The notes under the pieces are model-generated. The model did no database searches, was not told the origin of the DNA, and saw only the letters and a program-made list of their open reading frames with translations. Source: an uncultured delta proteobacterium (lineage in GTDB: Bacteria > Myxococcota_A > UBA9160 > SMWR01). Taken from it: 64,000 nt of DNA. Within the stretch, counting starts at the first letter, position 1. Every line of letters starts with the position of its first letter. This document shows positions 1-64,000 of the stretch, piece by piece. The stretch lies in contig CAWHTE010000008.1 in assembly GCA_963832165.1 (NCBI GenBank), positions 1-64,000 of the forward strand, written 5' to 3'. A program made the position numbers and the translations under genes.

Positions 1-339
1 GACTACGAGTGGACGCAGCACTGGGCGATCGCGCAGGAGCGCTTCAACGTCACGCCCGACGATCTGCTCGCGCTGCGCGACTGGCGGCGCTCCGACCATT
101 TCGGCCCCGTGGAGCGCCTCGTGCTCGACGCCACCGACGAGACGCTCGCGACCGGCACGCTGTGTGAAGCCACCTGGACGCGCTGCACGGACCTCCTGAG
201 CGAGAACGCGTGCATCGAGCTCGTCACCGCGATCGGCTGCTGGCGGATGGTCTCGCAGCTCACGCGCAGCCTCGAGATCCCGCTCGAAACCGGCGTCGCC
301 TCGTGGCCGCCCGACGGTGCGGGTCCGCCCCCGCGCTAG
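1..339 (+). CDS. Carboxymuconolactone decarboxylase/AhpD-like protein, 5' partial
   Basis: Frame 1 is open from base 1 (DYEWTQHWAIAQERF...ELVTAIGCWRMVSQLTRSLEIPLE) to TAG at 337-339. The YEWxQH motif and C-terminus are typical of the CMD family. Confidence 0.75.
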   Translation, partial: DYEWTQHWAIAQERFNVTPDDLLALRDWRRSDHFGPVERLVLDATDETLATGTLCEATWTRCTDLLSENACIELVTAIGCWRMVSQLTRSLEIPLETGVASWPPDGAGPPPR

Positions 340-390
340 TCCGGCTCGCCGCTCGAGATCAACTGGATTCAGATCCCATTGCGGAATCGA

Positions 391-561
391 TTGCCTGGGC
401 CGGGCGTTGATTCGCCGCGTCGGCGTTGTGGCTCCGTCGGCGTGCACGACGGTGCACCGGAGCACAACGGTTGCCGGTTCGGAGACGCATATGCTCCAGG
501 ATCACCAACGACTCCGTCGGCGAATTCAACCGCCCGGCCTAGCGCATGGAGAGGTTCACGC
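391..561 (+). repeat. Hairpin repeat element, copy 1 (conserved ends, variable interior)
   Basis: TTGCCTGGGCCGGGCG (391-406) and CCGCCCGGCCTAGCGCATGGAGAGGTTCACGC (530-561) both recur exactly, reverse-complemented, within 24304-24473. The ends pair with each other. Confidence 0.85.
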
Positions 562-581
562 TTTCAGGGCGTACGAGTTCG

Positions 582-779
582 AGTGCCGGGGTGGTTGGCT
601 TGCTGCGGCGAAGTAAAGCGGAGCCGGCCACGGGCCGTCGCACGGCTCGGGGCAACTTGGGTTGGACCGGCAACCTGAAAGCCTGAAGCAATCGCTGGCT
701 TCGGACCCTTCGGGCGAGAGAGAACGTCACCCCCAGGCCGGCGAGCCATGAGCCGCAGCAAGCCAACAACCCGGGCGCT
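582..779 (+). other. Structured element with 28-bp imperfect terminal inverted repeats (possible ncRNA or MITE)
   Basis: 582-609 and 752-779 are reverse complements at 25 of 28 positions. The interior has GCAA- and UUCG-capped hairpins with G-U pairs on the + strand. Confidence 0.55.
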
Positions 780-1884
780 AGCCGCGTATCGGGATCGACG
801 AGACCGGCAGGTCCAGTGATTCGGCGACGCCTGGGTGCACGACCGCACCGCGCCAAACGTTGCTGCCCTGTGCGAGCGATTCGTCGGCCGCGACCGCGGC
901 TTCGACGCCGAGCGCGGCGATCCGCTCCACGTAGGGCAGCGTCGTGTTGGTGAGCGCGAACGTCGCCGTGCGCGGCACGGCGCCGGGCATGTTCGTGACC
1001 CCGTAGTGGATCACGTCGTGCACGGTATAGGTCGGATCGGCGTGCGTGGTGGCGTGGATCGTCTCGACGCAGCCGCCCTGATCGACCGCGACGTCGAGGA
1101 TCACCGACCCCGCGTCCATCGCCCGCACCATCGCGTCGGTGACGAGCGTCGGCGCGCGCCGCCCCGCGATGTAGACCGCACCGATCACGAGGTCGCTCGT
1201 GGTCACGGAGCGCTCGATGTTCGCGGGGTTCGCGAACAGCGTGTTGAGCTCGCCGTGGAAGATGTCGTAGAGGTAGGTGAGTCGGCGCAGGTCGATGTCG
1301 AGCACGTCCACCTCGGCGCCGAGCGCGTGCGCCACGCGCACCGCGTTCACGCCGACGATGCCGCCGCCGATCACCGTGACGCGGCCACGCATCACGCCCG
1401 GGACGCCGCCGAGCAGGAGGCCCTTCCCGCCGCGATCCTTCTGGAGCAGTGCGACGCCGATCTGCACCGCGAGCCGCCCCGCCACCTCGCTCATCGGCGC
1501 GAGCACCGGGAACGAGCCGTCCCGGTTGCGGATCGTCTCGTAGGCGAGCGCGATCACGTCTGCGTCGAGCAGCCGGCGCGTGAGGTCGAGGTTCGCGGCG
1601 AGATGGAGGTACGTGAACAGCACCGCACCGCGCCGGAGCAGCCCCACCTCGTCCGGCAGCGGGTCCTTCACCTTCACCACGAGATCGGCCGCCCAGGCCT
1701 CCTCGCGCGTCACGAGCCGCGCGCCGCGCCTCGCGTAGTCCTCGTCGCCGAAGCCGCTGCCCTCGCCGGCGCCGCGCTCGACCCACACCTCGTGCCCCGC
1801 GCCGCACAGCACGGCGACGCCGTCGGGCACCATCCCGACGCGGTACTCGACCACCTTCTTCTCGCGCGGCACACCAATTCGCAT
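778..1884 (-). CDS. ald: Alanine dehydrogenase
   Basis: [69 protein letters not shown] before the ATG at 1884. Confidence 0.96.
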
Positions 1885-1925
1885 AATCTCCTCGCGCGCC
1901 AGCTGAATGGCGGGATTCTCCCGCC

Positions 1926-3191
1926 CTACCCGCGGTACGCGTCGATCAGGATGTCCGCGATCTCGGGGCGCATGATGCGCGGGTCCGGGCGCTGCCCGCT
2001 CTTGAGCTGCTCGCGCACCGCGGTGCCACTCACGGTGACGGGCTTCTCGTCGGGGTGCCGATCGGTGAGATCGACGCGCCCGATCGAGTCGTAGTAGGCG
2101 GCGAAGCCGATGTTGCACGGCGAGAGGTGCAGCTCGCCCGCGAGATTCTCGAAGATCTCCTGCGCGTCGAAGTCGCCCCAGATCGGCTTTCCGTCCTCGT
2201 AGGGTGCGTCGGCGTGCTTGCGTCCGATCACGAGGTGGCTGAAGCCGAAGTTCTGGCGGTAGATCGCGTGCATCACCGCCTCGGACGGACCGCCGTAGAA
2301 CATCTTGATGTCGAGCCCGATCAGCTCGAACACCTCGGAGAGGTCCCAGCCCACCCCCTTCCAGAGCGCCTCGTCCTTGTCGCCCTGCCCGAGCAGGCGG
2401 TCGTCGTGCAGCTTCTTGTACGCGCGCATGCGCACCACGGCGGGCACGTCGTCCCCCTTGAGCTCGCCCACGAGCGGGTTCAACACGACGCCCGTGAAGT
2501 AGCCGCCCTCGGTGAGGCGCTCCGCGCCCGCCACGAGCGCGTACTCGTGCGCGCGGTGCAGCGGGTTGCGGGTCTGGAACGCGAGCGCGCGCTCCCATTT
2601 GCGGTCGCGGATCAGTGCGCGCGACATGCGCGGCGACATCATGTACTCGCTGTACTCGGGGTGGAAGATCTGCGGCAGCGCGCGCAGCTCGCCGCCCACG
2701 AGCCGCGTGCGCACGTCGTGCTCCACCATGCGCCCGCCCGGATGATCGAAGCGGTCCGTGCCGTACACGCGCCGCACGTACTTCGCCTTGTCCCAGTCGA
2801 ACACCTCGAGATCGTCGAGGATCGCCACCACGCGGCCCTCGTCGTCGCGCACCGCCGCCGCGCCGCCACGACTGAGCCTGGCGGCTTCCTCGTCCGCGAC
2901 CGGGAGCGAGAGCGGGATCGTCCACGCGTAGGGCCGCCCGTCCACGAGAATGCGCCGCTCGTCGAGCACGCGGTGGTAGACCTCTTCGCGCATCGGACCC
3001 ACGAGCGGAGAGAGAGCCCCATCCGCGACCCGGTGGATCGTCGAGAGATCGGCGCGCGAGACACGCAGCGCGGGCAGCAATTCGGCCTCGGCCAGGAAGC
3101 GCGCGCGGCGCGAGAGCGGAACGATGCGATCGACGAGCGCGGTGCCGCCGCCGTGGATCGGGACGAGATCACCGGACACAGAATCGATCAT
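1926..3191 (-). CDS. sat: Sulfate adenylyltransferase (ATP sulfurylase)
   Basis: [54 protein letters not shown] motifs. Confidence 0.93.
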
Positions 3192-3228
3192 GAGGGGCTC
3201 CTAGAGAGGTGGGGGGTCCGCAATCGTT

Positions 3229-4284
3229 TCACCAGACCGGATGCTCGCCTTCTCCGCTCGCGAGCAGGAGACGGTCTCCGCTGCCATCGAAGCGGCGTAC
3301 GAGCACGCGGCTGCGCTGGTCCTCGCTGGCGACGTAGGCGACCAGTTTCCCGTCCGGCGACGCACTCGGCCAGCCCTCGCCATGAGCGCTCGGGCCGATC
3401 GGCGCGCGGCCGGAGCCGTCGGCGCGGATCCGGAACAGGCGCGGGGTCCGGCCGGCCAGCGCGCTGTAGACGATCCATTCGCCGTGATCGGCGAAGCGCG
3501 GATCGCGACCCGGCGCGAGCGCGCGTGCGGGGGCGTCGAACGGGGCCGCGGCGAGCCAGATCTCGCTCTGCGCCGCGTCGCGCGTGCGCGCGAACGCAAC
3601 CGCGCTGCCATCGGGTGCGCAGCTGGGCGAGTGGTCGGCCGGACCCGTCGAGACGTCCGCGAACGGCTCGCGGCCGCCGGGCTGACTCACGCGGATCCGC
3701 GCGGTCGCTCCGCTCTCGCGCAGCTCGACGGCCGTGACGACGATCCGCGCATCGGGCCCGTAACACGCCTGGCTGTGGATCGGTGGCCCGATCGTCACGC
3801 GCCGCACCGTGTGCGCGGCCGCACTCCACTCGAAGATCTGCACGTCTCGGCTGCCCGGCGCCACGGGCTGCGCGAACAGCAGCGCTCCGCGATCGCGCGC
3901 CCAGGCCTGAGGCACCGCGCCGCGCAGCGCCCCTTCCACGAGCTCCACGCGCCCGTCGCGCGGGTCGAGCAGCGCGAGGCGACCCAGATGCGCGTCGGGG
4001 CCCCCGCGATCGGTGCCGAAAGCGTTGGCGACGAAACGCCCGAGCGCGTCGGTGTCCGCGCGCAGATAGGCCTTGCTGCCCACCCAGGTCGGCGACTCCG
4101 CAGACACCGCGGGCGTCGCCCGGCGCGCGGCGAGATCGTCGGCGCGCTCGCGCGCCTCCGCGGGCGTGCGGTAGTAGATCGCGATCGGTTGCGCGGGCAG
4201 CTCGGCGTCGGGGATGCCGCCCCACGTCGCGCAGCCCGCGATCAACGCGAGAGCAGCACATCGCGCTCGCGAGGTCCCGCTCAA
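3229..4284 (-). CDS. TolB-like (PD40/WD40 beta-propeller) lipoprotein
   Basis: Lipobox LIAGC; repeated P-x-x-SPDG-like blades (PSCAPDG, PSASPDGKLVAY); ends HPVW. The TTG start overlaps the upstream stop; start uncertain. Confidence 0.7.
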   Translation of the reverse strand: MSGTSRARCAALALIAGCATWGGIPDAELPAQPIAIYYRTPAEARERADDLAARRATPAVSAESPTWVGSKAYLRADTDALGRFVANAFGTDRGGPDAHLGRLALLDPRDGRVELVEGALRGAVPQAWARDRGALLFAQPVAPGSRDVQIFEWSAAAHTVRRVTIGPPIHSQACYGPDARIVVTAVELRESGATARIRVSQPGGREPFADVSTGPADHSPSCAPDGSAVAFARTRDAAQSEIWLAAAPFDAPARALAPGRDPRFADHGEWIVYSALAGRTPRLFRIRADGSGRAPIGPSAHGEGWPSASPDGKLVAYVASEDQRSRVLVRRFDGSGDRLLLASGEGEHPVW

Positions 4285-4775
4285 GAGGCCTCCGCGCGCA
4301 CGAGCCGCTCGCTGAACTCGCCGCCACTGCGCACGAACAGCTTGATCTCGCGCACGCTGCGCTCGTACACCGAGAGCACGATCTGGTCGGCGAACGGGAA
4401 CGGGAACAGCGCATGTCGCGCGTACGAGAGATCGACCCCCGACAGGTACGCTCCCGCGCCCACGTGCGAGTGGTACACCGCGGTGACGAGCTCGCCGATC
4501 CGCTCCGCTTCGCGCGACACCTCGATCACGTCGCGCGCGCTCATGTAGTAGGCGGCGCGGCTGTCGCGCGGGAACTCCTCGGGATCTTCCTCGTGGCGCC
4601 GCGTCATCTCGTTGTGACAGCGCACCGCTCTTCCGTAGCGGAGGTTCCCGTCACTCAGGACCAGACCGCAGCACTCCTCGGGCTCCGCCTCGCGCGCGTG
4701 CTCGCAGAGCTCGTTCAGGATCCGCGCGGGAATCCCCACCGGCTGCGCCGGATCGTCCATCTCGAAGCGACCCAC
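4281..4775 (-). CDS. JAB/Mov34 (MPN+) metallopeptidase, Mec/CysO-cysteine peptidase-like
   Basis: EECCGLV plus VYHSHVGAGAYLSGVD, the JAMM motif. Confidence 0.88.
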   Translation of the reverse strand: MGRFEMDDPAQPVGIPARILNELCEHAREAEPEECCGLVLSDGNLRYGRAVRCHNEMTRRHEEDPEEFPRDSRAAYYMSARDVIEVSREAERIGELVTAVYHSHVGAGAYLSGVDLSYARHALFPFPFADQIVLSVYERSVREIKLFVRSGGEFSERLVRAEAS

Positions 4776-4832
4776 GGTTCCCCTCGGGAGGGCCGCAGTG
4801 TAACGAAGGGCGCGGAGTGGACCGCGAGCGCC

Positions 4833-5279
4833 TCAGATGAAGTACATCGGCGCGACCGCCTCGGCGCGCGGCACCTCGGCGCGTGCGGCCTCCGTACACA
4901 GATCCTCGATCGTGGTGGCCTCGAGTGCATCGCCGATCCGCGCAGCGAGGCGGTGCCACACGAAGTCGGGCCGGTGTCCGCGCGACCCGATGCCGTCTTC
5001 CATGGTGAGGCTCTCCTCGAGCGGCCCCTCGACCGCCTCCAGCACCTCGCGCAGCGTGATCGTGGCCGCGGCGCGCGCGAGCGTGTAGCCGCCGCCCGGG
5101 CCGCGTTTGCTCACGACGATATCGCTGCGGCGCAGCCGTCCGAAGATCTGCTCGAGGTAGCGCGCGGGGATGGCCTGGCGATCGCTGATCACGCGGATCT
5201 GCACCGGCTCGCCGTGGCCGTTGTAAGCCAGATCGAACACACCGCAGATCGCATACTGCACCTGAAGAGAGAAGCGCAC
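4833..5279 (-). CDS. Rrf2-family transcriptional regulator (CymR-like, no IscR Cys triad)
   Basis: YLEQIFGRLRRSDIVVSKRGPGGGYTLARAAATITLREVLEAVEG; GTG start at 5279 inferred. Confidence 0.9.
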   Translation of the reverse strand: MRFSLQVQYAICGVFDLAYNGHGEPVQIRVISDRQAIPARYLEQIFGRLRRSDIVVSKRGPGGGYTLARAAATITLREVLEAVEGPLEESLTMEDGIGSRGHRPDFVWHRLAARIGDALEATTIEDLCTEAARAEVPRAEAVAPMYFI

Positions 5280-5392
5280 AGATTCAGAGTGCCGAACACA
5301 CGCGCCCGGCGCACGCGCCGCGCCTTGCAATTCTTGCCATTCCGCGAGCTCCGGAGCGCCCTCGCCGCTCGAGAGGGAGCGCCTCTGGCTGG

Positions 5393-7561
5393 CTACGGCG
5401 ATCCTCGACCGCGCCGCCGACGCATCTCGAGCTCGAAGTCGATCCGCGCGATCACGGGATCAGCCGCTGCGATCGTCACGACCACGCGGTCGCCGAGCTC
5501 GTAGCGCGTGTGGCCCGCGACAAGCGCGCGGCCATTCTCGGAGAGTTCCGCGTAGTCGGGCAGGCGCGAGACGTGAACGAGCCCCTCCACCCACCACGCG
5601 TCGAGCGTCACGTAGAGCCCGTGGCGCGCGAGACCCGTGACCGTACCCTCGTGGCGCTCGCCGATATGGCTGCGCAGGAGCACGCAGGCCTTGATTTGCG
5701 CCATCTCGCGCTCGGCCAGCGTCGCGACGCGCTCGCGATACGAGCTGCGCACCGCGATCGCCTCGGCGCGCACGCGCGTGAGCGCGGGCCGATCGCCCGC
5801 GAGCGCGGCGCGCAGGGCGCGGTGCACGGCGAGATCGGCATAACGCCGGATCGGCGAGGTGAAGTGCAGGTAGTGCTCGAACGCGAGCGCGAAGTGCGGA
5901 ATCGACCGCGCGCTGTAGCGCGCGCGTCGCATGCTGCGCAGCGCGAGCTGGTGGATCCAGCGCTCGGCGGGGCTCCCGACCGCGCGCTCGAGCGCGCGGC
6001 CGAGCTCGCGCGACGTGAGCGCGTCGCTGGCGCCGCCGTCGACGAACCCGAGCGCGGTGAGCTCGGTGGTCAGGCGCTCGAGGTCGGGCGGCGCGGGCGG
6101 CTCGTGCACGCGGTGCACCGCGTCGACCTCGTGCGCGTCGAGCCACTCCGCGACCGCGCGGTTCGCAGCCAGCATGGCCTCCTCGATCGCGCGGTGCGCT
6201 TCGTTGCGCGCGGCCGGCGCGACGTCGATCGGAAAGCCGCGCTCGTCGAGCGCGAACGCGGCGCTCGGCAGCTCGAAGTCGAGCGAGCCTGCGGCGCGCC
6301 GCCGTTCGCCGAGGATGCGCGCGAGGCGTCCGAGGGTTCGCAACATCTGCGCTTCCGGAATCGTCTCGTCACCGGCCTCGATCGCGGCGGCGGCCTGCTC
6401 GTAGGTGAGCCGCGCGCGGCTGCGGATCACGGCGTCGTGGAAGCGCGCGCGGCCCGGCTCGCCGCGGTCGTCGAACGTCATCTCCACCGCGAACACGAGC
6501 CGGTCGACGTCCGGGCGCAGCGAGCAGACGTCGCCCGAGAGCCGCTCGGGGAGCATCGGGATCGCGCGATCCGTGAAGTACACGCTGTTGCCGCGCCGCA
6601 GCGCCTCGCGATCGATCGGCGATCCCGGCTCGACCCAGCGCGAGACGTCCGCGATCGCCACCCAGAGCGTGAAGCCGCCGCGCGCGGCCTCGACGAACAC
6701 GGCGTCGTCGTGGTCGCGCGCGGTCGCGGGATCGATCGTCACGAACGCGCGGTCGCGCAGATCGGTGCGCTGCGCGAGCTCGCGCGCGTCGGGCTCTTGC
6801 AGCGCTTCCGCCTGCGCGAGCGCATCGGGCGGGAACGCAACCGGAAGCTGGTAGCGCCACACCACGGCGGCAAAGTCCGCGTCGGGATCGCCAGGGCGGC
6901 CGAGCCGCTCGACCACACGCGCCCACGCCGGGCCCTCGCGCTGCGAGCTCCGGCGCTTTCCGCGCTCGGACGGTACGGCTCGCACCACGTCGCCGACTGC
7001 GGCACCACCCGTATCACCGCGCGCGACGCGCACCCACCAATCGCCCTCGTCGCGATACGGCGCGATCCCGAGCATCTTCTCGTGCCCGCGCAGGATGCCG
7101 ACCCAGTGATCGCGCTCGGCGGGCTGCACCGAGAGCAGCTCGACGCGGCCTCCCGCGAGAGGCGCGAGCAGCACGCGGTCGCCCGGCCTCGCCTCGCCCG
7201 TATCCTCGATCCGGTGCTCACGCCCGAGGTCGTCGCGGGCACGACCGCTCGCGACGAGCTCGGCCTCCACCAGGCCGTCCGCGCGCGGCACGCGCCAGCA
7301 ACCCTCCACGCGCTCGATGCGGCCCTCGTTCTCGAGCTGACGCAGGATCCGGCGCAGCGCGCGCAGCTCGCCGCGGTCGGCGCCGAGCACGCGCAACAGC
7401 CGGGCCGCGGTGATTCCGGCGCGACCGCCCCGCCCCGCGAGCGCGCCCACCACGCGCTCGGCGTCGATCGCGCCGGCGCGCTTGGCGCGCCGCGGAACGG
7501 GCTTTGCCCCTTGCGCGCGCGCTCGCCCGCGACGCTTCGCCGGCCAACGGGGGCGTGCCAT
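5393..7561 (-). CDS. rnr: Ribonuclease R / RNB-family exoribonuclease
   Basis: TIDPATARDHDDA, RRGNSVYF, IEEAMLAAN, HFTSPIRRYADL, C-terminal S1 domain. Confidence 0.9.
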   Translation of the reverse strand: MARPRWPAKRRGRARAQGAKPVPRRAKRAGAIDAERVVGALAGRGGRAGITAARLLRVLGADRGELRALRRILRQLENEGRIERVEGCWRVPRADGLVEAELVASGRARDDLGREHRIEDTGEARPGDRVLLAPLAGGRVELLSVQPAERDHWVGILRGHEKMLGIAPYRDEGDWWVRVARGDTGGAAVGDVVRAVPSERGKRRSSQREGPAWARVVERLGRPGDPDADFAAVVWRYQLPVAFPPDALAQAEALQEPDARELAQRTDLRDRAFVTIDPATARDHDDAVFVEAARGGFTLWVAIADVSRWVEPGSPIDREALRRGNSVYFTDRAIPMLPERLSGDVCSLRPDVDRLVFAVEMTFDDRGEPGRARFHDAVIRSRARLTYEQAAAAIEAGDETIPEAQMLRTLGRLARILGERRRAAGSLDFELPSAAFALDERGFPIDVAPAARNEAHRAIEEAMLAANRAVAEWLDAHEVDAVHRVHEPPAPPDLERLTTELTALGFVDGGASDALTSRELGRALERAVGSPAERWIHQLALRSMRRARYSARSIPHFALAFEHYLHFTSPIRRYADLAVHRALRAALAGDRPALTRVRAEAIAVRSSYRERVATLAEREMAQIKACVLLRSHIGERHEGTVTGLARHGLYVTLDAWWVEGLVHVSRLPDYAELSENGRALVAGHTRYELGDRVVVTIAAADPVIARIDFELEMRRRRGRGSP

Positions 7562-7616
7562 TCCCGGCAATGTACGCGACCTCGTGACGAAAGCGGGCTA
7601 GTCTCCGCCGCGGATT

Positions 7617-7703
7617 GCCCGGGTGGCGGAATTGGTAGACGCGCCAGGTTCAGGACCTGGTGGTCGCAAGGCCGTGCTGGTTCGACTCCAGTCCCGGGCA
7701 CCA
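7617..7703 (+). tRNA. tRNA-Leu(CAG)
   Basis: 87-nt cloverleaf GCCCGGG...CCCGGGC-A-CCA; anticodon arm CCAGG-TTCAGGA-CCTGG; long variable arm; GGTTCGACTCC T-arm. Confidence 0.97.
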
Positions 7704-7740
7704 TCCACCTCACTACGGTCGCGCAGCGCGCTGCAAGTTT

Positions 7741-7767
7741 CGCGCAGCGAGCCGAAGGCGAGCGAAG
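7741..7767 (-). repeat. 27-bp REP-like repeat, variant copy
   Basis: The reverse complement, CTTCGCTCGCCTTCGGCTCGCTGCGCG, differs from the copies at 52114 and 57388 by two compensatory changes. Confidence 0.75.
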
Positions 7768-7807
7768 ACCAGCAAGCGGGCCGCGCGAAGCGGGCGCCCG
7801 CAGAACG

Positions 7808-7847
7808 GGCCGTGCTGGTTCGACTCCAGTCCCGGGCACCATCCACC
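7808..7847 (+). repeat. 40-bp direct repeat of the tRNA-Leu 3' end (copy of 7670-7709)
   Basis: GGCCGTGCTGGTTCGACTCCAGTCCCGGGCACCATCCACC occurs identically at 7670-7709 and 7808-7847. Confidence 0.95.
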
Positions 7848-7971
7848 GCTCACCCTCGCAGCGCCGTCGCAGAGAGCTCGCGACGCGAGAGCAACGCGGC
7901 GGCAGCGCGCACGCAGCTGCACCATTCGACGCGCTGGAGTCGGCCCACGAACTCGCCGATAAGTCCATCCA

Positions 7972-8626
7972 ATGGCCTTGTTCCGGCGATCGAGATCCTA
8001 CGATCGCACGCGATTGCTTGCCGAGGCGGCGCGCGCGCGCACGAAGGGCAAGACCAAGAAGGCGGTCGCATTGCTCGAGACCGTGCTCGAACACGAGCCG
8101 TCGAATGCCGAGCTGCACCGCCGACTCGCACCGATGCTCGCCGCTCTCAAGCGCACGACCGACGCGTGGACGAGCTATCGGGTCGCGATCGCGAGCCTGG
8201 TCAAGGCAGGATTCGTCGATCAGGCGGTCGGCGTGCTGCGCGAGGCGGCGGGCCATCTCGGGCGCGAGCGCGGAGTCTGGGAGGGGCTCGCGGACGCCGA
8301 GCAGCAGCGCGGACGCCCGATCGACGCTCACCGGGCGCTGCTCGAAGGACGCGCAGCGATTCCGCTCGCGGCGCGACCGCCCCGAGGCGATCAAGCTGCT
8401 GATGCGGGCGCGAAAGCTCGCGCCGGCCCACTTCGAGTCCAACTTCGACCTCGCGGGGCTGCTGGGACGCTCGGGAGCTCGCGCGCCCGCGGCGCGCATT
8501 CTGGACGAGCTCGCCACGCGCTCGCGCGGCACCGAGCTCTGGCGCACGCGGCGCCGGCAGCTCGCCCACAGCCCGACTCCGGGCGCTTTCTGGCGCTTTC
8601 TGCGCTCCTGCGTCGGCAGGCGCTGA
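7972..8626 (+). CDS. TPR-repeat protein, frameshifted near 8350
   Basis: TPR-like helices (AVALLETVLEHEPSNAELHRRLA). A second frame continues with EAIKLLMRARKLAPAHFESNFDLAGLL to the TGA ending at 8626. Confidence 0.65.
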
Positions 8627-8648
8627 ACCCGGACCCGTTTCGACGACC

Positions 8649-8676
8649 TTGACCCGCCCCGCACCGGCCCTAGGGT
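8649..8676 (+). promoter_or_regulatory. Possible sigma70-type promoter of lon
   Basis: TTGACC-16 nt-TAGGGT upstream of the GGGAGG RBS and GTG start at 8701. Confidence 0.3.
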
Positions 8677-8700
8677 TGCAAGGACGCGACGGGAGGATGA

Positions 8701-11124
<2,424 letters not shown>

Positions 11125-11133
11125 GCGCGAGAA

Positions 11134-11898
11134 TCAGGCGCCGCGAAAGACCGGCTCGCGGCGCTCCAGGAACGAGTCCACGCCTTCGCGGTGATCGGAG
11201 GTCTGGAACAGCTCGCCCAGGCTCTCGCTCACCCATGCGCCGAGCGACTGCCAGTCGGGATCGAGCGCTCGGCGCAGGCCACGCTTGATCCGCTGCACCG
11301 CGAGCGGCGGGTTGCTCGCGATCGCGCGCGCTAGCTCGAGCGCGCTCGGCAGCAACTCTTCGTGGGGCACGACGCGCGACACGAGCCCGATCTGCTCCGC
11401 TTCGCGAGCATCGATGATCCGTCCTGTGAACAGGAGCTCGGCCGCGCGCTCGCGGCCGACCAGCTGTGCGAGGCGCCCGAGTCCCGGCACATCGCAGCAG
11501 ATGCCGCGCTTCACGAACAGCTCGCCGAAACGCGCGCGATCCGACGCGACCCGGATGTCCGCCATCAGCGCGAGCTCCATGCCCCACCCCACGGCCGCGC
11601 CGTTCACGGCCGCGATCACGGGGACGTCCGTGTGGAGCAGCGCGTCCGCGGCGGGTGTCAACCGAAATACCGCTGTGCCTGTAGGGCGTTGGCCCGTCTG
11701 GGACAGAATCTGCTTGACGTCGTCGCCCGAGCAGAACGCCGGATCGGCGCCCGTGATCACGAGACAGCGCGCCGCGGACGTCCGCACCGCGTGCTCGAGC
11801 GCGTAGGTGGTGCGCGTGAGTGCGTTGCGCGCCTCGGGCCGCTGCAGCGTGATCAGCCCGACTCCGCGCTCCTCCTCGTAGCTCAGCTCTGTCGGCAC
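11134..11898 (-). CDS. Enoyl-CoA hydratase/isomerase family protein
   Basis: AFCSGDD, PVIAAVNGAAVGWGMELALMADIRVAS, DHREGVDSFLERREPVF. Confidence 0.9.
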   Translation of the reverse strand: MPTELSYEEERGVGLITLQRPEARNALTRTTYALEHAVRTSAARCLVITGADPAFCSGDDVKQILSQTGQRPTGTAVFRLTPAADALLHTDVPVIAAVNGAAVGWGMELALMADIRVASDRARFGELFVKRGICCDVPGLGRLAQLVGRERAAELLFTGRIIDAREAEQIGLVSRVVPHEELLPSALELARAIASNPPLAVQRIKRGLRRALDPDWQSLGAWVSESLGELFQTSDHREGVDSFLERREPVFRGA

Positions 11899-11957
11899 GG
11901 CGGCTCCTCCTCGGAGTCGACGCTACGGCTCCGCCGCATCGTCGTCGACCGACTCGC

Positions 11958-13064
11958 TCATACGTACGGCGGCCGCAGCCGGAGCTCTCGGTGCCTCGCG
12001 ACGAAGAGCTCCACGAGGCGGGCGCTGGATGCACTGTCGAACTCGAACGCCACCCCACAGCCCGCGACGCGCCCCCAGCCCGGCTCCTGAACGCGCACCA
12101 CACGTGCGTGCGTGGGGACCGGATGTCCGTCGAGCCGCAACCACATCATGAGGTGCGTACCCACGGCGAACGGGACCGCCGTCCCGAGCAGTGCCCCGCC
12201 GGCCGAGAGGTTCAGCACCGGGCAGAGGAGCTGGGGCTCACCGCTCTTCGGGTCGGCGATCAAGGCGTCCGCGAGCGGACGCATCTGGGCGCGCACGGGC
12301 GCGGGCGAGAATCCCTCGCCCGAGCTCACCAACACCCGGGCGAGCTCGCGGTACGAGAACGGCTTCGACAAGTAGCCGATCGCGCCCAGCAGCGAGACGC
12401 GCGTCTCCTCCTCCTGGGAAGGTTGACTCGTCACGATCACGAACGCGGGCTTCGAAACCGACGCGCTGCGCTCCTCGAGCCACGGCAGCGCTTCATCCAT
12501 CGTCGCGTCGAGCACGACCAGCGACAACCTGCCGTCGTCGTGACCGCGCGCTTCGTCGACCGATCCCACGGCCGTGCTCACGCGGCAATGCGCCCGCAGC
12601 GAACGCGAGAGCAGCTGACGACCCACGCTCGAGCGGTCCACGATCAGCACGCGCTCGAACAGGCGGTTCGTCGGCCCCCGGCCGATCGCGCGCGCGAGCA
12701 GCTCGACGCTGTGGAGCAGCACGGGCAGCGCGCCCTGCTGGTTCTTGCCGATGTACTCGACCGCTCCCGCGGCGAACCCCGCCTCGCGATCGATCGGCGC
12801 GTCGTTGGCCGACACGATGATCACGGGGATGCGCGCCATGTCGGGATGGGCGCGGACGAGCCGAGTCAGCTCGAGGCCGTCCGTGTTCGGCATCTGACGA
12901 TCGGAAACCACGACGTCGAAGTCCTCCTGCTGAAGTCTCCTCCACGCCTCGGAGCCGTCCTCGGCATCGTGCACGTCGAATCCTGCGCCCGCGAGCGCTC
13001 TGCCGAAGCGAATGCGGTCGTCTACCGAGTCGTCCACCAACAGCACGCTTACCGCGTGAGCCAT
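11958..13064 (-). CDS. Response regulator: REC + atypical REC + C-terminal PilZ domain
   Basis: VLLVDDS..VVSDRQMPNTDG..YIGK; second REC VLIVDRS..YLSKPF; PilZ-like NLSAGGALL..ARVVRV..GVAF. ATG at 13064 follows GAGGAG. Confidence 0.82.
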   Translation of the reverse strand: MAHAVSVLLVDDSVDDRIRFGRALAGAGFDVHDAEDGSEAWRRLQQEDFDVVVSDRQMPNTDGLELTRLVRAHPDMARIPVIIVSANDAPIDREAGFAAGAVEYIGKNQQGALPVLLHSVELLARAIGRGPTNRLFERVLIVDRSSVGRQLLSRSLRAHCRVSTAVGSVDEARGHDDGRLSLVVLDATMDEALPWLEERSASVSKPAFVIVTSQPSQEEETRVSLLGAIGYLSKPFSYRELARVLVSSGEGFSPAPVRAQMRPLADALIADPKSGEPQLLCPVLNLSAGGALLGTAVPFAVGTHLMMWLRLDGHPVPTHARVVRVQEPGWGRVAGCGVAFEFDSASSARLVELFVARHRELRLRPPYV

Positions 13065-13238
13065 CTCGATCTCCTCGTGATTCGGATGCTCGAAGCACCC
13101 TTCTACGTAAGTACCGAACGGCGTTAGGCCGCACCGCATGAATCGACGTGAATAGGAGCTGCGGTAGATAGGCGCGCGAAAGCGGCAACTCGATCGGACG
13201 TTCGCGCTCGAGCCCGCGAACGCGAGAGAGCGCGCGAC

Positions 13239-14168
13239 TCAGCGCGTGCTGTTGCCGGTTCCCGATCCGGTGACGCGGTCGACGCTGTCGACGAGGCGCC
13301 TGCCCGATTCTGCCTTGCTCTTGCACACGAAGTCGTTTGCACCGGCCGCGAGCGCCGCCGCGCGCTCCTTCGGATCGCCCAGCACGGTGTTCAGGATCAC
13401 GGGCAGGTCGCACAAGTCGCGGCTCGCGCGCACGCGGCGCAAGAGCTCGAATCCGTCGAGCTCCGGCATCACGGCGTCCGAGACGAGCACGTCGAAGATG
13501 CGCTGCTGGAGCAGCTCCCACGCCTCCGCCCCGTCTTCGGCGAGCCGGACCTCGTATCCGGCGGCCGACAGCAGGTGCTTGGACAGCGCGCGCGACGCGC
13601 TCGAGTCGTCGGCCACGAGAATCTTGAGGACCTGCATCTCCGGTTCCTCGTGATCGCCGCCGAGCGTGATCCGCATCGCCTCTTCCAGGTACTCGCGCCG
13701 CTGCTCGTGGCTGCGCAGCCGGTACTCGGCCGTGAGCAACGCCAGGCGCGGCAGGCTGCCGCGGTTCATCTCGATGTAGGTGCGCCAGCTGACGATCTCG
13801 TCGTCGAGCTCGGCAACGCCGCGCGACAGCCAATCGAGCCCGGCACCGTCACGGCGCGGCGCGAGCACCAGCTTCAGCGCGATCAGGTCCGTCTCCGACG
13901 GCAGAGAGACCTCGGGAGCGAGCCGCATCCAGTCCTCGAACTCGGCCACCCCCTTCTCGGTGACGTCGTAGATCCTCCGCATGCGCGTGTCCGCGAGCTC
14001 GCTGTGCGAGCTGACCAGGCCCTGCTCCTCCAGGTCCCGGAGCACCGGGTAGACGTTGACGTTGCTGAGCGGGTAGAAATGGCGAAACGCGCTGAGCTTC
14101 TGGCGCAGCTCGTAGCCGTGCGCGGGGCCCTCCATCAACAGGCGCAACAGCGTGTGCGGAACCGACAT
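13239..14168 (-). CDS. PadR-family regulator fused to a C-terminal receiver domain
   Basis: LLMEGPAHGYEL..VYPVLRDLEEQGLV..RRIYDVTEKG (PadR), then ILVADDS..LVSDAVMPELDGFELL..DFVCK (REC). Confidence 0.85.
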   Translation of the reverse strand: MSVPHTLLRLLMEGPAHGYELRQKLSAFRHFYPLSNVNVYPVLRDLEEQGLVSSHSELADTRMRRIYDVTEKGVAEFEDWMRLAPEVSLPSETDLIALKLVLAPRRDGAGLDWLSRGVAELDDEIVSWRTYIEMNRGSLPRLALLTAEYRLRSHEQRREYLEEAMRITLGGDHEEPEMQVLKILVADDSSASRALSKHLLSAAGYEVRLAEDGAEAWELLQQRIFDVLVSDAVMPELDGFELLRRVRASRDLCDLPVILNTVLGDPKERAAALAAGANDFVCKSKAESGRRLVDSVDRVTGSGTGNSTR

Positions 14169-14298
14169 GGTGCAGAAATCCCCAAATGGGCGAGCACAGG
14201 TCGAATAGCGAACCGTGTCCGGCGACGCGAGAGCACGATCGCGATCACTATCGATCCCGATCGATCCACTCGCAGGCAATCGAGGCGCGGAAGCGGCC

Positions 14299-15531
14299 CT
14301 AAGACTCCGCCGCGTCGGCGTCGACCGCCTCGCGCAGCTCATCGAGGAAATCCGGCAGCGCGGAGGTGACGCGGCTCCAGTTCGGGATCTGCGGGACCTC
14401 CATCGGGTCGCGCACGAAATCGAGGCCCGCGGCGCGCAGTGCGAACGAGAACGTCTCGACGGCGAGCTCTTCCTCGTGGCGGTCGAACACGAGGCCGTTG
14501 AGCGCCGCGTCGTCGCTGTAGGAGGCGATCGCATCCTGTGCGGTGCGGCGATAAGCGGCCGTGAGCGTGTTCAGGAAGCCCGCGTCGAACTCCACGCCGT
14601 AGCTCGCGAGATTCCGGATCGCCGACGACGCGATGTCGCGCACCATCCGGTGCAGGCCGCGCGTCGCGTCGAACTGGGACAGGTCCTGGTGGCGGTGGTC
14701 GTAGTTCTCCGTGAGCTCGACCTGACAGACCCGCTTCTGCGAGCAGTTCCGGTACACCTCGACGAGCGTGCCGATCTCGAGCCCCCAGTCGGAGGGAATC
14801 CGGTTGATCCGCGCGAGGTCGGCCGTGATCGAGATCTCGCCCGCGAGCGGGTAGCGGAACGAGTCGAGGTAGTCGAGCAGCGGGTGCTGGCCCAGCACCG
14901 CCTTCATCGCGCGCAAGAGCGGCGTCACGAACAGGCGCGTGACGCGCCCGTAGAGCCGGTCGGCGACGCGGCCGTAGTAGCCCTTCGCGAACTCGTAGTT
15001 CATGTTCGGGTTCGCGGTCGGGTAGACGAGCCGCGCGAGCAGCTCGCGGTCGTAGGTGCGGATGTCGCAGTCGTGCACCGCGATCACGCGCGAGAGATGG
15101 GTCGCGAGCACGTAGCCGAACGCGAGCCAGGTGCTGCGGCCCTTGCCCGGCATGCCGGTCGAGAGCCCCTCCCCTTCGAGCCGGTCGTACAGCGCCTTCA
15201 CGCGCGAACCACTGTTCCAGAGCAGCACGGGCGGGGAGCCATCCACGGTGCGCACGCCGTCGAACAGCGTGCGCATGTCCTCGTACTCGGTGCGCTCTTC
15301 GTCTGCGCCCGAGATCGAGACGACGATCTGGCGCAGGTAGGAGACCCCGCGCAGCGTGTCGACGATCCCCTTCAGGCCCGGGCCGTGCAGCTCCGCGTGC
15401 AGGCACGGCAGCACGAGCGAGATCGGACGCGTCCGGCTGTGGCGCAGCAGGTCGGCTTCGAGGCGGCGCCAGTCGGGGCGGCCGAGGCGATGCAGCGTCG
15501 TGATTGCGCCGCTCTGGTGGAAGTCCGACAC
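14299..15531 (-). CDS. gpgS: Glucosyl-3-phosphoglycerate synthase (GpgS-type glycosyltransferase)
   Basis: SDFHQSGAITTLH, GKGRSTW, HDCDIRTY, FAKGYYGR, GRVTRLFVTPL, YPLAGE, DWGLEIG, YDHRHQ. Confidence 0.85.
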   Translation of the reverse strand: MSDFHQSGAITTLHRLGRPDWRRLEADLLRHSRTRPISLVLPCLHAELHGPGLKGIVDTLRGVSYLRQIVVSISGADEERTEYEDMRTLFDGVRTVDGSPPVLLWNSGSRVKALYDRLEGEGLSTGMPGKGRSTWLAFGYVLATHLSRVIAVHDCDIRTYDRELLARLVYPTANPNMNYEFAKGYYGRVADRLYGRVTRLFVTPLLRAMKAVLGQHPLLDYLDSFRYPLAGEISITADLARINRIPSDWGLEIGTLVEVYRNCSQKRVCQVELTENYDHRHQDLSQFDATRGLHRMVRDIASSAIRNLASYGVEFDAGFLNTLTAAYRRTAQDAIASYSDDAALNGLVFDRHEEELAVETFSFALRAAGLDFVRDPMEVPQIPNWSRVTSALPDFLDELREAVDADAAES

Positions 15532-15608
15532 GGGGGCCACAGCCTCGCAGGGGGGCGCACGCGGGTCAACCGCCGTTTTGGGGACCGGGTCACCCCTGGG
15601 GCGCCGGT

Positions 15609-15977
15609 TCAGGCCGGTTCGGCCTCGCCCCCGAGCTCTTCGAGCATCTGCTTCGCGATCGGATCGATCTCGATGAACTCGATCCCGACGTCGGTCGAGA
15701 TGCCGTCGATGTCCGTGGACCAGATCACGCGGCCCACGGCCACGGCGGTGTGGTCGCCGATGTTGAACGTCAGGCGCAACACCTCGCCGAGGTCGATCTC
15801 GCAGCCGATCGCCTCGAAGCGGATGCCGCCCGAGGACACGTCGCGGCCCACAGCGAGCACGTCGCGCTCGGAGACCGGAGCGAACGAGATCACCTGGTCC
15901 GTCGCGATGCGCCGGTACTTGCGGCGCTCCCTGCCCGCGCTCACCGCGGACCGGCCCAGCTTCCCGAGATCCCTCAT
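15609..15977 (-). CDS. Stand-alone PilZ-domain protein
   Basis: ERRKYRR (RxxxR) and DVSSGG (DxSxxG) c-di-GMP motifs; GIEF. The start may be further upstream (16025). Confidence 0.85.
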   Translation of the reverse strand: MRDLGKLGRSAVSAGRERRKYRRIATDQVISFAPVSERDVLAVGRDVSSGGIRFEAIGCEIDLGEVLRLTFNIGDHTAVAVGRVIWSTDIDGISTDVGIEFIEIDPIAKQMLEELGGEAEPA

Positions 15978-16058
15978 CGGATGCCCCGTGTGCGGGTCGA
16001 TGACCCCAGGGCCCGTTTCGGCCAAAGCGGCGCGGCGCTTTAGCTGGATCGCAGGAAT

Positions 16059-17126
16059 TCAGTCTGGTGGGAAAAGATCGAGCTGGCGGTCGCTCTCGCC
16101 CGCGGGCGCGAGCCGCGAGAGCTGGATCCCGAGACCCCGGGCGGGACGCGCCCCCGCCTGCGTGCGCCCGAGCAGCCGGCGCGCGGCGTCCCAGAGCTCG
16201 GACGCCGCGGCGGTCGGGCGCGGCAACGTGGCGCTGCGCGTGGTCGTGCTCTGGTCGGCGTAGCGGATCTTCACGGCAATGCGGCTCGCGGCGAGCCCCA
16301 TCCGCGCGAGCTCCTCCTCGAGCTGCTGCGCGAGGCCCGCGAGCTGCTCGCCGAACACGGCGACGTCGAGCGGCTCGCCCGGCAGCGTCGACTCGCGCGA
16401 CAGGCTCTTCGGGTGGCGCGCTGCGCGCACGGGCTCGGCGTCGGTGCCGCTCGCACACGCGAAGATGCGCAGCCCGTGCGGGCCGAATTCGGTCTGCAGC
16501 CGCTCGCGGCCGAGCCGCACGACGTCGGCGATCGTGTGGCCGCCCATCTCCGCGAGCGCCGCGGCCGTCTTGCGGCCGACGCCGTCGAGCCGCGACGCCG
16601 GCAGCGGCGCGAGGAACGCCGCTTCGCCGCCGGGCGCCACGCGCACGAAGCCGCGCTCGTCCGCCACCTCCTCGGCCGCGATGCGCGCGAGAAACTTCCC
16701 CGCGCCGATCCCGACGCGCAGCGGGAGCCCGAGCGCGCCGTCGACCGCCTCGAGCAGCTGGCGCGCCTGTGCCTCGGCGTCGTCGGCACCCGAGCTCACC
16801 TCCGCATAACAGGCCGCGAGCCCGAACACCTCGAGCTGCGGCGAGGTAGCGCGCAGCACCGCGAACAGCCGCCGCGACACCTCGCGGTAGCGCGCCATGT
16901 CGGTCCGCACCGCGCGCGCGGTCGGGCACTGGCGCAGCGCCTCGAGAACGGACATCTCGAGCGTCACTCCCAGCGCGAGTGCGTCCGCGGTGGCGGCCTG
17001 CACGCGCCCGCGCTTGCGCGGATCGCCGCCCACGATCACGGGCCGCGCGACGAGCGAAGGATCGTCCGCGCGCGCAACCGCAGCATAGAAAGCGGGGACC
17101 TCCGCGAACAGCACGCAGCGCGACAC
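16059..17126 (-). CDS. Y-family DNA polymerase (DinB/ImuB-like) with degenerate catalytic motifs
   Basis: PAFYAAV, PVIVGG, ALRQCP, GIGAGKFLARIA, GVGRKT, KSLSRESTL, VKIRYAD, C-terminal QLDLF; the catalytic SxDE motif reads GLAA. Confidence 0.85.
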   Translation of the reverse strand: MSRCVLFAEVPAFYAAVARADDPSLVARPVIVGGDPRKRGRVQAATADALALGVTLEMSVLEALRQCPTARAVRTDMARYREVSRRLFAVLRATSPQLEVFGLAACYAEVSSGADDAEAQARQLLEAVDGALGLPLRVGIGAGKFLARIAAEEVADERGFVRVAPGGEAAFLAPLPASRLDGVGRKTAAALAEMGGHTIADVVRLGRERLQTEFGPHGLRIFACASGTDAEPVRAARHPKSLSRESTLPGEPLDVAVFGEQLAGLAQQLEEELARMGLAASRIAVKIRYADQSTTTRSATLPRPTAAASELWDAARRLLGRTQAGARPARGLGIQLSRLAPAGESDRQLDLFPPD

Positions 17127-17132
17127 GGGGGG

Positions 17133-20685
<3,553 letters not shown>

Positions 20686-20713
20686 CCGCGGCAGCGGAAA
20701 TCTCGAGCCATCC

Positions 20714-21893
20714 ATGGTGACCGGTCTCGACGCGCTGATCGCCCGAGGCGTGCGGGGAAAGCGCGTACTCGTGCGCGCCGATCTCAACGTCCCGTTGCGC
20801 GACGGCGCGATCACCGACGACACGCGTGTGCGCGCATCGCTGCCGACGCTCGAGCGCCTGCTGCGAGCGGGTGCGCGCGTGCTCGTGGCCTCGCACCTCG
20901 GCCGGCCCAAGGGCAAACCCAAGCCCGAGTACTCGCTGCGGCCCGTGGCGCCGCGGCTCGCCCAGCTGCTCGGCACCGGCGTGTCGTTCTGCACCGACTG
21001 CATCGGTCCCGTCGCCACGCGCGCCGTCTCCGAGCTCGCGCCGGGACGATTGATGCTGCTCGAGAACCTGCGCTTCCACGCCGGCGAGGAGGCCAACGAT
21101 CCCGATTTCGCCAAGGCGCTCGCCCAGCTCGCCGACTGCTATGTCAACGACGCATTCGGCACCGCGCACCGCGCGCATGCCTCCACGGCGGGAATCACGC
21201 GCCACGTGGACAGCGTCGCAGCGGGAGATCTCCTGCAGAGCGAGCTCGATCACCTGCGGGTCGTGCGCGAGCCCGAGCGCCCGCTGCTGGTGATCCTCGG
21301 CGGGGCGAAGGTGTCGGACAAGCTCGCGGTACTCGAGGCGCTGGCGCCGCACGCCGACGCGCTCGCGATCGGCGGTGCGATGGCCTACACGTTCCTCGCC
21401 GCACGCGGCGAGCGCGTGGGCGCGTCGCTGGTCGAGCCCGATCGCATCGAAGACGCGCGGCGCGTCGCACAGGCGGCCGAGAAGAGCGGCCGCACGCTGC
21501 TCCTGCCCACCGATCACGTCGTCGCCGAGAAGATCTCCGCCGACGCCGCCGCGCGAGTGGTGCGCGCGATTCCGGATGGCGGCCATGGGCGTCGACATCG
21601 GCCCCGAAACGGCTGCGCGTTATGCAGCCGAGATCGCGCGCTCGCGCACGCTGTTCTGGAACGGGCCGATGGGCGTGTTCGAGATCCCCGCGTTCGCGGA
21701 GGGCACCGCGGCCGTCGCACGTGCGGTGGCCGGAAGCGATGCGACGAGCGTGGTCGGCGGGGGCGATTCGCTCGCGGCGATCAATCAGCTCGGACTCGGC
21801 GATCGCATCACCCACCTTTCGACCGGCGGCGGCGCCTCGCTCGAGTACGTTCAGGGACTCGAACTGCCCGGCGTCGCGGCATTGGAGCGTTGA
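20714..21893 (+). CDS. pgk: Phosphoglycerate kinase, frameshifted near 21580
   Basis: [37 protein letters not shown] in one frame; [30 protein letters not shown] in the next frame. Confidence 0.93.
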
Positions 21894-22649
21894 GTGCGCA
21901 GACCGATTCTCGTCGGCAACTGGAAGATGCACATGACCGCGGCCGAAGCGGTCGCATTCGCCGAGGCGTTCGTGCCCCGCGTGGGCCGCGTCGGCGACGT
22001 CGACATCGCGATCGCGCCGCCATTCACGGCGCTCGAGCGCCTCGCGCACGCTCTGTCGGGCTCGAACGTCGAGCTCGCGGCGCAGAACGTGAACCCGGAG
22101 CCGAAGGGCGCGTTCACGGGAGAGATCGCGCCGGGGATGCTCGCAGAGCTCGGCTGCCGCTACGTGATCGTCGGGCACAGCGAACGGCGCACGTACTACG
22201 GCGAGAGCGACGCGTACGTGGCGAACAAGACCAGCGCGCTGTTCGGCGCCGGGATCACGCCGATCGTGTGCGTGGGCGAGTCGCTCGAGGAGCGCGAGGC
22301 CGGTCGCACGATCGACGTGGTGGGCGCGCAGATCGAGGGCAGCCTCGCGCTCGTGCCCGATGCGCGCGCCGCGGAGCTCGTGGTCGCCTACGAGCCGATC
22401 TGGGCGATCGGCACCGGCCGCACGGCCACCCCGGAGACCGCCCAGCAGGTGCACGCGTTCGTGCGCGACCGGCTGCGCGTGCGCTTCGGCGCCGCGGCCG
22501 ACCAGATCCGGATCCAGTACGGCGGCTCGGTGAAGCCCGACAACATCGACGACCTGATGGCGCAGCCCGACATCGACGGCGCACTGGTCGGCGGCGCGAG
22601 CCTCGATCCCGAGTCATTCTCCCGAATCGCCCTGTTCCAGAAGAAGTGA
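21894..22649 (+). CDS. tpiA: Triosephosphate isomerase
   Basis: GNWKMH, GAFTGEI, GHSERR, AYEPIWAIGTG, YGGSVKP, LVGGASL. Confidence 0.98.
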   Translation: MRRPILVGNWKMHMTAAEAVAFAEAFVPRVGRVGDVDIAIAPPFTALERLAHALSGSNVELAAQNVNPEPKGAFTGEIAPGMLAELGCRYVIVGHSERRTYYGESDAYVANKTSALFGAGITPIVCVGESLEEREAGRTIDVVGAQIEGSLALVPDARAAELVVAYEPIWAIGTGRTATPETAQQVHAFVRDRLRVRFGAAADQIRIQYGGSVKPDNIDDLMAQPDIDGALVGGASLDPESFSRIALFQKK

Positions 22650-22656
22650 GAGCACC

Positions 22657-23039
22657 ATGAACGTCGTCATCACCGTTCTGCACGTGATCGTGTGCCTGTT
22701 CCTGATCGCAGTCGTGCTGCTCCAGCGCGGCAAGGGCGCGCAGGTGGGCGCGGTGTTCGGGGGTGGCGGCGGCGCCACGATGTTCGGCGGGCGCGGTGCC
22801 GGGAACTTCCTCACCAAGCTCACGACCGGCGCTGCGGTCGTGTTCATGCTCACGAGCCTCACGCTGGCCTACATGCGCATGAACCGCGGCGAGCGGCTGT
22901 TCGAGGGCGGCGAGTTCGAAGAGGAGCAGGCGGCACCGGAGGGCGAGCTGTTCGAAGAGAGCTCGGCCAGGTTCCCGCCGAGGCGCCGAAGGCCGCCGAG
23001 CCGGCCGGCGAGGCGCCCGCACCCGAGCCCACGCCCTGA
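22657..23039 (+). CDS. secG: Preprotein translocase subunit SecG, probable frameshift in the acidic tail near 22965
   Basis: VLLQRGKGAQVGAVFGGG..FGGRGAGNFLTKLT. The uncorrected frame runs into the tRNA; the alternative frame gives VPAEAPKAAEPAGEAPAPEPTP-stop at 23039. Confidence 0.88.
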
Positions 23040-23112
23040 AGAATCTGAGCGCGAGCGCGCGGACTTCGATGGATCCGCGCGGACCGTTCGGTATTCTGGG
23101 CGCCCGCGAGTT

Positions 23113-23199
23113 GCGGCAGTGGCGGAACTGGTAGACGCACCAGCTTGAGGGGCTGGCAGGGGCAACCCTGTGGAGGTTCGAATCCTCTCTGCCGCACCA
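23113..23199 (+). tRNA. tRNA-Leu(GAG)
   Basis: 87-nt cloverleaf GCGGCAG...CTGCCGC-A-CCA; anticodon arm CCAGC-TTGAGGG-GCTGG; usual position after secG. Confidence 0.97.
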
Positions 23200-23249
23200 C
23201 TCGCGTTCGTTTCCCGCCCCCAGTGGCGGCGTCGATGGAGAATCCAGCC

Positions 23250-24269
23250 ATGGCAAAGAATCAACTCGAACAGGTCGCTCGCGCGTTGGTCGCTCCGGGC
23301 AAGGGCATCCTCGCCGCGGACGAGAGCTCGGGCACGATCGAGAAGCGGCTGAAGTCGGTCCAGACCCCCTCCACCGAGGACAATCGCCGCGCCTACCGCG
23401 AGATGCTGTTCCGCACCGAGGGTGCCGAGCAGTTCGTCTCCGGCGTGATCCTCTACGACGAGACGATCCGCCAGAAGGCCGCCGACGGCACCCCGCTCGT
23501 GAAGGTGCTCTCGGACAAGGGGATCCTGCCCGGAATCAAGGTGGACACGGGCACGGTGGCGCTGCCGGGCTCGCCCAAGGAGAAGCTCACCGAGGGGCTC
23601 GACAAGCTCGGTGCTCGCCTCGTCGAGTACGGCAAACTCGGTGCGAAGTTCGCCAAGTGGCGCGCCGTGATCACGATCGGCGACGGCATCCCCACCGACT
23701 ACTGCCTGGACACGAACGCGCACGCGCTCGCGCGCTACGCCGCGCTGTGTATCGAGGCCGGCATCGTTCCGATCGTGGAGCCCGAGGTCCTCATGGACGG
23801 GCCGCACACGATCGAGCGCTGCTACTCGGTCACCGAGCGCACGCTGCACAAGGTGTTCAACGAGCTCTTCGATCAGACCGTGCCGCTCGAGCAGATCCTG
23901 CTCAAGCCGAACATGGTTCTCTCGGGCACCGAGTGCTCCACCCAGGCGAACGTGACGCAGGTCGCCGAGGCCACGCTGGACTGCTTCCGGCGCGTGGTGC
24001 CCGCGGCCGTGCCGGGAGTCGTGTTCCTGTCGGGCGGCCAGAGCGACGAGCTCGCCACCGCGCACCTCTCGAAGATGAACGAGCTCGGCGGCGGTCCCTG
24101 GGAGCTCTCGTTCTCGTACGGGCGCGCGCTCCAGGCCCCCGCACTCAAGGCGTGGGGCGGCAAGCCCGAGAACATCGCGGCCGGACAGAAGGCCTACTAC
24201 CACCGCGCGAAGCTCAACAGCGCGGCGCGCTACGGCAAGTACACCGCGGCGATGGAGAAGGCTGCCTAG
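23250..24269 (+). CDS. Fructose-bisphosphate aldolase, class I
   Basis: GKGILAADES, GIKVD, FAKWRAV, VPIVEPEVL, LLKPNMV (Schiff-base Lys), FLSGGQS, FSYGRALQ. Confidence 0.96.
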   Translation: MAKNQLEQVARALVAPGKGILAADESSGTIEKRLKSVQTPSTEDNRRAYREMLFRTEGAEQFVSGVILYDETIRQKAADGTPLVKVLSDKGILPGIKVDTGTVALPGSPKEKLTEGLDKLGARLVEYGKLGAKFAKWRAVITIGDGIPTDYCLDTNAHALARYAALCIEAGIVPIVEPEVLMDGPHTIERCYSVTERTLHKVFNELFDQTVPLEQILLKPNMVLSGTECSTQANVTQVAEATLDCFRRVVPAAVPGVVFLSGGQSDELATAHLSKMNELGGGPWELSFSYGRALQAPALKAWGGKPENIAAGQKAYYHRAKLNSAARYGKYTAAMEKAA

Positions 24270-24303
24270 CTCGTTTTCGAGTGCGACCGGGTGAATCGCT
24301 TCG

Positions 24304-24473
24304 GCGTGAACCTCTCCATGCGCTAGGCCGGGCGGATGATTTGTCGCGCAGGCCCGGGCGCAGGCAAGCGGGCGGCGCGAACGACCCATCGGGCATCAGC
24401 TCGAACGCCGCACGGCGCACGTTCACTGCCGAAGCCGGGGCCGGAGCGACAAACATCCGCCCGGCCCAGGCAA
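24304..24473 (-). repeat. Hairpin repeat element, copy 2 (conserved ends, variable interior)
   Basis: 24304-24335 and 24458-24473 are exact reverse complements of 530-561 and 391-406. The inner arms pair with each other but differ from copy 1. Confidence 0.85.
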
Positions 24474-24488
24474 GAATTCGGCGCTGCT

Positions 24489-24989
24489 CTACTCGGAGAC
24501 GAGCGGATCGATCGGCTCGAAGCGGCCGTACGCGCCTCGGAAGTAGAGCAGCGGCTCGTGGTCGAAGCTGCGGACTTCCTGCACCGCGCCGAGGTAGATG
24601 ACGTGGTCGCCTGCCTCGTGCTCGGCGACGACGCGGCAGTCGATGTTGACCGCGACCCCGCGCAGGAGCGGCGCACCGGTCCGGCCCGTATCGAACTCGA
24701 GCCCGTCGAAGCGCTTGTCCTCGTCCTTCTTGGCCGCGAAGCGGCCCGACAGCGACTGCTGATCGCGCGCGAGCACGTTGATCGCGAAGACGCCGCCCGC
24801 GCGGATCACGGGCAGCGTGTTGGAGCTCTTGTCCGCGCAGACCAGCACGAGCGGCGGGTCGAGCGATACCTCCGTGAACGCGGACACGGTCATGCCGTGA
24901 ATCCGCTCGCCGTTCCGCGCGGTCACCACGGCGACTCCGGACGCCCGGCGCGAGAGCGCTCGCTTGAAGTCCTCCGCGGAGATCGTCAT
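24489..24989 (-). CDS. Flavin reductase family protein
   Basis: ASGVAVVT, GMTVSAFTEVSLDPPLVLVC, AGDHVIYLG, PLLYFRGAY. Confidence 0.92.
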   Translation of the reverse strand: MTISAEDFKRALSRRASGVAVVTARNGERIHGMTVSAFTEVSLDPPLVLVCADKSSNTLPVIRAGGVFAINVLARDQQSLSGRFAAKKDEDKRFDGLEFDTGRTGAPLLRGVAVNIDCRVVAEHEAGDHVIYLGAVQEVRSFDHEPLLYFRGAYGRFEPIDPLVSE

Positions 24990-25024
24990 GGCGCGGCCGA
25001 TCGTAACCCCTTGCCGGGCCTTCG

Positions 25025-26374
25025 CTAGCGCCGCTCCGCCGCCTGTACCGACGGCTGCGGGGCCAGGAACTCCATCACGTAGGGCCCGAACAGCTCGAGC
25101 GGACGGATCCCGGGCGCGAGCTCGACGACCAGCCCGTAAAGGATCGAGATCGCGCGCGACCACATCACGACACCCGGCGGCAGACGGAAGCCGCGCAGCC
25201 GCACCATCTGCCCGCGCATGCGCCAGAAGTGCTGCGAGAAGTCGAGGCCTACCATCTCCTGCGGCGTCAGGTTGTAGAGCGCGGGATCGAACGCGAGCTC
25301 CGCGATTTCGCGCGCCACGGGCTCGTCGCGCGGATCGATCGCGCCGACCGCCACGAGCGAACTCGCGAACAGATCGCGATCGCGCAGCACCGAGGCGCGC
25401 AGGTGGTCCCGTACCGCCGCGAGTACGAAGGGCTCGAGGCGTTCGTTCATGCCGAAGTCGATGATCGCGATCCGACCCTCACCGTCGACGATCAGGTTGC
25501 CCGGGTGCGGGTCGCAGTGGAAGAACCCGTCGCGAAACATCATGTGCAGGAACGCGCGCCCGGCCCAGGCGACCAGGTCCTCGCGCTTGATCCCCCGGCG
25601 CGCGACCCCTTTCTCGTCGTTGATCTTGACGCCCTCGATGAACTCCATCGCGAGCACGCGCGAAGTGGTGAGGTCCCAGTGGATCTGCGGTATGCGCAGG
25701 TGCGACCAGAGCGCTGCGTCGCGCGAGAGGTTGCGCGCCACCTCCTCCGCGGCGCGCCCCTCGCGCAGGTAGTCCATCTCGCCGCGCAGGGACGCGCGCA
25801 GCTGGCGGTAGACCTCGCGCAGATCCGGAAGCACGACGAAATCGAACAACCAGAGCGCGAGCCGCGCCATCGCGAGGTCGACGGCCACCGAGCGCTCGAT
25901 ACCCGGGTACAGCACCTTGAGCGCGATTCGCCGGCCGTCGTACGCGCGCGCCTCGTGCACCTGGCCCAGGCTCGCCGCCGCGATCGGAATCCGCGCGAGG
26001 TCCGCGAGACGTTCGCTCCAGGGAACGCCGTACTCGTGCTCGACGCGCGCGGCGATCTCCTCGAAGGGATGCGGCGCGACGCGATCCTGCAGGTGCGTGA
26101 GCTCGCGCGTGATCGCTTCCGGCAGGATCTCGAGGCGCAGGCTCGCGACCTGCCCGAGCTTGATCAGTCCACCGCGAAAGCGCGTCGCCGCAGCGACGAA
26201 GCGCGCCGCAAAGTCGTGGAGCCGCGCCTCGCGTTCATCGCGTGAGAGCCGCCACACGCCGCGGCCCGAGAGCGAGACCCGCACGTAGAGCAGCGCCGCG
26301 CGCACGATCAGTCCGAGCAGCACGACCGCGCGGAACGCAAGCGCGCGCAGCGACGTACCCTCCGCGCGGAGCAT
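25025..26374 (-). CDS. ABC1/UbiB (AarF) family atypical kinase
   Basis: IKLGQ, LQDRV, AASLGQVH, ALKVLYPG, FFHCDPHPGN, IDFG. Confidence 0.9.
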   Translation of the reverse strand: MLRAEGTSLRALAFRAVVLLGLIVRAALLYVRVSLSGRGVWRLSRDEREARLHDFAARFVAAATRFRGGLIKLGQVASLRLEILPEAITRELTHLQDRVAPHPFEEIAARVEHEYGVPWSERLADLARIPIAAASLGQVHEARAYDGRRIALKVLYPGIERSVAVDLAMARLALWLFDFVVLPDLREVYRQLRASLRGEMDYLREGRAAEEVARNLSRDAALWSHLRIPQIHWDLTTSRVLAMEFIEGVKINDEKGVARRGIKREDLVAWAGRAFLHMMFRDGFFHCDPHPGNLIVDGEGRIAIIDFGMNERLEPFVLAAVRDHLRASVLRDRDLFASSLVAVGAIDPRDEPVAREIAELAFDPALYNLTPQEMVGLDFSQHFWRMRGQMVRLRGFRLPPGVVMWSRAISILYGLVVELAPGIRPLELFGPYVMEFLAPQPSVQAAERR

Positions 26375-27690
26375 CAGCGGCTCGGTTCGCAGAGCACGAG
26401 CGCGAGATCTGCCACATTCGTGCCGGTCGCGCCCGTGCGGATCACGCCGCCCTCGCGACAGAAGAAGGTATGGGAGTCGTTGTCGGCCAACGCGCGCACG
26501 GCGTCGACGCCCACGCCGCGACCGCGCGCCACGGTGCCGCCGTCGGCGAACGCGCCCGCGGCGTCGGTCGGACCGTCCACGCCGTCGGTCCCCGCCGCGA
26601 GCACCGCGACGTCACCGCGTCCCTCGATCTCCAGCGCGGCCGCGAGCGCGAGCTCCTGGCTGCGTCCGCCGCGCCCCGTACCCGTCACGGTCACGACGGT
26701 CTCGCCGCCCGCTACGAGACACAGCGGCCGATCGGCGCGGCTCGCGTCGCCGAGCGCAACCAACCGCTGCGCGGCGCAACGCGCCTCTCCCGACAAGGCA
26801 TCCTTCGCGGCGACCGCGCACCAGCCGCGCGACGCCGCCGCTTCGCGCGCCGCATCCACGGCCGTGGCGTTGCTCGCGATCAGCGTATGGCGCACGCGCG
26901 CAAACGCGGGATCGCCGGGACCCGGCGTCTCCTCGCGCTCGCCGCGCGCGCCCGCCTCGAGGTGCGTGCGCACGGCGTCCGGAACCCGGTGCTCAGAGTC
27001 GCGGCGCGCGAGCACCGCGAGCGCATCGGCATAACAGCTCGGATCCGGTGCGAACGGGCCCGACGCGATCACGTCGAGTCGATCTCCCACCACGTCCGAG
27101 ATCACGAGCACTTCGATCCGGCCCGCGCGTGCCACGCGCGCGAGCTGACCCCCGGTCGCCGCGGCGAGGTGCTTGCGGACGGTATTCAACTCGTCGATCG
27201 ATGCGCCGCGGCCGAGCATCACGCGCACGGTTTCTGCGACGTCGCGCAGGTCGATTCCGGGCGCGGGCGCGCACAGCAGGCTCGATCCGCCGCCCGAGAG
27301 CAGCACGAGCAGCACGTCGTCGGACGCCAGGCCCGCCGCGAACGCGATGATCTCGCGCGTGGCGGCCGCACCGCGCTCGTCGGGGATCGGGTGTGCGCCC
27401 ACACGCAGCTGGCAGCGCGCGAGCGCGCGCTCCTCGCCGTCGGGTACGAGCGCGAGACCCGCCGCGATCCGCGGGCCCGCGATCGCCTCGGCGGCCGCAG
27501 CCAAGGCCGCGCCGGCCTTGCCGATCGCGAGCACGGACACGCGCGCGCGTTCGGGCACGGAACGGCCCGCGATCTCGAGGCGCGCGCCACTCGCGCGCAG
27601 CGCGCTGCGCAGTGCGCGCTCGGGCAGCGCCGCCGCGAGCGCCGCGCGATACACCGACTCGAGCTCCGCTCGGGTGTCGCGAGCGATCAC
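26374..27690 (-). CDS. Glycerate 2-kinase (DUF4147/MOFRL family)
   Basis: IGKAG, HPIPD, LLSGGGSSL, ELNTVRKHL, SDVVGD..IASGP, GGETVV, GGRSQE, GTDGVDG, TGTNVAD. Confidence 0.9.
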   Translation of the reverse strand: MIARDTRAELESVYRAALAAALPERALRSALRASGARLEIAGRSVPERARVSVLAIGKAGAALAAAAEAIAGPRIAAGLALVPDGEERALARCQLRVGAHPIPDERGAAATREIIAFAAGLASDDVLLVLLSGGGSSLLCAPAPGIDLRDVAETVRVMLGRGASIDELNTVRKHLAAATGGQLARVARAGRIEVLVISDVVGDRLDVIASGPFAPDPSCYADALAVLARRDSEHRVPDAVRTHLEAGARGEREETPGPGDPAFARVRHTLIASNATAVDAAREAAASRGWCAVAAKDALSGEARCAAQRLVALGDASRADRPLCLVAGGETVVTVTGTGRGGRSQELALAAALEIEGRGDVAVLAAGTDGVDGPTDAAGAFADGGTVARGRGVGVDAVRALADNDSHTFFCREGGVIRTGATGTNVADLALVLCEPSR

Positions 27691-28535
27691 GGCGTCGGCG
27701 CGGTCGCCCCCGCACCGGAGTCCGCAGCCTCGCCCTCGGCCGGCGCGTCGTCGCTCGCCGCCCCCTCGATCGGCTTCAGGCGGATATCGATACGGCGATT
27801 GCGCGCGCGGCCCTCGGCCGTGTCGTTCGTGTCGACCGGGGCGTGCTCACCGTAGGAGACCGCGCGCAAGTGCTGCGGGTCGACACCGTGCTTCTCGAAC
27901 AGCCGGACGACCGACGCCGCGCGTGCGGCCGCCAGCTCCCAGTTCGTACCCCAACGGGAGGACTTGGAGAGTGGAACATTGTCGGTATGACCATGCACTT
28001 CGACTTGCTGCGGAAACTTGGTGATCTGATCCGAGACCTTGGTGAGCAGCTCCACGCCGTACGGCTCGAGCGTCGCGGACCCGGAGCGGAACAGAATGTC
28101 CTGGGCGAGACCCAGGCGCAGCCCCTCGCGCAGCTGCGTGATCTGGATCTGACCCGAAGAAACCTCCGATTCGAGGTCCTTCACGAGCCCCTCGTACTCG
28201 GTCGACCGCTTCGAGAGCTCGGCCACCTTCGCCTCGTGCTCTCGCAGGTTGGTCGTGAGCAGATCACGCGTCTTCTCGAGCTTGGCAACGTCTTCGGTGA
28301 GCTGCTCCTTCGTCTGACGAATGTCCTCCATCTCGTCGATCAGCTTGAGCCGCTCGCCGCCGAGCGCCTCGTTCGTGCGCTCGAGATCGGCCACGCGCTC
28401 GCGCTCCCTCTCGAGATCGTCGACCACCCGGTCGTACTTGCCGCGCGTCACGCACCCAGAGGCGGATGCAGCGACGAGCGCGAGCACGGTGAGGCCGCTA
28501 GCGACGCGCCTGCAGCGTGTATTCGAGCGCTTCAT
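27687..28535 (-). CDS. OmpA/MotB-domain lipoprotein with coiled coil
   Basis: Lipobox ASGC, heptad region, [35 protein letters not shown]. Start uncertain because it overlaps the lon stop region. Confidence 0.85.
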   Translation of the reverse strand: MKRSNTRCRRVASGLTVLALVAASASGCVTRGKYDRVVDDLERERERVADLERTNEALGGERLKLIDEMEDIRQTKEQLTEDVAKLEKTRDLLTTNLREHEAKVAELSKRSTEYEGLVKDLESEVSSGQIQITQLREGLRLGLAQDILFRSGSATLEPYGVELLTKVSDQITKFPQQVEVHGHTDNVPLSKSSRWGTNWELAAARAASVVRLFEKHGVDPQHLRAVSYGEHAPVDTNDTAEGRARNRRIDIRLKPIEGAASDDAPAEGEAADSGAGATAPTP

Positions 28536-30915
28536 CGATCGTCCCCACGTATTGGAGATCGAGCCCATCCAGCAGGCCCGCCTCCACTTCCTCGACGTCC
28601 TTGCGGTTGCGCGCTGGCAGAACCACGCGCCCGATCCCTGCCCGCTTGGCCGCGAGTACTTTCTCCTTGATCCCGCCCACCGGCAACACGCGGCCGCGCA
28701 GCGTGATCTCGCCCGTCATCGCGACGTCGGGGCGCCCGAGCCGCCCGGTCATCAGCGAAGTCAGAGAGCTCACCATCGCGATCCCCGCCGACGGGCCGTC
28801 CTTGGGAACCGCACCCCCGGGCACGTGCAAGTGCAGATCCGCGATGCGGAACGCCTCCGGATCGACACCGTATTCGGAGGCGTGGCCGCGCAGCCAGGAG
28901 CGCGCGGCCTCGGCAGACTCGCGCATCACATCGCCGAGCGAGCCCGTGAGCTTGAGCTCTCCCTTGCCGGGCATGCGCGTCGACTCGACGAACAGGATGT
29001 CGCCGCCCGCAGGTGTCCAGGCCAGACCCACCGCCACGCCCGGCTGACCGACCCGCTCGGCCACCTCGGGTTCGACCTTCACGGGGCCGAGCAGGCCCGC
29101 GAGGTCTTCCGGCATCACGCGCATCGACTGCGGGGTGCCGGTCCCCTCCGCGACGCGACGCGCGAGCTTGCGCGCGATCGCGCCGATTTCGCGCTCGAGA
29201 TTCCGCACGCCGGCCTCGCGCGTGTAGCTCGCGATCACCACGCGCATCGTCTCGTCGGGAATCTCGACGCCCACGTCCGCCACGCCGTTCTGCTCGAGCT
29301 GGCGCGGCAGGAGGAAGCGCCTGGCGATCTCGAGCTTGTCCTCGGCCGTGTAGCCCGGCAGCTCGATCACCTCCATGCGATCGCGCAGCGCAGGCGGCAC
29401 CGGATCCATCAGGTTCGCGGTGGCGATGAACAGCACCTGCGATAGATCGAACGGCACCTCCAGATAGTGGTCGGAGAACGTCGCGTTCTGCTCGGGATCG
29501 AGCACCTCGAGCAGCGCCGACGACGGATCGCCCCGGAAGTCGGTGCCGACCTTGTCGACCTCGTCGAGCACGAACACGGGGTTGCGCGTGCCCGAGCGGC
29601 GCAGGTTCTGGATGATGCGGCCCGGCAGCGCGCCCACGTAGGTGCGACGGTGCCCGCGGATCTCCGCCTCGTCGCGCACGCCGCCCAGCGACACGCGCGT
29701 GAACTCGCGCCCGAGCGCGCGCGCGATCGAGCGCCCGAGCGAGGTCTTGCCGGTGCCGGGCGGGCCCACGAAGCACAGGATCGGGCCCTTCAGATCGCGC
29801 TTGAGCGAGAGCACCGCGATGTACTCGACGATGCGGTCCTTCACCTTGTCGAGGCCGTAGTGATCCTCGTCGAGGATCCCGCGCGCCTCCTCGGGATCCA
29901 GCCGGTCCTCGGTCGCCTTGCTCCAGGGCAGCTCGATCATCCACTCGAGATAGGTGCGGATCACGCCGCGCTCGGCAGCGGCCTGGGGCATCTGCGCGAG
30001 GCGCTCGAGCTCGCGCGTGGCCTGCTCGTGCGCCTCCTCGGACATCCCGGCCGCCTCGATCCGGCCACGCAGGTTCTCGATCTCGGTCTCGGAGTCCTCC
30101 GACTCGCCCAGCTCCTGTCGGATCGCCTCGAGCTGCTGGCGCAGCATGTAGTCGCGCTGGGTGCGTCCGATGTCGGTCTGCACCTTCTCGCGGATCTCGC
30201 TCTCGACCTTGTGCGCATCCTGCTCGCGCGTCACTTCGCCGAGCACGCGCTCGAGCCGCCGCCGCACGTCGAGCTCCTCGAGGATCTCCTGCTTGCCCGC
30301 GACGTCGAAGTCGAGGTGCGAGCCGACCAGGTCGGCGAGCTTGGAGGGATCGTCGACGCCCTGCGCGAGCACCTGCAGCTCGTCCGACAGACGCGGGCTC
30401 GACGCCACCAGCGCGATGAACTGCTGTGCGAGCGTGCGCGCGAGCGCGGTCATCTCGACCGATTCGCGATCGCCCACGTCGTCGAGCCGGCGCACCCGTC
30501 CGACCAGGAAGGGTTGCTCGGAGACGAATCCGTCGACGGCTGCGCGCGCCACGCCCTGCACCAGCAGCCGGTAAGAATCGTCGGGGAACTTCAGCATCTT
30601 CGCGATGCGCATCACGGTGCCGACGAGGTGCAGATCGTCCGGTCCCGGGCTCGATTCGACCGGCCGCTTGACCGCCACGCACACGAGCAGCCGCTCGGGG
30701 CTGCGCAGCACCTCGTCGATCAGCTGCCGCGAGCGATCGGTATTCACGAGCAACGGCGAGAGCAGGTGCGGGAACAGCACCGTGTTCTTGAGCGGCAGCA
30801 CCGGCAGCGCGTCCGGAATCGCCGGGAACTCGGCCTCGTCGCCGCCCGTGCCGACCGCGATCTCCGTACCGCCGCTCCGGCTCGGGATCCGGATCTCGTC
30901 CTGTTCGTCGTTCAC
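28498..30915 (-). CDS. lon: ATP-dependent Lon protease (paralogue 2)
   Basis: [40 protein letters not shown]. Confidence 0.97.
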
Positions 30916-30919
30916 GGCT

Positions 30920-31324
30920 TCACTCGCGCTCGACCGGCACGCTGCGGCGCACGGGCTTGCGGCGGCCGAGCGTCACGGTCAGCAGTCCATCTTCGAGGTG
31001 CGCCGTCACGCGGTCGCGATCGACGTCGGCCGGAACGCGCAGGCAGCGTTCGAACGGACCCGTGGCGATCTCCATCTGGTGCAGCCTCACTGCGGCAGCG
31101 CCGCTCCCCTCGCGCAGACCGCGGATCCGCAGCAGGTCGCCGTCCACGGTCACGCGCAGATCGTCGCGTCGTACTCCCGCGAGCTCGGCACGAACGATCA
31201 CGGCCTCCTCGGTCTCGAACACGTCGACGTCGGGTTGCCAATGATCGCCGTGCAGGCGATCTGCGAACTCCCCGAAACGCTGCGCGCTCGGCTCGCCCGG
31301 TCTGGGATTCCTCGGATTCCGCAC
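30920..31324 (-). CDS. Hsp20/alpha-crystallin small heat-shock protein
   Basis: WQPDVDVFET, AELAGV, LRIRG, EIATGPFER, AHLEDGLLTVTL. Confidence 0.9.
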   Translation of the reverse strand: MRNPRNPRPGEPSAQRFGEFADRLHGDHWQPDVDVFETEEAVIVRAELAGVRRDDLRVTVDGDLLRIRGLREGSGAAAVRLHQMEIATGPFERCLRVPADVDRDRVTAHLEDGLLTVTLGRRKPVRRSVPVERE

Positions 31325-31353
31325 GATCAGGTCCTGCGCCGAACGACAACGCG

Positions 31354-33273
<1,920 letters not shown>

Positions 33274-33606
33274 GAACGAGCTCCCCCTGGGCCCCGTCGC
33301 TCGGCGTGTGCCGTGCTTCTGTCCGAGGCTGCCCAACAGTCGGCCCGTGGCCCCGGATGTCAACGGTTTCCGATGAATTCGAGTGCCATCCCGCGGGGAA
33401 TCGAGCGCTCGGGAGAACGCCTGTTTCGGGCCAGGAGTCATAAGGGCGCAACGGCGGCTCGCCGATACGGCCAAACGGGGCTAACTACTTGGATTCGCGA
33501 GACATCCGTTGAGGGGCCGCAGCCGCAGGGTTATTGTGCAATCCCGCTCCCGGGACGGAGCGGTGTCGCCAATGCTGTCGAGCGCGAAAGCGAGCGAACC
33601 ACCACC

Positions 33607-34467
33607 ATGGGTTCCGTATTCAGCTGGACGGCAAACAGCGTCTTGTTCGCGATCGGCTGCCTGCTCGCCGCCGATACCGCCAACGAGGTGATCGCGGCCG
33701 CCCTGCTTCCGGGTCCGTCTCCGACGGAAGTCGTCGCGCGCCCGGCGCCGCCGCCGGCCCGCGCTCGGACCTGGGCCGAGCGCGAGGTCATCCTGACCCG
33801 CAACCTCTTCCACTCGAGTCTCGATGCCCCGCCGCTCACCGCCGATCAGCTCGACGAAGAGCTCGAGAAATCGCGGCTCCCGGTTCAGCTGCTCGGCACA
33901 TTCGCCGCGACCGACCCGGATCTGTCGCGGGCCACGCTCGTCGACAAGGAGAAGAACGAGACGCTCGTGGTCGGAATCGGCGACCAGATCAAGAGCGTGG
34001 CGACGGTCCAGCGCATCGAGCGACGCCGCGTCGTGCTCACCGAGAACGGCGCGCCGCGCGAGCTCACGATCGGCGAGGACGAAGGCGCACAGCCGACGAT
34101 CCAGCGCGCCAACCGCCAGGCGCGCGCTCCGATCCGCCGCACCGAGGGCGGTGTCGCAGTGTCGCGCGAGGCGATCCAACAGCAGATGCGCGACCCGGCC
34201 TCACTGCTCCAGCAGGCGCGAGTCCTGCCGAAGTTCGAAGCCGGGCAGATGGTGGGTCTGCTCGTGAACGGGATCAAACCCGGCAGCATGTTCCAGGAGA
34301 TCGGTCTGAAGGACGGCGACGTGATCAAGCATTTCAACGGGATCGCGATCAACTCGCCGGACCAGAGCGCGCAGATCTTCCAGGAGCTCGCGAACGCACC
34401 CGAGTTCAACGTGGTCGTGGAAGGCGCCGACGGCGTCGAGACGGTCAGGAATTTCAGGCCGGAGTGA
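33607..34467 (+). CDS. gspC: Type II secretion protein GspC (TM + HR + PDZ)
   Basis: N-terminal TM, RNLF, LLGTF, PDZ-like GIKPGSMFQEIGLKDGDVI; directly upstream of the secretin. Confidence 0.85.
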   Translation: MGSVFSWTANSVLFAIGCLLAADTANEVIAAALLPGPSPTEVVARPAPPPARARTWAEREVILTRNLFHSSLDAPPLTADQLDEELEKSRLPVQLLGTFAATDPDLSRATLVDKEKNETLVVGIGDQIKSVATVQRIERRRVVLTENGAPRELTIGEDEGAQPTIQRANRQARAPIRRTEGGVAVSREAIQQQMRDPASLLQQARVLPKFEAGQMVGLLVNGIKPGSMFQEIGLKDGDVIKHFNGIAINSPDQSAQIFQELANAPEFNVVVEGADGVETVRNFRPE

Positions 34468-34499
34468 GCACGCGCGTGGCAATCCAGCGACATTCGAGA

Positions 34500-37061
34500 A
34501 TGAACCCCGCGCGACTCGCGCTCCTGCCGCTGTTCGCGCTCCTCGTGGCGGGCACACCGCTCGCGGCCGCAGCGCAGGCGCAGCCGGGCGGACAACAGCC
34601 CGGCGCGCGTCCCGCCTTCGAGCCCGGCGCGATGGTCACGCTCGACTTCGCCGACGCCGAGCTCGCGCAGGTGATCGAGACGATCGCGCGCGCGACCAAC
34701 CGCAACTTCATCTACGACGACCGCGTGCGCGGACGCGTGACGATCGTCTCGCCGGAACCGATCCCGGTCGAGCAGGCGTATGCGGTGTTCGAGTCGGTGC
34801 TCCAGGTGAAGGGCTTCACCACGGTGACGACGCCCGGCGGCGCGATCAAGGTGGTGCCGGTGCGCGAGGCGAAGGAGTCGAGCATCGAGACGGTGCAGAG
34901 CTCGAAGCGCCCGCCGAACCGCGACACCTTCGTCACGCGCCTGATCCCGCTGCGCTACATCGACGCCGACTCGATCGTGAACACGCTCAAGCCTCTGGTC
35001 TCGAAGGATGCGGCGATGGCCGCCTATCCGCCCACGAATACGGTGATCCTCACCGAGTCCTCGTCGAACATCCGGCGCCTGATCGCGATCCTCGAGTCGA
35101 TCGACGTCGAGACCTACAAGGAAGACCTCGCCGTCATCCCGATCGAGTACGCCGATGCCGCGACGCTGGCCGAGCAGGTGTCAGAGATCTACGGCGCCGA
35201 TGTGGCCGAGGGCACCGCGTTCGATTCGCGGCGCGCCGCTCGGCGCCGCGTCGCGAACCCGGCGGACCCGAACGCCCCGAGCGCGCACAAGCCGCCGGTG
35301 CGAATCATCACCGACGAGCGCACGAACTCGCTGCTCGTTCTCGCAGCACGCCAGCAGCTCGACGAGGTGCGTCGCCTGGTCGCGAAGCTCGATGTGCCCG
35401 TGACGGGTGGCGGACGGATCCACGTCTACTACCTGAACAACGCGAACGCGGAAGAGCTCGCAGAGACGCTCGCGGGGCTGGTCGGGGGCACAGGCAGCAG
35501 CACCAGCAGCAGATCGTCGGGCGCGACCGGCGGGCAGACGGTGCCCGCGAATGGCCTCGGCGGCGGCGCGGGGGCCGTGCCCGCGATCCGCACCGCGGTG
35601 GCGGGGCTCGAGGGCGGGATCTCGGTGACGGCCGACCCCGCGACCAACTCGCTGATCATCCAGGCGAGCCAGGAGGGCTTCAACACCCTCGCTCAAGTGA
35701 TCGAGAAGCTCGACGTCGAGCGACCCCAGGTGTCGGTCGAGGCGTTGATCATGGAGCTCACGGTCAACGACAACCTCGGCATCGGATTCTCGGGGCTGCT
35801 CAAAGTGATCGATGGCGACGAGGCGCTCACGCTGGCGACCACGACGGCTGCCACCGGGGCAACCGGGGTTCCCGTCGATCCCGGCATCCTGGCTCCGCTG
35901 CTCGGGCGCTTCCTCAGTGACACGCGCGATCTCGACGCCACGGGCAACCGCGTCGGCGACGGCACGCTGATCGATTCGCTGATCACGCTCTCCGCCACGG
36001 ACGGCGACATCAACATCGTTTCGGCGCCACACATCCTCACCTCCGACAACGAAGAGGCCGAGATCCGCGTCGGCAACAACATTCCGATCATCTCGAGCCG
36101 CGTCGAATCGGCGGCGGGTGTGGATACCGGCACGAATCTGGCGAGCTCCGTGAACGTCGAGCGCCAGGACATCGGCGTGACGCTGCGCGTGACGCCGCAG
36201 ATCACCGAGGGCGACAGCCTGCGGCTCGAGATCTTCCAGGAGATCACCGAGATCAACAACGCGCTGTCGAGCCAGGGCAAGGGCGGCGTCGGAAATCCCG
36301 AGGACGTCGGCGTCGCGCTCTCGAACCGGCGCGTCGAGAACACCGTGGTGGTGCGCGACGGCGAGACGGTCGTGATCGGCGGCCTGCTCTCGGACTCGGT
36401 GGACGACACCGTCACGAAGGTGCCGTGGCTCGGCGACATCCCGTTCCTCGGCTGGATGTTCAAGTCGACCACGACCAACACGCGCAAGACGAACCTGCTC
36501 GTATTCCTCACGCCGCGCATCGTGCGCACGCCGCTCGATCTCGAGAACGACTCGATCCGGCGCCGCGAGGAGTTCCAGGACCACTCCGGCCGCACGATCG
36601 AGCTCTCCGACGAGGATCGCGAGGAGGAGGCGAAGCGCTTCGCGGCCGCACGAGAAGAGGGAGTTCGCTACACGCCGCGCGAGTACGACAAGCCGGTCAA
36701 GGAGCGCATCGCGGGACACTCCGCGCGCTACCCGCGCGAGCGAATCAACGAGATCGAGACGATCCGCGCCGAGGAGCGCGCGAAGGCGCTCGAGGCCGGC
36801 CGCGTGATCGGCCCGCGCTATCTGCTCCAGGCCGCGATCCTCGCCGACCCCGACAAGGCCGCCTCGCTGCTCACCGACCTGATCGATTCCGGCCACGACG
36901 GCACGCTCATCTCGTCGCCGCTCGGCAACAGCGTCGTGTACGAAATCCACCTGGGACCGTTCGCCACGCTCGAGCAGGCGAACACGGTCGGCGAAGCGGT
37001 GCGCCGCTCGCACGGACTCACGCCCGCGATTCTCGTTCTCGACGGCGAGAAGAAGGAATGA
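34500..37061 (+). CDS. gspD: Type II secretion secretin GspD with C-terminal SPOR-like domain
   Basis: LDFADAEL, N-domains (DERTNSLLV, ADPATNSLII), APHILTSDNEEAEIRVG, KVPWLGDIPFLG, LLVFLTPRIV, then a SPOR-like tail. Confidence 0.95.
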   Translation: MNPARLALLPLFALLVAGTPLAAAAQAQPGGQQPGARPAFEPGAMVTLDFADAELAQVIETIARATNRNFIYDDRVRGRVTIVSPEPIPVEQAYAVFESVLQVKGFTTVTTPGGAIKVVPVREAKESSIETVQSSKRPPNRDTFVTRLIPLRYIDADSIVNTLKPLVSKDAAMAAYPPTNTVILTESSSNIRRLIAILESIDVETYKEDLAVIPIEYADAATLAEQVSEIYGADVAEGTAFDSRRAARRRVANPADPNAPSAHKPPVRIITDERTNSLLVLAARQQLDEVRRLVAKLDVPVTGGGRIHVYYLNNANAEELAETLAGLVGGTGSSTSSRSSGATGGQTVPANGLGGGAGAVPAIRTAVAGLEGGISVTADPATNSLIIQASQEGFNTLAQVIEKLDVERPQVSVEALIMELTVNDNLGIGFSGLLKVIDGDEALTLATTTAATGATGVPVDPGILAPLLGRFLSDTRDLDATGNRVGDGTLIDSLITLSATDGDINIVSAPHILTSDNEEAEIRVGNNIPIISSRVESAAGVDTGTNLASSVNVERQDIGVTLRVTPQITEGDSLRLEIFQEITEINNALSSQGKGGVGNPEDVGVALSNRRVENTVVVRDGETVVIGGLLSDSVDDTVTKVPWLGDIPFLGWMFKSTTTNTRKTNLLVFLTPRIVRTPLDLENDSIRRREEFQDHSGRTIELSDEDREEEAKRFAAAREEGVRYTPREYDKPVKERIAGHSARYPRERINEIETIRAEERAKALEAGRVIGPRYLLQAAILADPDKAASLLTDLIDSGHDGTLISSPLGNSVVYEIHLGPFATLEQANTVGEAVRRSHGLTPAILVLDGEKKE

Positions 37062-38806
37062 GCGAGCTGCTGCGCGCGTCGCCGAGCCCGCGCGATCTCG
37101 GGGAGATCCTGCTGCGCACGACCTCGCTCACCGAGGATCAGCTCGAGTCCGCGCGCGCGGCTCAGCGCGAATCGGGCGGCCGGCTCGGCGACCTGCTCGT
37201 CGCGCGCGGTCACGTCTCCGCGGACCAGCTGCTCGGCGCGCTGGCCGAGCAGCTCGGACTGCCCGTGCGCGCGCAGATCCACCAGGTCGACGTCGACGAG
37301 AGCCTGATCGAACGGCTGCCGATCGGCTTCGCCAAGGACCGTCGGGTGCTTCCGCTCTCGCGCGAGGTGGGCGGCGCCGTGCGCGTCGCCGTGACCGATC
37401 CGCTCGACACCGCGCCGCTCGACGATCTGCGCCTGCTGTTCGGCGGCGCCGACATCGTGATCGAGCTCGCCACCCAGCGCACGATCCTGGGCGCGATCAA
37501 CGAGGTCTACGATCGCGGACCCGGCTCCACCGACGCACTCGCCTCCGACGCAGCCGAGGACCTCTCGATGCTCGCGAGCGAGATCAGCCAGGAGCCGCAG
37601 GACCTGCTCGAGTCGGGCGAAGACGACGCGCCGATCATCAAGCTCGTCAATTCGCTGCTGCACAACGCGGTGAAGGAGCGCGCGAGCGATCTGCACCTCG
37701 AGCCGTTCGAGAACGAGCTGCGCGTGCGGTTCCGGATCGACAACGTGCTCTACGAGCCGATCAAGCCGCTGCCGAAGGCGCTCCAGGCCAGCATCGTGTC
37801 GCGCATCAAGATCATGGGCCGGCTCAACATCGCCGAGAAGCGCCTGCCGCAGGACGGCCGGATCCGGCTCAAGATCGCCGGCCGCGACTACGACGTGCGG
37901 CTCTCGACGCTGCCGGTCGCCTACGGCGAGCGCGTGGTGATGCGGCTGCTCCCGCGCACCCAGGAGCTGCTCGACCTCACGACGCTCGGCTTCGACGAGC
38001 AGCAGCTCGCGATCTTGAACAGGCTGATCACGCGCCCGAACGGCATCGTGCTCGTCACGGGGCCCACCGGCAGCGGCAAGACCACGACGCTCTACGGCGC
38101 GCTCGCGCGGATCAACGCCACCGACAAGAACATCATCACGATCGAGGACCCGGTCGAGATCCAGCTTCCGGGCATCGGTCAGATCGAGGTGAACGCGAAG
38201 GTCGATCTCACGTTCGCGCGGGGACTGCGTTCGATCCTGCGCCAGGACCCGAACGTGATCCTGGTCGGTGAGATCCGCGACCTCGAGACCGCCGAAATCG
38301 CGATCCAGGCCTCGCTCACGGGCCACCTCGTGTTCTCGACGCTGCACACCAACGATGCGCCCAGCGCGATCACGCGCCTCGTCGACATGGGTGTCGAGCC
38401 GTTCCTGGTCGGCTCGTCGCTCGTCGCGGTGCTCGCGCAGCGGCTCGTGCGCGTGCTGTGCGCGGACTGCAAGGTGGCCTACGAAGCGACCGCCGAGGAG
38501 CTCGCGGAGCTCGGGATCAAGACCACGGGGCGATCCGTGCGGCTGTACCGGCCCGAGGGCTGTGCGGGCTGCAACTACGCCGGCTATCGCGGCCGCGTCG
38601 GCATCTTCGAGCTGATGCAGGTCGACGACGAGATCCGCGCGCTCGTGAGCCAGAACATCGACTCGAAGTCGATCAAGAGCGCGGCGGTGCGACGCGGCAT
38701 GCACCCTCTGCGCTCCGACGGCGCGCGCAAGGTCCTCGCTGGCGTGACGTCGGTCGCCGAGGTGCTGCGCGCGACCGAGGAACAGGGCGCTGTCGCCCAG
38801 ATCTAG
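37058..38806 (+). CDS. gspE: Type II secretion ATPase GspE with N-terminal MshEN-like domain
   Basis: ASDLHLEP, EKRLPQDG, GPTGSGKTT, LRQDP, TGHLVFSTLH, CxxC...CxxC. Confidence 0.96.
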   Translation: MSELLRASPSPRDLGEILLRTTSLTEDQLESARAAQRESGGRLGDLLVARGHVSADQLLGALAEQLGLPVRAQIHQVDVDESLIERLPIGFAKDRRVLPLSREVGGAVRVAVTDPLDTAPLDDLRLLFGGADIVIELATQRTILGAINEVYDRGPGSTDALASDAAEDLSMLASEISQEPQDLLESGEDDAPIIKLVNSLLHNAVKERASDLHLEPFENELRVRFRIDNVLYEPIKPLPKALQASIVSRIKIMGRLNIAEKRLPQDGRIRLKIAGRDYDVRLSTLPVAYGERVVMRLLPRTQELLDLTTLGFDEQQLAILNRLITRPNGIVLVTGPTGSGKTTTLYGALARINATDKNIITIEDPVEIQLPGIGQIEVNAKVDLTFARGLRSILRQDPNVILVGEIRDLETAEIAIQASLTGHLVFSTLHTNDAPSAITRLVDMGVEPFLVGSSLVAVLAQRLVRVLCADCKVAYEATAEELAELGIKTTGRSVRLYRPEGCAGCNYAGYRGRVGIFELMQVDDEIRALVSQNIDSKSIKSAAVRRGMHPLRSDGARKVLAGVTSVAEVLRATEEQGAVAQI

Positions 38807-38818
38807 TCAGGAGAGCGC

Positions 38819-40057
38819 GTGCCGGTCTACGCATACAAGGGCGTCACGGCCGCCGGGAAGAAGACTCGCGGCCACCTCGACGCAGAGAGCCCGCGCACGG
38901 CGCGCGCGCGCCTGCGCCGCGACGGCATCTTCCTGACCGAGCTTGCGGAGGGTGGCGAAGCGTCCGCGCGCGCAGATTCGCCCAGCCGGTTCGCGCTCGC
39001 GCTGCCGACCCTCTCGCGCGTCTCGTCGCTCGATCTCGCGCTGGCCACGCGCCAGCTGTCCACGCTGGTCGGGGCGGGGATTCCGCTCGTCTCCGCGCTG
39101 CGGGCGCTCACCGATCAGAGCGAGAACGCGAAACTCAAGAGCGTGATCGGCCAGGTGTGCGACCGCGTGAACGAGGGCGCTGCGCTCGCCGACGCGATGG
39201 CGGCGTCGGGCGGCGTCTTCCCGGACCTCTACGTGGGCATGGTGCGCGCGGGCGAGGCCGGCGGCGCGCTCGAGACCGTGCTCGAGCGGCTCGCCGACTA
39301 CCTCGAGAGCCAGGTGCGTCTGCGGAACAAGGTCTCCTCGATCATCATCTACCCCGCGATGATGTTCCTGTTCGCGTGCCTCGTGGTGGGCATCCTCGTG
39401 ACGGTCGTGCTGCCCCAGATCACCGAGCTGCTCGCGAGCCTGAACCAGCCCCTGCCCTTCTACACGCGCTGGATCATCGCGGGCAGCCATTTCACGCGCG
39501 ATTACTGGTGGTTGATGGCGCTCGCCGGGGTCGCGCTCGCGTTCGCGTTCCGCGCCGCCGTGCGCACCGAGCGCGGCCGCGCGGCGTACGATCGCTTCAA
39601 GCTCCGCGCGCCCGTGATCGGGCGCCTCGTGCGCATGCTCGCGATCTCGCGCTTCGCGCGGACGCTGTCCACGCTACTTTCAGGGGGGCTGCCGATCACG
39701 CGCGCGCTGGAGACGGCATCCGAGGTGACGGGGAACACCGTGCTCGCGGCGGCGATCGACGCCGCCCGCACGAGCATCACCGAGGGTGCGAGCGTGGCGG
39801 CGCCGCTGCGCGCGAGCGGGCAGTTCCCGCCCATGGTGACCCACATGATCGAAGTCGGAGAGCAGAGCGGCGAGCTCGAGTCGATGCTCGCCAAGGTCTC
39901 CGAGACGTACGAGGAACAGGTCGAAACCACGGTGACGCGGCTGACCGCGCTGCTCGAACCGATCCTGATCCTGATGATGGTCGGGATCGTGCTCGTGATC
40001 ATTCTCGCGACGCTCGTGCCTCTGCTGCAGATCACGAGCTCGCTCGGGGCGCAATAG
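38819..40057 (+). CDS. gspF: Type II secretion inner-membrane platform GspF
   Basis: TRQLSTLVGAGIPL, AGEAGGALE, GEQSGELE, LLEP. Confidence 0.95.
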   Translation: MPVYAYKGVTAAGKKTRGHLDAESPRTARARLRRDGIFLTELAEGGEASARADSPSRFALALPTLSRVSSLDLALATRQLSTLVGAGIPLVSALRALTDQSENAKLKSVIGQVCDRVNEGAALADAMAASGGVFPDLYVGMVRAGEAGGALETVLERLADYLESQVRLRNKVSSIIIYPAMMFLFACLVVGILVTVVLPQITELLASLNQPLPFYTRWIIAGSHFTRDYWWLMALAGVALAFAFRAAVRTERGRAAYDRFKLRAPVIGRLVRMLAISRFARTLSTLLSGGLPITRALETASEVTGNTVLAAAIDAARTSITEGASVAAPLRASGQFPPMVTHMIEVGEQSGELESMLAKVSETYEEQVETTVTRLTALLEPILILMMVGIVLVIILATLVPLLQITSSLGAQ

Positions 40058-40065
40058 GAGGTCTT

Positions 40066-40548
40066 ATGGCTGGAAATCGGGGCCGTGGGCGAGCGAAGTC
40101 CATGAGGCGTGGCTTCACATTGATCGAGATCATGGCGGTGGTGCTGATCATCGGCCTGCTCAGCACACTGGTAGGGCTCGCGATCTTTCCGCAGATCGAC
40201 AAGGCCCGCGTGAACACGGCGCGGACCCAGCTCTCGATGCTCGACGCCGCGCTCGAGGCGTACCGCATGGACAACGCGAACTTCCCGACCAGCGAACAGG
40301 GCCTCGTGGCGCTGATCCGTCCGCCGCCGGAAGCGCGCAACCCGCTGCCCGGCGGTTACCTGCGCGAGCAGCGCATTCCCGAAGATCCGTGGGGCAATCC
40401 GTTCCAGTACGAATTCCCGGGCCAGCACAACACCCACGCGTACGACCTCTGGTCGTTCGGCGCCGACGGGAACCCCGGCGGCGAAGGTGTCGACGCCGAC
40501 ATCGGCAATTGGACGGAAGACCAGCAGACGCAGGCCCAGGCCGGCTAG
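40066..40548 (+). CDS. gspG: Major pseudopilin GspG
   Basis: GFTLIEIM, YRMDNANFP, GLVAL, DPWGNPFQY, SFGADG, DIGNW; AGGAGG RBS. Confidence 0.95.
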   Translation: MAGNRGRGRAKSMRRGFTLIEIMAVVLIIGLLSTLVGLAIFPQIDKARVNTARTQLSMLDAALEAYRMDNANFPTSEQGLVALIRPPPEARNPLPGGYLREQRIPEDPWGNPFQYEFPGQHNTHAYDLWSFGADGNPGGEGVDADIGNWTEDQQTQAQAG

Positions 40549-40551
40549 GCG

Positions 40552-41130
40552 ATGGCGACGAGGAGGCGAGGATTCACTCTGATCGAGATCCTCGCCGTGG
40601 TCGCGATCCTCGCGCTCGTGGCGGCCTTCGTGGTGCCCAACATGGGTGGGTTCCGCAGGCGCGCGCTGCGCAACGAGGCGGAGCAGCTCGCATCGCAGCT
40701 CGAGCTCGCGCGCCAGCGCGCGATCGTGACCGGTGTGCCGCACCGCGTATGGCTCGGGCTCGAGCAGGCCGAGTACCGCCTCGAGTGGCTCGCGGTGGAC
40801 CCCGAGGCCGATCCGGAGCTCGCCGAGCCCGAAGAGGTCGACCTGCGCGGCAACACGCCGCTCTCGCTCGTGGCACCGCGCCGCCGCGAGCTCGACTACC
40901 ACCCGATCCCGGGCAACTTCGGACGCCTCCAGGTGGTCGCCGATCCGTTCTACTTCCAGGGCGTGGAGACGGCCGAGGGTCGGATCACGCGCGGCGAGGT
41001 ATCCGTCGAGTTCGCGCGCGACGGCAGCGCGGACTACACCGAGATCTACCTGGAGGACGCCCAGGGCGATCAGATCGCGCTCGACGTCCACCCGCTCGAC
41101 GAGCGGGTCCGGATCCGACATGAGCTCTAG
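40552..41130 (+). CDS. gspH: Minor pseudopilin GspH
   Basis: RRGFTLIEIL prepilin motif, ARQRAI; position after gspG. Confidence 0.8.
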   Translation: MATRRRGFTLIEILAVVAILALVAAFVVPNMGGFRRRALRNEAEQLASQLELARQRAIVTGVPHRVWLGLEQAEYRLEWLAVDPEADPELAEPEEVDLRGNTPLSLVAPRRRELDYHPIPGNFGRLQVVADPFYFQGVETAEGRITRGEVSVEFARDGSADYTEIYLEDAQGDQIALDVHPLDERVRIRHEL

Positions 41131-41746
41131 CCGCTCCGTCTCCGTGCGCGGCTTCACGTTGCTCGAAGTGATGGCCGCCGTGCTCGTGCTCGGCCTGCTC
41201 TACACGGTGCTCGCAGGTGCTGCGATGCGCGGGCTGCGCTCCGAGGGCACTGATCGGCGCCGCGCCGACGCCGAGCTGATCGCCGATCGAGAGCTCACGA
41301 CGATCGAGGCGGAGCTCGAGGCCGGCGCAGCTCTCGAGGACGGCCGCACGGAGCTCGAAGTGGAGCCGTACCAGGTGCTGATCGAGATCGCGCCTGCCGA
41401 CGTCATCGCGATGCTACCGGCGTCGCTGGGCCGCGAGATCGCCAAGACCACCGATCCGAAGGCTCCGTCGCTGCTCCACGACGAGCGCGGAGAGAGCCGC
41501 ATCTGGCGCGTGTCGGTGGTCGTGGCATGGGACGAGGCCGGCGAGCCCGACCAGGTCGAGCGCACGACCTTCGCGTTCGACAAGTCGGCGCTCGCCCAGT
41601 TCTTCCCGTCCGAGTCCGAATCCCCGGGCAGCGAAGCGGCGGCAACCGACGATCCCTACGCAGAGCTGCGCAAGGACGCCCCGCCCGAGCTCCAGGAGCT
41701 GATGCCGGGCGCCCCGGCTCCGAAGGCTCCGAGGCGGCGGCGATGA
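41120..41746 (+). CDS. gspI: Minor pseudopilin GspI
   Basis: GFTLLEVMAA prepilin motif; gene order. Confidence 0.75.
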   Translation: MSSSRSVSVRGFTLLEVMAAVLVLGLLYTVLAGAAMRGLRSEGTDRRRADAELIADRELTTIEAELEAGAALEDGRTELEVEPYQVLIEIAPADVIAMLPASLGREIAKTTDPKAPSLLHDERGESRIWRVSVVVAWDEAGEPDQVERTTFAFDKSALAQFFPSESESPGSEAAATDDPYAELRKDAPPELQELMPGAPAPKAPRRRR

Positions 41747-42732
41747 ACGCGCACCCCGATCGAGGACGCGCCGCGCATCGGCGGTTCGGCTTCACGCTAT
41801 TCGAGATGCTCGGAGTCGTACTCGTGACGGCGCTCCTGCTCGGCGCCGCGATCAGCTTCTACCTGAACCTCACGCGGCAGGCGGCGCGAGCGAGCGAGAG
41901 CACGCGCGAGGTCCGGCGGGCCACGGCGCTGCTCGATCGGATCGCGAGCGACCTCGAGCACACGATGCTCGTGAAGAAGCCCCCGGAAGAGGACGCGCTC
42001 GCGAGTCCGTGGCTCTTTCTCGCGGAGAGCCGCTTCTCGCAACCGAGCGGAGAGCGCGGTGCAGACCAGCTCAAGTTCATCCGGCGCGAGATCCCGCGCT
42101 CGAGCGATGGACCCGCGTCCGACCTCGCGATGGTCGCCTACACGCTCGACCAGGCCGAGGACGGTGCGAACTTCGAGCTGCGCCGCTGGTCCATGTCCGA
42201 GCTGCCCGAGAGCCTGGACCGCGAGTTTCCGCGCACGGACGATCCCGCCGCGTTCCTGCTCGCGGACGATCTCAGCTACTTCGCGCTGCGCTTCCTCGAC
42301 GACGGCGGCAACTGGGTCGACCGCTGGGACTCCACCCAGCTCGTCGAGTCGAGCGAGCTGCCGCTCGCGGTCGAGATCGAGGTCGCCCTGGCTCCTCCCG
42401 CCGCCCCCGGCGCCGAGCCCGAGCTCGACGTCGAGCCGATGCACTACGCGCGCCGGGTCGAGCTGCCGCTGCGCCCGCTCGACCTCGAGGCGCTGCTGAA
42501 TCCCGACGAGGAGAAGGAGGTCGCGCAGGAGGAAGGCGACGAGGAGGACGAGGACGGGGGACGCACGCTCGCCGACTGTGTCGACGTGGGCAAACTCAGA
42601 GGGGTCTCGGGCCTCTCGGAATCGGACATCGCCACGCTGGCCGCCGCGATCCAGAACTCTCCGGCCGCGGCGTTCGCGCCCTACGCGGCCGCACTCGCGG
42701 GTCACCCCGCGGTGAACCCGGACTGCTTCTGA
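41743..42732 (+). CDS. gspJ: Minor pseudopilin GspJ
   Basis: GFTLFEML, RIASDL, WVDRWDS..LPLAVEIEV. Confidence 0.8.
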   Translation: MNAHPDRGRAAHRRFGFTLFEMLGVVLVTALLLGAAISFYLNLTRQAARASESTREVRRATALLDRIASDLEHTMLVKKPPEEDALASPWLFLAESRFSQPSGERGADQLKFIRREIPRSSDGPASDLAMVAYTLDQAEDGANFELRRWSMSELPESLDREFPRTDDPAAFLLADDLSYFALRFLDDGGNWVDRWDSTQLVESSELPLAVEIEVALAPPAAPGAEPELDVEPMHYARRVELPLRPLDLEALLNPDEEKEVAQEEGDEEDEDGGRTLADCVDVGKLRGVSGLSESDIATLAAAIQNSPAAAFAPYAAALAGHPAVNPDCF

Positions 42733-43754
42733 TGCGGCGCCGCTCGGGAATCGTGCTCGTGGTGGTGCTGTTCTTCGCATTGCTGCTCGCGAGCACCGTG
42801 GCGACGTTCACACGGATCGCGCTGATCGACCACATGATCGTGCGCAACCGCGACTCGCGCGCGCGCGCCGATGCGCTCGCGCGCGGCGGCATCCGCCTGG
42901 CCACCGCGCTGCTGCTCGAGGACAAGCTCGGCGAGCAGGGCGAGGGCCGCCCGAAGCTCGATTCTGCCGACGACCTCTGGGCGCGCATTTCCGGCGCACC
43001 GATCGAGTTCTCGGACGGCACGACCCTGCGCCTCGAGATCGAAGACGTGGCGGCGAAGCTGAACCTGAACGCCGTCGTCGTGTTCGACGAGACCGGGATT
43101 CCGGACCCGAAGAGCATCGAGCTCCTGACGCGCCTGTTCGCCAAGATCGTCGAGGAGATGGATCTGCCGCGCGGCGAACAGAATCTCTACGACCCGGAAG
43201 AGCTCGCGACCTACCTGATCGACTACATCGACGAGGACACGCTGCGCCTGACGGGCGGACCCGAGGACGAGGCCTATCAACAGCGCGAGCCGCCCGCGCG
43301 GCCTGCGAACCGCCCGCTGCTCTCGGTGGACGAGCTGCGGCGCGTGGAGGGGTTCGATGCGCGGATGGTGGATGCGCTGCGGTCCTACGTGACCGTGTAT
43401 CCCTACGCGGGCGGAGGCGGGATCAACCCCAACACCGCCCCGCCCCACGTGCTCTCGCTCTTGTTCTTCGATGACGAGGTGCAGCTGCGTCTCGCGGACG
43501 AGGACACGATCCGCAGCATGCTGGCGATCCGCAAGGACGGTGGCTTCATCTGCGGTGAGGACCAAAGTGCCGAGGGCTGCACGCCGATACGTAGTCTCGT
43601 GGTCAACGCCATCTTCCCGGAGCCCCACTTCACGAGCGACGTGTTCGTCGTGACCGCGTTCGCGCAGGTGGGGGAAGTCGCGCGGCGCGTAGAGGCGGTG
43701 CTCGACCGCAGCGAAGGCGCCGAGCCGCGCTTGCTATCCTGGCGCACGCTGTGA
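42732..43754 (+). CDS. gspK: Minor pseudopilin GspK
   Basis: SGIVLVVVL, KLNLN, IDYID, SVDELRRVEGF, INPNTAPPHVL. Confidence 0.88.
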   Translation: MRRRSGIVLVVVLFFALLLASTVATFTRIALIDHMIVRNRDSRARADALARGGIRLATALLLEDKLGEQGEGRPKLDSADDLWARISGAPIEFSDGTTLRLEIEDVAAKLNLNAVVVFDETGIPDPKSIELLTRLFAKIVEEMDLPRGEQNLYDPEELATYLIDYIDEDTLRLTGGPEDEAYQQREPPARPANRPLLSVDELRRVEGFDARMVDALRSYVTVYPYAGGGGINPNTAPPHVLSLLFFDDEVQLRLADEDTIRSMLAIRKDGGFICGEDQSAEGCTPIRSLVVNAIFPEPHFTSDVFVVTAFAQVGEVARRVEAVLDRSEGAEPRLLSWRTL

Positions 43755-43767
43755 TGAGGGCCTCCGC

Positions 43768-45384
43768 GTGCCGTTCCTGAAGAACGTCCTCGGGCTCGAC
43801 CTCGGCAGCCACTCGATCAAGGCGGTGGAGCTCGCCCAGGGCCTGCGCAGCGTGGAGGTGGTCCGCTTCCATGCCGAGGCCCGCGAGCCCGAGGTGCCGC
43901 TCGCGAGCCAGGTCGCACGCATGCTGATCAGCCGGTCGTTCCGGCGCGACAACGTGGTGGCCGCGCTGCGCGGAGACCGGATCTCGGTGCGCCGTCTCTC
44001 GTTCCCGTTCGTCGAGAAGCGTCGCATCGCCCAGGCGGTGCCGTTCGAGGTCGAAGACCAGGTCCCGTTCGATCTCGACGAGATGGTGATCGACTGGGCG
44101 CCCACGGGCCGCGAGGGCTCGACCGCACACGTGGTCTCGGTGCTGGCGCCGCGCACCGAGGTGTCCGCGCTGGTCGAGACGCTCCACGAGGCCCGCTGCG
44201 ACGCGCGCGTGATCGAGAGCGAAGGCCTCGCGCTCGCGAACCTCGCCTCGTCGTTCGAGTTCCCGGGCACGCGCCTGATCGTCGACATCGGTCATTCCAA
44301 GACGACGGTGTGCGCAATCCGCGAGGGTGTCGCCATGTCCGCGCGCTCGATCGGCGTCGCGGGCCGATCATTCACCGAGGCGATCGCGCAGGAGCGCTCG
44401 CTCTCGCTCGAGCAGGCCGAGCGCTGGAAGCACGAGCGCGGCATCGCGGAGCCCGGCGTCGGCTCGCCGTTCCCGCGCGCCGATGCGGTGCTCACGCGCC
44501 TCGCCAACGAGATCCGGCGCTTTGCGCAGTCGCTCGAGGGGCAGATCCCGGGCGGGATCGGCGGGATCGTGCTGATCGGCGGCGGCGCGCAGCTCGAACG
44601 GATCGAGGAATGGATCGCCGACCGAACCGAGCTGCCGACGGAGCGCCTCGGGCTGCCGCGCGAAGGAGCTGGGCTCGATGCGATCGCCGAGGGCGCGCCG
44701 CTCGTGCTCGCACCTGCGCTCGCGCTCGCGCTGCGCGGATCCGCGCGCGCGACTACGCGCATGAACCTGCGCCAGGACGAATTCACGCGCCGCGCCGACT
44801 TCTCGCGCGTGCGCCGCGAGTACGGCAGCACGGGAATCCTCGCCGCGATCGTGGCGGTGCTCGCGGTCGTGAGCTTCTCGACCGGCTCCGTGCTCGAGTC
44901 GCGCGCGGCGGGCGGGGTCGAGCAGCAGATCGCTGCGCTCTACCGCGAAGCGTTCCCGGACGGCCCCCTGCCCGACAACCCGATCGCGGCGATGCGCGAG
45001 GCCGTGCGCGACGCCGAACAGCGCGCCGAGTTCCTGGGCGTCTACCGCGGCAACCTCTCCGCGCTCGATGTGTTCACGGAGATCTCGAAGCGAGTGCCGA
45101 AGGACCTCGACGTGGGGCTCGAGGAGCTCGCGATCGACAAGCAGACGGTCCGTCTGCGCGTTGCCGCGAAGACTTTCGAGGCGGCGGACCGGCTCGGCAC
45201 CGAGCTCGCGAAGTTCGGGCCGTTCCAGCAGGCGCAGATCGGCGCGATCGAGACCGACAACCGCACGGGCGGCAAGAAGTTCAACGTCACGATCAGCCTC
45301 GCGAGCGAAGCCGAGCCCGTGAACAAGCCCGAACCGGGACCGGCGGCTGCGCCCGCCACGCCCGCGGTGGGGGCTGCACAATGA
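43768..45384 (+). CDS. gspL: GspL (PilM-like actin-fold cytoplasmic domain + TM + periplasmic domain)
   Basis: GLDLGSHSIKAV, VDIGHSKTTV, LIGGGAQL, MNLRQDEF followed by a TM segment; gene order. Confidence 0.82.
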   Translation: MPFLKNVLGLDLGSHSIKAVELAQGLRSVEVVRFHAEAREPEVPLASQVARMLISRSFRRDNVVAALRGDRISVRRLSFPFVEKRRIAQAVPFEVEDQVPFDLDEMVIDWAPTGREGSTAHVVSVLAPRTEVSALVETLHEARCDARVIESEGLALANLASSFEFPGTRLIVDIGHSKTTVCAIREGVAMSARSIGVAGRSFTEAIAQERSLSLEQAERWKHERGIAEPGVGSPFPRADAVLTRLANEIRRFAQSLEGQIPGGIGGIVLIGGGAQLERIEEWIADRTELPTERLGLPREGAGLDAIAEGAPLVLAPALALALRGSARATTRMNLRQDEFTRRADFSRVRREYGSTGILAAIVAVLAVVSFSTGSVLESRAAGGVEQQIAALYREAFPDGPLPDNPIAAMREAVRDAEQRAEFLGVYRGNLSALDVFTEISKRVPKDLDVGLEELAIDKQTVRLRVAAKTFEAADRLGTELAKFGPFQQAQIGAIETDNRTGGKKFNVTISLASEAEPVNKPEPGPAAAPATPAVGAAQ

Positions 45385-45929
45385 TGACGTGGTGGAACCG
45401 CCTGCTCAACGCGTTCAACGGCCTCGCTCCGCGCGAGCGGCTGCTCGTATCGATCGTGGGCGGATTGCTCGGAGTCGCACTGCTCTACCTCGTAGTGGTG
45501 GGCCCGATCCTGCGCGCCTCGGATCGCGGCGAGCAGCGCCTGGCCACCGCCGACCAACAGCTCCAGGTGATGCAGCGCCTGCGTCGCGACTACGACGACG
45601 TGCAGGGCCGACTCGCCGATGTCGAGCAGCGGATCCAGCGCGGCGCGAAGAGCGAGCTGCGCACCACGCTCGAGTCCCTCGCGCAGCAGGCGTCGGTGAA
45701 GGTGGAGTCGATGGAGCCGCAGGCCTCGCCCGCGCACCCGAAGTACCGGGAGACGAAGGTGGAGGTGGGTCTGCGCAACGCGACTCTCGCGCAGACCGTG
45801 CACTATCTGCACGCGATCGACATCGCGCCGCAGGCGCTGTCGGTGAAGAGCCTGCGCGTCCGCACGCGCGCCGAGCAGCCCGACCTGCTCGACGTGACGT
45901 TCACCGTCTCGTCGTTCGAGCCGATCTAG
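45381..45929 (+). CDS. gspM: Type II secretion protein GspM
   Basis: LAPRERLLV + TM + coiled coil; gene order. Confidence 0.8.
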   Translation: MMTWWNRLLNAFNGLAPRERLLVSIVGGLLGVALLYLVVVGPILRASDRGEQRLATADQQLQVMQRLRRDYDDVQGRLADVEQRIQRGAKSELRTTLESLAQQASVKVESMEPQASPAHPKYRETKVEVGLRNATLAQTVHYLHAIDIAPQALSVKSLRVRTRAEQPDLLDVTFTVSSFEPI

Positions 45930-46786
45930 TGAGCGAGGTCGCAGCGGAGAAGCCCCGTCCGAGCCCCCGGCGCATCGCCGGGATCGCGCTCGCGGCGATC
46001 GCGCTCACGGCAATCCTGATGGTCCTGCGCTTCCCGTACGACCGGCTCGCCTCGTACATTGCGCAGCGCGTCGAGCAGGAGACCGGCGCGCGCGTCGCGC
46101 TGGGCCCGGTGTCGCTCGCGCTCGTGCGCTGGGGCCCAGGAATCGCGGCGCACGGAGTGCAGATCTCCCGCCCTGACGGCACGCACCTCGATCTCGCTCG
46201 GCTCGGCGTGCGCCCCGCCCTCGCGCTCGCGTGGTTCACGGGCAACCCCGCGCTCGCGACCGAGGTGGAGTCGGCGCTCGGCGGGGTCTCGGGCGTGGTC
46301 ACGTTCGGCGATGCGCCCGGGTTCTCGGGCACGCTGAGCGACGTCGATCTCGATCAGCTCCCCCAGCACCGGATCGGCGCGCCGCTGCGCCTCCAGGGGC
46401 GCGCCGACGCCGACCTGGATATCACGATGCGCGAGGCCGGACCCGAGGGCGAGTTCGAGTTCGAGGCGCGCGACGGCATGCTCACCCATCCCAACCTGCC
46501 GTTGCCGATGCCGTTCCAGAAGCTCACGGGCGAAATCGACCTCGGCGGCACGGTATGGGCGCAGATCAAGAACGTCGAGCTCGCGTCGCCGCTCGCCTCG
46601 GGGCATGCGAAGGGCACGGTCGGCCGCTCGCCCATATTCGCCTCGGCGCCGCTCTCGCTCGAGATCGAGCTCACGGTGAGCGGCGCCGTCCAGGGATCGC
46701 TGCGCTCACAGGGCGTCGCGATCGGCAATGACGGCCAGATCCACGTGAACGTCTCCGGGACCCCGGCACGGCCCGTGGTTCGATAG
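45929..46786 (+). CDS. gspN: Type II secretion protein GspN
   Basis: TM followed by RFPYDRL, beta-rich body, ends SGTPARP; last gene of the cluster. Confidence 0.75.
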   Translation: MSEVAAEKPRPSPRRIAGIALAAIALTAILMVLRFPYDRLASYIAQRVEQETGARVALGPVSLALVRWGPGIAAHGVQISRPDGTHLDLARLGVRPALALAWFTGNPALATEVESALGGVSGVVTFGDAPGFSGTLSDVDLDQLPQHRIGAPLRLQGRADADLDITMREAGPEGEFEFEARDGMLTHPNLPLPMPFQKLTGEIDLGGTVWAQIKNVELASPLASGHAKGTVGRSPIFASAPLSLEIELTVSGAVQGSLRSQGVAIGNDGQIHVNVSGTPARPVVR

Positions 46787-46798
46787 CTTCTCGATCGA

Positions 46799-47743
46799 TT
46801 GGAAGCGCTCCAGAAGGTCTTCAAGACGCTCAGCGACCCGACGCGCGTGCGGGTGCTCGCGCTGCTCGAGCAGGAGGAGCTCGCGGTCCAGGAGCTCATG
46901 GACGTCCTCGGCATGGCGCAGTCGCGCGTGTCGCGGCACCTCGCGATCCTGCGCGAGGCGGGCCTGCTTCGCGATCGCCGCGACGGGACCTACGTGTTCT
47001 ACCGCTTCGATCCGCCCGGTGACGGGCCGTGGCGCGAGGCGTGGCAGCTCGTGCGCCACAGCCTCGACAACGACCCGACGCGCGCGCGCGACGTCGCGGC
47101 GCTCTCCCAGGTGATGGCCGCGCGCGCCGACCGCACGCGCAGCTTCTTCGACGCGGTCGGGCCCGAATGGGACTCGCTGCGCAAGGTGTTCAACGACGAC
47201 GCGCTGCGGAGCCGGGCGCTCTCGCGCCTGGTTCCCTCGGGCCTGCGCGTGGCCGATGTGGGCACGGGGACCGGAATCCTCGCGGCCGAGCTCGCGCGGC
47301 TCGGCATGCGCGTGATCGCAGTCGACCACTCCCCGCGCATGCTCTCGGCCGCGCGCGCCAAGCTCACGGCCGAGGGGCTCGACCAGGTCGAGCTGCGTGC
47401 GGGCGAGGCGGGCGCGCTGCCGATCGACGACGCCTCGCTCGACGCCGCGTTCGCGCACATGGTGCTGCACTACCTGCCCTCGCCGGCCGACGCGATCCGC
47501 GAGATGGCGCGCGTGGTGCGCCCGGGCGGCGCGGTGATTGCGGTCGACTTCGTGCGCCACGAGCACGAGTGGATGCGCGAGGAGCTCGGCGTCACCTGGC
47601 TCGGCTTCGACCGCAGCGAGATCGAAGCGTGGTTCGCGCTCGCGGGGCTCGAGGCGCCGCTCATCGAAACCCAACCCGGGCGCTCTGCAGCACGCGACCT
47701 GCCCGAGGCGTTCGTAGCGTCCGCGCGCCGACCGAATGCCTGA
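46799..47743 (+). CDS. ArsR-family regulator fused to a SAM-dependent methyltransferase domain (SahR-like)
   Basis: FKTLSDPTRVRVL..QSRVSRHLAILREAGL; VADVGTGTG, MVLHY, HEHEWMREELG..WLGF. TTG start. Confidence 0.9.
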   Translation: MEALQKVFKTLSDPTRVRVLALLEQEELAVQELMDVLGMAQSRVSRHLAILREAGLLRDRRDGTYVFYRFDPPGDGPWREAWQLVRHSLDNDPTRARDVAALSQVMAARADRTRSFFDAVGPEWDSLRKVFNDDALRSRALSRLVPSGLRVADVGTGTGILAAELARLGMRVIAVDHSPRMLSAARAKLTAEGLDQVELRAGEAGALPIDDASLDAAFAHMVLHYLPSPADAIREMARVVRPGGAVIAVDFVRHEHEWMREELGVTWLGFDRSEIEAWFALAGLEAPLIETQPGRSAARDLPEAFVASARRPNA

Positions 47744-48440
47744 GTCCTCGCGGCGCGCGGTGTTGTTCGACGCCGCGGGAACGCTGATCGAGCCGCGCGA
47801 GCCGATCGGCCAGACCTACGCGCGCATCTCGGAGAAGTACGGCGCCGCGATCTCCGCGTGGCGGCTCGACGACGCGTTCGCGCGCGTGTGGCGCACCGCG
47901 CCCGCGATGGTCTACCCGGGCCTGCCCGCCGATGCGACCGCGCGCTTCGAGCGCGACGCGTGGCGCGCGATCGTGCGGCAGACCTTCCTCGCCGCCGACT
48001 CGGCGGTGCGGCCGGACGACTTCGACGCCTTCTTCGAGGAGCTGTTCGCCCACTTCGCGACCGGAGCCGCGTGGCGCGTGCTTCCGGGTGCAAGCGACGC
48101 GCTCGAAGCGCTGCGCGGCGAGCGCGTCGCGACCGCGGTCGTATCGAACTTCGACCGCCGCCTGCCCGGAATCCTCTCCGACCTCGAGCTCGCCCCGCTG
48201 CTCGATCTCGTGTGGTTGCCCTCCGACGCGGGAGTCACCAAACCCGACCCGGCGATCTTCGAGAGCGCGCTCTCCGCGCTCGGCGTGACCGCTGCGCGGG
48301 CTCTGTTCGTCGGCAACGACGCGGAGCGAGATCTCGCGGGCGCGCGCGCGGTGGGCATGCGAGCGGTGGACGTTGCGTCGCTTGCTACCCTGGCTGACCT
48401 GCCCGAACTGGTTCTGCGCGAGCTTCCGGAGGAGCCTTGA
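47736..48440 (+). CDS. HAD-IA family hydrolase
   Basis: LFDAAGTL, VVSNFD, KPDPAIF, FVGNDAERDLAGA. Confidence 0.9.
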   Translation: MPESSRRAVLFDAAGTLIEPREPIGQTYARISEKYGAAISAWRLDDAFARVWRTAPAMVYPGLPADATARFERDAWRAIVRQTFLAADSAVRPDDFDAFFEELFAHFATGAAWRVLPGASDALEALRGERVATAVVSNFDRRLPGILSDLELAPLLDLVWLPSDAGVTKPDPAIFESALSALGVTAARALFVGNDAERDLAGARAVGMRAVDVASLATLADLPELVLRELPEEP

Positions 48441-48441
48441 G

Positions 48442-49882
48442 ATGAGCTTGCCGACCGCGCGCGCGTTGTTCCGCGACCGCTTCGGCGTCGACGACAAGAG
48501 CCTGTCGGCCGCGCTCGACGCCGCGCTCGAGCGGCGCGTGGATTACGCAGATCTCTTCTTCGAGTACGGCACCCAGGACTCGGTCGTGCTCGAAGAGGGG
48601 ATCGTCAAGACGGGCGACCGCCATCTCGAGCAGGGCGTCGGCGTGCGCGCGCAGGTCGGCGAGCGCCAGGGCTATGCCCACAGCGACGAGGTGAGCCCCG
48701 AGGCGCTCCAGCTCGCGGCTCGCACCGCGCGCGCGATCTCGGCCGACGCCGGCGCGGGCACGCGCGCCGTATCTGCCACGCGTTCGCGGCGCGCGCGATC
48801 TGTACCCCGTCGAGAAGCCGCCCACCGACGCCTCGGTCGCGAGCAAGATCGAGCTGGTCGAGGAGATCGACCGCTATGCGCGCGCGCGCGATCCGCGCAT
48901 CGTCGAGGTCATGGCGAGCTGCGTGACGCAGCACCGCTCGGTGCTCGTGATGAGCAGCGATGGCACGTTCGCCGAGGATGCGCGTCCGCTCGTGCGCTTG
49001 AACGTGCAGGTGATCGCGCGCTCGGGCGAGCGCCGCGAAGTCGGCTACCAGGGCTGCGGCGGGCGCAGCGAGTTCGAGGCGCTGCTCGATCCCACGCGCT
49101 GGCAGGCGCTCGTCGACGAAGCGGTGCGCACGGCGCTGCTGAATCTCGAGGCCGAGCCCTGCCCCGCCGGCAGCATGACCGTCGTGCTCGGTCCCGGATG
49201 GCCGGGCGTGCTGCTCCACGAGGCGATCGGGCACGGCCTCGAGGGCGACTTCAACCGCAAGGGCACCTCGGCGTTCGCGGGGCGGCTCGGCGAGCGCGTC
49301 GCCGCGCCGGGCGTCACGGTGGTCGACGACGGCACGCTTCCGGGGCGGCGCGGGTCGCTCAACGTCGACGATGAGGGCACGCCGACCCAGCGCACCGTGC
49401 TGATCGAAGACGGCATCCTGCGCGGCTATCTGCAGGACCGGCTCAACGCGCGGCTCATGGGCATGGCGCCCACGGGCAACGGCCGCCGCGAGAGCTACGC
49501 CCATCTCCCGATGCCGCGCATGACCAACACGTTCATGCTCGCGGGCGAGGAAGATCCCACCGACATCGTGCGCTCGGTCGACCGCGGCATCTACGCGGTG
49601 AACTTCGGCGGCGGCCAGGTCGACATCACGAGCGGGAAGTTCGTGTTCTCGGCGAGCGAGGCGTACCGGATCGAGAACGGCCGCGTGGGCGCACCGCTCA
49701 AGGGCGCGACGCTGATCGGCAACGGTCCCGACGTGCTCACGCGCGTTTCGCGGATCGGCTGCGATCTCGCGCTCGACCGCGGTGTCGGCACCTGCGGCAA
49801 GGACGGCCAGTCGGTGCCGGTGGGCGTCGGGCTCCCGACGCTGCGCATCGACGACCTCACGGTCGGAGGCACCCAGGGGTGA
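48442..49882 (+). CDS. tldD: Metalloprotease TldD, frameshifted near 48780
   Basis: YADLFFE..GVGVRA in one frame; [47 protein letters not shown] in the next frame. Confidence 0.92.
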
Positions 49883-51243
49883 CCAGTCCGCGCGAGGCCG
49901 CCGAGCTCGCGCTCGCGAGTGCGATCCGCGCGGGTGCGGTCGCCGCGGACGCCGTGGCCGTGGAGTCGGACTCGCTCGAGACGCGCGTGCGCGGCGAGGA
50001 GATCGACTACGTCAAGCAGGCGCGCGAGCGCAAGGTCGGCGTGCGCGCTCTCGTGCGCGGCGCGCACGGCACGCGCTCCGCGATCACGTCCACGAGCGAC
50101 CTCTCCGAGTCCGCGGTACGCGCGGTCGCCGCCGAGGCGGTCGCGCTCGCTCGCGCCACGGCCGAGGATCCCGCCGCGGGGCTGCCCGACGACGGCTTCG
50201 CCGATCCGGCCGCCCTGCCGGACCTCTCGCTGGCCGACCCGGCCGACCGCGGCGTGACGGCCGAATCACTGATCGATGCCGCGCGGCGCGCAGAGCTCGC
50301 CGGGCGTGCCGTGGATCCGCGGATCGAGAACTCCGAGGGATCGTCGGCGTCGGCTTCGTTCGCGCGCATCGCCTACGCGAACAGCGCGGGCTTCGCGGGC
50401 CACTACGAGGCGGCGTCGCACGGACTGTTCTCCGAGCCCATCGCGCGCGCGAACGGCGGCATGCAGCGCGACTGGTGGATGTCGGCCGCGCGCAGCCTCG
50501 CCGCGCTCGATTCGCCCGAGGCGGTCGGGCGGCGCGCCGCCGAGCGCGCGCTGCGCCGGCTCGGTGCGCGCACGGTGGCGACCTGCGAGGTGCCCGTGAT
50601 CTTCGATCCGCTCACGGCGGCGAGCCTTTGGGGTCAGCTCGCGGGGCTCGTGAGCGGCTATGCGGTGTACCGGGGCACGAGCTATCTCGCGGGCAAGCTC
50701 GGCGAGATCGTCGCGAGCGACGCCGTGACGATCATCGACGACGCGTGCCGGCCCGCCGGTCTCGGCAGCCGTCCGTTCGACGGCGAGGGACTGCCGTCGC
50801 GGCGCACGGCACTGATCGAGCGCGGGCGCCTCGCCTCCTACCTGCTCGACACCTACTCCGCGCGCAAGGTCGGCGGGCGTTCGACCGGCAGTGCGAGCCG
50901 GTCCGCGAGCAGCCCGCCCGCGGTAGGCGCCACCAACCTCGGGCTCGTCCCCGGCGATGCCTCACTCGAGCAGATCATCGCCGACACGCCGCGGGGGCTG
51001 CTCGTGACCGAGCTGATCGGGATGGGCTTCAACCCGACCACGGGCGACTACTCGCGCGGCGCCGCGGGCTTGTGGATCGAAGGCGGCCAGATCGCCCATC
51101 CCGTCGAGGAGATCACGATCGCGTCCAACTTCCCCGACATGCTGCGCGGCATCGACGCGGTCGGCAGCGACCTCTTGTGGCTCTCGCGGATCGGATCGCC
51201 GAGCGTGCGCATCGCGCGCATGACCGTAGCGGGCGGACGATGA
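49879..51243 (+). CDS. pmbA: TldE/PmbA protein
   Basis: [50 protein letters not shown]; no HExxH. Confidence 0.92.
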
Positions 51244-52109
51244 GCGCACCCGAGGTTCTGCTCGGGCTGAAGTTGCCGGACGTCGACGTCTGGTCGCCGC
51301 GCGTGACCGTGGCGCTCGGGCAGAATCCGAGCCTGTTCACGGGCCCGGGTACGAACACCTATCTCGTCGGCACGGGCCGCGAGCGAATCCTGCTCGACAC
51401 GGGCCAGGGCGTCCCCGCCTATCTGCCCGTGCTCGCTCGAGCCCTCGAACGCGCCGACTGTGCGATCCAGGAGATCGTGCTCACGCACGGCCATCCCGAT
51501 CACATCGGCGGCGTCGCGGACGTGCTCGAACACCACGGCCCGCTGCGCGTCTCGAAGCGCCCGCACGCGGGCTTCGATGCGCGCTACCCGGGCGAGATCA
51601 CACCGATCGGCGACGGCGACGTGGTGCGCACCGAAGGCGCGACGCTGCGAGCCATCCACACGCCCGGTCATGCCGAGGACCATCTCTGCTTCGCACTCGA
51701 GGAGGAGCGCGCGATCTTCTCGGGCGACAACGTACTCGGCGTCGGCACCACCGTGATCCCGGCCGAGGGCGGCGACCTGCTCGACTACATGCAATCGCTC
51801 GAACGGCTGCTCGCCGACGAGCCCTCCGCGATCTATCCCGCGCACGGACCCATGATCCGCGACGGGTGCGCGAAGCTGCGCGAGTACATCGATCACCGCA
51901 ACCAGCGCGAGCAGGAGATCCTCGCAGCGCTGCGCACGGGACTGGGCGGCATCCCCGAGATCGTCGCGCGCGTGTACGCGGCCTACCCGGTCGCGTTGCA
52001 CCTGCCCGCGCGCAGCTCGGTGTGCTCGCACCTGTTGAAGCTCGAGCGCGAGGGTCGCGTGCGCCGCAGCGGCGCGGCACCGCTCGACGCGCGCTGGGCG
52101 CTGACCTGA
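51240..52109 (+). CDS. Metallo-beta-lactamase-fold hydrolase (LACTB2-like, C-terminal winged helix)
   Basis: NPSLFTGPGTNTYLVG, THGHPDHIGG, TPGHAEDH, FSGDNVLG, YPAHGP. Confidence 0.9.
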   Translation: MSAPEVLLGLKLPDVDVWSPRVTVALGQNPSLFTGPGTNTYLVGTGRERILLDTGQGVPAYLPVLARALERADCAIQEIVLTHGHPDHIGGVADVLEHHGPLRVSKRPHAGFDARYPGEITPIGDGDVVRTEGATLRAIHTPGHAEDHLCFALEEERAIFSGDNVLGVGTTVIPAEGGDLLDYMQSLERLLADEPSAIYPAHGPMIRDGCAKLREYIDHRNQREQEILAALRTGLGGIPEIVARVYAAYPVALHLPARSSVCSHLLKLEREGRVRRSGAAPLDARWALT

Positions 52110-52113
52110 TGGA

Positions 52114-52140
52114 CTTCGCTCGGCTTCGCCTCGCTGCGCG
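52114..52140 (+). repeat. 27-bp REP-like repeat
   Basis: CTTCGCTCGGCTTCGCCTCGCTGCGCG, identical to 57388-57414; intergenic. Confidence 0.8.
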
Positions 52141-52149
52141 AGACTTGCG

Positions 52150-52953
52150 GTGACCCACCCGATCGTCGCCGCGCTGCACAGCGCGGCGGCCGAGGAGCGC
52201 CGCGCCGCCTGCGAAGCGGCCCCGGGTGATCCGTCCGCGGTGCTGCTGGTGGATCCGCTGGTCGAAGCGCTCGGCGACCGCGATCCGCGCGTGGTGCGCG
52301 CGGCGACGCGTGCGCTCGAGCAGATCGGCCGCGAGCACGAAGCCGTGCTGGTGGCGCTGCGCCCCGCGCTGCGCAGCGCGGAGTCGCGACACCGCCTCGA
52401 GGCTGCGTGGACCTGGGCTCGTCTCGAGCCGCCGCCGATCAAGCTATTGCCCGCGATCGTGTCGGCGCTCGGCGACCTCCAGGGCGATGCGCGCTGGCGC
52501 GCAGCGCGCCTGCTGGTCGAGCTCGCGCGCATCCACGACGAGGTGTCACCCGTCGTGCACAATCTCGTCGCGGGCGATCAACCCGTGCGCGTGCGTGCGG
52601 TCGGTCTCGCTGCGCTGCGCGAGCTCGAGCCGGATTCCGATGCGACGCGCGCCGCACACCTCGCGGCGAGCCGCGACCGCGATCCCGGCCTCGCGCGCCT
52701 GGCGTTGGTCGGGCTCGCGGGCATCGCTGCGACGCGCGAGGTCTGGGAGCGCCTGATCGAGGTGCTCGCGGCGAACCCCGACGCCGCGTGTCGCCGCATT
52801 GCGGCGACCGCCTGCGGCGCGCTCGGATCTGCGCCGCCCGAAGCGCACGCGGCACTCGAGCGCGCGGCGCAGGAGGACGGCGACGAGAGCGTGCGCGCCG
52901 CAGCCGCGCGATCTCTCCGCTCTGGCTCAGCGGAACAGCAGGGCGTCGAGTGA
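52150..52953 (+). CDS. HEAT-repeat protein
   Basis: LVEALGDRDPRVVRAATRAL, DARWRAARLL, DESVRAAAARSL. Confidence 0.75.
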   Translation: MTHPIVAALHSAAAEERRAACEAAPGDPSAVLLVDPLVEALGDRDPRVVRAATRALEQIGREHEAVLVALRPALRSAESRHRLEAAWTWARLEPPPIKLLPAIVSALGDLQGDARWRAARLLVELARIHDEVSPVVHNLVAGDQPVRVRAVGLAALRELEPDSDATRAAHLAASRDRDPGLARLALVGLAGIAATREVWERLIEVLAANPDAACRRIAATACGALGSAPPEAHAALERAAQEDGDESVRAAAARSLRSGSAEQQGVE

Positions 52954-53376
52954 GAGCACCCCGGGGCCCGTCAAGAACAACACTCCGCAGATCACCGCGA
53001 GGTTGATCGTGTACTCGGCGCCGGGCGGATCGTTCGTGATCAGATAGCCCGCACCCTTGTGGCCGAGCCGGCCCGCAACGATCATCGTGAAGATGAGCAG
53101 CAGGCACGCCGGGCGCGTGAGCAGACCCAGCGCGAGCAGGCTGCCGCCGGTGATCTCCGACAGCATCGCCATGCGCGCCTGAACGGGCGCCATCGGCACG
53201 CCGAGGCTCTCGAGAAAGTCCACGAAGCCTTGCATGTTCCCGGTGCCCACGACTCCGAGCTTGCCGAGGCCGTGCGTCACGAAACACAATCCGATCGCCA
53301 GGCGCCCGACGAACAGCGCCGTGTTGGTATACCAGGGCTGGGTCAGCAATACGCCGAGGTCGAAGCTCGGGTCCAT
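52927..53376 (-). CDS. DoxX family membrane protein
   Basis: GRLAIGLCFVTHGLGKL, EITGGSLLALGLLTR, GAEY, GPGVLSLD. Confidence 0.88.
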   Translation of the reverse strand: MDPSFDLGVLLTQPWYTNTALFVGRLAIGLCFVTHGLGKLGVVGTGNMQGFVDFLESLGVPMAPVQARMAMLSEITGGSLLALGLLTRPACLLLIFTMIVAGRLGHKGAGYLITNDPPGAEYTINLAVICGVLFLTGPGVLSLDALLFR

Positions 53377-53431
53377 CGACGCCTCCCGGTGAAAATCGGT
53401 CCCGTTGTAGCACGGGCGAGAGGACAGATGC

Positions 53432-54691
53432 ATGGAGAAGGCCGATTTCTTCCGCGAGTCGCGCCGCGACAGCCCGGGTCCGCTCGCGGGCGTGCGCGTG
53501 CTCGAGGCCACGACCACCTGGGCCGGACCGATGTGCGGCTGCGTGCTCGCGGACTTCGGCGCCGACGTCGTGAAGGTCGAGCATCCGGCGGGTGAGATCG
53601 CGCGCCGGTCGCCGCCGTTCCTGCCCGGAACGAACCCGCCGCTCTCGTTCATGAACGAGATCCTGAACCGCAACAAGCGCAGCCTCGCGCTCGATCTGCA
53701 CGGCGACGCGGGCCGCGCGCTGTTCCTGCGCCTCGCTGCGCGGAGCGACGTCGTGATCGAGAACTTCCGCCCCGGCACCCTCGACGGCTGGGGCATCGGC
53801 TATGCCGCAGTGCGCTCGGTGCGGCCCGACGTGGTCTACGTCTCGATCAGCGGCTACGGCCAGTGGGGCCCCGACCACGATCGCGTGGGCTACGACCCGC
53901 TCGCGCAGGCCGCGAGCGGATTCCTGTCGCTGAACGGCTCGCCCGACGGCGAGCCCGTGAAGTCGCCGACCTTCCTCGCCGACGATCTCGCGGGTCTGCA
54001 CGGCGCTATCGCCGCGCTCGCGGCGCTGCGCCATCGCGATGCCACGGGCGAAGGGCAGCACATCGACGTGTCGCTGCTCGACGCGATGCTGTTCCAGTCG
54101 ACCGGCTACCTCACGCTCGGCGCGATGGGCGTCGATCTGCCGCGGCTCGGCAACCAGTTCCGGATCGCTGCGCCCGCGAACAGCTACCGCTGCCGCGACG
54201 GGCTGATCTTCATCGGCGTCCTGCTCGACGCGCACTGGTGCCGGCTCGCTGCGCTTGCTCGGGCGAGCCGAGCTCGGCCGATCGACCCGCGCTATGCCAC
54301 CGGGCTCGCACGGATCGCGCATCGCGACGAAGTGGATGCGCTGGTCGCGGGCTGGGCGCGCGAGCGCACGGTGGCGGACGCGCTCGCGGCGCTGCACGAG
54401 GCGAGCGTTCCCACCGCGCCCGTGCGCAGCTATGCCGAGGCGGCCGCCGATCCGCACGTGCGCGCGCGCGACATGCTCCAGGAGGTCGAGCGCGGCGGCG
54501 CGCGCGTGCCGCTCACGGGCCCCGCGGCCAAGCTCTCGCGCACGCCGATCCGCGTGCGGTCCGCGGCGCGCGACCTCGGTGCAGATACCGAGGCCGTGCT
54601 CGCGGAGCTCGGCATCCCCCTCGCCGAGCGCCGCGCGCTGCGCGATGCGGGAGTCGTGGCGGGTCCGCTGCCGTCGGAGAATCCCGATTGA
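53432..54691 (+). CDS. CaiB/BaiF family III CoA-transferase
   Basis: [59 protein letters not shown]. Confidence 0.93.
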
Positions 54692-54715
54692 CCCCCCGAT
54701 CCGGCCCGTTACAGT
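54688..54715 (+). promoter_or_regulatory. Possible sigma70-type promoter of the rubrerythrin operon
   Basis: TTGACC-16 nt-TACAGT, ending 33 nt upstream of the ATG, which has a GAGGAG RBS. Confidence 0.35.
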
Positions 54716-54748
54716 CTGAATTCCCAACGAAGCGAGAGGAGAGCACGC

Positions 54749-55174
<426 letters not shown>

Positions 55175-55198
55175 TCGATCCGCCCGGCGGGCGACGCC

Positions 55199-56485
55199 GT
55201 GAAGGTTTCGCCCCCGGAGCGTCCGACGGCCGAGCTGCGCTTCGGCGACGCCGACTATCTCGATCCCGCGAAGGTCGAGCGCGAGCTGCGCCGGGTCGGC
55301 GACATCTGCCATCAGTGCCGGCGCTGTCTGCCGCTGTGCCCGACGTTCCCGAAGCTCTTCGAGCTCATCGACGCATCGGCCGACGAGATCGCGGGCGTGG
55401 CGATGGCCGATCTCGATGCGGCAAACGAGCTCTGTTACCACTGCAAGCTCTGCTACAACCACTGCCCCTACACGCCGCCCCACGAGTGGGACGTCGACTT
55501 CCCGCTGCTCATGCGCCGCCAGCAGATCGCCCGCGCGCAGCGCGACGGCATCCCGCTCGCGCGCCGCCTCACCACGCGCACGGATCTGATCGGCAAGATC
55601 GGCTCGCTCGCGGCGCCGCTCATGAACTTCGCGAACCGCAACCGCGCGTCGCGTGTGGTCATGGAGAAGACGCTCGGGATCGACCGCGACTGGGTCCAGC
55701 CGTCGTTCTACGCCGAGACGGTCGACCGCTGGTTCGCGAAGCGCCCGCGCCGCGGCGGCGGCGAGAACGGCCGCGTCGTGCTGTTCACTACCTGTAGCGT
55801 GAACTACAACGACCCGATCGCGGGGCGATCGCTCACGGTGGTTCTCGAGCACAGCGACGTGCGCGTGGATCTCTGTTACGAGCGCTGCTGCGGAATGCCG
55901 TTCACGGACACCGGCGACATGGACGCCGCGCGGCGCAACGCGGAGCGCAATGTTGCCGACCTGCTTCCCTACGTCGAGCAGGGCGCGGCGATCGTCGTGC
56001 CGGGTCCCTCCTGCTCGCTCATGCTCAAGGAGGAGTATCCGAAGCTGCTCGGCACTTCCGCGGCCGTGCGCGTCGCCGAGGCGACCCAGGACGCGATGGA
56101 ATACCTCTATCACCTCGCGCGCGCGAAGAAGATGAAGCGCGACTTCTCCGAGCCGCTCGGACACGTCGCCTATCAGGCGCCGTGCCATCTCCGGCACCAG
56201 AACATCGGCTTCCGTGCCCGCGATCTGCTCCAGCTCGCGGGCGCCGAGGTGACGGTGGTCGACGCGTGCTCGGGTGTCGACGGCACCTGGGGCATGCAGG
56301 CGCGATTCCACGAGCTCTCGATGTCGGTGGCCGCGCCGATGCTCGCGCGGATCCGCGAGGCGAACCCCGACCACGTGGCCACCGACTGCCCGCTCTCCGC
56401 GCTGCGGATCCAGGAAGGACTGGGCCGCGCGGCCGTACACCCCGTCGTGCTGCTGCGCCACGCCTACGGACTGCCCGCCGAATGA
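55199..56485 (+). CDS. Rubrerythrin-associated Fe-S oxidoreductase (GlpC/HdrD-like, CCG domains)
   Basis: CHQCRRCLPLC, CYHCKLCYNHCPY, CCGMP, PSCSLM, PCHL, CSGVDGTWG, TDCP. Confidence 0.88.
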   Translation: MKVSPPERPTAELRFGDADYLDPAKVERELRRVGDICHQCRRCLPLCPTFPKLFELIDASADEIAGVAMADLDAANELCYHCKLCYNHCPYTPPHEWDVDFPLLMRRQQIARAQRDGIPLARRLTTRTDLIGKIGSLAAPLMNFANRNRASRVVMEKTLGIDRDWVQPSFYAETVDRWFAKRPRRGGGENGRVVLFTTCSVNYNDPIAGRSLTVVLEHSDVRVDLCYERCCGMPFTDTGDMDAARRNAERNVADLLPYVEQGAAIVVPGPSCSLMLKEEYPKLLGTSAAVRVAEATQDAMEYLYHLARAKKMKRDFSEPLGHVAYQAPCHLRHQNIGFRARDLLQLAGAEVTVVDACSGVDGTWGMQARFHELSMSVAAPMLARIREANPDHVATDCPLSALRIQEGLGRAAVHPVVLLRHAYGLPAE

Positions 56486-57381
56486 GACCGCTCGCGCGCG
56501 AGGAGATCGTCCCGCTCGCCTCCTACGCGAGCGTGCGCGATGCCTTCCGAAGCGCGGTGATCGCGTACAAGCGCGCACGGCGCATGTCCGTGGGTCCGTC
56601 CGTGACACTCCTGTTCGAAGACCGCGAGACGCTGCGCTTCCAGGTCCAGGAGATGCTCTGGGTCGAGCGGATCGAGGAGCCCGAGCGCGTGCAGCACGAG
56701 CTCGACGTCTACAACGAGCTGATGCCGGGTGCGCGCGAGCTTTCGGCCACGCTCTTCGTCGAGATCACCGAGCCGGGTCGGATCCGCGCCGAACTCGATC
56801 GCCTGATCGGCATCGACGAGCACGTCGCTCTCGTGCTCGGCGCCGGCTCGGACGAGCGCGCGCTGCGCGCGAAATTCGACGCGAAGCAGATGGAGGACGA
56901 CCGGATCTCCGCGGTGCAGTACATCCGCTTCGCGCTCGACGATGATGCGGTCGCCGCGCTCGCGCGGGTGGACCACTACGCCGCGATCCGGATCTCGCAT
57001 CCCCACTACGCGCACGAGGCGGTGCTCCCGCCCGCGGTGCACGAGAGCCTCGCCGCGGGGCTGCGCGCCGAGCCGCGCTCGCTCGTACCGCTGCTGCCGG
57101 ACCCGCCCGCGGCCGCCCCCGAACCCGAGGTGCTCTACTCGGGTGGCGGAGTGCGCGTGCTGCGACCGGCGGTGCCACAGCTGCCCGGCCATCTCGTGGT
57201 GGAGGCGAGCACCCCGCTCACCTCCACCGGAGAGGTCGATGCCGCGCTCTGGAACGCGCTCACCGAGGCGGTGCGCCGCACCGCCGCCGATGCCGCCCAG
57301 CGCCACGGCGGCTGCCGCGTGGTCGCGGACTTCTCCCCGGGCGCTCCGCTGCGCTGGCACATCCTGCCGCGTCCCTCTTAG
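56482..57381 (+). CDS. DUF3501 family protein with C-terminal HIT-like extension
   Basis: LLFEDRETLRFQVQEML..ERI, ELDVYNELMP, LSATLFVE, SAVQYIRF; third gene of the rubrerythrin cluster. Confidence 0.85.
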   Translation: MRPLAREEIVPLASYASVRDAFRSAVIAYKRARRMSVGPSVTLLFEDRETLRFQVQEMLWVERIEEPERVQHELDVYNELMPGARELSATLFVEITEPGRIRAELDRLIGIDEHVALVLGAGSDERALRAKFDAKQMEDDRISAVQYIRFALDDDAVAALARVDHYAAIRISHPHYAHEAVLPPAVHESLAAGLRAEPRSLVPLLPDPPAAAPEPEVLYSGGGVRVLRPAVPQLPGHLVVEASTPLTSTGEVDAALWNALTEAVRRTAADAAQRHGGCRVVADFSPGAPLRWHILPRPS

Positions 57382-57387
57382 CCGGGC

Positions 57388-57414
57388 CTTCGCTCGGCTT
57401 CGCCTCGCTGCGCG
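57388..57414 (+). repeat. 27-bp REP-like repeat followed by a perfect hairpin
   Basis: Identical to 52114-52140; followed by GGCCGAC-TTC-GTCGGCC. Confidence 0.8.
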
Positions 57415-57573
57415 TCGGCCGACTTCGTCGGCCTCCTTGCGGATCCGGGCGTGGGGTAGGCCCAACCCGACTCTGCGGTCTGCGCTGATTCCTGCCCAAC
57501 TGTGCCGCTTCGCCTGCTATAAGGCTGCGCAAACCGAAGCGGCCGGGTGGCATCGCCTGGCGAGGGGGATCCG

Positions 57574-58812
57574 ATGATCGATCGCGGCGACACCGCCTGG
57601 ATACTCACGTCCACCGCGCTCGTACTGTTCATGACGATTCCGGGGCTCTCGTTGTTCTACGCAGGGCTCGTGCGAACCAAGAACGTGCTGTCCGTCCTGA
57701 TGCACTGCTTCGTGCTCACGGCGTTGATCACGCTCTTGTGGCTCGCGTACGGCTACAGCATCGCGTTCGACACGACCGGCATGCAGGCCGGCGTCGTGAA
57801 CTTCCATTCGTTCGTCGGAAGTCTCGAGAAGGCCTTCCTCGCCGGGGTGGGAGTCGACTCGGTGTCGGGCACGATCCCCGAGCCGCTGTTCTTCGCGTTC
57901 CAGATGACGTTCGCGATCATTACACCGGCGCTGATCGTGGGCGCATTCGCCGAGCGCATGAAGTTCTCGGCAATGCTCTGGTTCATGGTGGGCTGGCTCA
58001 CGCTCGTCTACCTGCCCGTGTGTCACATGACGTGGGGCGGCCCGGGCGGCTTCTTCTTCGATCTGGGCGTGCTCGATTTCGCGGGCGGAATCGTCGTACA
58101 CATCACGGCCGGCGTCGCCGCGCTCGTGGTCGCCGTGGTGCTGGGCGTGCGGCGCGGCTGGCCCACGTCGCCGATGGCACCGCACAACCTCACGCTCACG
58201 GTCATGGGCACGGGGATGCTCTGGGTGGGCTGGTTCGGATTCAACGCGGGTAGCGCGCTCGGCGCGACCGGCGGCGCGGCAATGGCCCTGGTCGTCACGC
58301 AGGTCTCGGCCGCCACCGCGGCGCTCACCTGGATGGGGATCGAGTGGATCCGCTCCGGACGCCCCTCCGTGCTCGGGATCGTCACGGGCAGCGTCGCGGG
58401 CCTGGCCGCGGTTACACCGGCGTCGGGATTCATCGGCCCGGTCGGCGCGCTCGGCATCGGCGTCGCGTCGGGTACGGCGTGCTACTTCGCTTCGGTGGTG
58501 TTGAAGGCCCGGATTGGCTACGACGACTCGCTCGACGTGTTTGGCGTGCACGGAGTCGGGGGATTCCTCGGCACCGTGTTGGTCGGGTTGTTCGCGTCGG
58601 AGATCTTCGGCGGGCTCAAGGGCGACCTCGGCATCGGCCGGCAGCTCGGCATCCAGCTGCTCGCGGCCTCGCTCACGGCGGTCTACACCGCGGGGATGAC
58701 CTACGCGCTCGCCAAGGTGGTGGACGCGCTGGTCGGGCTCCGCATCGAGGAGATCGGCGAGGAGCTGGGGCTCGACCTGCACCAGCACGGAGAGAGCGGG
58801 TACAACCTGTAA
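57574..58812 (+). CDS. amtB: Ammonium transporter
   Basis: GDTAWIL, FQMTFAIITPALI.GA.AER, DFAGGIVVH, LWVGWFGFNAGS, DDSLDVFGVHG. Confidence 0.96.
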   Translation: MIDRGDTAWILTSTALVLFMTIPGLSLFYAGLVRTKNVLSVLMHCFVLTALITLLWLAYGYSIAFDTTGMQAGVVNFHSFVGSLEKAFLAGVGVDSVSGTIPEPLFFAFQMTFAIITPALIVGAFAERMKFSAMLWFMVGWLTLVYLPVCHMTWGGPGGFFFDLGVLDFAGGIVVHITAGVAALVVAVVLGVRRGWPTSPMAPHNLTLTVMGTGMLWVGWFGFNAGSALGATGGAAMALVVTQVSAATAALTWMGIEWIRSGRPSVLGIVTGSVAGLAAVTPASGFIGPVGALGIGVASGTACYFASVVLKARIGYDDSLDVFGVHGVGGFLGTVLVGLFASEIFGGLKGDLGIGRQLGIQLLAASLTAVYTAGMTYALAKVVDALVGLRIEEIGEELGLDLHQHGESGYNL

Positions 58813-58863
58813 GCGCGCGCCCGCGATGCTCCGCGTCGCCCCGCCCGCCCTACAATTCGCAGC

Positions 58864-59304
58864 GTGGCGGACGAAGGCGACATTCCCGTGCGGCGCGGCG
58901 TGGTGATTCCGGCTTCCGAGCTCGAGGAGACCGCGAGCCGATCGAGCGGACCGGGTGGCCAGCACGTCAACAAATCGAACACGCGCGTGACCCTGCGCTG
59001 GTGCGTTCGCGACAGCGCGGCGCTCGATCCAGCCGCGCGGCGCCGCGTGGAGGAGCGGCTCGGCGCGCGCGTGACGCGCGCTGGAGAGCTGATCGTCCAC
59101 GCGCAGAGCCACCGGTCGCGAGCGCGCAACCGCGAGCTCGCACGCGAGCGTCTCGCCGCGCTCGTGCGCGACGCGCTGCACACGCGGGCACCGCGCGTTC
59201 CGACGCGCGCGGGCGCCGGAGTGCGCGCGCGCGGGCGCGACGCGAAGCGCCGGCACAGCACGCGCAAGCGCGCGCGACGACCCGTGCGCGACGAGGACGC
59301 GTGA
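58864..59304 (+). CDS. arfB: Alternative ribosome-rescue peptidyl-tRNA hydrolase ArfB
   Basis: SRSSGPGGQHVNK (GGQ motif) and a basic C-terminal tail. Confidence 0.92.
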   Translation: MADEGDIPVRRGVVIPASELEETASRSSGPGGQHVNKSNTRVTLRWCVRDSAALDPAARRRVEERLGARVTRAGELIVHAQSHRSRARNRELARERLAALVRDALHTRAPRVPTRAGAGVRARGRDAKRRHSTRKRARRPVRDEDA

Positions 59305-59963
59305 CCCCGGAGCTGTTCCCGTCCGGTGTGTGTGTCGCGTCGGGACCGAGCGGGGTCGACGCCCCGCTCCACCCCGACGAAGCGGAGCTCGCGCGCACGA
59401 TGGGACCCGCGCGGCGGCGCGAGTTCGCGGAGGGCCGCGCGTGTGCCCGGCGAGCGATCGCCGCGCTCGGTGTGCCCGGCGGGCCCGTGTTGCGCGGCCT
59501 GCGCCGCTCTCCGCAGTTTCCGGACGGCGTGATCGGATCGATCACGCACACGAGCGGGTTCTGTGCCGCGGCGGTCGCGCGCCGCACGTCCTTCGCGGGC
59601 ATCGGCCTCGACGCCGAGCAGGACGCGGCCCTCTCGGAACGCGCCGTCGCGCGCATCTGTACGCCGGGCGAGCTCGAGGCGCTGCACGCGCTGCGCGGCC
59701 GCAGTGCGCAGTGCTGGGGAGCGGTCGTGTTCTCGGCCAAGGAGAGCCTGTACAAGGCCTACTTTCCGATCACGGGAGTCTTCATCGGGTTCCGCGACGC
59801 CGAGATCGCGCTATTCCCGGAAGCAGGCGACGCGGGGCGCTTCGAGGCCCGCCTGGTCCGCGCCGACGCGCCCGACGCCGCGGGGCAGCGCCGCTTCGAG
59901 GGTCGCTATGCGTCCGATGGCGCGCGCGTGCTGACCGGCCTCGTCGTTCCCCACCGCTACTGA
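59301..59963 (+). CDS. 4'-phosphopantetheinyl transferase (EntD/Sfp-like)
   Basis: RRREFAEGRACARRA, GSITHT, GIGLDAE, FSAKESLYKA. Confidence 0.9.
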   Translation: MTPELFPSGVCVASGPSGVDAPLHPDEAELARTMGPARRREFAEGRACARRAIAALGVPGGPVLRGLRRSPQFPDGVIGSITHTSGFCAAAVARRTSFAGIGLDAEQDAALSERAVARICTPGELEALHALRGRSAQCWGAVVFSAKESLYKAYFPITGVFIGFRDAEIALFPEAGDAGRFEARLVRADAPDAAGQRRFEGRYASDGARVLTGLVVPHRY

Positions 59964-60310
59964 ATGCGGATGCGCCCCGAGAACCCCTCTTCGTAGCCGT
60001 GGAAATACTCGAGCTGTTCCTCGGGCCAGCGCCAGCAGTAGTAGCCGCGGCCGTTGTCGAAGTCGACGAGCCAGCGGCCCTTCACCTCGACACCGAGCGC
60101 CTCCATCGCGCGCACCCAGTCCGCCACTGCGCTCGCGAGCTCCTTCTCGAGCGCCACGCGTGCGGCGTCGTCGCCCTCGCGGACGTCTCCACGGCGTGCC
60201 TCGATCGCGTCGACCGCCTCCACCGCCCGCGCGGTGATCCGGCGCACTTCGACCGCGATCTCGCGCGCGGCCCCGAGGCTCCACGAACGCTCATCCCGCT
60301 CGTCCATCAC
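59957..60310 (-). CDS. DUF2203-like protein
   Basis: LGVEVKGRWLVDF..YYCWRWPE..YFHGYEEGFSGR. Confidence 0.8.
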   Translation of the reverse strand: MMDERDERSWSLGAAREIAVEVRRITARAVEAVDAIEARRGDVREGDDAARVALEKELASAVADWVRAMEALGVEVKGRWLVDFDNGRGYYCWRWPEEQLEYFHGYEEGFSGRIRIQ

Positions 60311-60312
60311 CC

Positions 60313-61266
60313 CTACTGCTCCACTTCCTCGTCACCCGACATCTGGATCAACGTGCGCACGACGGTACTGCGCTGCGCGCCGCCGACGACGCGCTTGAGA
60401 TCCTCGTAGAGCGTCGGATCATTGAGCAGCATGCCGAGGGTGCCCTCGCCCGTGTCGAGCTTTGCGAGGATGCTGTTCAGGCGCGCACCTGCATCGAGCA
60501 CTTCGAGCACGACGTCCTGCTCCGTGAGAGGCTCGTATACCAGGCTGTGGAGCAGGCCGTTGCCCGTCGCAATTTCGTTCAGGATCGACTCGAAGGTGGC
60601 GAGCGACTGGTTGAGGCTGGCCATTCCACTGCCCTCGTGTTCGTCGTAGATCAGGCTGTGCAGCAGCCCATTGCCGTGTTGGATCTCCGAGACGATGTCG
60701 GAGACCGACGCGACCGTATCCGCGAGGCCCTTGCCGCCTTCCTTCTCGCCGCTCTGGAATCCCGCCACCACCACGTTGAGGTTCTTCGCGAGCGTCGCGA
60801 TGTTGTCGAGCGCCTGCGCGCCCGTGTCGATCACGCGCGCGAGGTTGACGGGATTCGCCACCCGGATCTCCCCGCCGTCCTCGAGCCGGGGCTCGGTCGG
60901 CGATCCCAGCGAGATCTCGACATAGCGATCGCCGAGCAGGCCGACCGTGCCGATCGAGGCCGCGGAATCCGCGCGGATCCGCTCCTGGACCTCCTCGTCT
61001 ACCGAGAGCTCCACCTTCACCGCAGGTCGGCCGTCCGGACGCGCGCCGAGCTCCACGCTCTCGACGCGTCCCACGCGCGTGCCCGCGAGCCAGACCGGCG
61101 CGTTCGGAATCAGCCCTTGGACGTTCTCGTAGTAGCCGACCAGGCGATAGCGGCCACCGAACACGCTCTCCTGGGTCGACAGCGACAGGATCGCGAGCGC
61201 GAGCGCGACGAGTGCCGCGAGCGCAAACGACCCCACGATCAGGCTGGTCCGCCTCCGGTCATACAT
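60313..61266 (-). CDS. mlaD: MCE/MlaD family protein
   Basis: TM, VQGLIPNAPVWLAGTRVGRV, GLLGDRYVEI, helical tail GTLGMLLNDPTLY. Confidence 0.88.
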   Translation of the reverse strand: MYDRRRTSLIVGSFALAALVALALAILSLSTQESVFGGRYRLVGYYENVQGLIPNAPVWLAGTRVGRVESVELGARPDGRPAVKVELSVDEEVQERIRADSAASIGTVGLLGDRYVEISLGSPTEPRLEDGGEIRVANPVNLARVIDTGAQALDNIATLAKNLNVVVAGFQSGEKEGGKGLADTVASVSDIVSEIQHGNGLLHSLIYDEHEGSGMASLNQSLATFESILNEIATGNGLLHSLVYEPLTEQDVVLEVLDAGARLNSILAKLDTGEGTLGMLLNDPTLYEDLKRVVGGAQRSTVVRTLIQMSGDEEVEQ

Positions 61267-62047
61267 GGGCGTATCCTTTCTCGAGTTCGTCGGGCGCATC
61301 GAAACTGCCGTCGAGGAACGCGCGCACGTCGGCGTTCTCCGAGTCGCGGATCTCGTCGGCCGTGCCCAGCGCCGCGATCCGGCCGTCCTTGAGCAGCGCG
61401 ACACGGTCGGAGATCGCGAAGCAGAGCTCGAGCTCGTGCGTCACCACTACCGAGGTCACCTGCAGCTCCTGTTGCAGCGTCCCGATCAGATCCGCGATCC
61501 GGCGCTGGTTGGCGGGATCGAGGCCCGTCGTGGGCTCGTCGTAGAGTATGACGCGGGGCTCGAGCGCTACACCACGCGCCACACCGACGCGTTTGCGCAT
61601 TCCGCCCGAGAGCTCCGAGGGCATCTTGCGCTCGGCGCCCGGGAGCCCGACCGCGGCGAGCGACTGCGCCACGCGCTCGGCGATCCGCTCTTCGGGCCAG
61701 CGCATGTGCTCGCGCAGCGGATAGGCGACGTTCTCGAAGACCGTGAGCGAGTCGAACAGCGCGGCGCTCTGGAAGATCATCGACACCGCGGTGCGAACGC
61801 CCGTCAGCTCGTGCTCGGGCAGCTCGGTGATGTCGGTTCCGAGCACGCGCACGCTGCCCCGATCGGGGCGCAAGAGGCCGATCATGTGCTTCAGGCAGAC
61901 CGACTTGCCGCTGCCCGATCCGCCCAGAATCGTGAAGGTCTCCCCCTCACGGATCGCGAGATCGACGCCGGAGAGCACGGGCTGGCGCTGGAACGACTTG
62001 TGAATGCCCGAGAGCTCGATCACCACACCGCCGTCGGCGCCGCTCAC
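61259..62047 (-). CDS. mlaF: MlaF/Mkl-type ABC transporter ATPase
   Basis: GGSGSGKS, FQSAALFDSL, ELSGGMRKRVG, LYDEPTTGLDP, VVTH. Confidence 0.92.
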   Translation of the reverse strand: MSGADGGVVIELSGIHKSFQRQPVLSGVDLAIREGETFTILGGSGSGKSVCLKHMIGLLRPDRGSVRVLGTDITELPEHELTGVRTAVSMIFQSAALFDSLTVFENVAYPLREHMRWPEERIAERVAQSLAAVGLPGAERKMPSELSGGMRKRVGVARGVALEPRVILYDEPTTGLDPANQRRIADLIGTLQQELQVTSVVVTHELELCFAISDRVALLKDGRIAALGTADEIRDSENADVRAFLDGSFDAPDELEKGYAHV

Positions 62048-62841
62048 AGGATCACCATCAGCTGGGTCAGAAAGAAGTCGCTCACGAGCACACCGATCGA
62101 AGCCACCACCACGCTGCGCGTCGTGGCCTGCCCGACGCCGACCGTGCCGCCCGTGGTCTGCAGCGCCATCGCGCAGCCCACCATCGCAATCAGCCAGCCG
62201 AACACGAACGTCTTGGCGAGGCCCGAGAACAGATCGTTGACCGTGACCGTGTTGCTGATCGTCTGGATGTAGAAGTTCGGATCGATCCCGAACTGGCTCC
62301 ACGAGAGCACGAGCCCGCCGAAAGCCCCGAGCACGTCGGCGAGGATCGTGAGCAGCGGCAGCGCGAGCGTGGCGGCAACGACGCGCGGCAGCACGAGCTT
62401 CTGCACCGGATCGGCACCCATCGAGCGGATCGCATCGACCTGCTCGGTCACCTGCATCGCGCCGATCTCGGCGGTGATGCCCGCGCCGACGCGCCCGCCC
62501 ACCATGAGCGCCGTGAGCACGGGGCCGAGCTCGCGCGCGAGCGAGAGCCCGACCACGGCGCCGACGTAGGGCTTCGCCCCGAAGCGCGCCAGTGCGATGC
62601 CGGTCTGCAGCGCGAGCACCATGCCCGTGAACAGCGCCGTGATGAGCACGATCGTGCTCGAGCGCGCGCCGATCGCCTCCATCTGCCGCAGCACTTCGAG
62701 CCAGGGGAAGCGCGGTCGCAGCGCTGCGCGCGCGGTCTGGCCCACGAGCAGCGTGAAGTAGCCGAGCCGATCGATCGCCTCGAGTACGCGGTCCCCGAGT
62801 CGGACGATCTCGTGTGCAGCAACCCGCGTCGGCGCGCTCAC
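62044..62841 (-). CDS. mlaE: MlaE family ABC permease
   Basis: FTGMVLALQ, RELGPVLTALMVGGRVGAGITAEIGAMQVTEQVDA, GVGQATTRSVV. Confidence 0.93.
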   Translation of the reverse strand: MSAPTRVAAHEIVRLGDRVLEAIDRLGYFTLLVGQTARAALRPRFPWLEVLRQMEAIGARSSTIVLITALFTGMVLALQTGIALARFGAKPYVGAVVGLSLARELGPVLTALMVGGRVGAGITAEIGAMQVTEQVDAIRSMGADPVQKLVLPRVVAATLALPLLTILADVLGAFGGLVLSWSQFGIDPNFYIQTISNTVTVNDLFSGLAKTFVFGWLIAMVGCAMALQTTGGTVGVGQATTRSVVVASIGVLVSDFFLTQLMVIL

Positions 62842-63458
62842 GGCGTCTCCTCTGTTGCGGGCGCACCCGACGCGCTGGCCGCGGCCGCACCGCTCTGCGG
62901 CTCCACAGCGAGCGTGTGCCACCACGCTTCGAAATCGCTTTCGGCCTGCTCGAAGGCGCTGGCATCGCGCGCGACCAACACCCAGTCGAGCGCGCAGCCA
63001 TTGGCCGCGAACGTCACGGTCTTCACGCGCACCGCACCGCCCGCCGCATCGGCATCGAATACCGCCTGCCAGCCTGTGAGCGCGCCAAGCTCCACCGGTC
63101 CCGCCTCACGCACGACATACGCCGGAATCCCGATCCGCAGATGACGCGCGAGGTACTCGGGACGTGCGAGCGGCCCACCGCAGCGCGAGGAGAACGTCAT
63201 GCGAGCCAGCCCTGCCGGCTGCGGTTCGCCTGCGTCCGACCGCTCGTACGCGAGCAGGCTGCCGTCGACGCTCTCGTGTCGCCAGGGCGGATCCGCCGCG
63301 GGGGGAGCACCGAGCCGGTAGCCGTGCCGCGGGTTGACGAACCCCCCATCGGTTGGCACCAGAGGATTGGCGGCAGCGCAACCCCAGAGCACGGGCACCA
63401 CGAGCACTACACTGGCCCAGGTCGCTCGTGCGCGACGCGCGCGCCTTGCACCGCCCAT
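62838..63458 (-). CDS. Hypothetical lipoprotein, first gene of the mla operon
   Basis: Basic N-region, hydrophobic stretch and LWGC lipobox; the stop overlaps the mlaE start (GTGA). Confidence 0.6.
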   Translation of the reverse strand: MGGARRARRARATWASVVLVVPVLWGCAAANPLVPTDGGFVNPRHGYRLGAPPAADPPWRHESVDGSLLAYERSDAGEPQPAGLARMTFSSRCGGPLARPEYLARHLRIGIPAYVVREAGPVELGALTGWQAVFDADAAGGAVRVKTVTFAANGCALDWVLVARDASAFEQAESDFEAWWHTLAVEPQSGAAAASASGAPATEETP

Positions 63459-63506
63459 CGCGTGCCGAGCCTACCCGATCCACAGCACGCAGCCCATAAT
63501 CGCCGT

Positions 63507-64000
63507 GTGTCGGACGCACGCGCCACCCGGAACGCGCAGCCCGGGGCCGACCCGGCACCCGCCCCGATCGTGCTCGCGAGCGCCTCGCCGCGTCGCTCTT
63601 GGCTGCTCGCCCGCGCCGGGGTCGCCTTCGAAGCGCGCCCCGCACACCTCGACGAGACACCGCGCCGCGACGAGGCGCCCGCCGAAACGCTCGTGCGCCT
63701 CGCGCGCGCGAAGGCGCTCGCGGTCGCACTTGCGATCGGGGAGCCCGGCCGGCTCGTGCTCGGCGCCGATACCGGGGTCGTGCTCGGCGACCGGCTGTTC
63801 GGCAAGCCCCGCGATCCCGAGGATGCGATCGAGATGCTCGCGCAGCTCGCGGGTCACACCCATCGCGTGATCACCGAGGTCGCGATCGCGGAGTCCGGCG
63901 GACGCCGCATCTGGCAGTGCGGAGCGACCAGTCTCGTGACACTGCGCGCTGCCACTCGCGACGAGCTCGCGCGCTATGTGGCCGGCGGGGAGCCGCTCGA
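63507..64000 (+). CDS. maf: Maf family nucleotide pyrophosphatase, 3' partial
   Basis: Read manually: IVLASASPRRSWLL, LDET, RLARAKA, LGADT, FGKPRD, MLAQLAGHTHRVIT; runs off the window end. Confidence 0.88.
   Translation, partial: MSDARATRNAQPGADPAPAPIVLASASPRRSWLLARAGVAFEARPAHLDETPRRDEAPAETLVRLARAKALAVALAIGEPGRLVLGADTGVVLGDRLFGKPRDPEDAIEMLAQLAGHTHRVITEVAIAESGGRRIWQCGATSLVTLRAATRDELARYVAGGEPL

What the first reader, a model, noticed from the sequence alone, without database searches (positions are those of the whole stretch)
391..561. Fixed-length ~170-nt hairpin element with invariant ends and a replaced, self-pairing interior (second copy at 24304-24473)
Seen: the copies are 171 and 170 nt and lie in opposite orientation, each between convergent genes. 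They share an exact 16-nt 5' end (TTGCCTGGGCCGGGCG) and an exact 32-nt 3' end (CCGCCCGGCCTAGCGCATGGAGAGGTTCACGC). The ends pair into a stem with a bulged C and a G-T pair, leaving a conserved unpaired tail (TGGAGAGGTTCACGC). The ~122-nt interiors are not alignable by eye, yet each extends the stem with its own arms: TTGATTCGCCG/CGGCGAATTCAA in copy 1 and GATGTTTGTCGC/GCGACAAATCAT in copy 2. Both carry an extra unpaired T at the equivalent place in the 3' arm. Established: REPINs (mobilised by RAYT HUH transposases) and integron attC sites are recognised as folded single strands with extrahelical bases and variable interiors. These ends lack the attC RYYYAAC/GTTRRRY cores. Inference: a structure-selected mobile ssDNA/RNA cassette family, or a scaffold-plus-variable-segment RNA, whose enzyme is encoded elsewhere.
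Basis: partly seen in the sequence, partly recalled or inferred. Interest (0 to 1): 0.8.

Follow-up and report, generated by a model that had tools for sequence, protein, structure and literature searches.

The report
Paired hairpin repeat spreading between genes
The 170-base hairpin is one half of a roughly 390-base, two-hairpin DNA repeat that sits behind stop codons at 17 places in this bacterium and is present or absent at matching sites in close relatives, so it is likely a small non-coding mobile element of the REP/REPIN kind, whose mobilising enzyme is still unidentified.

Summary
Observation confirmed, boundaries and reading corrected. The hairpin (H1) has 17 sites in the genome. Its interiors are subfamilies, not per-copy cassettes: 8 type-A copies (95-97% alike) and 5 type-B (82-93%). 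H1 was found only in the genus. H2 occurs in 37 of 80 relatives, in none of 102 genomes outside the order, and has strongly covarying arms round a fixed core. Copy 2's site is empty in 3 of 3 syntenic relatives. Sister taxa fill other junctions in either orientation, and one H1 sits where this genome has a classical GTAG REPIN. Four of 8 type-A copies start with a GTAG REP or its remnant, so the resident RAYT likely drove the latest spread. Against a dedicated RAYT: no transposase gene lies beside any hairpin examined, and 14 of 25 H2-rich genomes have no Y1 match. No Rfam, attC, TSD or phage match. The scan noted what is probably the H2 family before, on other Myxococcota DNA; H1 and the heterodimer appear new. 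Verdict: new variant of REP/REPIN-like repeats.

The parts
391..546 (-). H1 hairpin, interior type A (copy 1).
   Evidence: 8 type-A copies 95-97% alike
546..582 (.).
583..776 (+). H2 hairpin, partner in the tail-to-tail dimer; member of an order-wide family
   Evidence: fold z -4.1; model R1 109.5 bits
608..629 (+). H2 conserved core, 5' half
   Evidence: invariant columns in A2
736..749 (+). H2 conserved core, 3' half
375..390 (+). Degenerate left leader; in 4 of 8 type-A copies the leader begins with a GTAG REP or a remnant of it
24319..24473 (+). H1 hairpin, interior type B (copy 2), G.A-loop strand
   Evidence: 158.7 bits, a training sequence; site empty in 3 of 3 syntenic relatives
24304..24318 (-). 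Tail of copy 2; H2 is missing beyond it
24276..24293 (+). Possible inverted remnant of the linker and H2 arm (low confidence, seen by eye)
   Evidence: sequence compared
1..339 (+). 3' part of a CMD-like gene, left flank of copy 1
   Evidence: E 0.004, under the cut-off
778..1872 (-). Alanine dehydrogenase; its stop codon abuts the end of H2
23250..24269 (+). Class I fructose-bisphosphate aldolase, flank of copy 2
24489..24989 (-). Flavin reductase-like gene, flank of copy 2

Best explanation
The element is a non-coding repeat of two long hairpins joined tail-to-tail (H1 on one strand, H2 on the other) that turns over at junctions behind stop codons and likely moves as folded single-stranded DNA, REPIN-fashion, with its latest spread in this genome likely driven by the resident RAYT acting on a GTAG REP fused to its left end. 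Shown: copy family, dimer build, subfamily interiors of fixed length, convergent-gene context, presence/absence and opposite orientations at orthologous sites, site sharing with GTAG REPINs, REP remnants on 4 of 8 type-A copies, and an intact-looking RAYT gene elsewhere in the genome. Inferred: that the folded strand is the substrate; that the fixed G.A-type internal loops are a protein handle; that arms stay matched by template switching plus selection; that RAYT cut and pasted type A. The enzyme behind the older, order-wide H2 spread is not identified.
For: 13 exact-core copies plus 4 diverged ones; 11 of 13 with full H2. 10 of 13 between convergent genes versus 58 of 564 long intergenic gaps, p about 3e-8 (own gene caller). 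Copy 2's gap is 219 nt here and 13, 12 and about 70 nt in G004, G006, G005. Of 23 outside loci, 10 had two-sided orthologues: two junctions empty here are each filled in both orientations in relatives; at C11:618177 this genome has a GTAG REPIN where L276 has H1; at C1:690310 a REP where L283 has an H1/H2 chimera. H2: 17 of 25 pairs changed on both sides, 0 of 500 shuffles; monomers, tandem arrays and tail-to-tail dimers. RAYT-type gene at C4:535459 with DHLH and YVHWNP motifs, flanked by GTAG REPs. In REPINs, spacer length and hairpin capacity are the conserved features and compensatory changes are common (PMC3116915, passages); REP homo- and heterodimers lie mostly between convergent or tandem genes (PMC3733652, passages).
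Against: No H1 or H2 beside any of 44 Y1 loci, 2 DUF559 loci or 6 of 7 GIY-YIG loci (the seventh, a long UvrC-like frame, has an H1 copy upstream), nor in 33 Y1, IS110 and integrase loci scanned with R1. 14 of 25 genomes with 4 or more H2 matches have no PF01797 match, including single-contig G043 with 16 copies; Fisher p 0.62. H1 and H2 have no conserved GTAG foot: CTAG or GTAG here, other letters in relatives. The REP on type A belongs to a sister family of the REP that flanks the RAYT gene, and in 3 of the 4 cases its TAG is the neighbouring gene's stop codon, so independent REP arrivals at a shared hot spot are possible. Two sites are shared with sister taxa, so some copies are old. H1 covariation is weak. 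No excision, circle or cleavage was observed.
Confidence: 0.5

Rival explanations
1. The hairpins are moved by an enzyme that is not a Pfam-recognisable Y1 protein (an unknown nuclease-recombinase, or host replication and repair enzymes acting on extruded hairpins); the REP on type A is only a neighbour at a shared hot spot.
For: H2 is abundant in genomes with no Y1 match (G016 38, G041 39, G043 16 copies). No match to RT, TnpB (5 genomes) or DUF559 in this genome. Tandem arrays and partial left-end duplications fit a replicative route. Template switching homogenises repeat arms (PMC8604942, search listing only).
Against: Most genomes are incomplete assemblies; REPINs persist without RAYT in E. 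coli (bioRxiv 2021.07.10.451892, passages). No recurrent neighbour gene other than housekeeping genes or same-locus orthologues. The Y2 search was uninformative because its control did not ring.
Confidence: 0.22
2. The repeat is kept mainly as an RNA structure at mRNA 3' ends (stabiliser or terminator of convergent transcripts); its core binds a host protein, and copies spread rarely and are reshuffled by recombination.
For: All 13 copies touch at least one gene 3' end and none lies between divergent genes. RNA fold z -4.4. G-U-compatible one-sided changes in the stem. Mosaic copies exist (C4:651133 has a B interior with an A arm end; L283 chimera).
Against: Sites are gained and lost between sister taxa and orientation is free. 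No Rfam match. No terminator-like U-tract at H1 or at the foot of H2. A near-identical burst of 8 copies needs a mobility mechanism anyway.
Confidence: 0.2
3. H1 is a scaffold with exchangeable guide segments (bridge-RNA-like or CRISPR-like) for an enzyme encoded elsewhere.
For: At least 6 interior subfamilies of near-fixed length inside conserved ends.
Against: Interiors recur in many copies and diverge gradually within a subfamily; they match only other copies in the genome and nothing significant in phages, plasmids or viral contigs. The 6 IS110 loci share no sequence with the element.
Confidence: 0.05

Closest known systems
REPINs with RAYT (Bertels and Rainey 2011, PMC3116915, passages; bioRxiv 2021.07.10.451892, passages)
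   Same: Non-coding, extragenic, conserved ends round a length-constrained spacer that extends a hairpin with compensatory changes; tandem clusters; insertion next to existing elements; long persistence.
   Different: The ends are not two inverted GTAG REPs; the unit is larger (about 155-nt and 190-nt hairpins, 390-nt dimer); no RAYT gene is flanked by these ends; 13-40 copies per genome.
GTAG and CGTC REP dimers and BIMEs (Di Nocera et al. 2013, PMC3733652, passages)
   Same: Homo- and heterodimers in opposite orientation with variable spacers, downstream of genes; CGTC families also lack a dedicated transposase.
   Different: REPs are 20-40 bp with a terminal tag; H1 and H2 are 4-6 times longer, have no conserved tag, and H2 conserves an inner core while its outer arms change from copy to copy.
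IS200/IS605 ends (IS608, PMC3201880, passages)
   Same: An imperfect hairpin followed by a fixed 3' tetranucleotide: H1 ends in GCAA in 20 of 23 sequences; the IS608 right end has TCAA.
   Different: GCAA lies 3-4 nt from the stem, not 10; no conserved guide at the 5' foot; no tnpA or tnpB between ends; the element extends 10-25 nt past GCAA in many copies.
MITEs and TIRtron/TIRYT repeats (PMC3733652, PMC6006769 sections 12 and 15)
   Same: 100-400 bp, non-autonomous, multi-copy.
   Different: No target duplication; the dimer has no long terminal repeats; this genome's own TIR-flanked Y1 genes have unrelated ends.
Integron attC sites
   Same: Folded single strand with extrahelical bases.
   Different: No RYYYAAC/GTTRRRY pair at the hairpin ends; no cassette array.

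Membership tests
REPIN | Extragenic, multi-copy, non-coding | tested here: met
   17 H1 sites, the 13 exact-core copies all intergenic
REPIN | Conserved ends with a variable spacer of conserved length that folds into one hairpin | tested here: met
   140-159 nt, 90.6% of stem cells paired in 23 sequences
REPIN | Made of two inverted REPs, each with a GTAG foot and its own short palindrome | tested here: not met
   H1 ends are plain arms; the foot tetranucleotide varies
REPIN | A cognate RAYT gene flanked by the same repeat | tested here: not met
   No H1/H2 beside 44 Y1 loci; the RAYT at C4:535459 is flanked by other REPs
REPIN | Evidence of movement | tested here: met
   Presence/absence and opposite orientations at orthologous sites; excision itself not observed
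REPIN | Cleavage by TnpA-REP on single-stranded DNA | not testable with these tools
   Needs biochemistry (assay described in PMC8266576, passages)
MITE of a DDE insertion sequence | Target-site duplication | tested here: not met
   Longest flanking direct repeat mean 4.5 nt versus 4.9 in mismatched pairs, 11 copies; boundaries are fuzzy
MITE of a DDE insertion sequence | Ends shared with an autonomous element | tested here: not met
   BLAST and profile searches of the 89%-complete genome found only non-coding copies; none of 51 neighbour proteins matches a transposase family
IS200/IS605 non-autonomous derivative | Hairpin ends shared with a tnpA/tnpB element, with guide and cleavage tetranucleotides | tested here: inconclusive
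   3' GCAA in 20 of 23, but no TnpB in 5 genomes and no linked Y1 gene
Integron attC | RYYYAAC and GTTRRRY cores at the two ends | tested here: not met
   None in copy 2; in copy 1 one of each, not at matching hairpin ends
IS110 bridge RNA or donor | Part of the non-coding end of an IS110 element | tested here: not met
   6 IS110 loci show no similarity
Retron msDNA-like repeat (lead recalled from memory) | Reverse transcriptase in the genome | tested here: not met
   No PF00078 match, assembly 89% complete
Known structured RNA (Rfam 15) | Match at gathering score | tested here: not met
Structured RNA in general | Expressed as RNA | not testable with these tools
   No RNA holder listed, which says nothing either way

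The most novel reading that the evidence does not exclude
H1 and H2 are an order-wide class of structure-selected DNA replicators with no Y1 transposase of their own: they are read by an unrecognised enzyme or by host machinery through fixed G.A internal loops, renew their arms copy by copy, pair into homo- and heterodimers, swap modules by recombination and borrow RAYT mobility only when they fuse to a REP.
Probability: 0.2. Interest if true: 0.75.

Novelty: new variant of a known kind. Interest (0 to 1): 0.42.

Why it matters
How palindromic repeats without a linked transposase spread in bacteria is an open question (CGTC REPs, PMC3733652). This family has a sharply defined core, a single-contig genome with 16 copies and no detectable Y1 gene (G043), and known filled and empty sites, so the question becomes testable. 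If type A rode on a REP, it also shows RAYT carrying about 390 nt of passenger DNA. If neither holds, it is one more lineage-specific REP-like repeat of modest interest. The hosts are uncultured, which limits bench work.

Tried and rejected
Enzyme searches: reverse transcriptase, none in G000; Y2, uninformative because the control did not ring; 8 tyrosine recombinase and 6 IS110 loci unlinked; TnpB none in 5 genomes; DUF559 only in two long frames of G040; GIY-YIG hits, 5 of 7 in UvrC-sized frames, none with H2. Y1 presence does not track H2. Cargo capture: two genomes (L067, L237) have a roughly 300-aa secreted-looking gene between inverted H2s where G033 (L103) has a short linker, but only these 2 of 30 loci of that paralogue family carry hairpins, so I do not read the dimers as a general gene-capture device. 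H1 as a diverged H2: R1 does not detect H1 and local alignment is at shuffle level; only a short inner motif is shared. RNAalifold on A3 gave a local fold because types A and B were misaligned; not used. Alignment A5 held both strands of the same copies and was dropped for A6. One search used a pattern one letter too long and is worthless. Hidden small ORF in H2: inner lengths do not keep frame (62-68 and 106 nt). Core flipping: one possible case (L248) lies at a contig start and may be an assembly artefact; not counted. Horizontal transfer: 5 full H2 loci bear titles outside Myxococcota (L128, L131, L164, L165, L173) but their flanks resemble the order's DNA by eye, and 0 of 102 genomes outside the order match; not counted. 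TAG stops are only mildly enriched upstream (19 of 27 versus 49%, p 0.02, sites not independent). No RNA holder listed. Weak plasmid and phage hits (E 4e-3 to 8e-3, 49-50 nt) treated as chance. L272 looks chimeric beyond the element.

Full report
1. Observation. The two copies are as described: 171 and 170 nt, opposite orientation, identical 16-nt and 32-nt ends, long hairpins with z -4.4 and -3.9, each between convergent genes. The interiors align no better than dinucleotide shuffles by local score and only marginally by global score. Rfam has no match at either copy.

2. The real unit. The window's genome G000 (5.5 Mb, 11 contigs, 70% GC, 89% complete) has 13 copies with the exact 12-nt core and 4 more diverged ones, 17 H1 sites in all. 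The 13 fall into 8 with the interior of copy 1 (type A, 94.7-97.1% alike) and 5 with that of copy 2 (type B, 82-93%). Eleven of the 13 continue through a 37-nt linker into a second hairpin, H2, giving a unit of 382-390 nt; one has H2 with its interior deleted, and window copy 2 lacks it. H2 in the window (583-776) folds with z -4.1. Contigs from 4 of 4 runs laid (soil metagenomes by record for 3, 4 studies) hold pieces of H1-A and H2 with 1-9 differences, starting at 391-397 and ending at 741-776, one spanning H1 into H2, with no cover at 257-384. So the unit and its ends hold in related strains.

3. Relatives. A covariance model of H1 (R2) found it in 2 of 60 other genomes, both of the same genus. 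An exact 25-nt pattern found 20 metagenome loci whose flanks, where alignable, are about 80-91% identical to G000. Twenty-three H1 sequences are 140-159 nt long with a near-invariant 3' arm on the G.A-loop strand, a terminal GCAA in 20, a variable foot tetranucleotide and, with type A, at least 6 interior subfamilies (grouped by eye, and 4 interiors were cut imprecisely by the script). Covariation in H1 is weak: not above shuffles in the 10 training sequences, and 3 of 26 pairs in the model-fitted 23 (score 0/500 shuffles, pair count 99/500). H2 is different. Model R1 found it in 37 of 80 relatives, up to 39 per genome with 39 candidates scored, in 9 of 18 same-order genomes and 0 of 102 outside the order in a phylum sample. 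Record titles carrying the H2 motif mostly name Myxococcota or Deltaproteobacteria MAGs. In 11 sequences from 6 genomes, 17 of 25 pairs change on both sides, 0 of 500 shuffles, far above slid controls; the structure was derived from these same sequences. Arms of 25-35 bp differ from copy to copy but stay matched round a fixed core. H2 occurs as monomers, tandem arrays and tail-to-tail dimers with 50-150-nt linkers. In this genus H1 takes the place of one partner; 5 of the 20 metagenome loci also show H2 or part of it.

4. Mobility. Ten of 13 copies lie between convergent genes, none between divergent ones, against 58 of 564 long gaps on three contigs. Copy 2's junction is empty in 3 of 3 same-genus genomes that keep the gene pair, of 6 searched. 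For copy 1, 6 of 6 relatives lack the element behind alanine dehydrogenase, but the facing gene differs. Of 23 outside H1 loci, 10 had two-sided orthologues in G000. C4:636860 and C4:643230 are empty here and each is filled in both orientations in relatives. C11:595559 lacks the truncated copy of L088. C11:618177 holds a classical GTAG REPIN where L276 has H1. C1:690310 holds a REP where L283 has an H1/H2 chimera. C11:536520 holds type A where L285 has another variant in the opposite orientation. C4:602129 and C4:168248 are shared. No target duplication was detected. The elements thus turn over at the same junctions as GTAG REPINs, and some copies are old.

5. The enzyme. G000 has 12 Y1 genes. 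One is a classical RAYT type (DHLH, YVHWNP) flanked by GTAG REPs; 11 form another family, most showing their own inverted ends. GTAG REPs are abundant. Four of 8 type-A copies begin with a GTAG REP or its remnant and two more keep its tail, which suggests that the type-A burst moved as a REP-tipped unit. That is an inference: the REP is a sister family of the one flanking the RAYT gene, and in 3 cases its TAG is the neighbour's stop codon. Against a dedicated Y1: no hairpin lies beside 44 Y1 loci, and 14 of 25 H2-rich genomes have no PF01797 match, G043 (one contig, 16 copies) among them. RT, TnpB, DUF559, IS110 and integrase leads failed. Of 51 neighbour proteins that I picked from the gene calls, favouring short or atypical ones, 45 match ordinary Pfam families and none a transposase, integrase or RT. 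Clustering of neighbouring frames showed no recurrent mobile gene.

6. Mechanism. Best reading (0.5): a non-autonomous ssDNA hairpin element of the REP/REPIN kind, with the latest spread through RAYT. Rivals: an unknown or host enzyme (0.22), an RNA 3'-end element (0.2), a guide scaffold (0.05). That G.A mismatches stabilise folded DNA is my recollection, not a call result.

7. Known systems and print. It works like a REPIN in anatomy and placement but fails two defining features (inverted GTAG REPs; a cognate flanked RAYT), so I do not file it as one. Papers seen: PMC6006769 outline and sections 12 and 15 part 1; passages of PMC3733652, PMC8266576, bioRxiv 2021.07.10.451892, PMC3116915, PMC3201880; PMC8604942 search listing only. 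No supplements were read; the repeat tables of PMC3733652 and PMC6006769 could hold a related family. Searches found no description of this family; the library lacks most subscription papers. The scan's own notes hold no look-alike of H1 or of the unit by sequence, but several describe a conserved-core, copy-specific-arm hairpin family in Myxococcota that is probably H2; these are unchecked AI notes.

8. Verdict. Real, mobile, REP/REPIN-like, with an unusual two-module build and an unsolved enzyme. New variant of a known kind; interest 0.42.

Noticed in passing
G000 C2:485363, C3:96625, C3:3415, C1:102477, C3:44062, C6:7737, C11:918011, C11:137213, C11:63085, C11:229913, C5:330641 (L001, L003-L008): Eleven diverged copies of a roughly 235-aa Y1-like protein that scores weakly on PF01797; most show short inverted ends; similar hits number up to 13 per genome across the order.
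   Followed up: partly
G000 genome-wide: An 89-copy short hairpin repeat that often lies just upstream of gene starts, unlike REPs; no linked enzyme sought.
   Followed up: no
window 361-380 and about 18 sites genome-wide: A 20-bp near-perfect palindrome family; a degenerate member abuts the left end of copy 1.
   Followed up: no
G000 C1:234529, C11:97672, C2:369274, C5:196756, C7:815137 (L010-L014): IS110-family elements, two pairs 99.5% identical, inserted at TAAC cores of what look like integron attC sites in low-GC cassette regions (attC identity inferred, not profiled).
   Followed up: partly
L067:1560-2513, L237:1305-2216, L238:1269-2711: In one genus, inverted H2 pairs enclose secreted-looking genes; the L067 protein has no Pfam match and belongs to a family with 2-14 matches per genome in two genera.
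   Followed up: partly
L248:1-420 versus L244 and L165: One hairpin of a dimer appears flipped and its arms extended by an inverted copy of the linker; at a contig start, so possibly an assembly artefact.
   Followed up: no
G000 C4:338551; L270, L271, L282: Partial tandem duplications of the H1 left end directly before a full copy.
   Followed up: no
G000 C4:306899-307284 (L265): Two further H1 subtypes facing each other, plus a truncated end that begins with GTAG.
   Followed up: partly
window 7617-7700 and 23113-23196: Two tRNA genes; the second lies just upstream of the aldolase gene.
   Followed up: no
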